Under the pieces are notes generated by a model. It saw nothing but the letters and a program-made list of their open reading frames with translations. It was not told the origin of the DNA and did no database searches. From IMG/VR virus record IMGVR_UViG_2974693523_000001, positions 102,803 through 148,180 of that record: a stretch of DNA of 45,378 nucleotides. One strand, 5' to 3'. The DNA comes from a virus. Lineage: Duplodnaviria > Heunggongvirae > Uroviricota > Caudoviricetes > Ackermannviridae. The position numbers were made by a program, and so were the translations under genes. Numbering within the stretch: the first letter of the stretch is position 1; the number at the start of each line of letters is the position of its first letter. This document shows positions 1 through 45,378 of this stretch, in pieces.

Positions 1-136
1 CAAACTCATCAATCAAGCCAAAAACATGCTGTTCTCCTATAGTCCTAAAGAAATCAGCTCGTAAATGAGGGATACAATGTCTCATGTACGGCTCGTTATA
101 GACTAAGTTATTAAGAACGATCTGATTAATGATCAT
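1..136 (-). CDS. gp41: Replicative DnaB-like helicase, 5' end only (runs off the window)
   Basis: Manual translation MIINQIVLNNLVYNEPYMRHCIPHLRADFFRTIGEQHVFGLIDEF resembles the T4 gp41 N-terminus. An AAGGA SD lies upstream, and the order uvsX-40-41 matches T4. Confidence 0.8.
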   Translation of the reverse strand, partial: MIINQIVLNNLVYNEPYMRHCIPHLRADFFRTIGEQHVFGLIDEF

Positions 137-138
137 CT

Positions 139-474
139 TTATTCCTTTCTAATAAGAACTGGCGCTTTATTTTTATATGAGCTAGTTAATAAGCTTTCAA
201 GTATAAGCCCTGAGCATCTTGTGAACAAAGGTTTTAGTTTTTGTGATTCTGTATCAATATTGTTAGGGTTCTCAACAATTTGTGTTTTAAATCTAAGTCT
301 ATTGTTCACAAAACCTACATCACCAATATAAAACCTGATACCTTTGAACTTACCACTTTTGATTAGGATGGATGAGGCTAAACCAGCCCCATCCCTTTCA
401 CAATCAATTAACGAGAACTTCGGGGTCAGAATCTTCTTCTTCAAGTTTAGAAACACCTTTGTCAATAAGTGCAT
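139..474 (-). CDS. gp40: Probable gp40-like head vertex assembly chaperone
   Basis: Lies between uvsX and gp41. Contains a GKFKGIRFYIGDVGF...LRFKTQIVENP pattern. GAGGA SD is 8 nt upstream of the ATG. Confidence 0.55.
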   Translation of the reverse strand: MHLLTKVFLNLKKKILTPKFSLIDCERDGAGLASSILIKSGKFKGIRFYIGDVGFVNNRLRFKTQIVENPNNIDTESQKLKPLFTRCSGLILESLLTSSYKNKAPVLIRKE

Positions 475-1531
475 TTTGTAATTCCTCTTGAAGTGGGGTT
501 AACATAGTGCCATTAGAAACACCGTAATACTCGTTAAGAGCTTCAACAACTTGTGGTTGTTCCAAAAGTGTCATAAAGAATAGATCATCCATATCTTTCT
601 TTTGACGCTTTTTAGCATCTGGTAAACCTGATGCTTCTGTGCGCTGGTACCAAGCACCTGATTGATTAATAAACCCTAACAGGATCATAGTCTCAAGCAT
701 ACCTGACCAACGATAAATACCACCGTTATACATAACGGTTAGAGGCATAACCAGCTTTTCTTTTGTAAAGCGTCCTTTTCGGATAGAAATGTTGAAGTTC
801 CAACCAACAAGTTCTTTATCATCTTTGATTTGTGAACGTGTAATAAACCATAGGTTATCACAAGACAGCAAACCTTGTTGACCACCTTTATAAATTTCTT
901 CCGCGTACTTGTTACCCATTTCTTTATAAAAACCGTTGATCCATACTAATGGAATGTCACGGAAGTTAATAACCGGTGTAATACAGCGCCAAAATGAGTT
1001 CAGTGCACCCGCTCGGCTCATATCTTTAGTACCGTTTTCTTCTACCATGTCTTCATATTCTTTTTTCGATGGTAGTTGGGCAATGGAGTCAATAAAGATA
1101 ATAACTTTATTGACATCTGGAATAACTTTTTCCAAGTTATGTAACAAACCATGCTGTAATTCTTCAACATGTCTGATAGGCATATGGATAACACGATCCA
1201 TATCAATATTGAAAGCATTCCAATATTTTGCGTTAGCGCCGCGCTCTGAGTCACAGAAAATTGCAATATTTTCTTCATCAGCATCCAAATATGCAGCCAC
1301 AGCGGCTAGACCAACGTTGGTTTTGAACGTTCGAGACTCACCAACAATTTGATGTGAACCACCCATAATACCACCGTCTACCTTACCACTAAAACAGGCG
1401 TTAAGTAGAGGTATTGAAGTTTTTGCAATCACTTCTTTTGAAATATATTTGGATTGACTCATTACATTAAATAATGGATTTTTCTTGTTTGCTTCAAGGA
1501 GTCTTGCAATTGTTGAGTTAGGTTTTTTCAT
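404..1531 (-). CDS. uvsX: UvsX RecA-like recombinase
   Basis: Walker A variant GESRTFKT, Walker B IFIDSIAQL, DSERG motif and acidic C-terminal tail. Confidence 0.93.
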   Translation of the reverse strand: MKKPNSTIARLLEANKKNPLFNVMSQSKYISKEVIAKTSIPLLNACFSGKVDGGIMGGSHQIVGESRTFKTNVGLAAVAAYLDADEENIAIFCDSERGANAKYWNAFNIDMDRVIHMPIRHVEELQHGLLHNLEKVIPDVNKVIIFIDSIAQLPSKKEYEDMVEENGTKDMSRAGALNSFWRCITPVINFRDIPLVWINGFYKEMGNKYAEEIYKGGQQGLLSCDNLWFITRSQIKDDKELVGWNFNISIRKGRFTKEKLVMPLTVMYNGGIYRWSGMLETMILLGFINQSGAWYQRTEASGLPDAKKRQKKDMDDLFFMTLLEQPQVVEALNEYYGVSNGTMLTPLQEELQNALIDKGVSKLEEEDSDPEVLVN

Positions 1532-2160
1532 TACTCATTCCTTAATGGTATGGTATTTGATGTTACCAGATCGTCAACTGACAATCCAGTATTTGGTAAA
1601 ACTTGATTAATATACGATTTAAGATTTTCTGTTTTTTCAACAGCTTCTTTAATCACTGTTGTTAGATTTCCAATGGTCTCGTTTTGAATATTGAGCGCTT
1701 CATTTAAATCTGTAATAGTTTGCTCTGCATCTTGTAAGCGACAAAATACATGATAAAAATTAGTAAATTCTTCTACGAATCCACCTACCATGGGATAAAT
1801 GGTGTCATAGTTAGCTGACACAACATTAATAGACTCAATATCAACATAATCACACCAATGGTCTTTGACGTCTTCCTTATCAGCTTTATACAGACAATCA
1901 AAAATAATACTTATTGATTCATGTAATAATGGTGTTGTTGTTTCAACTTCAACATAACCTATTGCAGTTTCACCTTCATCAACGTTATCGTCACAAGAAA
2001 CAAAAGAATATTTAATGTTTTCGTTTATTTTGTTTACTTCTTCAACCATTTGTTTAATGGGTGTTGCATCAGAACATGGTATTGAAAAAGTAAATTTTGA
2101 CACTAACACATAATTTAACTGTGGATTATCACCAGTGATTAAAATACCTTCGTTACTCAT
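1531..2160 (-). CDS. Hypothetical protein, acidic, with a C-terminal coiled coil
   Basis: 209-aa ORF overlapping both neighbours in an operon-like way. No recognisable motif. Confidence 0.7.
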   Translation of the reverse strand: MSNEGILITGDNPQLNYVLVSKFTFSIPCSDATPIKQMVEEVNKINENIKYSFVSCDDNVDEGETAIGYVEVETTTPLLHESISIIFDCLYKADKEDVKDHWCDYVDIESINVVSANYDTIYPMVGGFVEEFTNFYHVFCRLQDAEQTITDLNEALNIQNETIGNLTTVIKEAVEKTENLKSYINQVLPNTGLSVDDLVTSNTIPLRNE

Positions 2161-2806
2161 TTGATAAACCCTTTGATAGATTGATTAAACTTAACAGAGC
2201 ATTACAAGGTTCATTTAGTTGTACCGTTGGCTTATTCTCATTTGTTTTATCATAAGAACCATCAACAGCACCATTCATGGCACGATGCATGTTCAGTGCT
2301 GATTTCTTTTCATAAGCAAGCATAAATTGATCTGCACTCACATCAATTAAGAATAGATGTACTGCAACAAATGTAATTAACTCTAGAGTTGAGCAATAAA
2401 TAAGACTTGAATGATCTGCCAGTACAGAAACATAATTATTCAAAATGTTTCGTATTACTGGTTTATCACAGTGTTTGAAATGGGTTATATCAATTTGATC
2501 TATTTCTGATTGATCGGCTTCAATTAAATTGTCTTCAAAATTGTAATAACTACAGATATATGAAACTGTGTCAACCAACTCAAATAAAGCAGCTTCGCGA
2601 TTAATGGGGCAGTTTCCAAAGTGTTTCCACAACCCTTCTATTTCGCGACCAAACTCACCAATATACTCAAACATTGCACTAGTTTTTAAACCATCAACTT
2701 CTAAAACGTGCATCCATTTCTTACCATGGTATAAATCGTTTAAATAAGCTTGACGGTTGATGATGTACTTAACATCACCAACACTTAATTTGAAATTATT
2801 CACCAC
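2153..2806 (-). CDS. Dimeric all-alpha dUTPase/dCTPase (MazG-like superfamily)
   Basis: EFGRE...REAALFELVDTVSY and AYEKKSALNMHRAMNG..Y match dimeric dUTPase motifs (ExxE, EExxD, YxxKNxxNxxR). Confidence 0.75.
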   Translation of the reverse strand: MVNNFKLSVGDVKYIINRQAYLNDLYHGKKWMHVLEVDGLKTSAMFEYIGEFGREIEGLWKHFGNCPINREAALFELVDTVSYICSYYNFEDNLIEADQSEIDQIDITHFKHCDKPVIRNILNNYVSVLADHSSLIYCSTLELITFVAVHLFLIDVSADQFMLAYEKKSALNMHRAMNGAVDGSYDKTNENKPTVQLNEPCNALLSLINLSKGLSNE

Positions 2807-3374
2807 AATATAACTCCATCATAGTTACAAACTTTTCTAAAGACCTAAGTTCTTTAGCGTTATAAAAAGTATCGGAAACGTCAAACGTATCAATTATGTT
2901 TTCTTGGTCGTTTCTTACTTCGTTTGACGTAATATCAACAATCTTAATAATATCAAGTTTGTTGCTAGTGACGAAGTCATATTCCCATGGATGTCTGAGG
3001 TCAGCAAATATAAAGAGTGTATCTTTTTCTGCTGCTATGCGTGGTAGCCACTCCTTTAAAGTTTGGTTAAGTAAAACGTATTCATCAATATAAACCATGT
3101 TCTTACTCGAGCCAAAGCCGCATAAAATCAACCATATATCTCTTGGTGAAAGATTGTGTTTGTTTCTTGGGTGAATAATGGGTTTATCTTTTTCTTCATG
3201 ACTTGGATTTAAAGGGCACCAAGGAAAAAGTTGATGAGCTATTTTTTTGAGTTGATCACCAAAACAAATTTTTTGAATTTTTTTGTATTTTGTTTTATGA
3301 TTTTTAATAAAGTGATCTACCAGTGTATCCTTACCAGAACCTTTACGCCCAGTAATAACAATTACATTTTCCAT
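2796..3374 (-). CDS. Deoxynucleoside monophosphate kinase (T4 gp1-like)
   Basis: N-terminal P-loop ITGRKGSGKDT, FGDQLK, and a DLRHPWE motif (cf. DxRFxxE). Confidence 0.85.
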   Translation of the reverse strand: MENVIVITGRKGSGKDTLVDHFIKNHKTKYKKIQKICFGDQLKKIAHQLFPWCPLNPSHEEKDKPIIHPRNKHNLSPRDIWLILCGFGSSKNMVYIDEYVLLNQTLKEWLPRIAAEKDTLFIFADLRHPWEYDFVTSNKLDIIKIVDITSNEVRNDQENIIDTFDVSDTFYNAKELRSLEKFVTMMELYCGE

Positions 3375-3395
3375 TTATTTTCTCCAATAAAAAAA

Positions 3396-3416
3396 GGGAC
3401 TGTATTATACAGTCCC
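3396..3416 (-). terminator. Intrinsic terminator after the 325-aa gene; TATAAT lies in its loop
   Basis: Perfect inverted repeat gggactgta-tta-tacagtccc, followed by a T run on the minus strand. Confidence 0.75.
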
Positions 3417-3434
3417 ATCTTATCACATGTTAAC

Positions 3435-4412
3435 TTATTTGAAGTATTGTGCAAACACGCCATCAACAGATGCAGTCAGATAGTCAGCAAGTGCAGTGTT
3501 TGGATCCGTTTTCGCAAAGTCAGAAGGCTTTTTATCACCGTGAATTGCTTTGCTGTAGCCATCGGCATCAAACTTAACGCGATCACCAACCGATTTACTT
3601 TCGATGTATAGTGATGCACTTGCACCGCCTTTCTTAAGTGCTGATACAACAAACGTTGGATTCTTATGCTTACCTTCGTTTTCAGCAACAAAGTTTGATT
3701 TGAAAGGCACTTCAAAGTGATACCAGCGCTCAGAAGGCTCTGCATAAACAAATTTGAAACCGGCTGCTTCAAGCGCTTTGATCAGAGCACCATTAGTGCC
3801 TTCACGAACAACACCCATAAATTCTTCGCGGTTGTTTTTCTTACGGCGGGTACCAGTTTCTTGGAAATCACGCGCTTTCGCTGCTTTCACTGGCTTTTTA
3901 GGATCAACACCCATCATTTTCATAGCATCAATTTCTTCTTGGGTGTATTGTTTTTGATCTTGTGGTTGATCTGTAGCTTCAGTTGCTTCTGTAGCTTGAT
4001 TTGCTTCAGTTGCTTCTGTAGCTTGATTTGCTTCAGTTGCTTCTGTAGCTTGATTTGCTTCAGTTGCTTGAACAGGTTCATCAGTTACAACTTCAGGGGT
4101 TGTTTCAGTAGCTTCATTTTTTTCGCCAGTTACAACTTCAGAAGGCTCGGTTACAACGTCATCAGTTAGTTCGAGAGGATCAACACCTTCAACAACTTCA
4201 ATGATTTCATAATCACCTACTTTTACATTGACTTCACGTAGTAGGTGAGACAATGTTGCGCGACCTAGATTTGGTGCATTTTCAGCTTTGATTTGACCAA
4301 GAACGTAATCCATCAGTTCAGGGTTTACGTTATCCAGTTGGTCCTGCGTTAGTTGCAGAGAGAAACCGGCTGGAACGTTAATAAGTTGAAAAGTTTTCAT
4401 ATTTTTCTCCAA
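3435..4412 (-). CDS. Hypothetical protein with an acidic repeat linker
   Basis: 325-aa ORF with a GGAG SD (likely start at MKTF, 4400). Has its own upstream promoter region and downstream terminator. Confidence 0.85.
   Translation of the reverse strand: MEKNMKTFQLINVPAGFSLQLTQDQLDNVNPELMDYVLGQIKAENAPNLGRATLSHLLREVNVKVGDYEIIEVVEGVDPLELTDDVVTEPSEVVTGEKNEATETTPEVVTDEPVQATEANQATEATEANQATEATEANQATEATEATDQPQDQKQYTQEEIDAMKMMGVDPKKPVKAAKARDFQETGTRRKKNNREEFMGVVREGTNGALIKALEAAGFKFVYAEPSERWYHFEVPFKSNFVAENEGKHKNPTFVVSALKKGGASASLYIESKSVGDRVKFDADGYSKAIHGDKKPSDFAKTDPNTALADYLTASVDGVFAQYFK
3971..4069. repeat. In-frame 27-bp tandem repeat (3 perfect copies plus one 18-bp partial) encoding ATEANQATE
   Basis: ctgtagcttgatttgcttcagttgctt at 3989, 4016 and 4043; partial copy at 3971-3988. 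Confidence 0.95.
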
Positions 4413-4444
4413 AATTGAGTTTTTAGTTTTTTGTGGCTCATGCC

Positions 4445-4493
4445 TGTTTACAAAGTAGAGTCATAATTACACGAATAAATCAGTTTGTAAACA
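4445..4493. promoter_or_regulatory. 10-bp inverted repeat bracketing a probable early promoter
   Basis: TGTTTACAAA-N29-TTTGTAAACA. On the minus strand, GTTTACA resembles the T4 early -35 element. Confidence 0.5.
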
Positions 4494-4521
4494 CATTTCT
4501 TAAAAAATTATCAAAATTTTA

Positions 4522-4824
4522 TTATTCTGCTTTTAGTACGGATCTCAATAACTCACTAACATAGATCTCACCATTAGTCTTGAACTCAATTCTGATTTTA
4601 TCCGAATCAGTGTCCGTACTTACAATGAAATAATCATAAAATGATGGTGTCTGTAATCTAGAATCTCTTTTCCAGATACAGAATTGACATTCACTATAAA
4701 ACTTGTCATTAAGTTTGGCTACAATTTGTGCCATAGTATCCAAACAAACAGGCGCTGACATAAATTCACTAACAATTTCATTAGAAAGATACTTCTTAAT
4801 TCTTTCATTTAGTTCATTAACCAT
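4522..4824 (-). CDS. Hypothetical protein
   Basis: 100-aa ORF with a GGAG SD, abutting the upstream gene. Confidence 0.7.
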   Translation of the reverse strand: MVNELNERIKKYLSNEIVSEFMSAPVCLDTMAQIVAKLNDKFYSECQFCIWKRDSRLQTPSFYDYFIVSTDTDSDKIRIEFKTNGEIYVSELLRSVLKAE

Positions 4825-4825
4825 G

Positions 4826-5482
4826 TTAATTCTCCGTTAACCAAATAGCTAAATTACAAACAGAACTTTCATCTTCCAATAGTTCATACCACATTGAACC
4901 CATATAACCCTGCATACCTAATAGCATCACCTGTTTCGGATCTTCATTAGATAAATCAAAGGCAGTATGTGAGGCGGGAATTACAATCTTGTTGCATACT
5001 GGTTTCACACTTTTAAATACTTCATATGAGTCATCAAAAATTGCGTCAAACCTAACATAGTTTTTATCCGCAGTATCAATGAAACCAGAAAACACCCCTT
5101 CAAAATGTTTTTCAAGGTATCTCTTTTTACTTTGTATGTGCTCAGGCATACATTTAGAAACAACAATATGCTCTACCGGTCGTCCTGTTAAATTAGTTAT
5201 GTAATCACCTAATCTAATAATCAACGAGCGCTGTTCGTTGTCAAAGGGTTTCATATCATCATATAGGTTTGGTTGTTTCCAAAAATCAATTGAACTACAA
5301 CCTATAAGATTATCAAAATAGGGGACAAGATCATCCCCTAAACCAACAACCTCTTCAAACTGTACCCAATCAACTGGCTTTAAGCGTTTATTAACCCAAT
5401 CAATCCATTCAGTAAGCCCATCATTTAACGTATAGTCAAAATCCCATGCAATAATAAAAGGTTTTTTCATGATATTTACCAT
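4826..5482 (-). CDS. HAD-family 5'(3')-deoxyribonucleotidase
   Basis: HAD motif I WDFDYTL, FWKQPNLYDDMKP, K..YL motif and terminal IFDDS. Confidence 0.8.
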   Translation of the reverse strand: MVNIMKKPFIIAWDFDYTLNDGLTEWIDWVNKRLKPVDWVQFEEVVGLGDDLVPYFDNLIGCSSIDFWKQPNLYDDMKPFDNEQRSLIIRLGDYITNLTGRPVEHIVVSKCMPEHIQSKKRYLEKHFEGVFSGFIDTADKNYVRFDAIFDDSYEVFKSVKPVCNKIVIPASHTAFDLSNEDPKQVMLLGMQGYMGSMWYELLEDESSVCNLAIWLTEN

Positions 5483-8400
5483 AGTTTTGTAGCTGTAGTT
5501 TTTACAGGTGTTTTAAGTCTTTTTGCTTTGTCTAGTGAATTACGCCCACTTAGACGTTTTGCTGATGGATCAACATCACCGCTCTTAGTAAAAGAATGTC
5601 TTGTGTCATGGGACCATCCTATCTTTTCAAGTATAAGTGACAAAGGTTTAATGAAAATTTTATGTAACATAGCATCTTTATCAACGTACTTATTTACATC
5701 CCATTCAGGGGGTAATTCACCACTAAACGCAAATGAATTAACACCAAAAGGATTATTATCCTTTAAACTAACGAGAAGGATTTTATCACCTGATGCAATA
5801 GGTTTTACACCTGGGATTGGATGTGCTTCTAGTTGTTTATTGTGTGCGTATGCTGCGCGAACGTGCGCTGGTGTTCGTGGGTGTGACCATCCTCTTGGAT
5901 CTGATGCATCATACCATTTATCCATGTTTTTTATACCCTTAGCCGCTGCCATTACCTCAATTGGTAGTTGCTTCCACTCCTCTCTGACTTTCTTAATATA
6001 TTCTTTTACCTCAGATTCACTACCCAACAAACAAATCTTATAAACCTTTTTCATATGGTTTCGCGACCATTCAGGGTAATCAGATTTTTTCGCAGCCACA
6101 CCAGTTATTTTTATGTAAGGTTCTTCGAAATATGTACCTTCACTATCCTTAACTGCCATAACATACATTTTTGGAGCTTGCCAAATTGCTGATATGGCTA
6201 TTACTTCACGCTCCCAGAACATACGTTGCTCATAACCATTGACTGTTATACAAAGATCTTCAGCAAATTTAGCTATTCTAGGTTCAATTTCCTTTTTAGT
6301 AAATTGGTCTAGGAATTTCACAACGCCTGTAATATCAGACTCATCCAAATTATGTTTTTTAACTACTGCATCTAATGTCACATAGTTAGAGTCAGTATCC
6401 CCTGCAGGTATGTAATCTTGACCGTTAGTACCTAAGTAACTATTAAGATATTGATTTAGATAATGCATATTCCATTTATTAATTAAGCGTCCGGAAGCAC
6501 AAATACCTTCACCAATATCGACATCAAAGTAATCCTTAAACCAGATTGTTGTCATTGCTCCATAGAAAGCATTCATAAGGATTTTCATACCCTGCTGAAA
6601 GCTGTCTTGTTCTGATTCACAATCAGCTAATTCATGAAGTAAATTTTCAAGAGCTTCTTTTTCAAGTTGTTTTAATTGAGTATAGAATTCATCATCCCAT
6701 GCTCTATGACTTGTATGTTGCTCAGTTGGTACAAAGGGTGCGTTTATATATTCTTCAACCCATACACCACGCTGTTCAAAATGCTGCATACGCTTCTTAA
6801 AGACTTTACGCTCACCATATATCATACGTGTTACTTCTGATGGTGCTGAAATAGTATCACGTTTGAAGAAGTGAAGGTTTGGTGTCATTGCTACGTTATA
6901 GTCACGTAATGTTTGTAACTCAATTTTACCAACATTGATCAATTCATCAACAATGTCAGTACTTCTTGCAGCAACAGACTCCATTAATTTACGTAACGCT
7001 GACTTACGCTTGAGATCAAACTCAGCAAGCATAAGAACACGTATTTCTTCTTCCAAATCAAAAAGAATATCAAAACGCTCTTGTTCGCTAACCTTTGTTT
7101 CAATACCAAGGTTGTATTGTTGCATAATATGTGGGTATAGTGAGTTTAAGTCAATGGATATTAACCACTTATAGAACCCAGCTATAACAGCTTTAACATA
7201 ACCACCGTCAAATTCTTTACGCTCTTTAGATACTCTACGAATAAGTGGTCTTACCCCTTTTTCTAAAAGGAACCAACCCATTAGTGCATTCCAAGGTTGA
7301 ACAGTACCCAAGGCATCTTCAAAATTACACTTTGCCTTGTATGCAATAGCGTAGGTCAACTGCATATATTTCAATTTGTCATTGATACGATCAACTAATC
7401 GAATATCCTTTTTACCGTAATCTACGTATTTGGTCCAATTAGTAAAATAAAGCATTGTTAGAGTGCGCGCTTCTGCATAATCCAGCTTTCTTTCACCAGT
7501 CTCAACATAACCTATATGATCAAGGGAATATGACTCTCTCGTCGTTCTACAGTGTTTTTTGTATAGGTCAATATAATCAATCATATCAGTGCCTTGGAAT
7601 CTATACTTGATCCTCTTTACACCATTAGCATTCTTATATTTGACCTGTTTTACATCCTTCCAAGGGCTTAAATAAGCTGCGTTTTCTTCACCTAATATTT
7701 TACGAATACGTTCATAAAGATATGGGTTATCAAACGTCTCTATGTTCCATCCTGTCCAAACATCAAAACCCTGTTTAAACCAATATTGGATAAAATGAGT
7801 TAATAACTCTTGTTCGGTGTTGAACTCATAATAAAATGATTTGTATCCACCTTCGTAGGTACCTGATTCTTTATAGATGCCTCTTGCGTTAGGCTCAGGT
7901 AAACCCCATACGAACATAAACTTTTCACCAGTTATATTATCGTATGTTGAAATCTGAATTAGTGTAATTGGGAATGCAGCGTTTAAATCCCATATTGAAG
8001 GAATAACAGTTCCTGGGAAATCACGTTTTAGCCATTCATGGCTTTTTTCAACTGCTTGGATGTATTTTAGTTTAGCTAAGTTACTGTCTACTTGTTCTTC
8101 TTCATCTTCATCGTCATTATCATCAGTGTTAATAACGCTAAATGTATCTTCATAGATTATAGGTTGTGGAAATGGACCATTATGTATTTCTCCATTCTCA
8201 TCCCTATAACCAGACACAACCTCAATATCCACGTTAGCTAATTTTAGGTGGCGCCAATTAAATTCTAAATGCCCTTTGAAATTTTTAGCAATAAACTGGT
8301 TACAAAAATCATCCTGTCCATAGATCTTCACATCACTAACGTCTTTATTAGTTTCAAGAAAATCCCTCATTTCCCAAAAGTTTTTGAACTTTATTTTTTT

Positions 8401-8592
8401 AAGTGGTTCTAAATGCAACCCTTTAAATTCTGATGGTTCACCACTAAAGCGTTTATCACTTGCTAGTGCATACAACTCAGGCTCATACTTTTTGTCAACC
8501 ATGCGACGGTTGCCGTATTTATCCATTATTCTTAAACGAACATTGGTGCCTTTCTGGTAGAAGTTTGTATATACTACAGACATATCTATCAC
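5476..8592 (-). CDS. gp43: Family B DNA polymerase (T4 gp43-like) with insertions
   Basis: ExoI VDIEV, ExoII GWNIETFDNPY, ExoIII Y...D; polymerase motifs DLNSLYP, KILMNAFYG and GDTDS. Confidence 0.97.
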   Translation of the reverse strand: MIDMSVVYTNFYQKGTNVRLRIMDKYGNRRMVDKKYEPELYALASDKRFSGEPSEFKGLHLEPLKKIKFKNFWEMRDFLETNKDVSDVKIYGQDDFCNQFIAKNFKGHLEFNWRHLKLANVDIEVVSGYRDENGEIHNGPFPQPIIYEDTFSVINTDDNDDEDEEEQVDSNLAKLKYIQAVEKSHEWLKRDFPGTVIPSIWDLNAAFPITLIQISTYDNITGEKFMFVWGLPEPNARGIYKESGTYEGGYKSFYYEFNTEQELLTHFIQYWFKQGFDVWTGWNIETFDNPYLYERIRKILGEENAAYLSPWKDVKQVKYKNANGVKRIKYRFQGTDMIDYIDLYKKHCRTTRESYSLDHIGYVETGERKLDYAEARTLTMLYFTNWTKYVDYGKKDIRLVDRINDKLKYMQLTYAIAYKAKCNFEDALGTVQPWNALMGWFLLEKGVRPLIRRVSKERKEFDGGYVKAVIAGFYKWLISIDLNSLYPHIMQQYNLGIETKVSEQERFDILFDLEEEIRVLMLAEFDLKRKSALRKLMESVAARSTDIVDELINVGKIELQTLRDYNVAMTPNLHFFKRDTISAPSEVTRMIYGERKVFKKRMQHFEQRGVWVEEYINAPFVPTEQHTSHRAWDDEFYTQLKQLEKEALENLLHELADCESEQDSFQQGMKILMNAFYGAMTTIWFKDYFDVDIGEGICASGRLINKWNMHYLNQYLNSYLGTNGQDYIPAGDTDSNYVTLDAVVKKHNLDESDITGVVKFLDQFTKKEIEPRIAKFAEDLCITVNGYEQRMFWEREVIAISAIWQAPKMYVMAVKDSEGTYFEEPYIKITGVAAKKSDYPEWSRNHMKKVYKICLLGSESEVKEYIKKVREEWKQLPIEVMAAAKGIKNMDKWYDASDPRGWSHPRTPAHVRAAYAHNKQLEAHPIPGVKPIASGDKILLVSLKDNNPFGVNSFAFSGELPPEWDVNKYVDKDAMLHKIFIKPLSLILEKIGWSHDTRHSFTKSGDVDPSAKRLSGRNSLDKAKRLKTPVKTTATKLW

Positions 8593-8601
8593 CTTAAAAA
8601 T

Positions 8602-8631
8602 AAATCAGGCGTTTATTATAACGCCTGATTT
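8602..8631. terminator. Terminator-like hairpin between the sigma gene and gp43, with TATAAT (minus strand) across the loop
   Basis: Perfect 12-bp inverted repeat aaatcaggcgtt-tattat-aacgcctgattt. Confidence 0.7.
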
Positions 8632-8641
8632 GCTGTTTGAA

Positions 8642-10699
8642 TTATTTCTTTTTGCCTACCCTTGGTTTATCTATTTTGCCTTGATCAACCAATTTATTAT
8701 ATTTTGCTGTTATTTGTTGTACATAGCTGACATATAATCCAGCTAATGCTGCAATTCGTGGTGGTGATACACCTTCTAAACGTAAGGCAACAATAGCCTC
8801 ATGGAATGGTAACATAAACTGACCATCACACTTATTTCTACTTAGATTAGACAAATTGTGAATTAACTCAGGGTTTTTAGATGCAAAGTCTTTAGCATCA
8901 AGTTCAGCAGCTTTTGAAACTTTAGCAAATTGAAGATCCAATTTATTATGAGTTTCTTCAGTAACAACCATATATTTGTAACCCTGTGGAGTGTTAAATG
9001 GTTGCGTATGATCTCGCGTTGGTACAAAGGTTTCTGCACCCTTATAAAGTCTCCAACGCTTCATATATCTACACGCTGTATCCTGTCTAACACCTAATTC
9101 AGCCATAGCTTCCTGTTGTGTTTTACCCTCAACTAGAAGTAATTTAAGTAACTGTTTTGTTACTTTTGGGTGAATAGCTTTATGGTTATGAGTTGGGTTA
9201 GCGTCAACAACGTCATCAATTTCTTGAGTAAGTTGCTTTTTAAACTCAGGCCACTTTTTATCAGACCTAATATGTCTAAAATGGCGCTCAGTAATACTTT
9301 TTGATGCATGAGCAGGCGGAACTAAAAATGTTGGTGTTACCAATAGCTCTTTAATTGTTTCAACCTTTGTTTCAACCTTTGTTTCAACAATATATGATTC
9401 TTCAAGATTTTTTGGTTCGCTTTTTGTAGACAAACCAATTCCCATATTGATCTCTTCGTTTGATTGGTTTATGTCTTCTGAAGACTTTTTTGTTTTTTGA
9501 ATCTTTTTTGGTAAAGAAACAACTTGTTCAGTATGCTGGATGCACTCAATACGACATGCGAATTCATTATCTTCAAAAGATTCATCAAAAAATACTTCTG
9601 GATTAGTAAGTCTAAATCTTGGCTTATTTTCACTAGTCAAAACAAATTTCATTTGGTTTTCACCCAATACTTGGATTTGACGAATCCTTTCTCTGGTTAA
9701 ACCTAATGTTTGACCAACATGATCTAATGTTTCACCTAGAATAATACGTCTGCGAATAACTTGACGATAAACATCTTTTTTAATGGCAGCTACAGCATAA
9801 GATAAATTCTTTTGTGATGATGTTAATTCGGCAATATGATCAGGAACCTCAATTGCATCATATGTATAGAAATCAATTAATGAATCCTCTTTACCATTAT
9901 CATCATCGGATTTCATTGTTGCATCTAATGAAACATCACCAAGATTTGAACCGTAAGCACAATCATTATAAATTTCGGTAACTTTATCAATATGTCTTTG
10001 CTTATGTTTTTTACTTAGTTTTTCCCAAGAATAAAGACCTGTTTTTTCATCACGAAAATATTCTTTATCTGGTAGTTCTTTTGGTTTATTACCATTCACA
10101 AAACCATAGTTTTGGTAAAAGAAAATTGCTATTTTCTCATATTTGTTTTTGATATTGTTTAGTGTTGTGCCTTCATCCCTACAAATTTGATTTACCGCTC
10201 TATTAATACGAGAAATAGATAATTGCAAATGCGTGGGAATACGCACAGTATTACGCATTGTGTCATCAAAACCGCGACTCATACACTGATAAATCCAACT
10301 AACAGCATAAGTTGAAAATCTCCAAGGTTGGGTCGTGTCAAAACCCATAACAGCGCGGTCCAAACCAAAAACAGCTTCTTGCATTAAATCTTCTAAAACG
10401 CCTGAGTCACCGTATAGAAGATTACGCTGTTTGGCAAATTTTGTTACTTCTTTAACTGCTAGAAGCAAATTGCGCTCAATCATTTCCTGCTTTGCTTTTA
10501 CATCACCCTGTTGGGCTTTTTTGATCAGTTCAAGAGCTTCTTCATAATCGGGGAAACCTTTAGAATTTTTAGGTAAAAATTTTGCAAAAACGCTTGAAGG
10601 GTCTCTTGAAAGAAGACTTTCACGCATTGTTGAGGCAAGACTTTTATCCTCTTTTTCATCGTTCTGTACGTTATCAACTTCATCAATATCATCAAACAT
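8642..10699 (-). CDS. RpoD/RpoS-like sigma-70 factor with a ~330-aa C-terminal extension containing HTH-like motifs
   Basis: Region 2 DLMQEAVFGLDRAV..F...RFSTYAVSWIYQCMSR...RIPTHL and region 4 TLDHVGQTLGLTRERIRQIQ. Confidence 0.9.
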   Translation of the reverse strand: MFDDIDEVDNVQNDEKEDKSLASTMRESLLSRDPSSVFAKFLPKNSKGFPDYEEALELIKKAQQGDVKAKQEMIERNLLLAVKEVTKFAKQRNLLYGDSGVLEDLMQEAVFGLDRAVMGFDTTQPWRFSTYAVSWIYQCMSRGFDDTMRNTVRIPTHLQLSISRINRAVNQICRDEGTTLNNIKNKYEKIAIFFYQNYGFVNGNKPKELPDKEYFRDEKTGLYSWEKLSKKHKQRHIDKVTEIYNDCAYGSNLGDVSLDATMKSDDDNGKEDSLIDFYTYDAIEVPDHIAELTSSQKNLSYAVAAIKKDVYRQVIRRRIILGETLDHVGQTLGLTRERIRQIQVLGENQMKFVLTSENKPRFRLTNPEVFFDESFEDNEFACRIECIQHTEQVVSLPKKIQKTKKSSEDINQSNEEINMGIGLSTKSEPKNLEESYIVETKVETKVETIKELLVTPTFLVPPAHASKSITERHFRHIRSDKKWPEFKKQLTQEIDDVVDANPTHNHKAIHPKVTKQLLKLLLVEGKTQQEAMAELGVRQDTACRYMKRWRLYKGAETFVPTRDHTQPFNTPQGYKYMVVTEETHNKLDLQFAKVSKAAELDAKDFASKNPELIHNLSNLSRNKCDGQFMLPFHEAIVALRLEGVSPPRIAALAGLYVSYVQQITAKYNKLVDQGKIDKPRVGKKK

Positions 10700-10760
10700 T
10701 TTTGTATACCCAAAATAATTAATTTAATAACAACATAATATCACACATTACAATTAGCGA

Positions 10761-10784
10761 AAAAGGAGCTTTTAAGCTCCTTTT
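10761..10784 (-). terminator. Intrinsic terminator after HU
   Basis: Inverted repeat aaaaggagctt-tt-aagctcctttt. Confidence 0.8.
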
Positions 10785-10814
10785 CCTTTTTCTAGATCTC
10801 TGATTCAAAAAAAG

Positions 10815-11084
10815 TTAGAAAACTTTTTTTAGACCACCAAGAGATTTAGCTTTTGCCACTTTGTGCGCGGGTTTTACAGCTTTTTCACCAGTGCGTGGGT
10901 TGCGAACTTCACGACTTGGTTTGTCAACAACTGTGAATCGAACAAGATCTTCAAACGCTACTTCGTCACCAGATTGCAGTGTTTCTACAATTGTGTTACG
11001 TGTTGCTTCAAGAATTGCGCGTACTTGGGTTTGATTTGCGCCAGACGCTTCCGCGATCTTTTTAACAAAATCAGCTTTGTTCAT
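10815..11084 (-). CDS. hup: HU/IHF-family histone-like DNA-binding protein
   Basis: MNKADFVKKIAE...GDEV.F..L..F.V..KPSREVRNPRTGE, the canonical HU signature. Confidence 0.95.
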   Translation of the reverse strand: MNKADFVKKIAEASGANQTQVRAILEATRNTIVETLQSGDEVAFEDLVRFTVVDKPSREVRNPRTGEKAVKPAHKVAKAKSLGGLKKVF

Positions 11085-11098
11085 TTTGATTGTCCTTA

Positions 11099-11293
11099 TT
11101 AATAGAAGACATGGTGTTTGTTCATTGCTGCCATAACAGCATTATCATGGCTTGCAACGCGGGTGGTTCGTGACAGAACGTCAAGAATCTTTTTTGTGCC
11201 TGAAAAAGATGAGTCAAAATTTTTCATAGCATTACGATTGACTTTTTTACCAGCTTTTTCACCGGCTTTGCGTTTTGCATTTGAAATAGGCAT
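11099..11293 (-). CDS. Small basic hypothetical protein (64 aa)
   Basis: Start MPISNAKRK follows an AAAGGA SD. Lys/Arg rich. Confidence 0.65.
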   Translation of the reverse strand: MPISNAKRKAGEKAGKKVNRNAMKNFDSSFSGTKKILDVLSRTTRVASHDNAVMAAMNKHHVFY

Positions 11294-11369
11294 ACAATTT
11301 CCTTTTAACAACAATTGAAAAAACACTTTAGAGAGCTTTACACTAACACAAAAAATTTAATGAAAAAAC

Positions 11370-12008
11370 TTATTTTATATCCATGTGACGGATCACAAGA
11401 TAATCAATAGGATGCTGCATGTAATGAGTGGATGGGATTTTTGAGAAATCGTTCATTGTTTGTTTAATGTTCAATTCCTTAGCCCAGCGAAGGAAGCCAC
11501 TACGATAAACACATAAACAGGCGGGGAAATGTTCTATTGAAATTTCATCCCCGTCTTTTGGTGGTATGTAATAAAGATTGAAAACTGTAGCGTTGTTAGC
11601 TTTTGAACCATTACCCAAAACAATACCAACCCTATTTTGAAGAATGGTATTATTATGAATTTTTGGTGTAAAGTATGGTCTAAAAGCTTCTGATATTTGA
11701 TCACTAGGTTTATCAAACATTATGTTGAAAGATAAGTGATTATTATTTTGAATATCCCATTTGAGAAGTTCAATAGCGTGTTCTGTTACTGGGATGATAG
11801 TGATCTTCTGATTTGAACCACCCTTTAGAAATGTTGATGCAGCTTTGGTCAACATATCCTCAGCAAGATCATAACGTTTCATTTTTAGAGCATGTTTGAA
11901 AAGTGTGGAATCAATAACATTTTCCAAAAGAGGTTCAACAATACGTAAATATGAACCTTTAATTGAATTAGGTTTTATTGACAAATAATTTTGATGTTCA
12001 TTTGGCAT
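11370..12008 (-). CDS. Hypothetical protein
   Basis: 212-aa ORF with no recognisable motif. Confidence 0.7.
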   Translation of the reverse strand: MPNEHQNYLSIKPNSIKGSYLRIVEPLLENVIDSTLFKHALKMKRYDLAEDMLTKAASTFLKGGSNQKITIIPVTEHAIELLKWDIQNNNHLSFNIMFDKPSDQISEAFRPYFTPKIHNNTILQNRVGIVLGNGSKANNATVFNLYYIPPKDGDEISIEHFPACLCVYRSGFLRWAKELNIKQTMNDFSKIPSTHYMQHPIDYLVIRHMDIK

Positions 12009-12018
12009 GGTGATTACT

Positions 12019-12192
12019 CAGGTTTTTGAAAGTTGACAAAATATTAAACTAATAATTAATTAATGAATAATTTATTAGTTATCTTATTAGTTATCTTATT
12101 ACAAAAAACCTGTGATGCTTCGTCGTCAGTTAAGTTCGTTGACACTCCTTAACTTCCTCCAAAGCATCATACAAAGTCGTTCTTCGCACGAC
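12019..12192. other. Structured intergenic element: two hairpins plus an AT-rich repeat block (candidate origin or terminator)
   Basis: Stems tgatgctt/aagcatca, gttaag/cttaac and gtcgt/acgac; tandem TAATAAGATAAC repeats on the minus strand. Confidence 0.6.
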
Positions 12193-12201
12193 AAGTAAAA
12201 T

Positions 12202-13839
12202 CTATTCATTACCGTTAAATCTTTTTTCTGCTAATTCTTGCTTAAACTTTTTTCTTTTATCACTTTCCTCAAGAAGCAAAGCAAATTGTGATACAGGTAA
12301 AAATTCCCAATGTCGACAATCAACAACCTTTGTCACTACATTATGTCCTTTAGATTTATAATATCCATAACGTTTAGCACCATGCTCAATAAATGTAGCC
12401 TTACTCCCAGGAGATAATCTAAAGTCATCGACAATGTCATAAATATTAGCAATTTTCTTACTACTATGAGTTCGCAACATCCTACCAATGGCTTGTAATA
12501 CAGCAATTATGGATTTAATTGGATGACATAACACAAGATTATGAAGTTTGCGAATACTAACACCAGTCCCAAGAGTACCGAAGGAAGCACATAAAACAAC
12601 TTTTTCACCATTTTCAACAGCCTTTTTCATTTGATCTCTAATGTCGTTAGGTACATCACCATCTATACGATATACGTTACTATGCCCCATCTCTTTTAAC
12701 ATGTCGTAGACGGCTTTAGAATGCTTTTTGCGCACAAATAAGAGTAAGGTGTTGCCCTCTAGTTTATTTGCAAACTTAGCAATAAAACTATTGCGCTCTT
12801 TGGATTCACTTATTGCTCTTATTTTACCTTCATAGTCCAGTTTATCCATATTCAAACAGACTGGTCTACGATATTTAAAATTTAATACTCTAATCAGAGT
12901 GTCTGCTGATTGCCCGCGCTCTTTTAACATTTGTGTGGTAGCTATACGGATTATCTTACCAAAGTGTGCCAACACTTGTAGAGTGTGCAGTTCTGTATCA
13001 CGCATTGAACCCGTTACACCAATTCTTTTATATGCATTGATACAGTTATTCAAAATATAAGAAATTTTTTCAGCTGAAGCGCCATGAACTTCATCACAGA
13101 ATACATGAGTAAATTTACAAAAGAATTCAGGGTCTTCATTTTGAATTGATTGCCAAGTGGAAACAGTTATAGGCGCAGATCTATATTTATCCTTAACACC
13201 ACCTTTAATGGTGTGGATACACTGATTTGAAAATTTATCATCTTTGTATGAGAATTTACCAAAATCATCATACATTTGATCTACCAGCATCACACTGGGT
13301 ACTATAATCAATATTTTAGCTTTATATGAGGTAACATCACAGAAAAACCTTGATAAAAGATATAAAATAAGGGTTTTACCTGCATTTGTATCAGCAAGCA
13401 ATACACAGGAATCATTTGTAATACCCTCATAAAACCCATGCATTTGATAATCATAAGGTGTTAGGTCAAAATACCCGTTTTCATTATGACCAGTAAGTTT
13501 TAAAGATTCAACATATTCTTCAAGTTCTTCAAGTTCTACTTTTTCTTGAAAAAATATACCTTTATCAATTTTGATGTCATAATTAACGGATTTACAGAAT
13601 TCAAATAATGTTCTTACTAAACCACGAGGTAAGACTTGTTTTTTATTATCAAATAGTCTTACTACCCCATCCCATTTTGAATATCTGTTTGGTTTATGTG
13701 TGGGGTCTTTGAATTTAAAAAACTCATAAATTTCCCGAAGCATAATCTCATTAGTAACCTCAATAGAAACCTTTGAGGCACTTAACGAGCGAACGTAAAT
13801 TGTTTCTTTTTCCATGCTAGAGAATACCCAATAAAACAT
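12202..13839 (-). CDS. uvsW: UvsW SF2 DNA helicase
   Basis: TNAGKT, DEVH, TGS, GTLGTGVSI and QAIGRMLR motifs. Confidence 0.93.
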   Translation of the reverse strand: MFYWVFSSMEKETIYVRSLSASKVSIEVTNEIMLREIYEFFKFKDPTHKPNRYSKWDGVVRLFDNKKQVLPRGLVRTLFEFCKSVNYDIKIDKGIFFQEKVELEELEEYVESLKLTGHNENGYFDLTPYDYQMHGFYEGITNDSCVLLADTNAGKTLILYLLSRFFCDVTSYKAKILIIVPSVMLVDQMYDDFGKFSYKDDKFSNQCIHTIKGGVKDKYRSAPITVSTWQSIQNEDPEFFCKFTHVFCDEVHGASAEKISYILNNCINAYKRIGVTGSMRDTELHTLQVLAHFGKIIRIATTQMLKERGQSADTLIRVLNFKYRRPVCLNMDKLDYEGKIRAISESKERNSFIAKFANKLEGNTLLLFVRKKHSKAVYDMLKEMGHSNVYRIDGDVPNDIRDQMKKAVENGEKVVLCASFGTLGTGVSIRKLHNLVLCHPIKSIIAVLQAIGRMLRTHSSKKIANIYDIVDDFRLSPGSKATFIEHGAKRYGYYKSKGHNVVTKVVDCRHWEFLPVSQFALLLEESDKRKKFKQELAEKRFNGNE

Positions 13840-14561
13840 TATTGGATATCTAGTAAGTCTCTAAATTGTTTAATTCTTTTTGCTAGTAGGGGAAGTGATT
13901 CTTGTGGAGTGAAATAGGCAACGTTTGCTGTTGGTCTACTTTCTGTTGCAATAATGTTAACAAGTAATTCAGGCTTCAAACCAGTCATTTCATATAACAT
14001 TGTTGCATACCCACATAATTGGGTTTGATAATCTTCAATTTCGTTAGGTGATTTAAACCAGTTAGAAGTCTTAAAATCAACAATGGCTAATTTGTATCTA
14101 CCTTCATGTAACCAGTAACAAACAAGATCTACCCTTCCCGCGAGTTTTAGTTTATAGCTGTATAAAGGTATTTCTTGCGCTATTACTAAACCGACGTGTT
14201 TGTCGATCCAAGGTTTAAGCTGTACAAACAACCGAACATAACCTTCACAACTCTCTAGAACGAGTTCCATCGGCTTATTTTTTATGTATAGCTCACATGA
14301 TAAATGTACTGCCTCACCTCTATCAGCGCATCTTTGTGTTTCTATTGCTGCAGCCTCTTCACCTATCCGCTGACGCCATTTTTCTAACCAAGTATGATCG
14401 CTGGTAGCTGAAAGCATGGTAGTCATTGAATGGAATTTTGTAACGCCATCAGGTAGGGTATAAAACCTACCTGAATCAGTTGTTACACTTTCCAACTCAA
14501 CATAAGGGATAATATCATGTTCAAAATCTTTAGGTCTAACATTGTAAGGTGTTAAACGCAT
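13839..14561 (-). CDS. PD-(D/E)XK exonuclease
   Basis: SMTTML..LEKWR.R.G, RGEAVH, AGRVD, IVDFKTS and YxxQLxxY motifs. Confidence 0.85.
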   Translation of the reverse strand: MRLTPYNVRPKDFEHDIIPYVELESVTTDSGRFYTLPDGVTKFHSMTTMLSATSDHTWLEKWRQRIGEEAAAIETQRCADRGEAVHLSCELYIKNKPMELVLESCEGYVRLFVQLKPWIDKHVGLVIAQEIPLYSYKLKLAGRVDLVCYWLHEGRYKLAIVDFKTSNWFKSPNEIEDYQTQLCGYATMLYEMTGLKPELLVNIIATESRPTANVAYFTPQESLPLLAKRIKQFRDLLDIQ

Positions 14562-15025
14562 TACGACCTACCTTCCATCATACGTCTATAGTTAATTGCG
14601 TTTTGAATATCCCAATGCCTATTTTTCACTAGTGTTAATGTATCCTCACAGAATTTAACTCTTCTTTCAGCTTCCGATAGATACTTTTGACAATCCTGAA
14701 TAAACTGATCAGCCTTTAGCATCTCATTTAATTCTGTTTGATTCTGTGGTGGGAAATTAAGTGGCGTCTCAACATAGTGTGATTTAGGTAGACGGCCCGC
14801 GTAGTAAAGTCTACGGCGCTCCATTAGCTTTGCAAAAGTTTGGGTCCAATATTCAAGTGATTTTGCCTGATTTTGTAACTCCCTTTGGACCTCGAAATAA
14901 ATTTTTGAGGTTCTTAAAGCTTCTCGATCCAAATTAATAAAATCAGTCTCGAATAATTTTTCAAATTTTTCCTGTAATTCTTCAATATCAAGACGATTTG
15001 GTTCGTCTTTTGCTTGTGTCATCAT
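14561..15025 (-). CDS. uvsY: UvsY recombination mediator
   Basis: Helical protein with YYAGR..Y and a C-terminal KNRHWDIQNAINYRRM; located next to the exonuclease and uvsW. Confidence 0.85.
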   Translation of the reverse strand: MMTQAKDEPNRLDIEELQEKFEKLFETDFINLDREALRTSKIYFEVQRELQNQAKSLEYWTQTFAKLMERRRLYYAGRLPKSHYVETPLNFPPQNQTELNEMLKADQFIQDCQKYLSEAERRVKFCEDTLTLVKNRHWDIQNAINYRRMMEGRS

Positions 15026-15501
15026 AATTTTTCTATCCTTTGGAATTTAAATGAAGCAGTACAAACAAGATATTTTTCGCCTTCTTCATTAGTAATTAAT
15101 TGAAATCCACCTAATTGAAAAACAGTAGCATCAACAAATCTGAATCCAACTTTCATATTTTGGCCCATGTTGTTTAAGAGTACAACATCAAGGTCTTCTG
15201 AAGGTGGTATTGATGTTTTTACTATTTTATGTAATTTATCAAATAGGGAAAAATAGTTTTTGAAATCACTTGTAATAATAAAGGTGAAGTTAAGAAGATC
15301 ATAGTTAAGTGTATCACCTGCAATAAATAACATGTTGTCAGATCCCGCCCTAGGACCATCCATAAAACCTATGTCAATCCCAGGCATACCTAATCCAGTT
15401 ACTGTCACTGTGAACAATCTTAGATCGGAATCAGAACTGGTCATTAGCCAGCGCCCACCAGTAGCTAGGTTAAATGCATCACATAATGAGTTAGAAGACA
15501 T
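15022..15501 (-). CDS. gp3: Tail completion / tail tube terminator protein
   Basis: GDTLNYDLLNFTFII...LLNN...FRFVDA pattern; late promoter upstream. Confidence 0.8.
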   Translation of the reverse strand: MSSNSLCDAFNLATGGRWLMTSSDSDLRLFTVTVTGLGMPGIDIGFMDGPRAGSDNMLFIAGDTLNYDLLNFTFIITSDFKNYFSLFDKLHKIVKTSIPPSEDLDVVLLNNMGQNMKVGFRFVDATVFQLGGFQLITNEEGEKYLVCTASFKFQRIEKL

Positions 15502-15527
15502 AATTAAAACCTCATAAATATTTCAAT

Positions 15528-15553
15528 TATTTAGTCACCATATTAGCTAAATA
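15528..15553. promoter_or_regulatory. Back-to-back late promoters CTAAATA (minus 15528-15534 for gp3; plus 15547-15553 for the lipoprotein)
   Basis: Same motif and ~27-30 nt spacing to the ATG as at nine other late genes. Confidence 0.65.
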
Positions 15554-15582
15554 GCATATACGAGGGATTAGGAAGCAATAAA

Positions 15583-16155
15583 ATGAAGAAGAGAAAGCTA
15601 GGCAGTTTATTAGCTTCCGTTTTGGTCGTCAGTTGTAAGACTCAGGTGAATATAGACTACGATATAAACGAGCTTAAAAAGTATAGAGTACCAGTTTCTG
15701 TAGTTTATAAACTGGGTGATGAATGCAAACCAATATCAATAGAGGGTTTGGATACAATATGTGAAGTTGGTAAGATCTCTGGTATTTTAGATGTTGAAAC
15801 ATATGAAAAAGTTGAAGATCTTAATATTATCAACCCGATACACTTGTTTTTATCTAATGAAGGAACGTTAATAGTCTATATGAGTAAGGAATTAAGAGAT
15901 GAAATAATTCTTAAATATGGAAATACAAAACAAATTAGTGAAAACATCATTGTGACTATTAGAATAACAAACAAAACTGATTCAATAAAAACACTAACCA
16001 TACAAGGTTCATGGGTTAATGGAAGTCCAACAGATAGATTATCAGGTTCATTATTTTATCTTAAAGGTGGTGATTTTTTAGATCTTGTTGTTGCTGATGT
16101 TGCAGTTGGGAACCTTTTACAGGGTGGTTTAGAGGTTATAGCTTCAATAAAATGA
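15583..16155 (+). CDS. Predicted lipoprotein of unknown function
   Basis: Basic N-terminus, hydrophobic core and lipobox VVS-C18. Confidence 0.75.
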   Translation: MKKRKLGSLLASVLVVSCKTQVNIDYDINELKKYRVPVSVVYKLGDECKPISIEGLDTICEVGKISGILDVETYEKVEDLNIINPIHLFLSNEGTLIVYMSKELRDEIILKYGNTKQISENIIVTIRITNKTDSIKTLTIQGSWVNGSPTDRLSGSLFYLKGGDFLDLVVADVAVGNLLQGGLEVIASIK

Positions 16156-16171
16156 GACCCGAAGGTCTCAT
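16152..16171. terminator. Bidirectional terminator containing both convergent stop codons
   Basis: atgagacc-cgaa-ggtctcat; forms a C(UUCG)G loop on the minus strand. Confidence 0.75.
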
Positions 16172-16446
16172 TTGTTTTGTGGCGGGATACAAACGGCTTT
16201 GATAATGTCTTCGTTATGCAAAGCCCAATTTTTAAGCGTAACGCGCATATCATCAAGTTTAAAATATGTTTCGTCTGATAATGCGTTTAGTTCTTCATTA
16301 GTAATTTTGGGTAGAAACGGCCGTGGTGCGGGTTCACAAACGGGTTTTGTCTCTACGTAAACTACACTTGGCTCACTTGTCGTCTGGCACGCCACCAGAA
16401 AAGTCACCATCAACAGGGCGAACCCTAGTTTTAGAAGCTTTTGCAT
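16168..16446 (-). CDS. o-spanin (Rz1-like lipoprotein)
   Basis: MQKLLKLGFALLMVTFLVA-C lipobox and Pro-rich mature region; overlaps the i-spanin 3' end. Confidence 0.8.
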   Translation of the reverse strand: MQKLLKLGFALLMVTFLVACQTTSEPSVVYVETKPVCEPAPRPFLPKITNEELNALSDETYFKLDDMRVTLKNWALHNEDIIKAVCIPPQNK

Positions 16447-16699
16447 TTTCACGCTCCGCAGCCTTTTTATGGGCTTGATTAATTGATTGTTGTGTCTCAA
16501 CCCGTTGCTCTGCGTTTTTATGTACAGTTGCTAAGGTTTGCTCACTTTGTTTAAGCGCCGATTCCTTATGCTTATTCTCAGCTTCCAAGCGTTTGTTTTT
16601 CTCGCGCTGAATACCAAGCAACAACAACAAGAAACCAAGCGCCGCACCCGCCAGTAAAACGGCGTTATTTTTCAGATTCGTCAACCACAACATCTTCAA
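16373..16699 (-). CDS. i-spanin (Rz-like)
   Basis: Single N-terminal TM segment followed by a coiled coil; partly overlaps the o-spanin. Confidence 0.78.
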   Translation of the reverse strand: MKMLWLTNLKNNAVLLAGAALGFLLLLLGIQREKNKRLEAENKHKESALKQSEQTLATVHKNAEQRVETQQSINQAHKKAAERENAKASKTRVRPVDGDFSGGVPDDK

Positions 16700-16898
16700 T
16701 CACCTTGTTGAAATCCAATTGCCTAGACTCAACATGTTTTTGAGCCACGTTAACTATCCAATAACCGTTGATCATAAAACCTAACAGTAGACCAAAGGTT
16801 GCATCGTCTATCTTCTCGTACCACAGAAAGAAGAATAGGGCAACCGTGGTCATTAGCAGGATCCAGAATTTACGGCTTTGTAACTTTGCTTTTGACAT
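16665..16898 (-). CDS. Probable holin (2 TM)
   Basis: KLQSRKFW followed by two TM segments and a charged tail. Directly upstream of the spanins, with a late promoter at 16922-16928. Confidence 0.7.
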   Translation of the reverse strand: MSKAKLQSRKFWILLMTTVALFFFLWYEKIDDATFGLLLGFMINGYWIVNVAQKHVESRQLDFNKVIEDVVVDESEK

Positions 16899-16924
16899 AA
16901 AACACCCCCTTTGTATGAAGGTAT

Positions 16925-17248
16925 TTAGTCTTTGTCAGGTTGCCATAAAATAATCACATCATCTTCATCAATATGGCGCTCCACATTGTCAAGGATATGT
17001 GGCATCTCGCGGTCACTAGCCCTCCATTCTGGCCGGACTGCAACACTGAAAACCCCCATAGGGAAATCGATATCTTCCTGAAATCCCATTTCTTCAACGT
17101 CGTAGGTGACATCATATTCAACTTGGGGTAAACCCATTATTGAGATTTTACCATTGAAGTCTACAGCTATAATCCAGCGTTCAGTAACCGTGGCACCTGT
17201 ACCACCCTCTGCGCACATTTTGGCTACGAGTTCTTTCAAATCTAACAT
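16925..17248 (-). CDS. Hypothetical acidic protein
   Basis: 107-aa ORF with an AGGAG SD. Confidence 0.75.
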   Translation of the reverse strand: MLDLKELVAKMCAEGGTGATVTERWIIAVDFNGKISIMGLPQVEYDVTYDVEEMGFQEDIDFPMGVFSVAVRPEWRASDREMPHILDNVERHIDEDDVIILWQPDKD

Positions 17249-17320
17249 TTTTAGCTCCTATTGTTTGAAGGATAACTCCATGTTAATGTGATACCAATTT
17301 TATGAAAAAGGAATAAACAA

Positions 17321-17755
17321 ATGCTAAATCCTCATGAATACAATAATGCAGTTTTACGCATCAAAGAAAGAACAAATGTAATACAGACTTTGATGGTTTT
17401 ATTTCATGACGAACCACATATTCGTAATGAAGCATCAAAAGGTAGGTTAGATTGTGTTCTATCAAGCGGTGTTAAGCTTAATCTTAATGGTGGTGTATGT
17501 TTATATATTAGAGAAACAGCACCAGAAGGTCGTGGTTTAGTAAACGTGTACGCCATAAAGAATACCACTAGTAAAGATTTTTGTTACCCAGTACAACATC
17601 CATCTAAAGAAAATGAAGAAGCTTTTGATGATGCAGATCCTAAAGAAATGTGGAGTGATGGTGAGTACGCAGAAAACCGATGGAATTTTATACGTGGTTT
17701 CTTTAAATGGCTTAAGGAACAGAATAACACTGATATGAAAATGATTGGTGTATGA
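17321..17755 (+). CDS. Hypothetical protein
   Basis: 144-aa ORF with an AAGGA SD. Confidence 0.75.
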   Translation: MLNPHEYNNAVLRIKERTNVIQTLMVLFHDEPHIRNEASKGRLDCVLSSGVKLNLNGGVCLYIRETAPEGRGLVNVYAIKNTTSKDFCYPVQHPSKENEEAFDDADPKEMWSDGEYAENRWNFIRGFFKWLKEQNNTDMKMIGV

Positions 17756-17758
17756 TAC

Positions 17759-17802
17759 TTGTATTATTTTCAAAATCAATTTATATTGTTCATTAACTAA
17801 GG
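17759..17802 (+). promoter_or_regulatory. Sigma70-type promoter
   Basis: TTGTAT-17 bp-TATATT, followed by TTAACTAAGG. Confidence 0.55.
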
Positions 17803-17823
17803 CAAACAACAAAGGAAAGCCAA

Positions 17824-18294
17824 ATGCAACCAAATAGCACCAACTGCAAATTCACCATGACTTACGAAGGATCTAAGAAATTCAGCTTGGGTGACAAACT
17901 ATCTGAAGTTTCTGAATACTTCCGTTCAGCTCAAGAACACGGTTTAAATTTCAGCCTGTTTGTTGATTACAAACACAACGCCACAGGCACTGAAATGGAA
18001 ATCTCAATCCCTAACGGTTGCAGTCCCATTGACACGGTAACTCAAGCCATCAACCGCTTCTTCCTTTACAAAGGTAAGATGTCAGGGAAGGAATGTCTTT
18101 TCGGAAATGGCTGTAGCTTCCGTGTGGTACATGGTAACAAACAAGTATTCTCAATCTCTATACCCAAAACGCATAAGATTGAAGATATTGTACTTGATAT
18201 TGCCCGCGCGGGTACCCTAGGGGTTCTAGTGATAGATTGCGATCCGGTACACACAGATGAAATACCACCAAAAATATTCCGTATTGTACTTTAG
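17824..18294 (+). CDS. Hypothetical protein
   Basis: 156-aa ORF with an AAGGA SD. Confidence 0.75.
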   Translation: MQPNSTNCKFTMTYEGSKKFSLGDKLSEVSEYFRSAQEHGLNFSLFVDYKHNATGTEMEISIPNGCSPIDTVTQAINRFFLYKGKMSGKECLFGNGCSFRVVHGNKQVFSISIPKTHKIEDIVLDIARAGTLGVLVIDCDPVHTDEIPPKIFRIVL

Positions 18295-18309
18295 AAATTT
18301 CAAAGAGGC

Positions 18310-18352
18310 TTGTAAAAGTCTCTTTTTCATTTTAATATGGCGTTAACTAAGG
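18310..18352 (+). promoter_or_regulatory. Sigma70-type promoter overlapping a terminator-like hairpin
   Basis: TTGTAA-17 bp-TAATAT, followed by TTAACTAAGG. Confidence 0.55.
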
Positions 18353-18360
18353 AGTTCGCT

Positions 18361-18468
18361 ATGTTTTGGATGATCACTAAATTTTTATTCAAGCTTGCAA
18401 TTGGTTATGGAATATTCTGTGTAATCTGTTTGTTTGTGTTCTTGGGGTTGTTGCATGTCTCAAGCTAA
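18361..18468 (+). CDS. 35-aa single-TM membrane peptide (not in the ORF track)
   Basis: AAGGAG SD; MFWMITKFLFKLAIGYGIFCVICLFVFLGLLHVSS. Confidence 0.6.
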   Translation: MFWMITKFLFKLAIGYGIFCVICLFVFLGLLHVSS

Positions 18469-18673
18469 GTTAAAAATCATCAGGAATTTCCGTGAAATAA
18501 AACCAAGAAACTCATGCGCTAACTGCAAGCATAACGTCATAGACTCAACTAATACTTATAGAACATGTGAGTTGGCTGATGGTGATATACCTTGGGGTGA
18601 AACTGAGTATATGTATCACTTCTACTGTGACAGTTACAAACATGAAAATAAACTTGGGTTAGAATTAGGATAA
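18455..18673 (+). CDS. Small Cys-rich hypothetical protein
   Basis: CANCKH...C...C pattern; likely start MSQAK after a GGGG SD. Confidence 0.65.
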   Translation: MSQAKLKIIRNFREIKPRNSCANCKHNVIDSTNTYRTCELADGDIPWGETEYMYHFYCDSYKHENKLGLELG

Positions 18674-18676
18674 TGC

Positions 18677-20491
18677 ATGTGTAATGAACTTCGCGAACGC
18701 GCTAAAGAGATGTTCTCATTCGGTGAGCGCCCAAAGCTTAAGAAAACCACATTGACAACTCATACGGATGTCGTGGAGTACGTCAGCGGGGCGTTTAGCA
18801 ACCGCATAGGGCTAGACATGACACTTAGTCAAGCTTTGCTCGCATTCGCAAAAGGCTACGATCACCCACCAAAATGTAAGAACCCGTTGTGTTCTTGTCA
18901 AACGCCTTGGAAGCAAGGGGTATTTCAAGATACGTGTAGTCGCTCATGTGCCAATAGTGTTGACTCAGGAAAGTTTGGTGAGTATGTAGTATGCACTAAA
19001 AGCTTCCCACTAAAGAGAGGTCGTACGGATGCTCTTACTTGCGGTGATACTTGTCGTACATTCTACAAGAACCATAGACTATCACAAGAAGCCGTAGAAC
19101 AAGCCAAGAAGGATTTCTCAGAAATGGGTCTAGTGGCTTGGGCTAATAAACACCTATGTCGGCAGTCATGCACTGGTGGGTTCGGCTACAATGATATCCG
19201 TTTTGAAGATTATCGTTGGGCTAAGATTAATGACCTAGTAGAAGAAGTTAATGCGGTAATTGAAGCTATAACAAACCACAACAAGAATATCCCTGTTGAA
19301 TTAAATACCAAAAATAAGTGGAAATCTTGGCAATTGGGATCTTCTTACACTGTATGTACCCAATGTGGTTCAGAAGGTAAATTTCATGAGGGTAGGGGTT
19401 GGCAAGAATTTTGTAGTCATGAATGTCAACGAAAAGCAATCACAACACAAGGTAGTGAACTAAGAAATAAAATTTTAGAAAAACATTCACAAATTGATAA
19501 CGAAAAAAGACTACAAAAATTTGAGCAAACCATGATGGAGCGTTATGGATATAAGCATAATCTTGGACACAGACCAATCATAAATCAAATAATGATAAAC
19601 AAAAGGATTAATAACCCTATTTGGGGTAGAAGTCGTTTAGAGATTAGGTTAGTTGATGAACTAAGGACTATGGGCATCCAAGTAGTAACAAATGATAGAA
19701 CTATAATAAACAAAGAATTAGACATATACTTACCAGAATTTAAAATTGCTATTGAAGTCAACGGTGTTATCTACCATTCAGAGAAATTCAGTAACAACGC
19801 AAAACATAGACATATTGAAAAAACTGTTTTGTGTAATGAAAAAGGTATACACCTTATCCACATATGGCATGATGAACTAAACTCCGAATATAGATACAAC
19901 AAAACAATAAAAAGACTCAAGTGGTTGTTGAATAAAAATGATAATAAGAAAACATACGCAAGAAATCTTTTACCTTGTTCTTATATTGACAAAACAAAAG
20001 ATGAACAAATAGAAATTTTTCTTAAAAATAATCATGCACAAGGTCATTCTAAAAATTACACAAAGGCATACACATTAGAATCTGTAGAAGGTATTATTAA
20101 GGCTGTTATGTTGTTTAAGATTAGTGATAACAACACTTATGAATTATCACGTTTCTATGCCGATTGTGTCGTTGGTGCATTCAGTAGACTACTAAAACAA
20201 TTTATAAAAGATCACCCAAACACAAACATTATTTCATTTGGTGATAGGGATAAAGTTAATCCCTTTAGTAATGTGTATTTATCAAATGGATTCAAGTTGA
20301 AAAACACAATTGGACCTGATTATAAGTACACAAATGGTTCTGGTAGAATACACAAATTCAATTTTAGAAAACAACGTTTATTAAAGAAATTTCCTGAATT
20401 AGATCCTAATCTAACAGAATTTGAAATGGCTACAAAATTGGGTTATTATAGAGTATGGAATACAGGTTTATTTGTATATGAATTTAGTTAA
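18677..20491 (+). CDS. Hef/Vsr-like PD-(D/E)XK endonuclease with N-terminal Cys-rich modules and a C-terminal GNAT-like domain
   Basis: S..E..L...L, ELDIYLPEFKIAIEVNG..YH and IHIWHDE motifs; free-standing and antisense to gp23. Confidence 0.75.
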   Translation: MCNELRERAKEMFSFGERPKLKKTTLTTHTDVVEYVSGAFSNRIGLDMTLSQALLAFAKGYDHPPKCKNPLCSCQTPWKQGVFQDTCSRSCANSVDSGKFGEYVVCTKSFPLKRGRTDALTCGDTCRTFYKNHRLSQEAVEQAKKDFSEMGLVAWANKHLCRQSCTGGFGYNDIRFEDYRWAKINDLVEEVNAVIEAITNHNKNIPVELNTKNKWKSWQLGSSYTVCTQCGSEGKFHEGRGWQEFCSHECQRKAITTQGSELRNKILEKHSQIDNEKRLQKFEQTMMERYGYKHNLGHRPIINQIMINKRINNPIWGRSRLEIRLVDELRTMGIQVVTNDRTIINKELDIYLPEFKIAIEVNGVIYHSEKFSNNAKHRHIEKTVLCNEKGIHLIHIWHDELNSEYRYNKTIKRLKWLLNKNDNKKTYARNLLPCSYIDKTKDEQIEIFLKNNHAQGHSKNYTKAYTLESVEGIIKAVMLFKISDNNTYELSRFYADCVVGAFSRLLKQFIKDHPNTNIISFGDRDKVNPFSNVYLSNGFKLKNTIGPDYKYTNGSGRIHKFNFRKQRLLKKFPELDPNLTEFEMATKLGYYRVWNTGLFVYEFS

Positions 20492-20492
20492 A

Positions 20493-20516
20493 AAAAGACC
20501 GCCGAAGCGGTCTTTT
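20493..20516. terminator. Bidirectional terminator between gp23 and the Hef-like gene
   Basis: aaaagaccgc-cgaa-gcggtctttt; UUCG loop on the minus strand. Confidence 0.85.
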
Positions 20517-20531
20517 AAACTTTTAATCAAC

Positions 20532-21890
20532 TTAGTTGATATAAAGCCCCTTGATTGCGATTTTACGAAAATATGGGTTAGCATCCTTCGCAAAGCCTTC
20601 GGTTGTAACTTGAGTTGCAACTGGGCTATTGGTAGCGATCTGAACAAACGGGTTAGCAACCAAACCACGACGTGATTTAAACGCCATGCGGGGCTGGAAT
20701 GTATCTTCGCCTACCGTTTTGTACATTTCAACTGGAATATACGGGGCAATAAACGCACCAGCATCCAATTGTGAAGCACCTTTAAACGCGATCGTGATGT
20801 AGTCAATTGCACCTGCATATGGGTCAATAAACACATCCATACCGTTAGCCAGTTTACCAGCATACACTTGTGAAGTAACGTCTACTTTCAAGTTAGCTTG
20901 TGCTGCTAGTGCAGTCGCGTAGTCCAGCATACCAGCCATCACTAGAGCCGACGCTACGTTTGGTGAACAAAGAACTTTGTTACCTTTACCGCGACGAGTT
21001 TCTTTAGCGATCATGTTTGCTTCAAGATCTAGGATGTACAGCAGGTATTTCCACTTCTCAACAGCCCAACGGCCTGAACAGTGGGTTTGGATGTCGACAA
21101 TACCGTTCGCACCGTGGGTGGTACCACGTTTAGCAGAGAAGTTCATCAGACGAATTACTTCACGGTCTTCACCAGTTTGGATCTCATTCAGCATGATGTC
21201 AGCGAGGATTGAGTCAGCGTCTTCACCGTGAACGTTCATCATGTCTTGGCGAAGTTCATGTGAGTAGTCTGCGTACACGCCACGTGATTTAGCTGATACA
21301 GCAGCTTTTTGGATGGTTACACCAACGCGAGCCCATTCTTTAGCACCAGTCGCTTGAGAGCCAAGCAGTTCTGACTCCGCTGTGGACATACCACGACCAG
21401 CCGCGGTTTCAGTGTTGTCATCAGCTGGGTTAGCGGTAACTTCACGTAGATTGAAACCGGATGGGTCACCAGCTTGCGCTACACCACCAGTACGACCGCT
21501 ATCACCTTCACCCATGAACAATTCGCTATTCATGTCAATGGTAACACCGTTAGCGCCGTCTTTGGTAGCAACGCGAGCGCGCATAGCAAAGATCTGACCG
21601 TCAGGACCTGACATTGGCTGTACGCCGAAGAACTGGTTACCCACGTTCATTGGAGCTAGACGCTTAGCCATGTTGATCAACAGTGGCTGCCAACGTGCCG
21701 CATGAGCGTTTACAGAACCAGGGGCGTTAGATTCAGCAACAACAGCACCTAGGTTATCTTTACACCATTTCATCTGGTTTTCCATCAGACGAACTTGGAT
21801 GTCTTCGTTACTAAGACCTTTCAGAACGAATGAACCTTTGTTAGATTCTTCGTATTTTTTCCAGTCTTGGCGCATTTTTTCAGTAATCAT
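20532..21890 (-). CDS. gp23: Major capsid protein
   Basis: FFGVQPMSGPDGQIFAMR, AKSR..YADYSHELRQD and F.P...FKSRRGL..NPF; SD GAGG before MITEK. Confidence 0.97.
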   Translation of the reverse strand: MITEKMRQDWKKYEESNKGSFVLKGLSNEDIQVRLMENQMKWCKDNLGAVVAESNAPGSVNAHAARWQPLLINMAKRLAPMNVGNQFFGVQPMSGPDGQIFAMRARVATKDGANGVTIDMNSELFMGEGDSGRTGGVAQAGDPSGFNLREVTANPADDNTETAAGRGMSTAESELLGSQATGAKEWARVGVTIQKAAVSAKSRGVYADYSHELRQDMMNVHGEDADSILADIMLNEIQTGEDREVIRLMNFSAKRGTTHGANGIVDIQTHCSGRWAVEKWKYLLYILDLEANMIAKETRRGKGNKVLCSPNVASALVMAGMLDYATALAAQANLKVDVTSQVYAGKLANGMDVFIDPYAGAIDYITIAFKGASQLDAGAFIAPYIPVEMYKTVGEDTFQPRMAFKSRRGLVANPFVQIATNSPVATQVTTEGFAKDANPYFRKIAIKGLYIN

Positions 21891-21972
21891 GTTATGATCC
21901 TCTTGAAGTTTCAAAATTCAATTTTTTGTTTAATGTAAAGTTATATAGTAGCGATTTTCTACTAAACGTCAA

Positions 21973-22761
21973 TTAACTTAGAAAGGTGCCTTTCAAGAAG
22001 TGTTGACGGTACTCATCATCAGATTCCAAGACTGGGTCTAGGCCTTCAGATTTCTGTTTTTTGTCATCCTTTTCTTCATCATCGCCCTTTCCATCTTTTT
22101 CTGGATCAGCGGCTTCTTGTTCACCACCACCATCATGTGATGCCTTTTTAACTTCTTCAACAATTGGTTTTAATGCTTCTGTGAATGTTTCTGCATCTAC
22201 GAACTGAATACCTTCAGAAAGTGTCTTAACGCGCTCACATTCAGTTAGGGCTAGACCAGCTGTGACAGTATTCAAAACTGACTCACGCTTTAGATTCACG
22301 TTCTCAGCACGTAATTGGATAGCTTCTTTAGCGATCTTGTTGGCGCGTTGACGTTCTTCACGTACACGTTCTTCAGCATTTTCAATGACTTGTTTAGAGT
22401 CAGGATTAGAAATGTCGTGTTCAGCTAACAGACCGTGGAGTCCAGTCAACAAACTTTCAGCAAGTTGAACCTTGACTAGTGAATCAATAGCAATTGCATT
22501 TTCTGAAACGATCTGACCTACAATTGAGTCAAGGAATTGATCAATAGCTTCAACCATTTCTTGTTTAATATTCTCTTTTTCAAGAGTCAAAACATTTTCG
22601 TTTTCTGCTACTAGTTCAGCTTCTCGTTCTTGAATTTTTGATTCAACAATTTCTTCAGCTTTTGCATTTACCGCTTCTTCGAATGTTTGGGTTAATGATT
22701 CAACCATTTGTGCTGGCAGACCCTCTACACCCTCTAGAATGGTTTTGATGTTTTTAGACAT
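21973..22761 (-). CDS. gp22: Prohead core scaffold protein
   Basis: Acidic coiled-coil protein between gp21 and gp23; FEEAVNAK and LAESLL.GL. Confidence 0.88.
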   Translation of the reverse strand: MSKNIKTILEGVEGLPAQMVESLTQTFEEAVNAKAEEIVESKIQEREAELVAENENVLTLEKENIKQEMVEAIDQFLDSIVGQIVSENAIAIDSLVKVQLAESLLTGLHGLLAEHDISNPDSKQVIENAEERVREERQRANKIAKEAIQLRAENVNLKRESVLNTVTAGLALTECERVKTLSEGIQFVDAETFTEALKPIVEEVKKASHDGGGEQEAADPEKDGKGDDEEKDDKKQKSEGLDPVLESDDEYRQHFLKGTFLS

Positions 22762-22802
22762 TTGAGTTTCCTCTTTTCAATTTTAGATATATAGGGGTCA
22801 AT

Positions 22803-23471
22803 TTAACCCAATTGCTCTAACGCCTTTTTGAAGCGTTTAGCAAATTCTTCAGCGTGTTTGTTTGCTTCAAGGATTTGGTCAACTTTAGAACCATTAACAC
22901 CTTGAGGAACCCAAACACCTTCGTTAGTTTGTTCCCACATCACCGATTCCCTGATCGCCTTTACATAGCATGTCTGTCCTGAGGGTTTATCAACCACATC
23001 AACTGCGGTTAACATAAATCCCTCATTGATGTGTTCAACTTTATCCCTGACACTTGCATCACCCAAACCACGAGTTGATACACCAAGGTTGTAGTTGCCT
23101 TTAATCAAACTAACAATAATTTGACCATTAGGATTATCTAGCACCTCTAGTTTACCAACTGCATCATATTTTTCCCATTTGAGTGGTTGATTTATGATAA
23201 CAGCAGCTTCCTTGATTCTAGGGAATGGATAATCAGGGTGTTCACATTCACCAATTGCACGTCGCTCACCAACCCAATCACGGTTGTAAGCTTCCACCAT
23301 TGGAACACCAACTTTTTCAAAATCATAGTTACGCCCATTACGATTAACGCGGTTCGTCATCACGCATGGACCCTCTAGGTAATATCTTTTACCTTCTTGA
23401 GTACTCTCCGTCAACAATTCTAGATGTGATTCAGAGAACAAATTCTCAGTAATAAAACGACCGCGCATCAT
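22803..23471 (-). CDS. gp21: Prohead protease (true start at 23471, MMRGRF)
   Basis: Y.EG.....N..NRNGR.Y, GECEHP and GVSTRGLG motifs. Confidence 0.93.
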   Translation of the reverse strand: MMRGRFITENLFSESHLELLTESTQEGKRYYLEGPCVMTNRVNRNGRNYDFEKVGVPMVEAYNRDWVGERRAIGECEHPDYPFPRIKEAAVIINQPLKWEKYDAVGKLEVLDNPNGQIIVSLIKGNYNLGVSTRGLGDASVRDKVEHINEGFMLTAVDVVDKPSGQTCYVKAIRESVMWEQTNEGVWVPQGVNGSKVDQILEANKHAEEFAKRFKKALEQLG

Positions 23472-23472
23472 A

Positions 23473-23745
23473 TTAGAGCCCTCTTTGTTTTCTAATTTTC
23501 CTAGCCCTAAGCATTTTCCGCTTAGTTGACAATTTTTTAGCTTTTCTTTTAACTTGTGAGCGCCGCAAACCTTTTGTCCTTGCCAGTTTTTCACCTGATT
23601 GAATACGTTGGCATGTATTACCAACAAGTTTATAACCTGCAGGGCATTTTCTACGGCGTTTGATCTCACCACGGTTATTAACTTTAGTGATCAGTTTTTC
23701 ACAAATTTCTAAATCACCAAAATCACCAATGACTGTCTCGGCCAT
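23473..23745 (-). CDS. gp68: Prohead core protein, basic
   Basis: RRRKC..GYK and a K/R-rich C-terminus; position upstream of gp21. Confidence 0.75.
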   Translation of the reverse strand: MAETVIGDFGDLEICEKLITKVNNRGEIKRRRKCPAGYKLVGNTCQRIQSGEKLARTKGLRRSQVKRKAKKLSTKRKMLRARKIRKQRGL

Positions 23746-23749
23746 ATAA

Positions 23750-23896
23750 TCACCTTGTTTCAATAGATTCAGCAACAGCTTTTTTGGCTTCTGCCAAAAC
23801 TGCTTCCATACGAATATTCACTTCTTGTTTGATAAGTTCATTTGCTTCAACAAACTCACCTTTAAGAATGTGCTCAAGAATTTGTTCTGCTACCAT
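23750..23896 (-). CDS. gp67: Small prohead core protein (48 aa; not in the ORF track)
   Basis: MVAEQILEHILKGEFVEANELIKQEVNIRMEAVLAEAKKAVAESIETR; GAGGAG SD and late promoter at 23923-23929. Confidence 0.7.
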   Translation of the reverse strand: MVAEQILEHILKGEFVEANELIKQEVNIRMEAVLAEAKKAVAESIETR

Positions 23897-23937
23897 GATA
23901 GGTACTCCTCAGTTATTTTGAATATATAGTGGAATTT

Positions 23938-24402
23938 TTACGAAATATTAATCCAAACTTCTTCATCTTTTTCTAAAGCTTGACTGACTAGCTTATAGAA
24001 TTCAATATACACTTTTGTTGAATTGGTGATCATAGCTCTGCCTATTACAAATTTTTCACCAACAAGAACACAACCATCAGTATCTTTTGCATAATTACCA
24101 ATGTGAATATAGACGTTTTCAAAGAAAGGGACGTCACATATTTCTAAATGCCAATCAAAAATACCTTTTAATACTTTAATAGTTCGGTATTTCTTAGTTA
24201 AGTTTGACAAAACCTTTCTTTTTCTTATTGGATATCTACCCGCGGGTATTCTTGTTTCACCATTAACTTTTTCATATAGTGGGACAAATTTGTCTTCTAA
24301 TGTAACACAGAAGTCTTTTTCTTCAATTGATAGCTGACCTAATGTACTTTTACCAGTTAGTTCATCTTCAAGTTCTTTAATTCTCTTTATATAGATTTCC
24401 AT
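23938..24402 (-). CDS. DUF5675-like protein (candidate peptidoglycan hydrolase)
   Basis: TLG.L...C.TLED...KV.GETRIPAG.Y...L..VP.FE...IH.GN...DTDGC.LVG. Confidence 0.75.
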   Translation of the reverse strand: MEIYIKRIKELEDELTGKSTLGQLSIEEKDFCVTLEDKFVPLYEKVNGETRIPAGRYPIRKRKVLSNLTKKYRTIKVLKGIFDWHLEICDVPFFENVYIHIGNYAKDTDGCVLVGEKFVIGRAMITNSTKVYIEFYKLVSQALEKDEEVWINIS

Positions 24403-26018
24403 TAGAATCCACCCTCTTCTGGTTCATCACGTTTGACAGGATTCATATTTGACTGACCACCATACAACCCTTTATTTTGTTCTTCCATTATTTTCTTACG
24501 TTCTTTATCAATTTCTTCATCGGTCATTCTCATTACTGTTTTAAGTGCTGTTTCTAAAGAAATGATCTTACCAATAAAGGGTTCAATTTGATTTAGGTTG
24601 TTAATCCTGTTCATCATAGTTTCGGCTTCCTGCCTTTCAACTATGTAGGAGTCCGTATTGAAGAATATCCTCATACGTTTTTTGAACATGTCTTTTTCAG
24701 AAAGTGTAATAACCTTAGTCAGAACAAGGTCAGCAATCAGTACATCCTTTAGAATATTGCACCAACGTCTACCAAGTCTTTTGGTATACTTATTAAAACG
24801 ATGCTCTTCGCGGTCTACTTCAGCAAGATCAGATCCACCAATGTTTACCATACCACCGCCCTGAATACGACCTCTAGGGATTTTTAGAGCGGTATAAACT
24901 TTTTCTTGGAAGTAAAGAACATGACGCATTTCACCAAGTTGTTGACCACCATCTAATTGTTGAATATCAGTTGCGTTTGATCCCTCACGTCTTGGGATCC
25001 AAAAATCTTCAACAATACCCATGGTTGATTTGTTATTAACAATTTCACCCGTTGTTCTATCATAAGTCATTTCTGTTTGAAAACGCTTCATCATATCATC
25101 CATGTACTGGATAGCAGACTTAGAACCCAATGTACCAACGTCTAAGAAGAAGGCTCTGCGTTCTGGCGCTCGTGTAATGGCGTAAATAACAGTAGCATCC
25201 TCAACGGTTATTAGGTTGTTAACCGCTTTAATTGCATAATGTAACTTCGAGGGTACAAACCCCCATTGGTCTGGTTTTTCACCTGAGTCAGTAAACGCAA
25301 CAGTGGCTTCTGGTAAAAACATACTTTGAGTAGCAAAATTATATGAATAATTAAGAGTGTTGGTTCTTGATTTTTCTAAAATTGTTGGGTCATAAACATA
25401 ACCCCGCTCCTTACCAACAATCTTATTATAGGTTGTCCCACCACCAGTTCTGTCTAATTCAACAGCGGTTATAGGTCGCAAACATCTTGGATCTAGCATA
25501 ATAACATTTTGAATACCATCCAATGGTCTTTTAGGGTTAATCATCATATATAACCCTTGTCTACCCGATATAAACCAATCCTTTACCAGTTCATGGACTG
25601 ATTCTTCAAAATTTATTTTATCTAAACAATGTTTAAATCGTTCACGTATTTTTTCTTTTAAATCATCAGATATTTCAAGTTGTTCTAAATCTAAAGTAAC
25701 AACATCTTCACCGTCTTCAACACTAACAATTTCATTAATAATGATGTCTATTGCTTCTTCAACTTCTGGATTGTTTGCGGTGATATAATATTCTTCAACA
25801 TAATCTCTATAATTCTTAAGATTAAGATTTAAGAAACTTGCTGTATTAACAGTCCCACCTACGGTAACAACAATTTCATCTTTGTTACGTGCGTCAAGAG
25901 CAAAAACTTCATTATTATCTAATAGTTTTTGTTCTTCGTTATCTATTTGACTTTGAATTTTATCCATACCCTTTGGCATGAACAATCTGGAAAATCCTGT
26001 TTGTTTGAAGAAAGGCAT
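24402..26018 (-). CDS. gp20: Portal vertex protein
   Basis: DATVIYAITRAPERRAFFLDVG, EDFWIPRREG and LPGG-like QLDGGQQLGE motifs. Confidence 0.96.
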   Translation of the reverse strand: MPFFKQTGFSRLFMPKGMDKIQSQIDNEEQKLLDNNEVFALDARNKDEIVVTVGGTVNTASFLNLNLKNYRDYVEEYYITANNPEVEEAIDIIINEIVSVEDGEDVVTLDLEQLEISDDLKEKIRERFKHCLDKINFEESVHELVKDWFISGRQGLYMMINPKRPLDGIQNVIMLDPRCLRPITAVELDRTGGGTTYNKIVGKERGYVYDPTILEKSRTNTLNYSYNFATQSMFLPEATVAFTDSGEKPDQWGFVPSKLHYAIKAVNNLITVEDATVIYAITRAPERRAFFLDVGTLGSKSAIQYMDDMMKRFQTEMTYDRTTGEIVNNKSTMGIVEDFWIPRREGSNATDIQQLDGGQQLGEMRHVLYFQEKVYTALKIPRGRIQGGGMVNIGGSDLAEVDREEHRFNKYTKRLGRRWCNILKDVLIADLVLTKVITLSEKDMFKKRMRIFFNTDSYIVERQEAETMMNRINNLNQIEPFIGKIISLETALKTVMRMTDEEIDKERKKIMEEQNKGLYGGQSNMNPVKRDEPEEGGF

Positions 26019-26063
26019 GATTAAAACCCTAATTAAATACAATTGAAGATATATAGTCAAAAT

Positions 26064-26089
26064 AAAAGGGGCTTGTTTAAGCCCCTTTT
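26064..26089 (-). terminator. Terminator after gp19, followed by late promoter CTATATA (26050-26056)
   Basis: Inverted repeat aaaaggggctt-gttt-aagcccctttt. Confidence 0.8.
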
Positions 26090-26105
26090 GATTAAATTAA
26101 GTGTA

Positions 26106-26639
26106 TTACCTTGAATGTGCGTTGCGCGCTTGGAAGAACCGCAAATTGACGGTAAATTGACCAAACGTGTTTTGAGCCTGTTGGTCCAACTCAATTTGAC
26201 CAACTTCTTGAGGCCAGCAATCTTCAAGTGTGTAAGTTTTAACCACTTGGTCTGCTGAATTAAGTAACTGCATTTCAAAATTTCGTAGTAGATCTGGTAG
26301 TTCACCAGTTCTTACGTTAGAAATTGAACCGTTAAATGCTTCTGCCCAACGCTCAAAGACATCATGTTCAAAGTGACTTTCAGTTGCAATAAACGTAACT
26401 GGTAGCATGTCAAATTCACGGTCTCCTGGGAATGGAAGAGTTCTTCCACCCCACATAACCGGAATTTCACCCATACGACCAACTGGAGTTGAAGAAGTGA
26501 TCGCCATTAGACTCAAGTCTTCGTTATCTTGTGCTGATGCAGCAAAGGCAGGCAAGTTGAAAACAATTTGCCACCTGTGTTGCCTTGCAACGCCACCACG
26601 ACGTTGCAGACCTGCACGGAATCTATCAATAGTAGCCAT
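26106..26639 (-). CDS. gp19: Tail tube protein
   Basis: GR.L.FPGDR.F...FERW and Y.L..CWPQ.VG.IELD motifs. Confidence 0.95.
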   Translation of the reverse strand: MATIDRFRAGLQRRGGVARQHRWQIVFNLPAFAASAQDNEDLSLMAITSSTPVGRMGEIPVMWGGRTLPFPGDREFDMLPVTFIATESHFEHDVFERWAEAFNGSISNVRTGELPDLLRNFEMQLLNSADQVVKTYTLEDCWPQEVGQIELDQQAQNTFGQFTVNLRFFQARNAHSR

Positions 26640-26652
26640 TTTCTACCCCTTA

Positions 26653-28947
26653 TTATTGAGCTATACCAACAACGCCTTCCATTTCTTCGAAAGACATGTC
26701 CGCGCGTAATGCCGCAAAATCCAACCAGATCCAATCAATTGCATTTGGCGCCTTAACAAATATACCAGCAACAAATTTGTTTTCGGCAACAATCTGCGCG
26801 TTATTGTTTGTCTCATCAACCTTAACACGGTAATCGATTACACCATTAAGATCTTTAAGATTACGCATATACGGCTCTACAGTTGTTCTAAACAGCGACC
26901 TTGTGTAGACAGTGTTGTTCTCACCGAGGAAGTATTTTGCAACCGCAGCAATATCTTGTTCCATCATAATAAACAAGTCACGAACGTTAATTCTTGAGAA
27001 AGAAGAAGGACGTTTTAGGCCTGTTTTTGTACCCATTAAGACAAAACCTTCCCCAGGTTCATAGATAATGGAGTTGATAGCATTTGAATACAGGATAGCG
27101 CGTTGGTCATCATCAGCACTCCAAGCAAGTCTTGAATAGTTACTATACTTACCACGGTTGTAGTATGAGAAAGCAACCCAAGGGCCATTCCTTTGCATGT
27201 TTAGAGCACGTTTACCAGCGGTACCACCAGTACATGGAACCCAACGCCATTTATCGTTGTATCGGTCATACATATAACCCCAGTTATCAACGCCAAACTG
27301 ATAACTTGTGGCGCGGGCAACTAGATCAGCGTATGCAGAAATAGCGGTGTGTTCTTCTTCTGGATTACTCAATATTGAATCGAGTGAAGGTGCCCAGATA
27401 GCAACACAATCTCGACGAGCAACAGCAACATCAATTGCTCTTTGTGTTTCCTGAATACTTTGTGCTGAGTCAACAATACCTTTAATGCGATAACGTTTAG
27501 CGTTACGCAATAGATCATAACCAACCATTCGACTAGCGTTTTCACTATCGGATACACCACCACTCAAAGGATAATTACCCGCAACCAGTTCAGTACCAAC
27601 AAAATAGATAAAGTTAGATGATTGGTTAACAACAGCTTCAAAGTTCGCGTTACTTCCGTCAGTTTTACGGGCACCATCTTCAAGTTTCATCAAACTATAT
27701 GATTCACCTGTAATAACATCACCACTAGAACCTTGAGATGACATAAGGCTATTGCCAAGGACAATACCAGACGATGTATTCTTATTGGTAATAAAACCAC
27801 CAGTTAAAAAACCGTCTTTTTCGTAATAAGAGATACCCCAAACTTCTGGAGAACCTTCCTTCACCAAGCTTGTTACAGGTAGAACAACACCCGCACTTGG
27901 ACCAACAATATCAGTAGGGTACTGGAATTGAATCTTGTGCATTGGTGCGTTTGATGGGGTTGTTAATTTAACTCTCCATTCACTATCTGTTGGATTACTT
28001 ACTTCTGTTTGAACTAATGGGAAGTTAGTATTAACTGATGCAACCAGCGCAGCCCAAATAAGACTTGGTTTAGTTGATTGACCATTTTGAACAGTTAATG
28101 CGTCGTATGTTTCGTTTGTGGTTTCGTTTCTAACAGTAAATACCCATTCAGTTGGAGTATTGTTTGTTAGTGTAATGTCAGCTTGACCATTAGAACGCAA
28201 AGACAATTCTTGGATCATCTCAGAAGCTTCTCTAACACGAGTAACAGAAGCTCTTGATTTAGCAGGTAATACACTTGCATGGTTCTTAAGAACTTGTTCT
28301 GCTGTCTGTCCTACTGTATATGCAACTTCACCATAACCCTTGTATTCAAGAGCTGATGAGACTGTAGCGGTACCAGAAAGCTCAAATGAAACTTTTGCGC
28401 CGTACGCACCACCAAAACCTGAAATTGAACCAACTGTATCAACAACAGCAATATTGTATTCACCTGCTTCAGGTGAATATTCAAAATTGTTTCTGAATTC
28501 CCAAGTTGGGAAGGTGGTATGATCCGCAACACTTACCAAAAGACTATTACCCAATTCACCAGCGTATCGCGCCATGAAATGTGTTCCAGTTTTCTTAAAG
28601 TCTGGATTTGCTGTGAAAACTTCTTCGTTTTTAACAAGAATATTTTCGCCGTATGCTGAACTAACCGCGTTAACTGCATTCAAACCTTCAACACGAACCA
28701 CGGTTAGTGCATTTGAATACGTCATATAATCGATAGCGATCATATGGTCAACATAGTTTTTATTAGTTGGTTTATAGAACTTTGAAATAAGTTCCTGTTC
28801 ACCACCTGTTAAGTCGATACCCTTTTCAATAGGACCCCAACCGAAAATACCAACCATAGCATTTCTGATTATGTTGTTATTAGCGGTATAAAGAGTCGCG
28901 TCTCGTTCAGTATATTGAACTGACGGTGCAACTGAGAAAGCGCTCAT
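26653..28947 (-). CDS. gp18: Tail sheath protein with a large internal insertion
   Basis: P.V..TE.D, G.F.WGP, YD.YND..RWVP, SSF.RINVR.LF and C-terminal sheath domain. Confidence 0.96.
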   Translation of the reverse strand: MSAFSVAPSVQYTERDATLYTANNNIIRNAMVGIFGWGPIEKGIDLTGGEQELISKFYKPTNKNYVDHMIAIDYMTYSNALTVVRVEGLNAVNAVSSAYGENILVKNEEVFTANPDFKKTGTHFMARYAGELGNSLLVSVADHTTFPTWEFRNNFEYSPEAGEYNIAVVDTVGSISGFGGAYGAKVSFELSGTATVSSALEYKGYGEVAYTVGQTAEQVLKNHASVLPAKSRASVTRVREASEMIQELSLRSNGQADITLTNNTPTEWVFTVRNETTNETYDALTVQNGQSTKPSLIWAALVASVNTNFPLVQTEVSNPTDSEWRVKLTTPSNAPMHKIQFQYPTDIVGPSAGVVLPVTSLVKEGSPEVWGISYYEKDGFLTGGFITNKNTSSGIVLGNSLMSSQGSSGDVITGESYSLMKLEDGARKTDGSNANFEAVVNQSSNFIYFVGTELVAGNYPLSGGVSDSENASRMVGYDLLRNAKRYRIKGIVDSAQSIQETQRAIDVAVARRDCVAIWAPSLDSILSNPEEEHTAISAYADLVARATSYQFGVDNWGYMYDRYNDKWRWVPCTGGTAGKRALNMQRNGPWVAFSYYNRGKYSNYSRLAWSADDDQRAILYSNAINSIIYEPGEGFVLMGTKTGLKRPSSFSRINVRDLFIMMEQDIAAVAKYFLGENNTVYTRSLFRTTVEPYMRNLKDLNGVIDYRVKVDETNNNAQIVAENKFVAGIFVKAPNAIDWIWLDFAALRADMSFEEMEGVVGIAQ

Positions 28948-28979
28948 GTTATTACTCCTCAAATTAATATTTGAATTAT

Positions 28980-31226
28980 TTAGTCGTTGTTGAACCAAGC
29001 GTCTATTGAACCTGAGGTAGTAACCTTTATTGGTCCAATTTGTTCATTAATTGTTTCTGTAGTTGTGTTACTTCTGTTTACACCACCAAACGGAATCATT
29101 TCATTGATTGCTTTTTCGTTTGCTGCTTCTAAAAGTTTGGTACCAACGTTATTTTCATAGATATCTATAAACCAATCTTGCTTAACAATCCAGCTAAACA
29201 GAACAAGAGTCATAACACAATCATCATGACAACCTTTATCAGCTTCATATCTATCACCTGACAGAACAAAAGTACCTAGTTCGTCTATAGTATCTAGATC
29301 CTCAACTAATAATAGACCTCTCTCAATTAACGCTTTTAAGTTAGAACATCCTATATTTCTAACCCTTGATGTAGTTTTTATCCCAGGTTTTGACATCCTA
29401 CCGCCAACCCTAATACCAGAACCGGCACGTTTTTGATCGGTTGATGTCATTATAGTTCCTTCGTATTCAAGTTCATACCAAAGAACAGTTATTGCTTGTC
29501 CACCTACGTCGTTGTTTGTTTCAACAAGAACAGGACATTTACCATATTGTTCACAAACAGAAACAATAGTATGAGGAAACAATAATGGTGATATTTCATT
29601 ACTTCTGAATTTTGCCGCTATCTTATATGGGTAGTCAGTAACATCAAAAATGGTTAGTACTGAATAATCTTGACCACAACCGCCACCGACGTCAGCAATA
29701 CCAATATATTTTCTTGTTTCATCATATCTTCTAAACACTTTCATATAATCACTAAGATCATCTAAAGGTCTTAGTGACAACATCATTTCTAACTGTTTAG
29801 AACCGATTAGGGTTAATGATGAACCCTTAAAGCTACAAGCATACTCTTGATCAAATCTTGCATCACCTATACGACGACGTTCGGCTTCCTCCCACCCTTT
29901 ACGATTTGCATAGTGTGGTACATTACGCCAAGTAACGGATGTGCGGGCAAATCCGTTAGAAATACCGTTTTCATCAGGTTCCGCTTCACGCCAGATTTTA
30001 TAGAACAATCCGCGCTCACCCTTAGGTGTTGAAGTCATAATAACTTTTGTATCTTCACCAGATGATATTGTTGGGAGTGTTGATTCCCAGAATTCCATAT
30101 CGTTTTCAATAAATGCTACTTCGTCAACGTACAGGAGTGCAATAGAGTTACCACGTATAGAATCAGCGGTTGTTGCGAATGCCCTTAATGTTGAACCGTT
30201 ATCAAATTCAACTTCAGTTGAGCCAAACTTGCGCACACCCCGTTGTAAGAAGAAAGGCAAATCCATATAAGCCTTGTTAACCCGTTTAAGGATTTCTTTG
30301 GCTTGTTTCTCTTTGTTTGCTAGGATTGCTATTTCTTTGTCTGGATGGAACATTGCATACCATAATAGGAATGCAGCCACCACAGTAGTATTATGGCTTA
30401 GAATACCATCGGTATAATACAAATGATCTTCGCTGTCAACTTGTATGTCATACATGTTGACTTCATAACCCATTTTTAATACTGATATAATCGCTTCAGG
30501 ACCGTTCTCTGTCAGTATTCTTTGACCAACCTTTAGGTTCTTAACATATTTTTGAATTGGTTGTTTAGAACTAGGTTTAAGCACAATATGATCATCAGCA
30601 CACTTTAAAGTCTTTCCACTTTCTGTTTCAATATACCAAACATCATATTCCTTTGTTTGATGTGCAGATTTTATTGGTTTAAACCCTGTATTTGTCCAAA
30701 CTTCATAATCACTAATGTTGTATGATGATATAAATTTTCTTTTTGTATTACTGGATAGTAGGTTTTTAGAACCATCACTTCCATCACCATCAACTACAAT
30801 CCATTCACCGCTCTTTTTAGCTATTTCATGAAAGAAAACACCAATTTTTATATCAGCAATATTACCAAATTTGTCTTTGATTTTTATTATGGTATCATGG
30901 TCAACACATTTACCAGATTGTCGTGCTTGAAGTGAAACGTTAAATCTGTTTTTCTGAAATGAACGAAAAAGCTCTGCTTGATATTCATACATATCAAACA
31001 GAATAAAACCTTTATCAACGCTTGTGATTTTGTAGTAATTTCGCGCAAAATACTCAGCATCAAGAGAACATCTTAAATATTCTCTTTGTTGTTCAGGGTT
31101 TAGCTCAAGTTCTACTTCAGCCGCTTTAATGTTAGGTTTTCGCATGAAAGTTTGATCCATGCGCAATCTAACATCCTTTATTTTATAACCCCTTTTCTCG
31201 GGCGCGAAACTGACTAACTTAGGCAT
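28980..31226 (-). CDS. gp17: Large terminase subunit, intein-containing
   Basis: ARQSGK/TT Walker A, YVDEVAF Walker B, TSTPKG, nuclease IADV and HDDCVM motifs. Confidence 0.97.
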   Translation of the reverse strand: MPKLVSFAPEKRGYKIKDVRLRMDQTFMRKPNIKAAEVELELNPEQQREYLRCSLDAEYFARNYYKITSVDKGFILFDMYEYQAELFRSFQKNRFNVSLQARQSGKCVDHDTIIKIKDKFGNIADIKIGVFFHEIAKKSGEWIVVDGDGSDGSKNLLSSNTKRKFISSYNISDYEVWTNTGFKPIKSAHQTKEYDVWYIETESGKTLKCADDHIVLKPSSKQPIQKYVKNLKVGQRILTENGPEAIISVLKMGYEVNMYDIQVDSEDHLYYTDGILSHNTTVVAAFLLWYAMFHPDKEIAILANKEKQAKEILKRVNKAYMDLPFFLQRGVRKFGSTEVEFDNGSTLRAFATTADSIRGNSIALLYVDEVAFIENDMEFWESTLPTISSGEDTKVIMTSTPKGERGLFYKIWREAEPDENGISNGFARTSVTWRNVPHYANRKGWEEAERRRIGDARFDQEYACSFKGSSLTLIGSKQLEMMLSLRPLDDLSDYMKVFRRYDETRKYIGIADVGGGCGQDYSVLTIFDVTDYPYKIAAKFRSNEISPLLFPHTIVSVCEQYGKCPVLVETNNDVGGQAITVLWYELEYEGTIMTSTDQKRAGSGIRVGGRMSKPGIKTTSRVRNIGCSNLKALIERGLLLVEDLDTIDELGTFVLSGDRYEADKGCHDDCVMTLVLFSWIVKQDWFIDIYENNVGTKLLEAANEKAINEMIPFGGVNRSNTTTETINEQIGPIKVTTSGSIDAWFNND
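30390..30908 (-). mobile_element. 173-aa mini-intein in the terminase Walker A motif
   Basis: Starts CVDHDT directly after SGK; block B T..CADDH, block F YDIQV, ends SHN followed by T. No endonuclease domain. Confidence 0.93.
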
Positions 31227-31956
31227 CTAATTCACCTTCTTCATTATCTATATCAGCTTCTTCAATTTCACCTTCTAAGGTTCTTTTTTTGAAGTCTTCC
31301 AAAATAGATCTTGGGTCTTCACCGGCGTCTAAACGTTCATAAGCTTCATCAGGTACATCATTCATGTTACCGCCAAAACCCTTAACAAGCATTGCCATCA
31401 TGTCAAGTCTTCTTGCTGTAGTTGCAACAGTAACCTTTTTACCATCTACTTCAACGGTAGTGGTTGTTGTTGTGCCACCTTCATCAAAACGATCGCTAAG
31501 ATTGGTTGTTGGTTTTGCTTTAATTTTTGTTTCAACTGATAATTTAGAAGAATTAAGCATATCGTTATGAATTTTTCTTAATTGTTCTACAGTTTCATTC
31601 AATGCAGCAATACAACGAGGGTTTTCTGTATTTGCAAAACCCTTTACAAGGACTGGAATGACATTAAGATAAAGCTTACTTAAACCATAGTTAACATTAC
31701 GAACATATTTATGGTCCGTCTGTAAGTCAGTCCCTGGAATATCTTCAGCCTGTGACTCTTTTTCTTCAATTACCAGATCTGGTATTTCAATTGGTGTATA
31801 GTCATCATCAACGTCATCTGCACCACCAAATTCACTAGGGTCCATGAGTTGACGTCTATTTTCATCTAAAGTTTCTCTTGAAATACTTTGAACAGCAAAT
31901 TCTTCAGCTTCAACTGATTTCAAAGTATTCAATAGTCTGTTAGTTAACTCATCCAT
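31219..31956 (-). CDS. gp16: Small terminase subunit
   Basis: D..YVR...A...ENPR...AL pattern; position between gp15 and gp17. Confidence 0.75.
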   Translation of the reverse strand: MDELTNRLLNTLKSVEAEEFAVQSISRETLDENRRQLMDPSEFGGADDVDDDYTPIEIPDLVIEEKESQAEDIPGTDLQTDHKYVRNVNYGLSKLYLNVIPVLVKGFANTENPRCIAALNETVEQLRKIHNDMLNSSKLSVETKIKAKPTTNLSDRFDEGGTTTTTTVEVDGKKVTVATTARRLDMMAMLVKGFGGNMNDVPDEAYERLDAGEDPRSILEDFKKRTLEGEIEEADIDNEEGELDA

Positions 31957-31964
31957 TTCAACAC

Positions 31965-32897
31965 CTATAAACTATCTGGTAAATCATTATTAATATAGTG
32001 AACAAAATCTTCAACTTCTGTTTCATGATCTACATTAAATTCTATTAGATTAACACCATTTTCAATATTAATAACTGATTCTATTGAAATACCTTTTTGT
32101 CTCTCTAGAGCTTTTGGTAAATCCTCATTTATAAATTTACTAAACTCGTCTTCAATTATACTTGTATTTCTAACCCTTTGTTCTAGAGCTGAAACACCTT
32201 GTTCAATTGCATTAATATCTATTTCATTATCCTGTGATTTAACACTAAACCATCTGTCGAGAGGATCTTGAGTCATTGATCCAGACTCGTTAGTTTCCAG
32301 AATAACTTCTTCAATAACATTCACTGGAGTTGATGTATCACCATCACCTGAATATATATTTCCACTCACTAAGAAAAGAATTGAAACAGTATAACTAACA
32401 GGTTCTTCTGAATCACTAAAGTTGTCTTCTATAGGTCTATACTGAATTTTAACCTTTATATCTGTTTTATTTTTATGATTGGGATGATCTTTTATTCTAA
32501 AAACGGCAAATGGACTAAACACACTAATAATTTGTTCTACTATTTGCAAAGCGTGAGATCTCTTTTTAGTGATTGCTGTATATTCATATGAAAATATTCT
32601 AGGTGTAGGTACTCTTGTTGGTTTACCAACACCACAATTAAAAGGTATATTTATGTTGAGTTGTCTTTCTTCATCAGGTTCAATATCAAGAAGTTTAATA
32701 GTTGCTCTAGGAAACTCGTTTTCGTATGAAGGTGGTTTTGCTGTTATGTAAGTTGATCTCTCACCAGAAGAACTGAACATAGGTACTTGGACAAGTTTAT
32801 CACCCACCATTATTTTCAAATCAACTAGGGCAGCCTCCAAAGCAACTTGATATAAACGGATGTTACCGTTATAAAAATAATTTTTGAAAAGTCCCAT
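31965..32897 (-). CDS. gp15: Tail sheath stabiliser / tail terminator
   Basis: YFY...IR.Y, FPR, QIVEQI...F.P motifs. Confidence 0.85.
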   Translation of the reverse strand: MGLFKNYFYNGNIRLYQVALEAALVDLKIMVGDKLVQVPMFSSSGERSTYITAKPPSYENEFPRATIKLLDIEPDEERQLNINIPFNCGVGKPTRVPTPRIFSYEYTAITKKRSHALQIVEQIISVFSPFAVFRIKDHPNHKNKTDIKVKIQYRPIEDNFSDSEEPVSYTVSILFLVSGNIYSGDGDTSTPVNVIEEVILETNESGSMTQDPLDRWFSVKSQDNEIDINAIEQGVSALEQRVRNTSIIEDEFSKFINEDLPKALERQKGISIESVINIENGVNLIEFNVDHETEVEDFVHYINNDLPDSL

Positions 32898-32899
32898 AA

Positions 32900-33526
32900 T
32901 TAATCTCCAAACTCTATATCAATGTCATCTTTTTTAGCTTCTCTTTCGGCAGCTTCGGCACTTGTAAAATCGTATGGTAGGATAACACCATCTTTAACAA
33001 TATCTTCATTAAGTCCAACAATTTCTTCTTCGATATTGTCAAAATCTTCTTCAATATCAATGTCTTCATAACCAAATCTAAATCTAGAGCATTTAAGACG
33101 CCATACGTAGTTTTGCCCCCACTGTAACCAACTTTCATCTTCAAGAGTTTTATCAACTTGGAACGTCATATCAGCGGCAGGAATATAAATAAGATCACCA
33201 TCCCTAGGTCTTTGAGACTCAACAAGTTGTACAAATCTTCTTTGTGAAAAAACAAATGTTGCTGAATCTTCCATAGTAAATCCAACAAAAAAGTTATGAC
33301 CACCACCGTTAAAATTCATTATGTCTTCAACCATCATTTCAATTTTGGTTGCTTGGCTAAAGCGTTCATTTACAGCTTCAACAAAGACATCATCGTTCTC
33401 AACTAGTTCCCTGCGAAGATAGAAAACATCAACCCCAGAAGCTGCAATAGCCTGATCCACCAAACTTTGAATAAAATTTTTGGTGTGTGGATTATTCATT
33501 TGATTAAAATATGGATTAGTGGCCAT
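32900..33526 (-). CDS. gp14: Neck protein
   Basis: TNPYFN, G..V.YL.R, P.DGDLIY.P, F.YG.E motifs. Confidence 0.92.
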   Translation of the reverse strand: MATNPYFNQMNNPHTKNFIQSLVDQAIAASGVDVFYLRRELVENDDVFVEAVNERFSQATKIEMMVEDIMNFNGGGHNFFVGFTMEDSATFVFSQRRFVQLVESQRPRDGDLIYIPAADMTFQVDKTLEDESWLQWGQNYVWRLKCSRFRFGYEDIDIEEDFDNIEEEIVGLNEDIVKDGVILPYDFTSAEAAEREAKKDDIDIEFGD

Positions 33527-33561
33527 TTTTGATATTTCCTGATATTATTTTTCATATATAG

Positions 33562-33589
33562 CAAAACGGGGCTTGCAAGCCCCGTTTTG
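33562..33589 (-). terminator. Terminator after gp13, followed by late promoter CTATATA (33555-33561)
   Basis: Inverted repeat caaaacggggctt-gc-aagccccgttttg. Confidence 0.75.
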
Positions 33590-34339
33590 TCACCCAACCA
33601 TAAACCCAAGGGGTAGACTCCATTTAGTCCGTAACTCTAATTCAAGTGCATCAAGCTCTCTCACAGCATTTTCGTAAATTCTATCACCATTTATTTCTAA
33701 ACCGCCAGCGAGTTTCACGCCTTGTAAATTTATTAGAACATCACCCCATATTTTTTTGGCGTTAGCTACAGCATAAGCCTGTAACCATGCATTATTCCAA
33801 GCATCACAAAATTCCGTTTTATTGGGATCTACGTTTTGTCTTGTTTCCATAGCAATAGTTTGCCCTTCAATCAAGCGCATCTCCATAATAACCTTCTTAG
33901 AGTGTCGATTATATGAAAAAGTCATTGGTTGATTAAACTGATTGCGGATTGTTTTTAGACGTTGACGTAATAAAGTAAAATCAGAAGCTCTAATAGTTGA
34001 ATAAGCAGAAGCGCCAGCGACTGTAGAATAGGCTGTTTGCCAAGGTACTGTATGCCATTCACCAACACCATACGAGTTACCCACTTGGATAATCGTGTCT
34101 ATTGAGTCAATACCTAATTCATCAGGAATAATAAATTCTTTAGAACTAGCTTCTTCTTCAGTTAAAACTTTAGTGAAAAATTTAGTTTGAACTCCATGCA
34201 TATGTTCATCCCAAAATCTTTCTAGTGACATTTGAACGGCATCTTCAAATTGTTCAGGAGCTAGGTTAACAGTAACCACTGGATGACCTAATCTTCTTTT
34301 TATTAATTCAATAAACTTTTCTTTTGTATCAATGTTCAT
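33590..34339 (-). CDS. gp13: Neck protein
   Basis: I.RRLG.PV..VN, WL..YA.A..K..WG and G..L.GG..ING..IY motifs. Confidence 0.93.
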   Translation of the reverse strand: MNIDTKEKFIELIKRRLGHPVVTVNLAPEQFEDAVQMSLERFWDEHMHGVQTKFFTKVLTEEEASSKEFIIPDELGIDSIDTIIQVGNSYGVGEWHTVPWQTAYSTVAGASAYSTIRASDFTLLRQRLKTIRNQFNQPMTFSYNRHSKKVIMEMRLIEGQTIAMETRQNVDPNKTEFCDAWNNAWLQAYAVANAKKIWGDVLINLQGVKLAGGLEINGDRIYENAVRELDALELELRTKWSLPLGFMVG

Positions 34340-34341
34340 AA

Positions 34342-34725
34342 TTATTCCCCTTTCTTTTCAGAATAAGGGATTTTTTGGTCCATATACCATTTAATCCTGT
34401 TAAGATCGTTGATTGAGTTTTCCATACCCTCAACCTTTTTCTTCATATCAGTAAAATCTCGTTGGATTACACCCATCATAATATTAGAGTTCGATACTAA
34501 TCCCTTTATATCAGCTAATTCAGCTCTAAAATCATTTACATCAACAGATTTTGTCTCAAGCACTGTTACTCTCGTTGACAAAGCTTGTAATTTGTCAGGG
34601 ACGGGGGAGAGGTTGTTGAGTTTTTCAGAAGCCGAACCCGCAAGGTATAGCCATGAACCTGAAGAAACTACCGCACTTATTACGACTGCGGTTGCCACGT
34701 TTTTGAAGTCAATCATTTTGCTCAC
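34342..34725 (-). CDS. Membrane-anchored coiled-coil hypothetical protein
   Basis: Hydrophobic segment at about aa 10-28, followed by heptad repeats. Confidence 0.7.
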   Translation of the reverse strand: MSKMIDFKNVATAVVISAVVSSGSWLYLAGSASEKLNNLSPVPDKLQALSTRVTVLETKSVDVNDFRAELADIKGLVSNSNIMMGVIQRDFTDMKKKVEGMENSINDLNRIKWYMDQKIPYSEKKGE

Positions 34726-34891
34726 CTAACATTTTTTCAAGTTTCTCTAACTTGGCTTGTAAATCTAGGGCGCGTCTACGCGCCGCTATACTTTCTTCAT
34801 AAGCACTTTTAGAAGTGTTTATAACAAGCCCCTGAGTGGATCCTTTTCGGACCCACTCTGTTTGACCTTCTACTTTCATATCTTGTATCAT
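34709..34891 (-). CDS. Small hypothetical protein typical of T4-like tail regions
   Basis: KVEG...R.....G.VINT...AYE pattern. Confidence 0.7.
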   Translation of the reverse strand: MIQDMKVEGQTEWVRKGSTQGLVINTSKSAYEESIAARRRALDLQAKLEKLEKMLGEQND

Positions 34892-37800
34892 GCGAACGCC
34901 ACCCCTCTTATGTCTCTTACGATTGGTGATGAAACCCGTGAACCAAAGAAATCAAACTTTATCCTTATAGAACTAAATGTTTGATTGGCTTGGATAAGCT
35001 CGTATTCAAATTTGTACTCAACAAACTTAGAAGCATCGTTGAAAATTGAAGTTGAAGCGTTTATTTCTTGCCAATCAGAACCCTCAGTATCCAAATTCTG
35101 GACATAAGCTTTAAAGCTTGAAGTTCCTGGGAGCAGAACGTTGAGATAGAACTGCATCTTTGTACAAGGGTTACTGAAATTCAGCGGTTTACTTACATAG
35201 CTGAATCGTCCTTTAGATGGATCGGTGTCTATGTAATAACTGTTAAGAACAGTAGTAAATCCATGAAGATCAATCTGCGGCGCGATGTTATCAGTGGTTG
35301 TGAAGTTAGCCCTGATTTCAAAGTCCGTGGTCTCGATGTATTTACCCTCAAAACCCAGATTAGTATCCGTTTTTGGTGTTAGCGGCATCCATGGTGATAA
35401 ACCTGTATCTGTCATGAATCTCATTTCATAACTCAAACTTATTGAGTCATTAAGAAGCATATTCAGATTTGTAAATAATAGGTTAAATGGATAACAAGTT
35501 TCAACCAATATTGGTGTATCTGATGGTTGATACAAAGTACCAGTTTCTGTTAGAGGCAAATTAGTTGAAATTTCATAGCGATCATGATCTATGACATTAA
35601 CAATCTCGCGCTCACCGTTAATTTGGGTTGATGGTAAACCTAAACCACCTACACAGTTACTGATTTTAACTGTTTGGCCTGCGCGCATACCATGACCTTC
35701 TTGATAAATGGTCAATTTACTCTGGTTTAATACACCTGATATTGGGTTTTCACCTAGTGGTATAGCATCAATTCTATTTTTTGGTCTGAATACAATCTGA
35801 CCAGAACCAACACCCCATTTACAACGATAAGTTGTAAATTTTAAATCGCGGTTTTGGTGTGGTGTCCAAGAAGAACCGTTTGCAGAAGTGAACATAACAC
35901 CAGTGTTAGGTTGCTTCGCTACTGCATAACCTGTACCAAGAATCTTCTGACCAAGCTCGGCATAACCAACCTCATAGTCTTGTGTGTTTGCTAGTATAAC
36001 AATACAATATTCTTGATCCTGTTCTATGTACACTGGGTGGGGGAAAGTAAATCTAGTTGGTACATTACAATCAACAGATGTGTTTACTTCTTCAGGATTT
36101 AGAACTTTACGTCCTATAACTTCATGCGTTGGTAGACCGTTCTCCATACCCCTCAACTCAAGCACAACAGGAATATTTCTTGATTTACTGAAGAAGAAAA
36201 CTTCAACAGCACTCATGAATTCCCCACCTTGTGTGGTACAGGCAAAAGATTGCGCAACAGGGTCAAAACGACGATATTCGTTTTGAGATCTTTGTGTAAA
36301 GCCTAGTATCCTTGTATTTGTGATTGTTAATTGACGAGTATCTTCACGACCACCAGACTCAAAGTTTGCTGTCGCATAAGTAAACGTATCATCACGCGGT
36401 GGTTTTGGGTCTTTAGGATTGTCAATAAGAACAAAAGCTGTACGTCCAGTAGAGAAGCGTAAGTTTGAGTTATTGGGTACCGTAAAAACACCAGTGATAG
36501 AACCGTTTGCATCAGTAACTAAAGGTTCACCCTTACTTTTACCCGTTTGGTTAACATACGCCGAAACGTTCACACCATTGAAGAATGGGTAGACGCGAGT
36601 CGTTGGGCGTAGAGAGTTAGCCCTGAATGTGATGTTAATAGAGCGCATGAACGGGATAACTCGGGTTTGAATTAGGTTATCACGAACTGATTGTGTGTTA
36701 GTTTCTGTAAAGACAGTGGTTGTTACTGTACGAACCTGTTCATTGCGCCAGCCAGTCCAAGACCAGTTAGAATGCATTACACCTTGACTAGCAGCCCCAC
36801 GATAGTTAATAGTTTCATTAATTACGCGAGGTGCAACATACTTAACATCAACCCAGAAATCTTGACTAGGACTCAGTGTAACGAAACCATTCCAAGAAAA
36901 AACAGCGTATGGGTTAACGTTAATAACACCGGTAGCAAAAGGTTGCTCAATAGATTTCACTTGTGTGTAGGCAGGTGAAACCATATCATCATTAACTACA
37001 CCACCACTAAACATTTCAAAATCTAAAGAGTTTTGGATTAGTCTAGGGTGCATTTGACCTTCACCACTAGCTTCAATACTCATACTTGAAGATTCAACGT
37101 CTACAAGTCTAAAGTCTGTAAGAGGGTCAGCAAAAATACCATTTTTGAAACGGTTTTGTCCAGTTACTGGATCAACAGCTTGAATATTTGTTGTGTCAGC
37201 CTCTAATGTTGACAAAGAGGTATAATATTCAAGATTTGAAATACGATTTTCTAACCTTGAGATATCTTTCATTGTATAACGTTTGTTGTTCTCTGGTAAT
37301 ACCCATATTTCATCAACGTCCGGTGTATAAGCTGGAACAACAATGTCAAATAAACGCATAGAGTTTTGAGGAATAACAGGACGCTGAGGTTGGTTTGAGC
37401 TGATACCCTTAATAACCTGATACCCATTTTCGTAAGATACGATAATCGTGTCTATACGTGGTAGATAGAACTCAATATCAGCGATCATTGATGTGTCAGG
37501 GTAAATGAAATTACCACCCGCTAGGAAGCTGCTAGTGATAGTTGGCCTGAAGTCAACAACATCACGCAAGTTATACTCAACACCATTAGAAAGTGTGTAA
37601 CGTAGGCGGCGTTCTCTTGGAATAGAACTATAAGAATCAGCACCAAAATAATCACCAGATCCATGCGAAAAATAAGTGTAAGTTACCACCAAACTTCTTG
37701 GTGATGTTACTGGTGAATTTGATGTAAGTGTTGCTAGACCATAATGGGTATCTGTTTGTCCACCATTGAACGTATATTCACTGGTAACATCTTGACCGTT

Positions 37801-39594
37801 AAATGCAACACTGATGAGTTCTAATCCATCAACTTTTGATAATTCCAAAACACCAGAGGTAGACATTGTCAATGTATCTACCTGCTGAGTCAGAATCTTT
37901 GTGCGCATAGATGTTGAACGCTTGATCATTTTGGCAATTAGGAAATAGGTACCCGTCTGATTTCCAAGTGATGTAATTGTCAGGTTACTACCTTGTTCTG
38001 CACCACCACGTGAATAACTAACGTCGAGAAGTGCGCCACCAGAGCCGACATTCCTTGAGCCGAATATATACCCACTAAAGTCAGGGTCAAACAAGAGGTC
38101 AGCAGGACCAGCAGAAATAGTAGCAACACCGTTGACTAGTTGTACCTCGTAAGTTCTTGATACACGATAAAGAACATTTGAAGAACCCGCACCAAACAAA
38201 CTTTTTGCACCTGTTACAGGTAGAGGGAATAGCAATGCGCGATTGTCACCTGACAGAGAAGCGTTTGTTACCGTAGCTTCAAAAATAGTAGCACCACCTA
38301 TACGCTGAACCATTTTTGTTGCCGTGGTTACTTTGTAGTTACCGATGTCACGAAGACCAGACATAAACGCTTGACCAATACGATATGCTATCAGAACACC
38401 CTCACCAACCTTGTTGTTAGATGTATCGTAAAGCTCAACCTTTGACGCTGTAGATGGCTCTGGTACACCTTTCATTCCTGTCAACGCCAAGAAACCTGAA
38501 TAGTTAATACCAACAACCATATTGTCACCTAGGGTTGTTTCACGTGATTTATCAACAATTAGATTAAATGGATCAACGTTCTGAACCCTATGACCTTTAA
38601 CATATGAAACGCCGCTACTCAAAACAGCCACACATTTGTCTGGGTCTGGGTTGCTAGGGAAAACGGCGGAATGCTCGCGCATATCAAGCGTATAAGAACC
38701 TACAGTGTAATCTCCTGATTCTTCATATGTGCGCTGCGCCATTGCTTTTTCAAGAAGAGAATAATCAGAAGTAATTACAGGGGTCTGTTTATTTTCATCT
38801 GTAACTCTAACAAGTTCAATAAAGTTCTCTGATGAAGCGTTATTATCACGACGTTGTAATTTCAAACTAATAACAAAACGATTAGCACCTTCGGCTTTTT
38901 CATTTGGCTCACCAGAAGCGTTAGAGTAAAGGGTATTATCTTGTGACGCTGTGATAATATCCTCTCTTACTTCAAGCCCTACCCGAGCGTTCTGAACGTG
39001 TTGGTATGCATCAACAACAATTGTTTGTTTGTTTACCAATACAAAATAACCACGAATGTAATAAACACCACGTTCAATAGTTGCTATTGTACCTTTTCCA
39101 ACAATAGTAACAATACCTTGACCAATTATGGTTGTTTGCCCACCTTGATCTGTAGTCTCAAAAACAACTTCATCACTAACCATAAAATTCGCAGTATCAT
39201 CACCTGCATAGGTTGTAGAACCAAAAACAAAGTTTTCGTGATTTGCATCACCTTCAGAGACCACTGATACAAGAACTCGGCGGTTGTTACTAACTTTCCT
39301 CACATAAACCTGAGAAAAAGAATTAATGAAATCAGCATCAACATCAACCGTAAATCTAAAACCTAAAGAAACCTCTTGGTTAGCTATTTGGAATCCACCC
39401 GGGATTACAACCGCACCCTCTTTGAATACATGGTTACCAAATCTGGTTATTTGATTTTGGAGTATAGTTTGTAATTGGTTCAACTCACGGACTTGAACTG
39501 TTTGTGGTTGAAACAAAATTTGAAGAAAGTTTTTATCTTCATTATAATCATCATGATACGGGGCTCTACTTGTATCAGTCTGTTTTTTAGTCAT
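34888..39594 (-). CDS. VrlC-like / DUF4815 large baseplate-associated virion protein (1568 aa)
   Basis: PYHDDY...F..ILF.P..VQ.RELNQLQTILQNQI, RTYEESGDY and RFKNG.F.D motifs; late promoter at 39625-39631. Confidence 0.85.
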   Translation of the reverse strand: MTKKQTDTSRAPYHDDYNEDKNFLQILFQPQTVQVRELNQLQTILQNQITRFGNHVFKEGAVVIPGGFQIANQEVSLGFRFTVDVDADFINSFSQVYVRKVSNNRRVLVSVVSEGDANHENFVFGSTTYAGDDTANFMVSDEVVFETTDQGGQTTIIGQGIVTIVGKGTIATIERGVYYIRGYFVLVNKQTIVVDAYQHVQNARVGLEVREDIITASQDNTLYSNASGEPNEKAEGANRFVISLKLQRRDNNASSENFIELVRVTDENKQTPVITSDYSLLEKAMAQRTYEESGDYTVGSYTLDMREHSAVFPSNPDPDKCVAVLSSGVSYVKGHRVQNVDPFNLIVDKSRETTLGDNMVVGINYSGFLALTGMKGVPEPSTASKVELYDTSNNKVGEGVLIAYRIGQAFMSGLRDIGNYKVTTATKMVQRIGGATIFEATVTNASLSGDNRALLFPLPVTGAKSLFGAGSSNVLYRVSRTYEVQLVNGVATISAGPADLLFDPDFSGYIFGSRNVGSGGALLDVSYSRGGAEQGSNLTITSLGNQTGTYFLIAKMIKRSTSMRTKILTQQVDTLTMSTSGVLELSKVDGLELISVAFNGQDVTSEYTFNGGQTDTHYGLATLTSNSPVTSPRSLVVTYTYFSHGSGDYFGADSYSSIPRERRLRYTLSNGVEYNLRDVVDFRPTITSSFLAGGNFIYPDTSMIADIEFYLPRIDTIIVSYENGYQVIKGISSNQPQRPVIPQNSMRLFDIVVPAYTPDVDEIWVLPENNKRYTMKDISRLENRISNLEYYTSLSTLEADTTNIQAVDPVTGQNRFKNGIFADPLTDFRLVDVESSSMSIEASGEGQMHPRLIQNSLDFEMFSGGVVNDDMVSPAYTQVKSIEQPFATGVINVNPYAVFSWNGFVTLSPSQDFWVDVKYVAPRVINETINYRGAASQGVMHSNWSWTGWRNEQVRTVTTTVFTETNTQSVRDNLIQTRVIPFMRSINITFRANSLRPTTRVYPFFNGVNVSAYVNQTGKSKGEPLVTDANGSITGVFTVPNNSNLRFSTGRTAFVLIDNPKDPKPPRDDTFTYATANFESGGREDTRQLTITNTRILGFTQRSQNEYRRFDPVAQSFACTTQGGEFMSAVEVFFFSKSRNIPVVLELRGMENGLPTHEVIGRKVLNPEEVNTSVDCNVPTRFTFPHPVYIEQDQEYCIVILANTQDYEVGYAELGQKILGTGYAVAKQPNTGVMFTSANGSSWTPHQNRDLKFTTYRCKWGVGSGQIVFRPKNRIDAIPLGENPISGVLNQSKLTIYQEGHGMRAGQTVKISNCVGGLGLPSTQINGEREIVNVIDHDRYEISTNLPLTETGTLYQPSDTPILVETCYPFNLLFTNLNMLLNDSISLSYEMRFMTDTGLSPWMPLTPKTDTNLGFEGKYIETTDFEIRANFTTTDNIAPQIDLHGFTTVLNSYYIDTDPSKGRFSYVSKPLNFSNPCTKMQFYLNVLLPGTSSFKAYVQNLDTEGSDWQEINASTSIFNDASKFVEYKFEYELIQANQTFSSIRIKFDFFGSRVSSPIVRDIRGVAFA

Positions 39595-39669
39595 TTTAAA
39601 TTCCTCGTTGAACCTTTCTATCCATATATAGCAAAGAGGCGACTTGCGCCGCCCCATACCCAAACACTT

Positions 39670-42381
39670 TTATTTTTCTATCAACAACTCAATTCCACCT
39701 AAAGTACCAGCACTTGAACCAGTAGCCCTTTTGAAACCTATAGTCAATGTCCCTGAATTAGTGCAATCAAAATTGAACTCACATAAACAATCAGAAATGT
39801 TTACATCAACAAAATTTATTGAATTTGGTCTTTCAAGTGAATTAGTTCCAAGATCGTCAGTTACAGAGAATATAGTTCTCAAAGTAGAATCATATACCGA
39901 ACCACCACCCTCAGTCACATACAAACCAATTAACCTAACTTTACCTTTCTTGCCTGTTAATCCAGTAATAACAAATTTTGGTTCTGTTGTAGAAGAAGTG
40001 TTTGCTATAGCACTAGAAACAAGGTTTCTATCAAGAATTCCCTCATCCCAAGGTAATGGTAATGTATAAAGATTGCCCCTAGCAGATCCGAGACTAGGTA
40101 AATTTGCTTGAATTGTTACGTTTGTTGTGCCATTCCATGAATTAAGGTTTGGAAAACTTTGATCAATAGCATCCACTTCAATTTTGTTTGCATCGCGTTG
40201 GTATGATGGTCTTCCTCTTAACGTTGCTAGACGCCCTATGTTCATAAGAATACGGTTCTCATAAACAGTGTTATCAAATGGTGTTGGTCTGAAATTGGTT
40301 ACTTGACCAAGAACATCCTGAGTATGTCTCCTGATTGTATATGAACCATTAGAATTAGGGTATCCAGCTTCGTTGTGTTCAAAGAATCTGTCATTATAGA
40401 AATGAAGATTATCCGCGTCTAGTATAGATGGATCGTTGTAAACCACTGTATAATAATCAAAATATGGTCTACCACTAGCAGAATTGAAAAATTCTGGGGT
40501 TAGTTCCTGACACAGCGGTATCACAAGATTATCGTTCCAAGACCCACAATGCAGATTCCTCCCTTTGTCTGGCATCACGCTCAGTTGACCTTTGGCGTCG
40601 CAATATGTCAATGAAGCTATAGCAACATCACCAAATTTCTTAAGTTCGGTAACAATAGCTCTCATATTATCTTCGGCTTGTTGCTTCTGAGTGTTCGTCA
40701 TAGAATCCCAAGCCAGAACAGTACCTGAAGCGCCGTCGTTAACCCCGTTAGCTGACAAATACGTATTACAATCGTTTATACCAGCCCTAACAATGAAAAG
40801 CGTTCTGTTCTCTGCTTTGCTAGTAAAATCAGCTATGTTTGTCTTGATATTTTCTAGTGTTGTACCGTATTGCGCTCCAGTTCTGAAGTTAACACCTCTG
40901 AAAGGAGTATCATAGATACCATTACCAAGATCATATTCACCCTGAGCTATACTGTCACCAACACCGACAATAGTGTCGTAGGTTGGTCTTATAGGTTCTG
41001 GGGCAACATCAGAGTTATACACATAGAGCCTAGGTGCAGCCAACATATAACTAACGACAACCTGTTTTCTACCTACACGAGTGTCGAATACCCTGAATTT
41101 CTCATTAATATTAATCAAGTCACATGATATTTCAGAACCTACACGACCTATCTCCTGTACAGCAAATGCACCAGAACTATTTTTGTTCACCATCAACTCT
41201 AAAAATTGTGCCTGATTGCTTGCAACAGGCCTTGAAGAAACAGAAACTAACACCGTACCACCCTCAGGAAATTCATTTATTTCAGGGAATGGGAAATCAA
41301 CACTTGTATCCTCGGTACTTACAACACCAAGCCAATTACCAGTGTCAGACAGAGAAACAGGGTAAAGTCTTGATATGTTACCAGAAATCTGTATTGATTT
41401 AGGTGTCGTTCCGTCTAATGTAATACTTTGGATAGTACCAGAAAATTTTGGAACTAATCTAAAAATTTTTGTTTTAGGACCGTTTTGAAGTCTAAGGAAG
41501 TCTGTTCCGTTTGGGATTATATCACCAACTTCTGCTACCTCTTCAACTTTGGCGGGGGCTATTAATCCACCCAAGAAATCACTACGCAATTGATCAAGTC
41601 CTGTGATTGCGCTCGCTGGGTGACAATTAGCTGCGTCACGTCCAATCAATTGATTATGTTCTGTGACAGCCTCACTGGAACCACCCGCCAAAGAACTTCC
41701 AGCTAAAAGATAAGCTTGTTCCTTAGTTTCTAATTGGATGAACAACCTAACTGCAACGGATTTCGCATTTGCCGTTGCTGGGTTTGGCTTCTCAATTACA
41801 CTGGTCAAACCTATGGCAAATAAATTACCGTTTTCATCACGAAGACCTGCCTCGCGCATTGTGTATGGACCAGAACTAGCGGGCACCAACACATCAAACA
41901 TAACGACAGTTGGGTTGTTTTGATCAATAACAGGTCTAGAACAGTTACCTTCATATACCACGTTCTTAAGGCTTGTTTCTGTACCATCAATGGCGTAAAT
42001 TACTCCCGCTGCATCACCTACTACAAATTTCGGTATTGAGATTTTATTGGTCACGCTTGCGTTCTGTAATCGCAATTTACCCGCGTTGGTAATAATACCA
42101 CCTGAAACCACAGTATCACCGCGCACCGAAGCCAAACCTAATGAGTCAAGTAGTGAGTTGATCAATACTTGGTTGTCTTCTTCAAATTTTCGCAAAGTCC
42201 TAAGAAATTCACCGTTAGGTAAATTTATGGTTTCTTTTAACAGTACAAATCTTTCAAATATTGTACTGTTAGGTGTAAGTTTGTTATCAATAAGCGTTTT
42301 AAATGCCGTAACTTCTTGATCTAATTTATCAGCACTTTGTGTGAGGCGTAATAGTACCTCATTTTCATCAACAGTAGCCAT
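39670..42381 (-). CDS. Tail spike/fibre protein A: DUF3751-like domain plus SGNH esterase
   Basis: ITNAG..., VGD..G, T.REAGL (tail-collar fibre domain); SGNH blocks GDSI, GINDC and DNLH. Confidence 0.8.
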   Translation of the reverse strand: MATVDENEVLLRLTQSADKLDQEVTAFKTLIDNKLTPNSTIFERFVLLKETINLPNGEFLRTLRKFEEDNQVLINSLLDSLGLASVRGDTVVSGGIITNAGKLRLQNASVTNKISIPKFVVGDAAGVIYAIDGTETSLKNVVYEGNCSRPVIDQNNPTVVMFDVLVPASSGPYTMREAGLRDENGNLFAIGLTSVIEKPNPATANAKSVAVRLFIQLETKEQAYLLAGSSLAGGSSEAVTEHNQLIGRDAANCHPASAITGLDQLRSDFLGGLIAPAKVEEVAEVGDIIPNGTDFLRLQNGPKTKIFRLVPKFSGTIQSITLDGTTPKSIQISGNISRLYPVSLSDTGNWLGVVSTEDTSVDFPFPEINEFPEGGTVLVSVSSRPVASNQAQFLELMVNKNSSGAFAVQEIGRVGSEISCDLININEKFRVFDTRVGRKQVVVSYMLAAPRLYVYNSDVAPEPIRPTYDTIVGVGDSIAQGEYDLGNGIYDTPFRGVNFRTGAQYGTTLENIKTNIADFTSKAENRTLFIVRAGINDCNTYLSANGVNDGASGTVLAWDSMTNTQKQQAEDNMRAIVTELKKFGDVAIASLTYCDAKGQLSVMPDKGRNLHCGSWNDNLVIPLCQELTPEFFNSASGRPYFDYYTVVYNDPSILDADNLHFYNDRFFEHNEAGYPNSNGSYTIRRHTQDVLGQVTNFRPTPFDNTVYENRILMNIGRLATLRGRPSYQRDANKIEVDAIDQSFPNLNSWNGTTNVTIQANLPSLGSARGNLYTLPLPWDEGILDRNLVSSAIANTSSTTEPKFVITGLTGKKGKVRLIGLYVTEGGGSVYDSTLRTIFSVTDDLGTNSLERPNSINFVDVNISDCLCEFNFDCTNSGTLTIGFKRATGSSAGTLGGIELLIEK

Positions 42382-42393
42382 TTATATTTCCTC

Positions 42394-44904
42394 TTAAATT
42401 TGGTAAACAAACGGATCTTTAATAGTTAGTTCAACAGGAGTACCCCGTCCATTACACTCAACCCTCAGGAAACAGTTTAGAATGGTTGAGCCATAAGCGT
42501 TATTGAATGGTGTAGATATCTCGACCCAGTCATCCCATTGCAAACCTGTGGCTGGCACATTAACTTGGAACTCGGGAGCACCCATAGCAACTAGATTACC
42601 AGTAATAAACAAACGAAATACACTAACATTAGAAAAATCAGAAAGTTTGATTTTCATACCAAAACGATATGAAGCCGACCCATTTGGAACAGTAACGTTA
42701 CATCTTAGAACTACTAATGCGCCATTACTTACAGAAGGGTTATTACCCGACCTAACAGTCCAAGAACCATCTCCGTTTACCACACTTCCAGGACCAACAC
42801 TAACACCGTCATTCTCTGGAGTTGCGTACTGAACCCTCCAGTCTGTTGGTGCCTGACCAGTAGAACCATTTAGAAGTTGGCCGTTTGTACCTGACAAACT
42901 AGGGTTCAAAATATAATTTGTTAGAAGTTCAGGATCATTAGATTTGAAGTGTTTGTCCAACACAATAGCTAATTGCTTACCTATGATCCATGAACCCAAC
43001 GTATTAGGGTGCGCTCCATCGGGTGAAAGATTCGCGGTTGCGTTAAGCATAGAGTCATCATATACAGCACTAGGCTCAGTCATGACCACATCGTTCAATC
43101 TTGTCCTCACTAGTTCTTTGTAAAGTTTGTTCAATTGGGTTATTTTATCCGTTATCAAACTTGAAGGCGGTCTCTGGTTAACGGCAGTGATCACGGCTTT
43201 CTTACCGCTGGCAATAATTGCGTCAACTATCTCACCCATAGTAGCTGCTGTTTCTTCTGGCGTACGTAAATTCAGCAAATCTATAGCCCCTGCATGAACA
43301 ATTATTACATCAGAATCAGAAGAAGTCACTTGACCAATATTGGCAAGAACTTGTAACGTTGACCAACCAGAAGTGGCTACCCTATCTTCAAGAACAAATT
43401 TTTGAACTGTTTGTAACCATCCAGTAACCCAGAAACCTCTGGTATTTATGATAATTGATCCATTTGTAGCGTTCCTGCTACCACCACCGTTAGATACAAA
43501 CGTATCACCAATAGTCTTGATTTTGATACGCTCTTTTTCTAGTAGAATACCTTGAGACGGGAACGGGGGTTCAACTGTACCACCTTCAATTAATTGGTTA
43601 GGTATGTTGTTTGAGTAAAAGAGCTCAAACAATTTTCTACCTGAAACACCGTTGAAAATTCTCAGTTTATTCAAGTCAACACTAACTTCTATTTTTCTTC
43701 CCACGTTTTTAATTGGTATAATAGAGTAGGCACCAAATGGATCAAGGACTAGCATAAATTTAAGATAACTACCTGTCAAATCACCTTCAACTCTGACAAC
43801 TACATGACATTCAACACAATAACCCTCTGGACCCCACTGAGCAGATGGTAAATTGAAATCCACCGTGTATTGCTCTGAACTTTCCACCTGAAGTTGATTC
43901 TGAACTTGCGCTAATCCATAATTATAAGCTCTTGAAGTTTCACTTCCTATGGTTGCAATACCATCAACAACACCCTTAAACACGCCGCTTCTTGGCGGAA
44001 CTAGTTTGACCATACCAGCAGAAGTTCTCACTATTCCATCTTCAGCTGTAATAGAGTTAGTATTATCAACAAGTTCTTCAATATTCGTTAAGTTAGTCAA
44101 ATCTTTGGCCAAACCTTCAATACCTTCTATAGAACTCATAGGATGTGATGCATTTTCACTAACACCCGACATTTTCGCATGGTTAGTAGAAACATCAACT
44201 CCACTCCACCCATTCACGTCAAAATCTTTGAATTTCAAGCGCTCAGCGGCGCTGTTAAGTTGAGCAACCAACTTGACATACACAAGATTACCACCCTTGT
44301 CATCGTTGCCGATCTTCTGTACTTCCACTGTATTTGCGATCAGGATCATGACACCCGCATCATCATAAACGGCAGCTTCACGTATAGTAAATCCCTCGTT
44401 GTGAATTGGGATTATACCCTCAAAAATAATGAGTTTATTGTCATTACCATCTGCCCTAGGGAAAGAAACAGACCCAACCCATTTCTGGCGCTTGATGTCG
44501 GTCATAGTAGGGGTAGCCACATAAGAAGCCCCATTGCCATCACCTACACGCATTTCTACAACTGCCAAAGACCCGTCAGCTGCTGTATTAATTTTTGTTC
44601 TTCCTTGATTTGTGACTAAACCTACTGCCGTTAGAGTATCACCAACAAGTGTACATATTCCCATATTTTCTATAAGTTGGTTCAATGATATTCTTGCTGT
44701 GTTCTCCATATAACTTAATGAAGCCAATTTAGAACCGTTAGATAACTCAATTATTTGATTAAGTTTTGTATATCTATCAACATAAATACTTGATGGTTTC
44801 ATTTTACCATTGAGTAGAGATCTGAACTCAGATGTTCTTAGATCTAGTTTAGACGCAACTTCATTGAGTTTGTCTATAACAATAATTTCTTCTGAGCTTG
44901 CCAT
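42394..44904 (-). CDS. Tail spike/fibre protein B: DUF3751-like domain, SGNH-like domain and carbohydrate-binding-like C-terminus (true start MASSEE at 44904)
   Basis: Paralogous N-terminal half to protein A; GDT, GAID and DGAHP; GAGG SD and late promoter at 44934-44940. Confidence 0.8.
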   Translation of the reverse strand: MASSEEIIVIDKLNEVASKLDLRTSEFRSLLNGKMKPSSIYVDRYTKLNQIIELSNGSKLASLSYMENTARISLNQLIENMGICTLVGDTLTAVGLVTNQGRTKINTAADGSLAVVEMRVGDGNGASYVATPTMTDIKRQKWVGSVSFPRADGNDNKLIIFEGIIPIHNEGFTIREAAVYDDAGVMILIANTVEVQKIGNDDKGGNLVYVKLVAQLNSAAERLKFKDFDVNGWSGVDVSTNHAKMSGVSENASHPMSSIEGIEGLAKDLTNLTNIEELVDNTNSITAEDGIVRTSAGMVKLVPPRSGVFKGVVDGIATIGSETSRAYNYGLAQVQNQLQVESSEQYTVDFNLPSAQWGPEGYCVECHVVVRVEGDLTGSYLKFMLVLDPFGAYSIIPIKNVGRKIEVSVDLNKLRIFNGVSGRKLFELFYSNNIPNQLIEGGTVEPPFPSQGILLEKERIKIKTIGDTFVSNGGGSRNATNGSIIINTRGFWVTGWLQTVQKFVLEDRVATSGWSTLQVLANIGQVTSSDSDVIIVHAGAIDLLNLRTPEETAATMGEIVDAIIASGKKAVITAVNQRPPSSLITDKITQLNKLYKELVRTRLNDVVMTEPSAVYDDSMLNATANLSPDGAHPNTLGSWIIGKQLAIVLDKHFKSNDPELLTNYILNPSLSGTNGQLLNGSTGQAPTDWRVQYATPENDGVSVGPGSVVNGDGSWTVRSGNNPSVSNGALVVLRCNVTVPNGSASYRFGMKIKLSDFSNVSVFRLFITGNLVAMGAPEFQVNVPATGLQWDDWVEISTPFNNAYGSTILNCFLRVECNGRGTPVELTIKDPFVYQI

Positions 44905-44949
44905 TTGCAAATCCTCGATAATTAATTTGTAAGTATTTAGTGGAAAATG

Positions 44950-44978
44950 TTTACAGACGCTTAATATCAATTTATTAT
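44950..44978 (+). promoter_or_regulatory. Early sigma70-type promoter
   Basis: (G)TTTACA-17 bp-TATTAT, matching the T4 early-promoter style. Confidence 0.65.
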
Positions 44979-45004
44979 GAAAATATACAAAAAGGGAGTT
45001 CAAC

Positions 45005-45378
45005 ATGAAAACATTAATTATCACACTAGCTTCAGTTTTTATTGCAACAGGTTGTGTGTCAACACATGAAGAAAATCTTTTCTTCACAGCTAAAAACAAT
45101 TTTGTTTATCAAGCTGATATTGTTGATGAATGGAAAATTTATGATCGTATTGATTCTGAATTTTCTGGTGATTGCGAGGATTTCTCTTTTACACTTCAGA
45201 AACAAATGGGCGGTGACGTTTATTATGCCTTCATCCCTACAGAAAGCGGTAAACCTTTGGCTCACGCCGTTCTAGTTAAAAATGGCATAGTATATGACAA
45301 TAACATGCCATATCCTATGCCACAGAAACAATGGAATGGAAAATTAGGTTGGATTATGAACCCAACCAATAAGCCAGT
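45005..45378 (+). CDS. Transglutaminase-like cysteine protease lipoprotein (BTLCP/C93-like), 3' truncated by the window
   Basis: MKTLIITLASVFIATG-C lipobox; GDCEDF, HAVL and YDN catalytic-triad motifs; GGGAG SD; frame open to the window end. Confidence 0.75.
   Translation, partial: MKTLIITLASVFIATGCVSTHEENLFFTAKNNFVYQADIVDEWKIYDRIDSEFSGDCEDFSFTLQKQMGGDVYYAFIPTESGKPLAHAVLVKNGIVYDNNMPYPMPQKQWNGKLGWIMNPTNKP

Follow-up and report, generated by a model that had tools for sequence, protein, structure and literature searches.

The stretch of DNA analyzed here, referred to as the window, spans 45,378 nucleotides of a marine phage whose genome is complete at 148 kb. Between positions 8642 and 10699, on the minus strand, it carries one uninterrupted open reading frame of 685 amino acids, which the ORF listing and the Pfam, PHROGs, and NCBIfam searches delineate as a sigma–double-HTH fusion gene (P0001). 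The initial annotation had described a full sigma factor followed by about 330 extra residues with two HTH-like segments. This agrees with what the frame encodes in a single polypeptide, a sigma-70-type factor continued by a C-terminal part of roughly 300 residues, with a long flexible tether and two extra HTH domains of the DNA-binding type, in an architecture that is both rare and conserved. The same annotation had called the phage T4-like, a label that is only loosely right: the relatedness to T4 is found in the replication and recombination core and is restricted to it, whereas, among classified phages, the closest relatives sharing this gene order belong to Ackermannviridae that infect aquatic hosts (Campanilevirus and Tedavirus).

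Gene neighborhood and relatives of the fusion gene

Directly upstream of the sigma gene lies a gene for an HU/IHF-like DNA-binding protein (10815 to 11084, minus strand), adjacent to it in all relatives, and directly downstream lies a further conserved neighbor, the gene for a family B DNA polymerase (5476 to 8592, minus strand); the order HU, sigma, polB is invariable among the carriers of the fusion. The region preceding the sigma gene features, on the same strand, a terminator-like hairpin (10761 to 10784) and, some 35 nt ahead of the start codon, the site TGA-TATTAT (10735 to 10743), which resembles a promoter of the extended −10 type (TGnTATTAT) and may represent the putative promoter of the gene. 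A hairpin of 12 bp, whose loop contains TATAAT and which is followed by a T-run (8602 to 8631, minus strand), separates the stop codon of the sigma gene from the start of polB.

SPO1 is a phage with hypermodified DNA that possesses the HU-like protein TF1 and sigma factors of its own, and in the relatives L003 and L016 the genes HMUD2, ADDT, and HMUDK adjoin polB. Neither a Pfam search nor tblastn queries with the proteins of L016 revealed any of these three genes in the present genome; the Pfam control for ADDT matched nowhere, and for this gene only the tblastn result counts. A rationale based on hypermodified DNA, by analogy with SPO1, was dropped since no such genes were found here.

A homologue search for the same fusion, as proposed in the initial annotation, retrieved the full architecture from four metagenomic proteins (P0004, P0124, P0126, and P0128) and from one isolate, Vibrio phage VPALA, with 35% identity at 100% coverage. 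VPALA infects Vibrio anguillarum and is available in culture. The fused C-terminal module is very rare: an exhaustive search recovered it in four representative clusters among 1.84 billion, and a word-based search with the profile of the C-terminal domain (CTD), as well as searches of IMG/VR and of the JGI metagenomes, yielded no further family members. As for the possibility that two adjacent genes were fused by an assembly or sequencing error, the same continuous frame is found in the genome of an isolate, VPALA, and again in contigs from no fewer than four further sequencing runs. Moreover, the only indel with respect to a 97% identical relative is an in-frame unit of 12 nt, and the substitutions in the CTD are chiefly synonymous. 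Judged by these sequences, the fusion did not arise from misassembly, and such a reading can be considered effectively refuted. In the same comparison, pN/pS was 0.07 for the sigma part, 0.11 for the CTD, and 0.50 for the tether, i.e., the C-terminal part is under purifying selection.

The N-terminal sigma part

Alignments and profile matches place the N-terminal half in the sigma-70 family, as a divergent member with regions 1.2, 2, 3.0, an expanded region 3, and regions 3.2 and 4 (all coordinates on the minus strand). An acidic N terminus (residues 1 to 39; 10583 to 10699), with a net charge of −7 and predicted to be disordered, occupies the place of region 1.1. It is followed by the sigma-2 domain (residues 40 to 178; 10166 to 10582), which comprises regions 1.2, 2.1 to 2.4, and 3.0 according to Pfam, NCBIfam, the alignments, and the model, and by a region-3-like part without a Pfam match (residues 179 to 255; 9935 to 10165), which holds a family-specific insertion of about 40 residues. 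An acidic linker of the region 3.2 type, predicted to be disordered (residues 256 to 299; 9803 to 9934), then leads to region 4, the sigma-4 HTH (residues 300 to 355; 9635 to 9802), whose recognition helix TRERIRQI is the same as in primary sigma factors.

In particular, Sigma70_r2 (PF04542) matches residues 84 to 142 with 33.1 bits (cutoff, 24), and Sigma70_r4 (PF04545) scores 23.6 bits at residues 312 to 344, slightly below its cutoff of 24.1 but well above it in the relatives (35.9 to 63.2 bits). Furthermore, phrog_351, annotated as RNA polymerase sigma factor, matches residues 40 to 384 (E value, 2.9e-35), and the sigma superfamily model TIGR02937 reaches 63.2 bits against a cutoff of 42.9, with many other NCBIfam sigma models matching as well. 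The solved chains of SigA, RpoS, and RpoD align to regions 1.2 to 3.0 (residues ~5 to 177) and to region 4 (residues ~258 to 350). In this alignment the helix of region 4.2 is unchanged, the WW dyad of region 2.3 reads SW, and about 40 additional residues, conserved within the family, separate region 3.0 from the 3.2 linker. Thus, the regions, the RpoD-like TRERIRQI helix, the altered dyad, and the insertion in region 3 that had been noticed from the sequence were all recovered. Calling the protein a full RpoD-like factor is, on the other hand, too strong, given the short acidic stretch that replaces region 1.1 and the scores of the equivalog models, which stay far below their cutoffs both for RpoS (TIGR02394; 108 bits against 378.7) and for RpoD (RpoD_Cterm; 95.7 bits against 354). 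Neither Sigma70_r3 nor Sigma70_r1 was matched in the Pfam search of the fusion protein, and in the tree the protein falls outside the clade of bacterial primary sigma factors.

Despite an overall identity of 25 to 39%, all six family members share the QE pair equivalent to the core-binding residues, the FSTYA..W..Q...R pattern equivalent to the residues for −10 melting and recognition, and the TRERIRQI helix. This invariance bears on the earlier suggestion of a decoy, which would sequester the host core enzyme or displace the host sigma-70 without productive initiation. The expanded region 3 and the replacement of a tryptophan of the region 2.3 dyad by serine or histidine could impair formation of the open complex; an H-W pair at this position is also present in functional RpoH-type sigma factors. 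However, if core binding alone were important, one would not expect the rest of the residues for melting and recognition, together with the −35 recognition helix, to be invariant over such a deep divergence, nor a pN/pS of 0.07, and a decoy is accordingly very improbable.

The tether and the C-terminal double-HTH module

Region 4 is followed by a conserved acidic and aromatic motif, NPEVFFDESFEDNEFAC (residues 356 to 387; 9539 to 9634, minus strand, as are all the elements below), which alignment and model suggest to be a small structured element. The motif NPEVFFDESFED resembles the acidic and hydrophobic clamp-binding tails of T4-type proteins; a clamp-binding role was dropped because, in this phage, both the polymerase and the gp55-like protein end in basic tails without such a motif. 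The tether (residues 388 to 455; 9335 to 9538) is variable, contains a VETK repeat, and differs in copy number from the 97% relative by the aforementioned 12 nt; in the full-length model residues 388 to 452 are disordered, for a tether length of about 65 residues.

Beyond the tether, the CTD model (pLDDT 82) displays two helical subdomains, each with a net charge of +7; the family being small, the structure models were built on 5 to 18 sequences, and the VPALA sequence was excluded from the folded alignments. CTD-A (residues 456 to 556; 9032 to 9334) is made of five helices, has a shape like that of sigma region 4, and includes HTH1 (residues 511 to 553; 9041 to 9169), with the invariant RWR.Y.G pattern and helices predicted at residues 511 to 523, 528 to 535, and 539 to 553. 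CTD-B (residues 590 to 685; 8645 to 8932), with a fold resembling LuxR/GerE, sigma-4, and KorA, includes HTH2 (residues 631 to 672; 8684 to 8809), identified from predicted helices and superposition. The two HTH-like segments originally pointed out by eye correspond to predicted HTH units (residues 528 to 535/539 to 553 and 646 to 653/657 to 672), and the modeling suggested at that time as a check of the C-terminal part thus returned HTH folds.

HTH_23 (PF13384) matches residues 516 to 554 with 29.3 bits (cutoff, 24.6), and at the position aligned to HTH2 the HTH_28 and HTH_23 families match P0124 and P0126, with scores for HTH_28 (PF13518) of 26.3 and 26.5 bits, respectively (cutoff, 25). By these profile matches and their three-helix fold, HTH1 and HTH2 belong to the homeodomain-like HTH_23/HTH_28 group. 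HTH2 superposes on the HTHs of LuxR/GerE, sigma region 4, KorA, and small terminases (Z scores of 5 to 6, root mean square deviation of about 2 Å over about 51 residues), HTH1 superposes on region 4 from the sigma factor of phiEco32 (Z score of 4.8), and the shape of CTD-A matches stand-alone sigma-4 proteins; the Z scores are only middling. According to the models, each basic subdomain ends in an HTH like that of sigma region 4 or LuxR. The recognition helix of HTH2 is not strongly basic. Foldseek returned nothing from the PDB at an E value of ≤0.001, and the searches of the AFDB clusters and of the ESM Atlas returned weak, generic HTH or sigma-4 matches only, those in AFDB including bipartite double-HTH DNA binders (N termini of IS630/Tc1 transposases, paired domains, and TrfB). 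An internal duplication involving region 3/4 was rejected (hhalign probability, 0.1%).

HTH folds also mediate contacts between proteins, and sigma region 4 binds the beta flap and anti-sigma factors. An alternative is that the arm binds proteins or has a regulatory role instead of binding DNA. In that case, its sigma-4-like domains could mimic region 4 to occupy the beta flap, capture a host anti-sigma factor or activator, or fold back onto the sigma core, and the acidic motif at residues 356 to 387 might mask them and thereby gate activity; such an arm would be reminiscent of the extensions of ECF41 and ECF42. The closest shapes to CTD-A, those of sigma region 4, bind proteins as well as DNA, the conserved acidic/aromatic motif directly precedes the tether and is near two basic domains, and our searches yielded no DNA target motif for the arm. 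Nevertheless, HTH1 belongs to families typical of the DNA-binding N termini of transposases and terminases, each of the two domains has a net positive charge, no sequence similarity connects them to region 4 of the same protein, and a long disordered tether is better suited to reaching along DNA than to switching within the molecule, so that we regard a protein-binding or regulatory arm as unlikely.

A different possibility is that the protein is bifunctional, its double HTH acting largely independently of initiation as an operator-binding repressor or an architectural protein (for instance, in the shutoff of early promoters or those of the host, or in marking replication origins by the polymerase gene), with the fusion serving only coexpression or local concentration. 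Such a role would suit the location of the gene in a replication cluster, flanked in every relative by the HU-like gene and polB, as well as the resemblance of the double HTH to TrfB/KorA repressors and to the site-binding domains of transposases, and a tether that is long and poorly conserved. On the other hand, no stand-alone form of the module was found among the 1.84 billion representatives, nor is a stand-alone copy present in the genomes of this phage and of K469, and it can be argued that the module works only as part of a sigma factor because such a form was not found. A bifunctional protein seems to us quite unlikely.

A candidate pre-late sigma factor and its known counterparts

Besides the single sigma-70-type gene, the genome includes a separate gene of the gp55 type (phrog_234; E value, 1.7e-25), a family absent among the PHROGs matches of the fusion protein, and the motif CTAAATA occurs 30 to 36 nt upstream of 13 start codons, marking late promoters. 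Because of this second factor and the motif, the fusion is not the late sigma factor, as had been argued before. Neither AsiA (PF09010) nor MotA_activ (PF09114) was matched at an E value of ≤1 in the complete genome, these families being also absent among the Pfam matches of the fusion protein, so that pre-late transcription may follow another mechanism.

No promoter class attributable to the fusion sigma was found in the genome. The generic pattern TTGnnA-N17-TAnTrT is not enriched (20 occurrences versus 17.3 in shuffled sequences), nor is a −35 class with GTTTAC (7 versus 9.9), and no MotA-box-like class was found. This genome does present sigma-70-like promoter modules embedded in terminators, a class not seen in 65 kb of VPALA; the host sigma-70 could equally read these modules. 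Direct repeats of TTCAAAA precede the hairpin promoters and are candidate sites for the arm.

The most likely reading, to which we assign a probability of about 0.5, is that of a pre-late phage sigma factor that contacts additional DNA through its tethered double-HTH arm. Under this reading, the host holoenzyme would probably transcribe the sigma gene early, from its own extended −10-type promoter within the replication cluster. We infer that the product would bind the host core RNA polymerase through the conserved sigma-2 and sigma-4 domains and direct pre-late ("middle") transcription of the phage, the late genes being served by the gp55-type factor. In the holoenzyme, the sigma C terminus adjoins the −35 element, and thus the arm, i.e., the tether of about 65 residues with its two basic HTH domains, would be positioned to reach DNA on the upstream side of the promoter. 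As a covalent activator or anchor, the arm may make the enzyme more specific for phage promoters or raise its affinity for them, and would functionally replace the AsiA/MotA system, which is missing from this phage. The built-in activator or middle switch initially proposed is, topologically, plausible. A more specific version is tentative: with sigma factor and activator in one chain, the arm might read a second element upstream of sigma-70-like promoters, giving tripartite promoters, as the middle switch of a T4-related lineage that never had, or replaced, AsiA/MotA.

Phage-encoded sigma factors are well known. In our literature search, a description of a sigma-70-type factor with added domains of the DNA-binding type after region 4 was not found. 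The protein is a concrete candidate for pre-late transcription in the many T4-related phages without MotA/AsiA, and a testable one because a carrier, VPALA, grows on V. anguillarum in culture; its architecture may let a phage redirect the host RNA polymerase without those T4 helpers. Should the arm read DNA, it would reveal a new way in which a single chain can extend its promoter specificity, and would provide a compact element for synthetic control of transcription; should it bind proteins instead, it would constitute a new type of regulator built into a sigma factor.

In the sigma appropriation of T4, AsiA remodels the host sigma-70 and MotA bridges it to DNA (PMC2988021). The present phage is likewise T4 related and has a gp55-type late sigma factor; the fusion would also act before the late stage, with an extra putative DNA-binding element at the C-terminal end of the sigma factor for promoter-upstream DNA. 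Different from T4, the sigma factor is phage encoded, the extra part is covalently attached, the genome is without the AsiA and MotA Pfam families, and the arm is made of HTH domains. The DNA-binding domain of MotA is not known to be an HTH.

Phage phiEco32 uses the sigma factor gp36 with the helper factor gp79 (PMC12276001; PDB 9m7y). Like gp36, the fusion protein is a phage-encoded sigma factor that would take over the host core with the help of an accessory function, and region 4 of gp36 structurally matches CTD-A. In phiEco32, a small ECF-like factor, without sequence relationship to the fusion protein, works with a separate protein, whereas the factor described here is group-1/2-like and carries its accessory domains in the same chain.

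ECF41 and ECF42 are also sigma-70-family proteins with an activity-modulating domain (putative in our case) after region 4. They are, however, group-4 factors without regions 1.2 and 3, and the added domain is SnoaL-like or of the regulatory TPR type and is not known to consist of long-tethered HTHs, whereas the fusion has regions 1.2 and 3.0/3.2 and HTH matches only, a comparison based on the generic TIGR02937 superfamily match and the region alignment. The N termini of IS630/Tc1 transposases and the paired domain (HTH_23/HTH_28/HTH_29) share with the arm two three-helix HTHs joined by a linker; unlike transposases, the fusion has no catalytic part, the sequence similarity is confined to the HTH cores, and the module as a whole superposes poorly (TM of about 0.2 to 0.3).

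Finally, the RpoD/RpoS-like sigma factors of aquatic Ackermannviridae (Vibrio phages YC, GR28A, and K469 and Aeromonas phage phiA8-29) occupy the same position between HU/IHF and polB, have an equally divergent core outside the bacterial primary-sigma clade, and all exceed the minimal sigma length. Their extensions are shorter (proteins of 433 to 452 residues) or unrelated in sequence; homology between the CTD and the extension of the K469 protein (598 residues) was rejected (hhalign probability, 8%), and the CTD profile found nothing in the K469 genome. Because these related sigma factors have different or shorter extensions, the arm appears to be dispensable for sigma function itself.

Sigma core and C-terminal module of P0001

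The gene for P0001 occupies an uninterrupted single frame (window 8642-10699, minus strand) and encodes a sigma-70 family member of 685 aa, which is neither a gp55-type nor an ECF-type factor. In particular, Pfam places Sigma70_r2 at aa 84 to 142, Sigma70_r4 at aa 312 to 344, and HTH_23 at aa 516 to 554, and the PHROGs family phrog_351 ("RNA polymerase sigma factor") matches aa 40 to 384 (E = 2.9e-35). Dozens of NCBIfam RpoS, RpoD, and SigA models match as well, every one far under its equivalog cutoff, so that P0001 does not qualify as an RpoD or RpoS equivalog, and the generic sigma-70 superfamily model exceeds its own cutoff. Against the solved structures of SigA, RpoS, and RpoD, aa ~5 to 177 align with regions 1.2 to 3.0 and aa ~258 to 350 with region 4; the TRERIRQI helix of region 4.2 is identical, whereas in region 2.3 SW replaces the WW dyad. 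In the sigma-core tree, every phage protein lies on long branches outside the bacterial primary-sigma clade, and the only resolved grouping joins P0001 with its 97% relative, the homologue of the isolate Vibrio phage VPALA, and the metagenomic protein P0124 (support 97/93).

The domain layout was drawn from a six-sequence family alignment, a model of the C-terminal module (CTD; mean pLDDT, 82), and a full-length model (pLDDT, 66.5). A short, acidic, disordered N terminus (aa 1 to 39) precedes sigma-2 with regions 1.2 and 3.0 (aa 40 to 178), a region-3-like part carrying a family-specific insertion (aa 179 to 255), an acidic, disordered 3.2 linker (aa 256 to 299), and sigma-4 (aa 300 to 355). 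Next come a small structured element consisting of a conserved acidic/aromatic motif (aa 356 to 387) and a disordered, variable tether (aa 388 to 455). The module itself comprises CTD-A (aa 456 to 556; HTH1 at 511 to 553, with an invariant RWR.Y.G), a connector that is poorly ordered and includes a conserved PF.P.G (aa 557 to 589), and CTD-B (aa 590 to 685; HTH2 at 631 to 672). CTD-A and CTD-B each have a net charge of +7, and the acidic/aromatic motif and the N terminus are acidic.

Foldseek returned no PDB match for the whole CTD. With an exhaustive structural aligner, HTH2 superposes on the HTH domains of LuxR/GerE-type proteins, sigma region 4, KorA/KorB, resolvase, and small terminase (Z of 5 to 6, rmsd of ~2 to 3 Å over about 51 residues), and HTH1 superposes on phiEco32 sigma region 4 (Z of 4.8); these middling values, obtained on predicted models, indicate a shared HTH arrangement and no specific family. 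The nearest shapes to CTD-A in the ESM Atlas are stand-alone sigma-4 proteins, and the AFDB matches of the CTD are weak yet consistently bipartite HTH proteins (IS630/Tc1 transposase N termini, paired domains, and TrfB). No sequence relationship was detectable between the CTD and P0001's own region 3/4. The initial annotation had described the sigma core accurately, extra residues in region 3 included, and its two C-terminal HTH folds are supported by the superpositions; through them the CTD would bind DNA.

Conservation and rarity of the fusion

The fusion is real, and its architecture is conserved but very rare. The search for homologues recovered it in four metagenomic proteins, which stem from separate runs, and in the VPALA isolate, where the entire architecture is present at 35% identity over the full length. 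An exhaustive HMMER search with aa 400 to 685 against 1.84 billion representatives gave only six matches, four of them 615- to 681-aa proteins in which sigma regions 2 and 4 precede the match and the other two unrelated HTH-repeat proteins; none was a stand-alone CTD module. No second copy was found elsewhere in the window's genome or in VPALA, nor were further copies found in scans of IMG/VR and JGI metagenomes. Compared with the 97% relative (681 aa), the sole indel is one in-frame unit of the VETK tandem repeat in the tether (window 9377-9412, minus strand; aa 430 to 441), and pN/pS amounts to 0.07 in the sigma part and 0.11 in the CTD, against 0.50 across motif and tether. An artefactual reading frame is hardly credible, given the in-frame indel, the low CTD value, and the same architecture in an isolate and in independent runs.

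In VPALA and every metagenomic member, the gene is flanked by those for an HU-like protein and a family B DNA polymerase. Upstream of the HU-like gene and sigma lie the genes for a 212-aa phrog_3788 protein and a small basic peptide of 64 to 75 aa (window 11099-12008, minus strand); since both are kept in the close relatives' loci L015 and L016, a partnership within a single cassette is possible. The window's polymerase gene is a single 1038-aa ORF. In L016 (3473-7287) it is interrupted: after an 829-aa polymerase ORF come ORFs of 86 aa and then 344 aa, the latter with an intein-splicing match, and VPALA (L001:10998-15586) has two annotated "DNA polymerase" CDS around a 1.1-kb ORF. Just 3' of the polymerase gene, the fused-sigma relatives L003 (7470-10568) and L016 (8259-11414) carry the thymidine-hypermodification genes HMUD2, ADDT, and HMUDK_hel, none of which was found in the window's genome by Pfam search and tblastn; thus, DNA modification may not be uniform among the close relatives.

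The window makes up the final 45 kb of a virus record of 148,180 bp that is classed as complete, and the neighbors are of T4 replication/recombination type (UvsW-like helicase, UvsY-like mediator, exonuclease, UvsX-like recombinase, dNMP kinase, and family B polymerase). Gene order and more distant sigma homologues are those of aquatic Ackermannviridae (PMC11721090), namely, Campanilevirus YC and GR28A, Tedavirus phiA8-29, and Vibrio phage K469, whose sigmas (433 to 598 aa) differ in having extensions shorter than or unrelated to that of P0001.

Likely late promoters and hairpin-embedded promoter-like modules

The genome has one sigma-70-type gene, lacks AsiA and MotA, and carries a separate gp55-type late sigma gene (phrog_234, E = 1.7e-25; G000:C1 14912-15544 of the whole record) adjoining a gp47-like gene. 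Genome-wide, CTAAAT shows the strongest enrichment of any hexamer in the sequences 5' of genes (4.8-fold), and CTAAATA precedes 13 start codons by 30 to 36 nt, with window sites near 15534 (minus), 15547 (plus), and 16928 (minus). CTAAATA fits a -10-only late class and is likely the late promoter of the gp55-type sigma; this genome makes no use of the T4 motif TATAAATA. Both earlier proposals, that late genes use a gp55-type -10-only motif and that P0001 is not the late sigma, agree with these data. Across the genome, TATAAT-like words (TATAAT, 57 and 58 per strand versus 153 expected) and TATAAATA (4 and 3 versus 15) are strongly depleted, which suggests selection against spurious promoter-like words.

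Furthermore, eight modules in the genome combine a terminator hairpin, a -35-like TTGyaA in its loop, and a -10-like TAnTAT 17 nt downstream past the T-run (in the window, about 18310-18338, plus strand); in an extra copy, which lies 5' of 71744-71986, the -10 is TATAGT. An overlapping set of seven genes shares the conserved leader GGCAAACACTAAAGGAAAGCCAAAATG (in the window, about 17795-17826, plus strand). Either host sigma-70 or the phage sigma could read this class, because the -35 recognition helix of the latter is identical; 65 kb of VPALA contain no example of the class, which is therefore not assignable to one or the other. Immediately 5' of several such promoters (G000:C1 ~19045-19073, 34997-35025, and upstream of 71744) are TTCAAAA direct repeats with ~12-bp spacing, which might, speculatively, act as a UP-like element or be bound by the tandem-HTH arm. 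Ahead of the sigma gene itself lie a hairpin and a TGnTATTAT element, which would fit its early transcription by the polymerase of the host. Between the sigma gene and the polymerase gene (window 8602-8631, minus strand), a T-run follows a perfect 12-bp hairpin whose loop contains TATAAT.

Proposed role and known systems

The initial annotation had listed a decoy as an alternative; we consider it very improbable, because the invariance of the residues for core binding and melting, together with strong purifying selection, speaks for a functional initiation factor. The C terminus of sigma is located beside the -35 element, so that the 65-residue tether would bring DNA lying tens of base pairs farther upstream within range of the two basic HTH domains. 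The most parsimonious interpretation, to which we assign a probability of about one-half, is thus a sigma with a covalent upstream-DNA-binding arm, which would act ahead of the gp55-dependent late phase. That the arm is instead a protein-binding or autoregulatory module is doubtful, and an operator or origin binder acting independently is less likely still.

The searched literature held no description of this architecture. The systems closest to P0001 in its proposed mode of action are T4 sigma-70/AsiA/MotA (PMC2988021) and the phiEco32 gp36/gp79 pair (PMC12276001), although P0001 is a member of neither.

Follow-up and report, generated by a model that had tools for sequence, protein, structure and literature searches.

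What are two hairpins, one of them full of tandem G.A mismatches, doing directly behind a phage helicase gene? They sit on the minus strand in a 193-nt intergenic gap between a UvsW-like helicase gene and a 212-aa ORF, both also on the minus strand. We analysed the final 45 kb of this 148,180-bp virus record; that whole stretch of 45,378 nts is the window, and positions given below are window positions unless we say otherwise. The helicase gene (12202..13839, minus strand) has the Pfam domains UvsW_N, ResIII and Helicase_C and the PHROG annotation DNA helicase, and its closest named relatives are in Vibrio phages and in Ralstonia phage RSP15. It closes a tightly packed minus-strand block of tail-tube-like, UvsY, PD-(D/E)XK exonuclease and UvsW genes, in which ORFs abut or overlap, and which is preceded by a CTAAATA late-promoter motif at 15534. 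The element lies 9 nts past the uvsW stop, where this gap-free operon ends. The first gene downstream is the 212-aa ORF (11370..12008, minus strand), a member of phrog_3788, a family of unknown function, and then come a 75-aa ORF, an HU-like gene, a sigma factor and DNA polymerase. As for CTAAATA, it occurs 30-36 nts ahead of the ATG in at least 12 genes of the whole genome, and its sites in the window are at 15534 (minus), 15547 (plus), 16928 (minus), 28983 (minus) and 44940 (minus), with others elsewhere in the genome. From this placement, it is evidently the late promoter motif of this phage; the T4 late promoter motif is TATAAATA.

Both hairpins had been described in a sequence-only reading of this locus, and both are present in the minus strand. 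The large one (12113..12169, minus strand) is identical in a second copy of the element that we present below (copy B). In the RNAfold structure it consists of a bottom stem of 10 pairs (UGAUGCUUUG/CGAAGCAUCA, with a U.G among them), a 2x2 GA/GA loop, one G-C pair, another 2x2 GA/GA loop, a 7-pair stem (AGUUAAG/CUUAACU), a GA facing GAA, a G-C and a U-A pair, and a GUCA loop. The three G.A tandems proposed before appear in this fold as three 5'-GA-3'/5'-GA-3' motifs. Under random mismatches, the chance of three tandem G.A in such an orientation is about 7e-7, which is a crude composition-based estimate. A weak UUUG/CAGG extension lengthens the hairpin to 12175-12109, and a run of six U (12103..12108, minus strand, in the context GG-TTTTTT-G) follows directly 3' of it. 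The extended hairpin reaches this U6 run in the layout of an intrinsic terminator.

Using RNA parameters, the element strand folds at -26.8 kcal/mol (z -5.4, with 0 of 200 shuffles equally good), and using DNA parameters at -11.1 kcal/mol (z -3.7). The complement folds at -16.1 kcal/mol (z -4.2) with RNA parameters, ~10 kcal/mol weaker than the element strand, and at -8.7 kcal/mol (z -2.9) with DNA parameters. The earlier claim that the structure works on one strand only survives as an asymmetry in energy, but not in its strict form, because the complement folds too. Rfam has no match to the element at the gathering score, and the matches at E-values up to 10 are at chance level. Nor does the hairpin have the shape of a kink-turn, which has a bulge of three nucleotides and, 3' of it on the bulged strand, tandem G.A/A.G, its loops being symmetric (2x2) and its sole bulges single nucleotides 3' of GA. 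The true terminators had been described as perfect stems with UUCG-type loops. The other terminators of this genome do have perfect GC-rich stems; their loops vary.

The small hairpin, GTCGT-G-C(GAA)G-A-ACGAC (12176..12192, minus strand), has only 5 pairs and is of no statistical weight. Its stem is lost in copy B (GTCGTTTGAAAACCTAC) and in all relatives, where the GAA alone is invariant. It had been taken for a structured element; sequence and alignment indicate instead that these nucleotides are the 17-bp spacer of a promoter, with a hairpin that is not conserved. The -35-like sequence is CTTGTCG (12189..12195, minus strand), and 17 bp past it there is a -10-like TATGAT (12166..12171, minus strand), which lies within the 5' arm of the large hairpin. 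A promoter scan lists TTGTCG-17-TATGAT. In an alignment of seven copies from two loci and three lineages, CTTG is invariant (7/7) and has an A-tract upstream in most copies. The GAA in mid-spacer and the start of TAT(G/T)AT are also invariant, and the other spacer positions diverge. The spacing from -35 to -10 is 17 bp (18 in one copy), and the -10-like hexamer reads TATTAT in the L012/L019/L020 group of contigs. The conservation pattern is that of a predicted sigma70-type promoter, and its hexamers match the other early promoters of the phage, CTTG(C/T)(A/C)(A/T)-N17-TAnnAT, which are found in cassettes resembling the PeSLs (promoter-early stem-loops) of T4-type phages. In all lineages for which the hairpin is known (this genome, the contig L019 and Vibrio phage VPALA), the -10-like hexamer is in the 5' arm of the bottom stem. 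The sigma70 promoter model does not explain the invariant GAA (12183-12185, minus strand, aligned in the six other copies).

After the U6 run comes an AT block (12040..12102, minus strand, ~90% A+T) with two 12-nt direct repeats, TAATAAGATAAC, at 12101-12090 and 12089-12078. The module then reads A-tract, CTTG (-35), 17-bp spacer, TATGAT (-10), G.A hairpin, U6 and AT block, the latter 60-90 bp in length. L018, L019 and VPALA do not keep the 12-nt repeats. We considered the 12-mer as a general promoter motif and rejected it, since it occurs in the two copies only. Similarly, a 9-bp inverted repeat (CAGGTTTTT/AAAAACCTG) flanking the AT block is not kept in copy B or in L018. A GUG-started frame runs from the hairpin loop (12145-12056, minus strand), with 29 aa here and 38 aa in copy B, and the 12-nt repeats, translated in it, give NKIT twice; in L019 there is an unrelated 14-aa frame, which opens at a canonical GAGGAG-7 nt-AUG start. 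As a small peptide this candidate fails, given that neither length nor sequence is conserved and that the frame is missing in VPALA, and judging from the sequence it is probably not a gene.

Is any of this conserved? The repeated unit (copy A, 12055..12198, minus strand) has exactly one further copy in the genome, copy B, at genome positions 47873-48018. Both copies are on the same genome strand, 67 kb apart, and they are 92% identical over 146 nts. Identity is 98% over the 112 nts that comprise the large hairpin, the U-run and ~55 nts at the start of the AT block. Copy A comes directly after uvsW, and copy B directly before a gp5-like baseplate hub/lysozyme gene, between that gene and a small ORF with a bidirectional terminator, and antisense to both. 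Contigs of four sequencing runs cover the copy A context (X5) and the copy B context (X8) in close relatives, and show no variant letters within the hairpin, so that they yield no covariation.

The relatives were found through protein look-ups and the phage collection only; exact-pattern scans of viral_contigs (4 patterns), metagenome_contigs (2 patterns) and genome_contigs (1 pattern) gave 0 matches. The Logan contig L012 (UvsW 76% identical) stops within the 5' arm of the hairpin, and the Logan contig L018 (212-aa ORF 87% identical at the protein level) starts within the 3' arm; L018 shares with this genome an identical 37-nt stretch of the AT block. The ENA contig L019 (gp5-like 56%) has a complete module ahead of its gp5-like gene, antisense to it and with its own sequence, and L020 (gp5-like 55%) has a 5' arm as in L019. 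The contigs L017 (UvsW 56%) and L023 (gp5-like 41%), both from one sample, end in one and the same 30-mer, which runs from the -35 to the start of the -10. The cultured Vibrio phage VPALA (UvsW 71%, gp5-like 51%) has exactly two copies, 94% identical over 187 nts, on the same strand, at the same loci and in the same orientations as in this genome. The two loci thus carry matching copies in four lineages (this genome; L012/L019/L020; L017/L023; VPALA), and the copies are alike within a genome and diverged between lineages. This occupancy of both loci across relatives implies that the two-locus arrangement is old. The Logan contigs L012, L013, L014, L017, L018, L020 and L023 all break in or beside the module, as they should if those genomes, like this one, have two copies of the repeat. 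In more distant relatives (L015, L016 and L017), ordinary GC-rich terminators follow uvsW.

The structure is retained as the sequence changes. In L019, the bottom stem has 8 pairs, with one compensatory change (from the G-C of this genome to U-A), below a G.A-rich interior, and a U5 run abuts the stem directly. In VPALA, a bottom stem of 10 pairs is built from unrelated sequence (GGUUAUUUAU/GUAAAUGACC, including a -10-like TATTTAT). The VPALA hairpin has two GA/GA loops, both 2x2, and is capped by C(GAA)G, and its RNA z is -5.6 to -7.2. The U-run and terminator layout are present in L018 and L019, but not in VPALA. The sequence-only reading had named covariation across related phages as its test, and lack of conservation or covariation as its refutation. 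With the second copy, the homologues in three further lineages, the rebuilt bottom stem and the recurring tandem G.A loops, that refutation fails. These comparisons support the element as a conserved, strand-specific structure with a putative function. A neutral duplication homogenised by gene conversion, with a hairpin that has no function of its own, is a very improbable explanation. Short repeats are indeed ready sites of recombination in T4-like phages, and recombination between PeSLs has been documented (PMC2839356). Against it, the same two loci are filled in four lineages at 51-76% protein identity, the structure outlives its sequence, and the identical 37-nt stretch in L018 lies next to a gene that is 87% identical at the protein level.

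What, then, could the function be? The reading we find most plausible, although we hold it tentatively, is that the two hairpins are the upstream half of a ~150-bp stop-restart cassette, a distinct two-copy relative of the PeSLs. In its favour are a significant, strand-asymmetric hairpin that reaches the U-run, its place at an operon end where more distant relatives have plain terminators, the promoter-type conservation, the conservation of the hairpin and the precedent of the PeSLs. Transcripts arriving from upstream, here the late uvsY-exonuclease-uvsW mRNA, would hold the whole hairpin and the U-run and end there, the hairpin acting as an intrinsic terminator or as a 3' stabiliser. RNA polymerase at the embedded promoter would start ~7 nts past the -10, near 12159, at the foot of the G.A helix. 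These locally started transcripts would be without the bottom stem and would therefore escape termination. They would bear the G.A hairpin as a 5' stem-loop (the G.A part left in them folds at -11.6 kcal/mol) and continue as an A/U-rich leader into the 212-aa ORF and the HU, sigma and DNA-polymerase genes. The stabilising effect of the tandem G.A pairs on the RNA helix would be limited to one strand, and a protein may recognise the surface that they offer.

Several things sit badly with this proposal. PeSLs are numerous and occupy variable regions, unlike this module with its two copies at conserved core loci. At the uvsW locus the module is at the 3' end of a same-strand operon, and at the gp5 locus it is antisense to its neighbours. 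A clear weak point is that the gp5 locus has no upstream gene to terminate and no obvious downstream gene; in this genome, a transcript from copy B would reach the bidirectional terminator after ~130 nts. It is also clear that a stop-restart cassette leaves unexplained the near-identity within genomes, and the divergence between lineages, of ~110-190 nts that include the AT block. In addition, VPALA is without a U-run and L017 has a separate canonical terminator ahead of the module, so termination is not universal.

A transcript that is read rather than stopped is another way to account for the hairpin. On two early transcripts it could act in cis as a leader RNA element that a protein or RNA polymerase recognises, for instance as a nut/put-like antitermination signal or as an RNase III processing site. 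The two copies would be identical because they share one trans-acting partner. Near-identical copies directly downstream of two early-type promoters would fit such a leader, as would the non-canonical tandem G.A loops conserved in three lineages, the helices of 20-27 stacked positions (about two turns), the terminator ~130 nts downstream at locus B, and the strong RNA z-scores in this genome and in VPALA. However, Rfam offers no known family for it, a candidate partner protein was not found, and transcripts from the embedded promoter cannot fold the bottom stem. We regard a leader element as improbable.

The sequence-only reading had gone in a different direction, to a DNA-type structure acting as single strand. 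The hairpins would be a primase/helicase loading signal or, on a strand that has been unwound, a DNA hairpin of particular stability. DNA is known to form d(GCGAAGC)-type mini-hairpins as well as sheared G.A pairs in tandem, and the module family is like these in having 5'-GA/GA-3' tandems and C(GAA)G loops. In favour of such a signal, the structure is specific to one strand, the hairpin of this genome is significant with DNA parameters too (z -3.7), and C(GAA)G triloops recur, in the apical loop of VPALA and in three hairpins beside AT blocks in Vibrio phage 207E48.1. The likeness stops at the small C(GAA)G hairpin of the window, which is not conserved, and at the large hairpins, which RNA parameters explain better: in VPALA z is -5.6 with RNA and -1.5 with DNA parameters, and in L019 -1.6 and -1.2, so that neither relative has a significant DNA hairpin. 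C(GAA)G hairpins are not enriched genome-wide, and nothing points specifically to a primase/helicase loading site. We therefore give single-stranded DNA very little credence. From that interpretation we keep the conserved, putatively functional structure and a possible origin context, and we set aside the single-strand specifics, given a hairpin that abuts U6 after an operon as an intrinsic terminator would.

An origin context is possible because the promoter precedes a very AT-rich block and because the two positions resemble those of T4 oriE and oriF. The corresponding alternative is that the twin modules are transcription-primed (R-loop type) origins, like T4 oriF and oriG or the T7 primary origin. 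The promoter would fire into an AT-rich unwinding element, and the RNA would prime leading-strand synthesis. The part of the hairpin would be to give form to the primer RNA or to the displaced strand, and to protect the promoter against transcription that arrives from outside. The repeated unit does run exactly from promoter to AT block. By nearest-neighbour duplex energy, the two module AT blocks are the least stable 50-bp windows (rank 1 and 2) of the 148-kb genome, and they also rank 1 and 2 in VPALA and in 207E48.1, that is, in 3/3 phages tested.

Vibrio phage 207E48.1 (MW824375.1, UvsW 45% identical) has three analogous units, with sequence unrelated to the module. One that follows the uvsW region and one next to a baseplate wedge gene each combine a strong promoter with a C(GAA)G hairpin and an AT block; the remaining unit, directly ahead of the gp5-like gene, has the AT block and the hairpin, and only a weak promoter candidate. 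The three C(GAA)G hairpins (78631-78649, 110239-110257 and 140187-140205) have stems of 7-8 pairs and each comes after a block very rich in A+T; one has compensatory changes in the stem, and the other two are identical. Positions beside uvsW and just upstream of gp5-like are kept down to 45% UvsW identity.

The third least stable window of this genome is an AT block at 7.9 kb. It belongs to a 460-nt divergent gap (genome 7694-8153, locus L053 ~4695-5154) between the baseplate-wedge block and the sliding-clamp gene. This gap contains two hairpins with the loops CGCTTCGCTCC and TCGCTCCGCTCC, one of them on a perfect, AT-rich 21-bp stem. Similar loops (TCGCTTCGCTC, TCACTTCGTTC) cap AT-rich stems just past the module in L019 and VPALA, and there is one after the uvsW of L015. 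These hairpins may be a conserved protein-binding hairpin.

Several further observations agree with origins. In the T4 record, oriF is at uvsY, ~1 kb from uvsW, oriE lies within gene 5 and its primer RNA is complementary to that gene's transcript, and the oriG primer is antisense to late gene 34. T4 oriF and oriG require only a promoter and a ~100 bp AT-rich DUE, and oriE uses an early promoter (Kreuzer and Brister 2010, PMC3016281). The promoter at locus B has no gene to serve, all module copies are on one genome strand, and the copies evolve in concert. A promoter pointing into the element, as in oriF and oriG, is present at the level of sequence. Antisense control of the late gp5 leader was rejected: this genome and L019 have CTAAATA within the AT block, on the strand of gp5, but its placement is not conserved, the late promoter of L023 being outside the module.

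The control on T4 goes the other way. The mapped oriE, oriF and oriG rank only ~200-400 in duplex instability (z 1.1-2.1), so that a T4-type origin cannot be diagnosed from extreme AT-richness. A comparison of RNA:DNA hybrid with duplex energies gives no consistent preference for an orientation, and GC skew tracks the coding strand only. The 12-nt repeats do not persist in L018, L019 and VPALA, and the T4 oriE 'iterons' are within a 24-nt tandem repeat of the gene 5 coding sequence, which probably reflects a repetitive motif of the protein. Because of the failed T4 control and the null results for hybrid energetics and GC skew, we keep transcription-primed origins as the main rival, possible though rather unlikely. 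In its full form, which we consider no less doubtful, this phage and related Ackermannviridae-type vibriophages would mark their origins by two or three near-identical modules of promoter, G.A or GAA hairpin and AT block, at the positions of T4 oriE (gene 5) and oriF (uvsY/uvsW). T4-like lineages that are very distant from one another would then have kept their origins at the same positions, and the signal for initiation would include the G.A hairpin.

Each reading would have its consequences. A stop-restart cassette would be a second, structurally distinct class of promoter/terminator cassettes in T4-like phages, fixed at two core loci and identical within a genome, where incoming transcripts stop and local ones pass. 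Origins would give this phage family its first origin candidates that are open to testing, and would suggest an ancient placement of origins near gene 5 and uvsW/uvsY. In either case, the conserved tandem G.A loops are a compact system for asking what recognises such non-canonical helices.

How does the module compare with systems already known? Like T4 oriF and oriG, it has ~100-150 bp, with a promoter and a strongly AT-rich block within ~60 nts. One module is in the uvsW/uvsY neighbourhood, and the other shares with oriG and oriE an orientation antisense to a late structural gene. It differs in that T4 uses MotA-dependent middle promoters, that T4 origins share little sequence whereas the module copies are near-identical, and that the T4 DUEs are not extreme in duplex stability. 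The likeness to oriE is in an early-type promoter antisense to the gene-5 homologue, near a switch of the transcription strand (at 46.84 kb in this genome), and in the two 12-nt direct repeats, since oriE also has 12-nt repeats. Unlike oriE, which is inside the gene, the module is upstream of it, its 12-nt repeats are not conserved in relatives, and it has no conserved small ORFs of the repEA/repEB kind, the mini-ORF in the loop not being conserved.

With intrinsic terminators, the module shares a stem-loop that abuts six U at the end of an operon. The stem itself is unusual for a terminator, being A/U- and G.A-rich over 27 positions with weak pairs beside the U-run; in VPALA the U-run is missing, and at the gp5 locus no gene lies upstream.

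The PeSLs are defined as a sigma70-like promoter plus a terminator stem-loop (Arbiol et al. 2010, PMC2839356; Comeau et al. 2014, PMC4122927). This genome has about eight standard PeSL-like cassettes, one in the window at 18295-18433 and others at genome positions 19044, 29736, 34931, 71652, 71987, 73564 and 86046. These cassettes have a GC-rich terminator hairpin with the -35 (CTTGCA/CTTGTA) in the loop, a U-run and a TAnnAT -10, and they often share a leader ending in AAGGAAAGCCAAA. The module resembles a PeSL in its sigma70-like promoter and its stem-loop with a U-run, in one short unit where the predicted CTTG-N17-TATGAT overlaps the hairpin, and in being repeated in the genome with homogenised copies. 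It departs from them in number and place: PeSLs are numerous, lie in variable, hyperplastic regions and flank orphan genes, whereas there are exactly two modules here and two in VPALA, at conserved core loci. It departs also in architecture, with a promoter that precedes the hairpin and a -10 in the stem rather than a -35 in the loop, with a hairpin that is long and G.A-mismatched where the standard ones are short and GC-rich, and with an AT block of 60-90 bp as part of the unit. On this comparison, the element is best filed as a putative new variant of the T4-like composite promoter/terminator cassettes, with a real chance of being an origin module.
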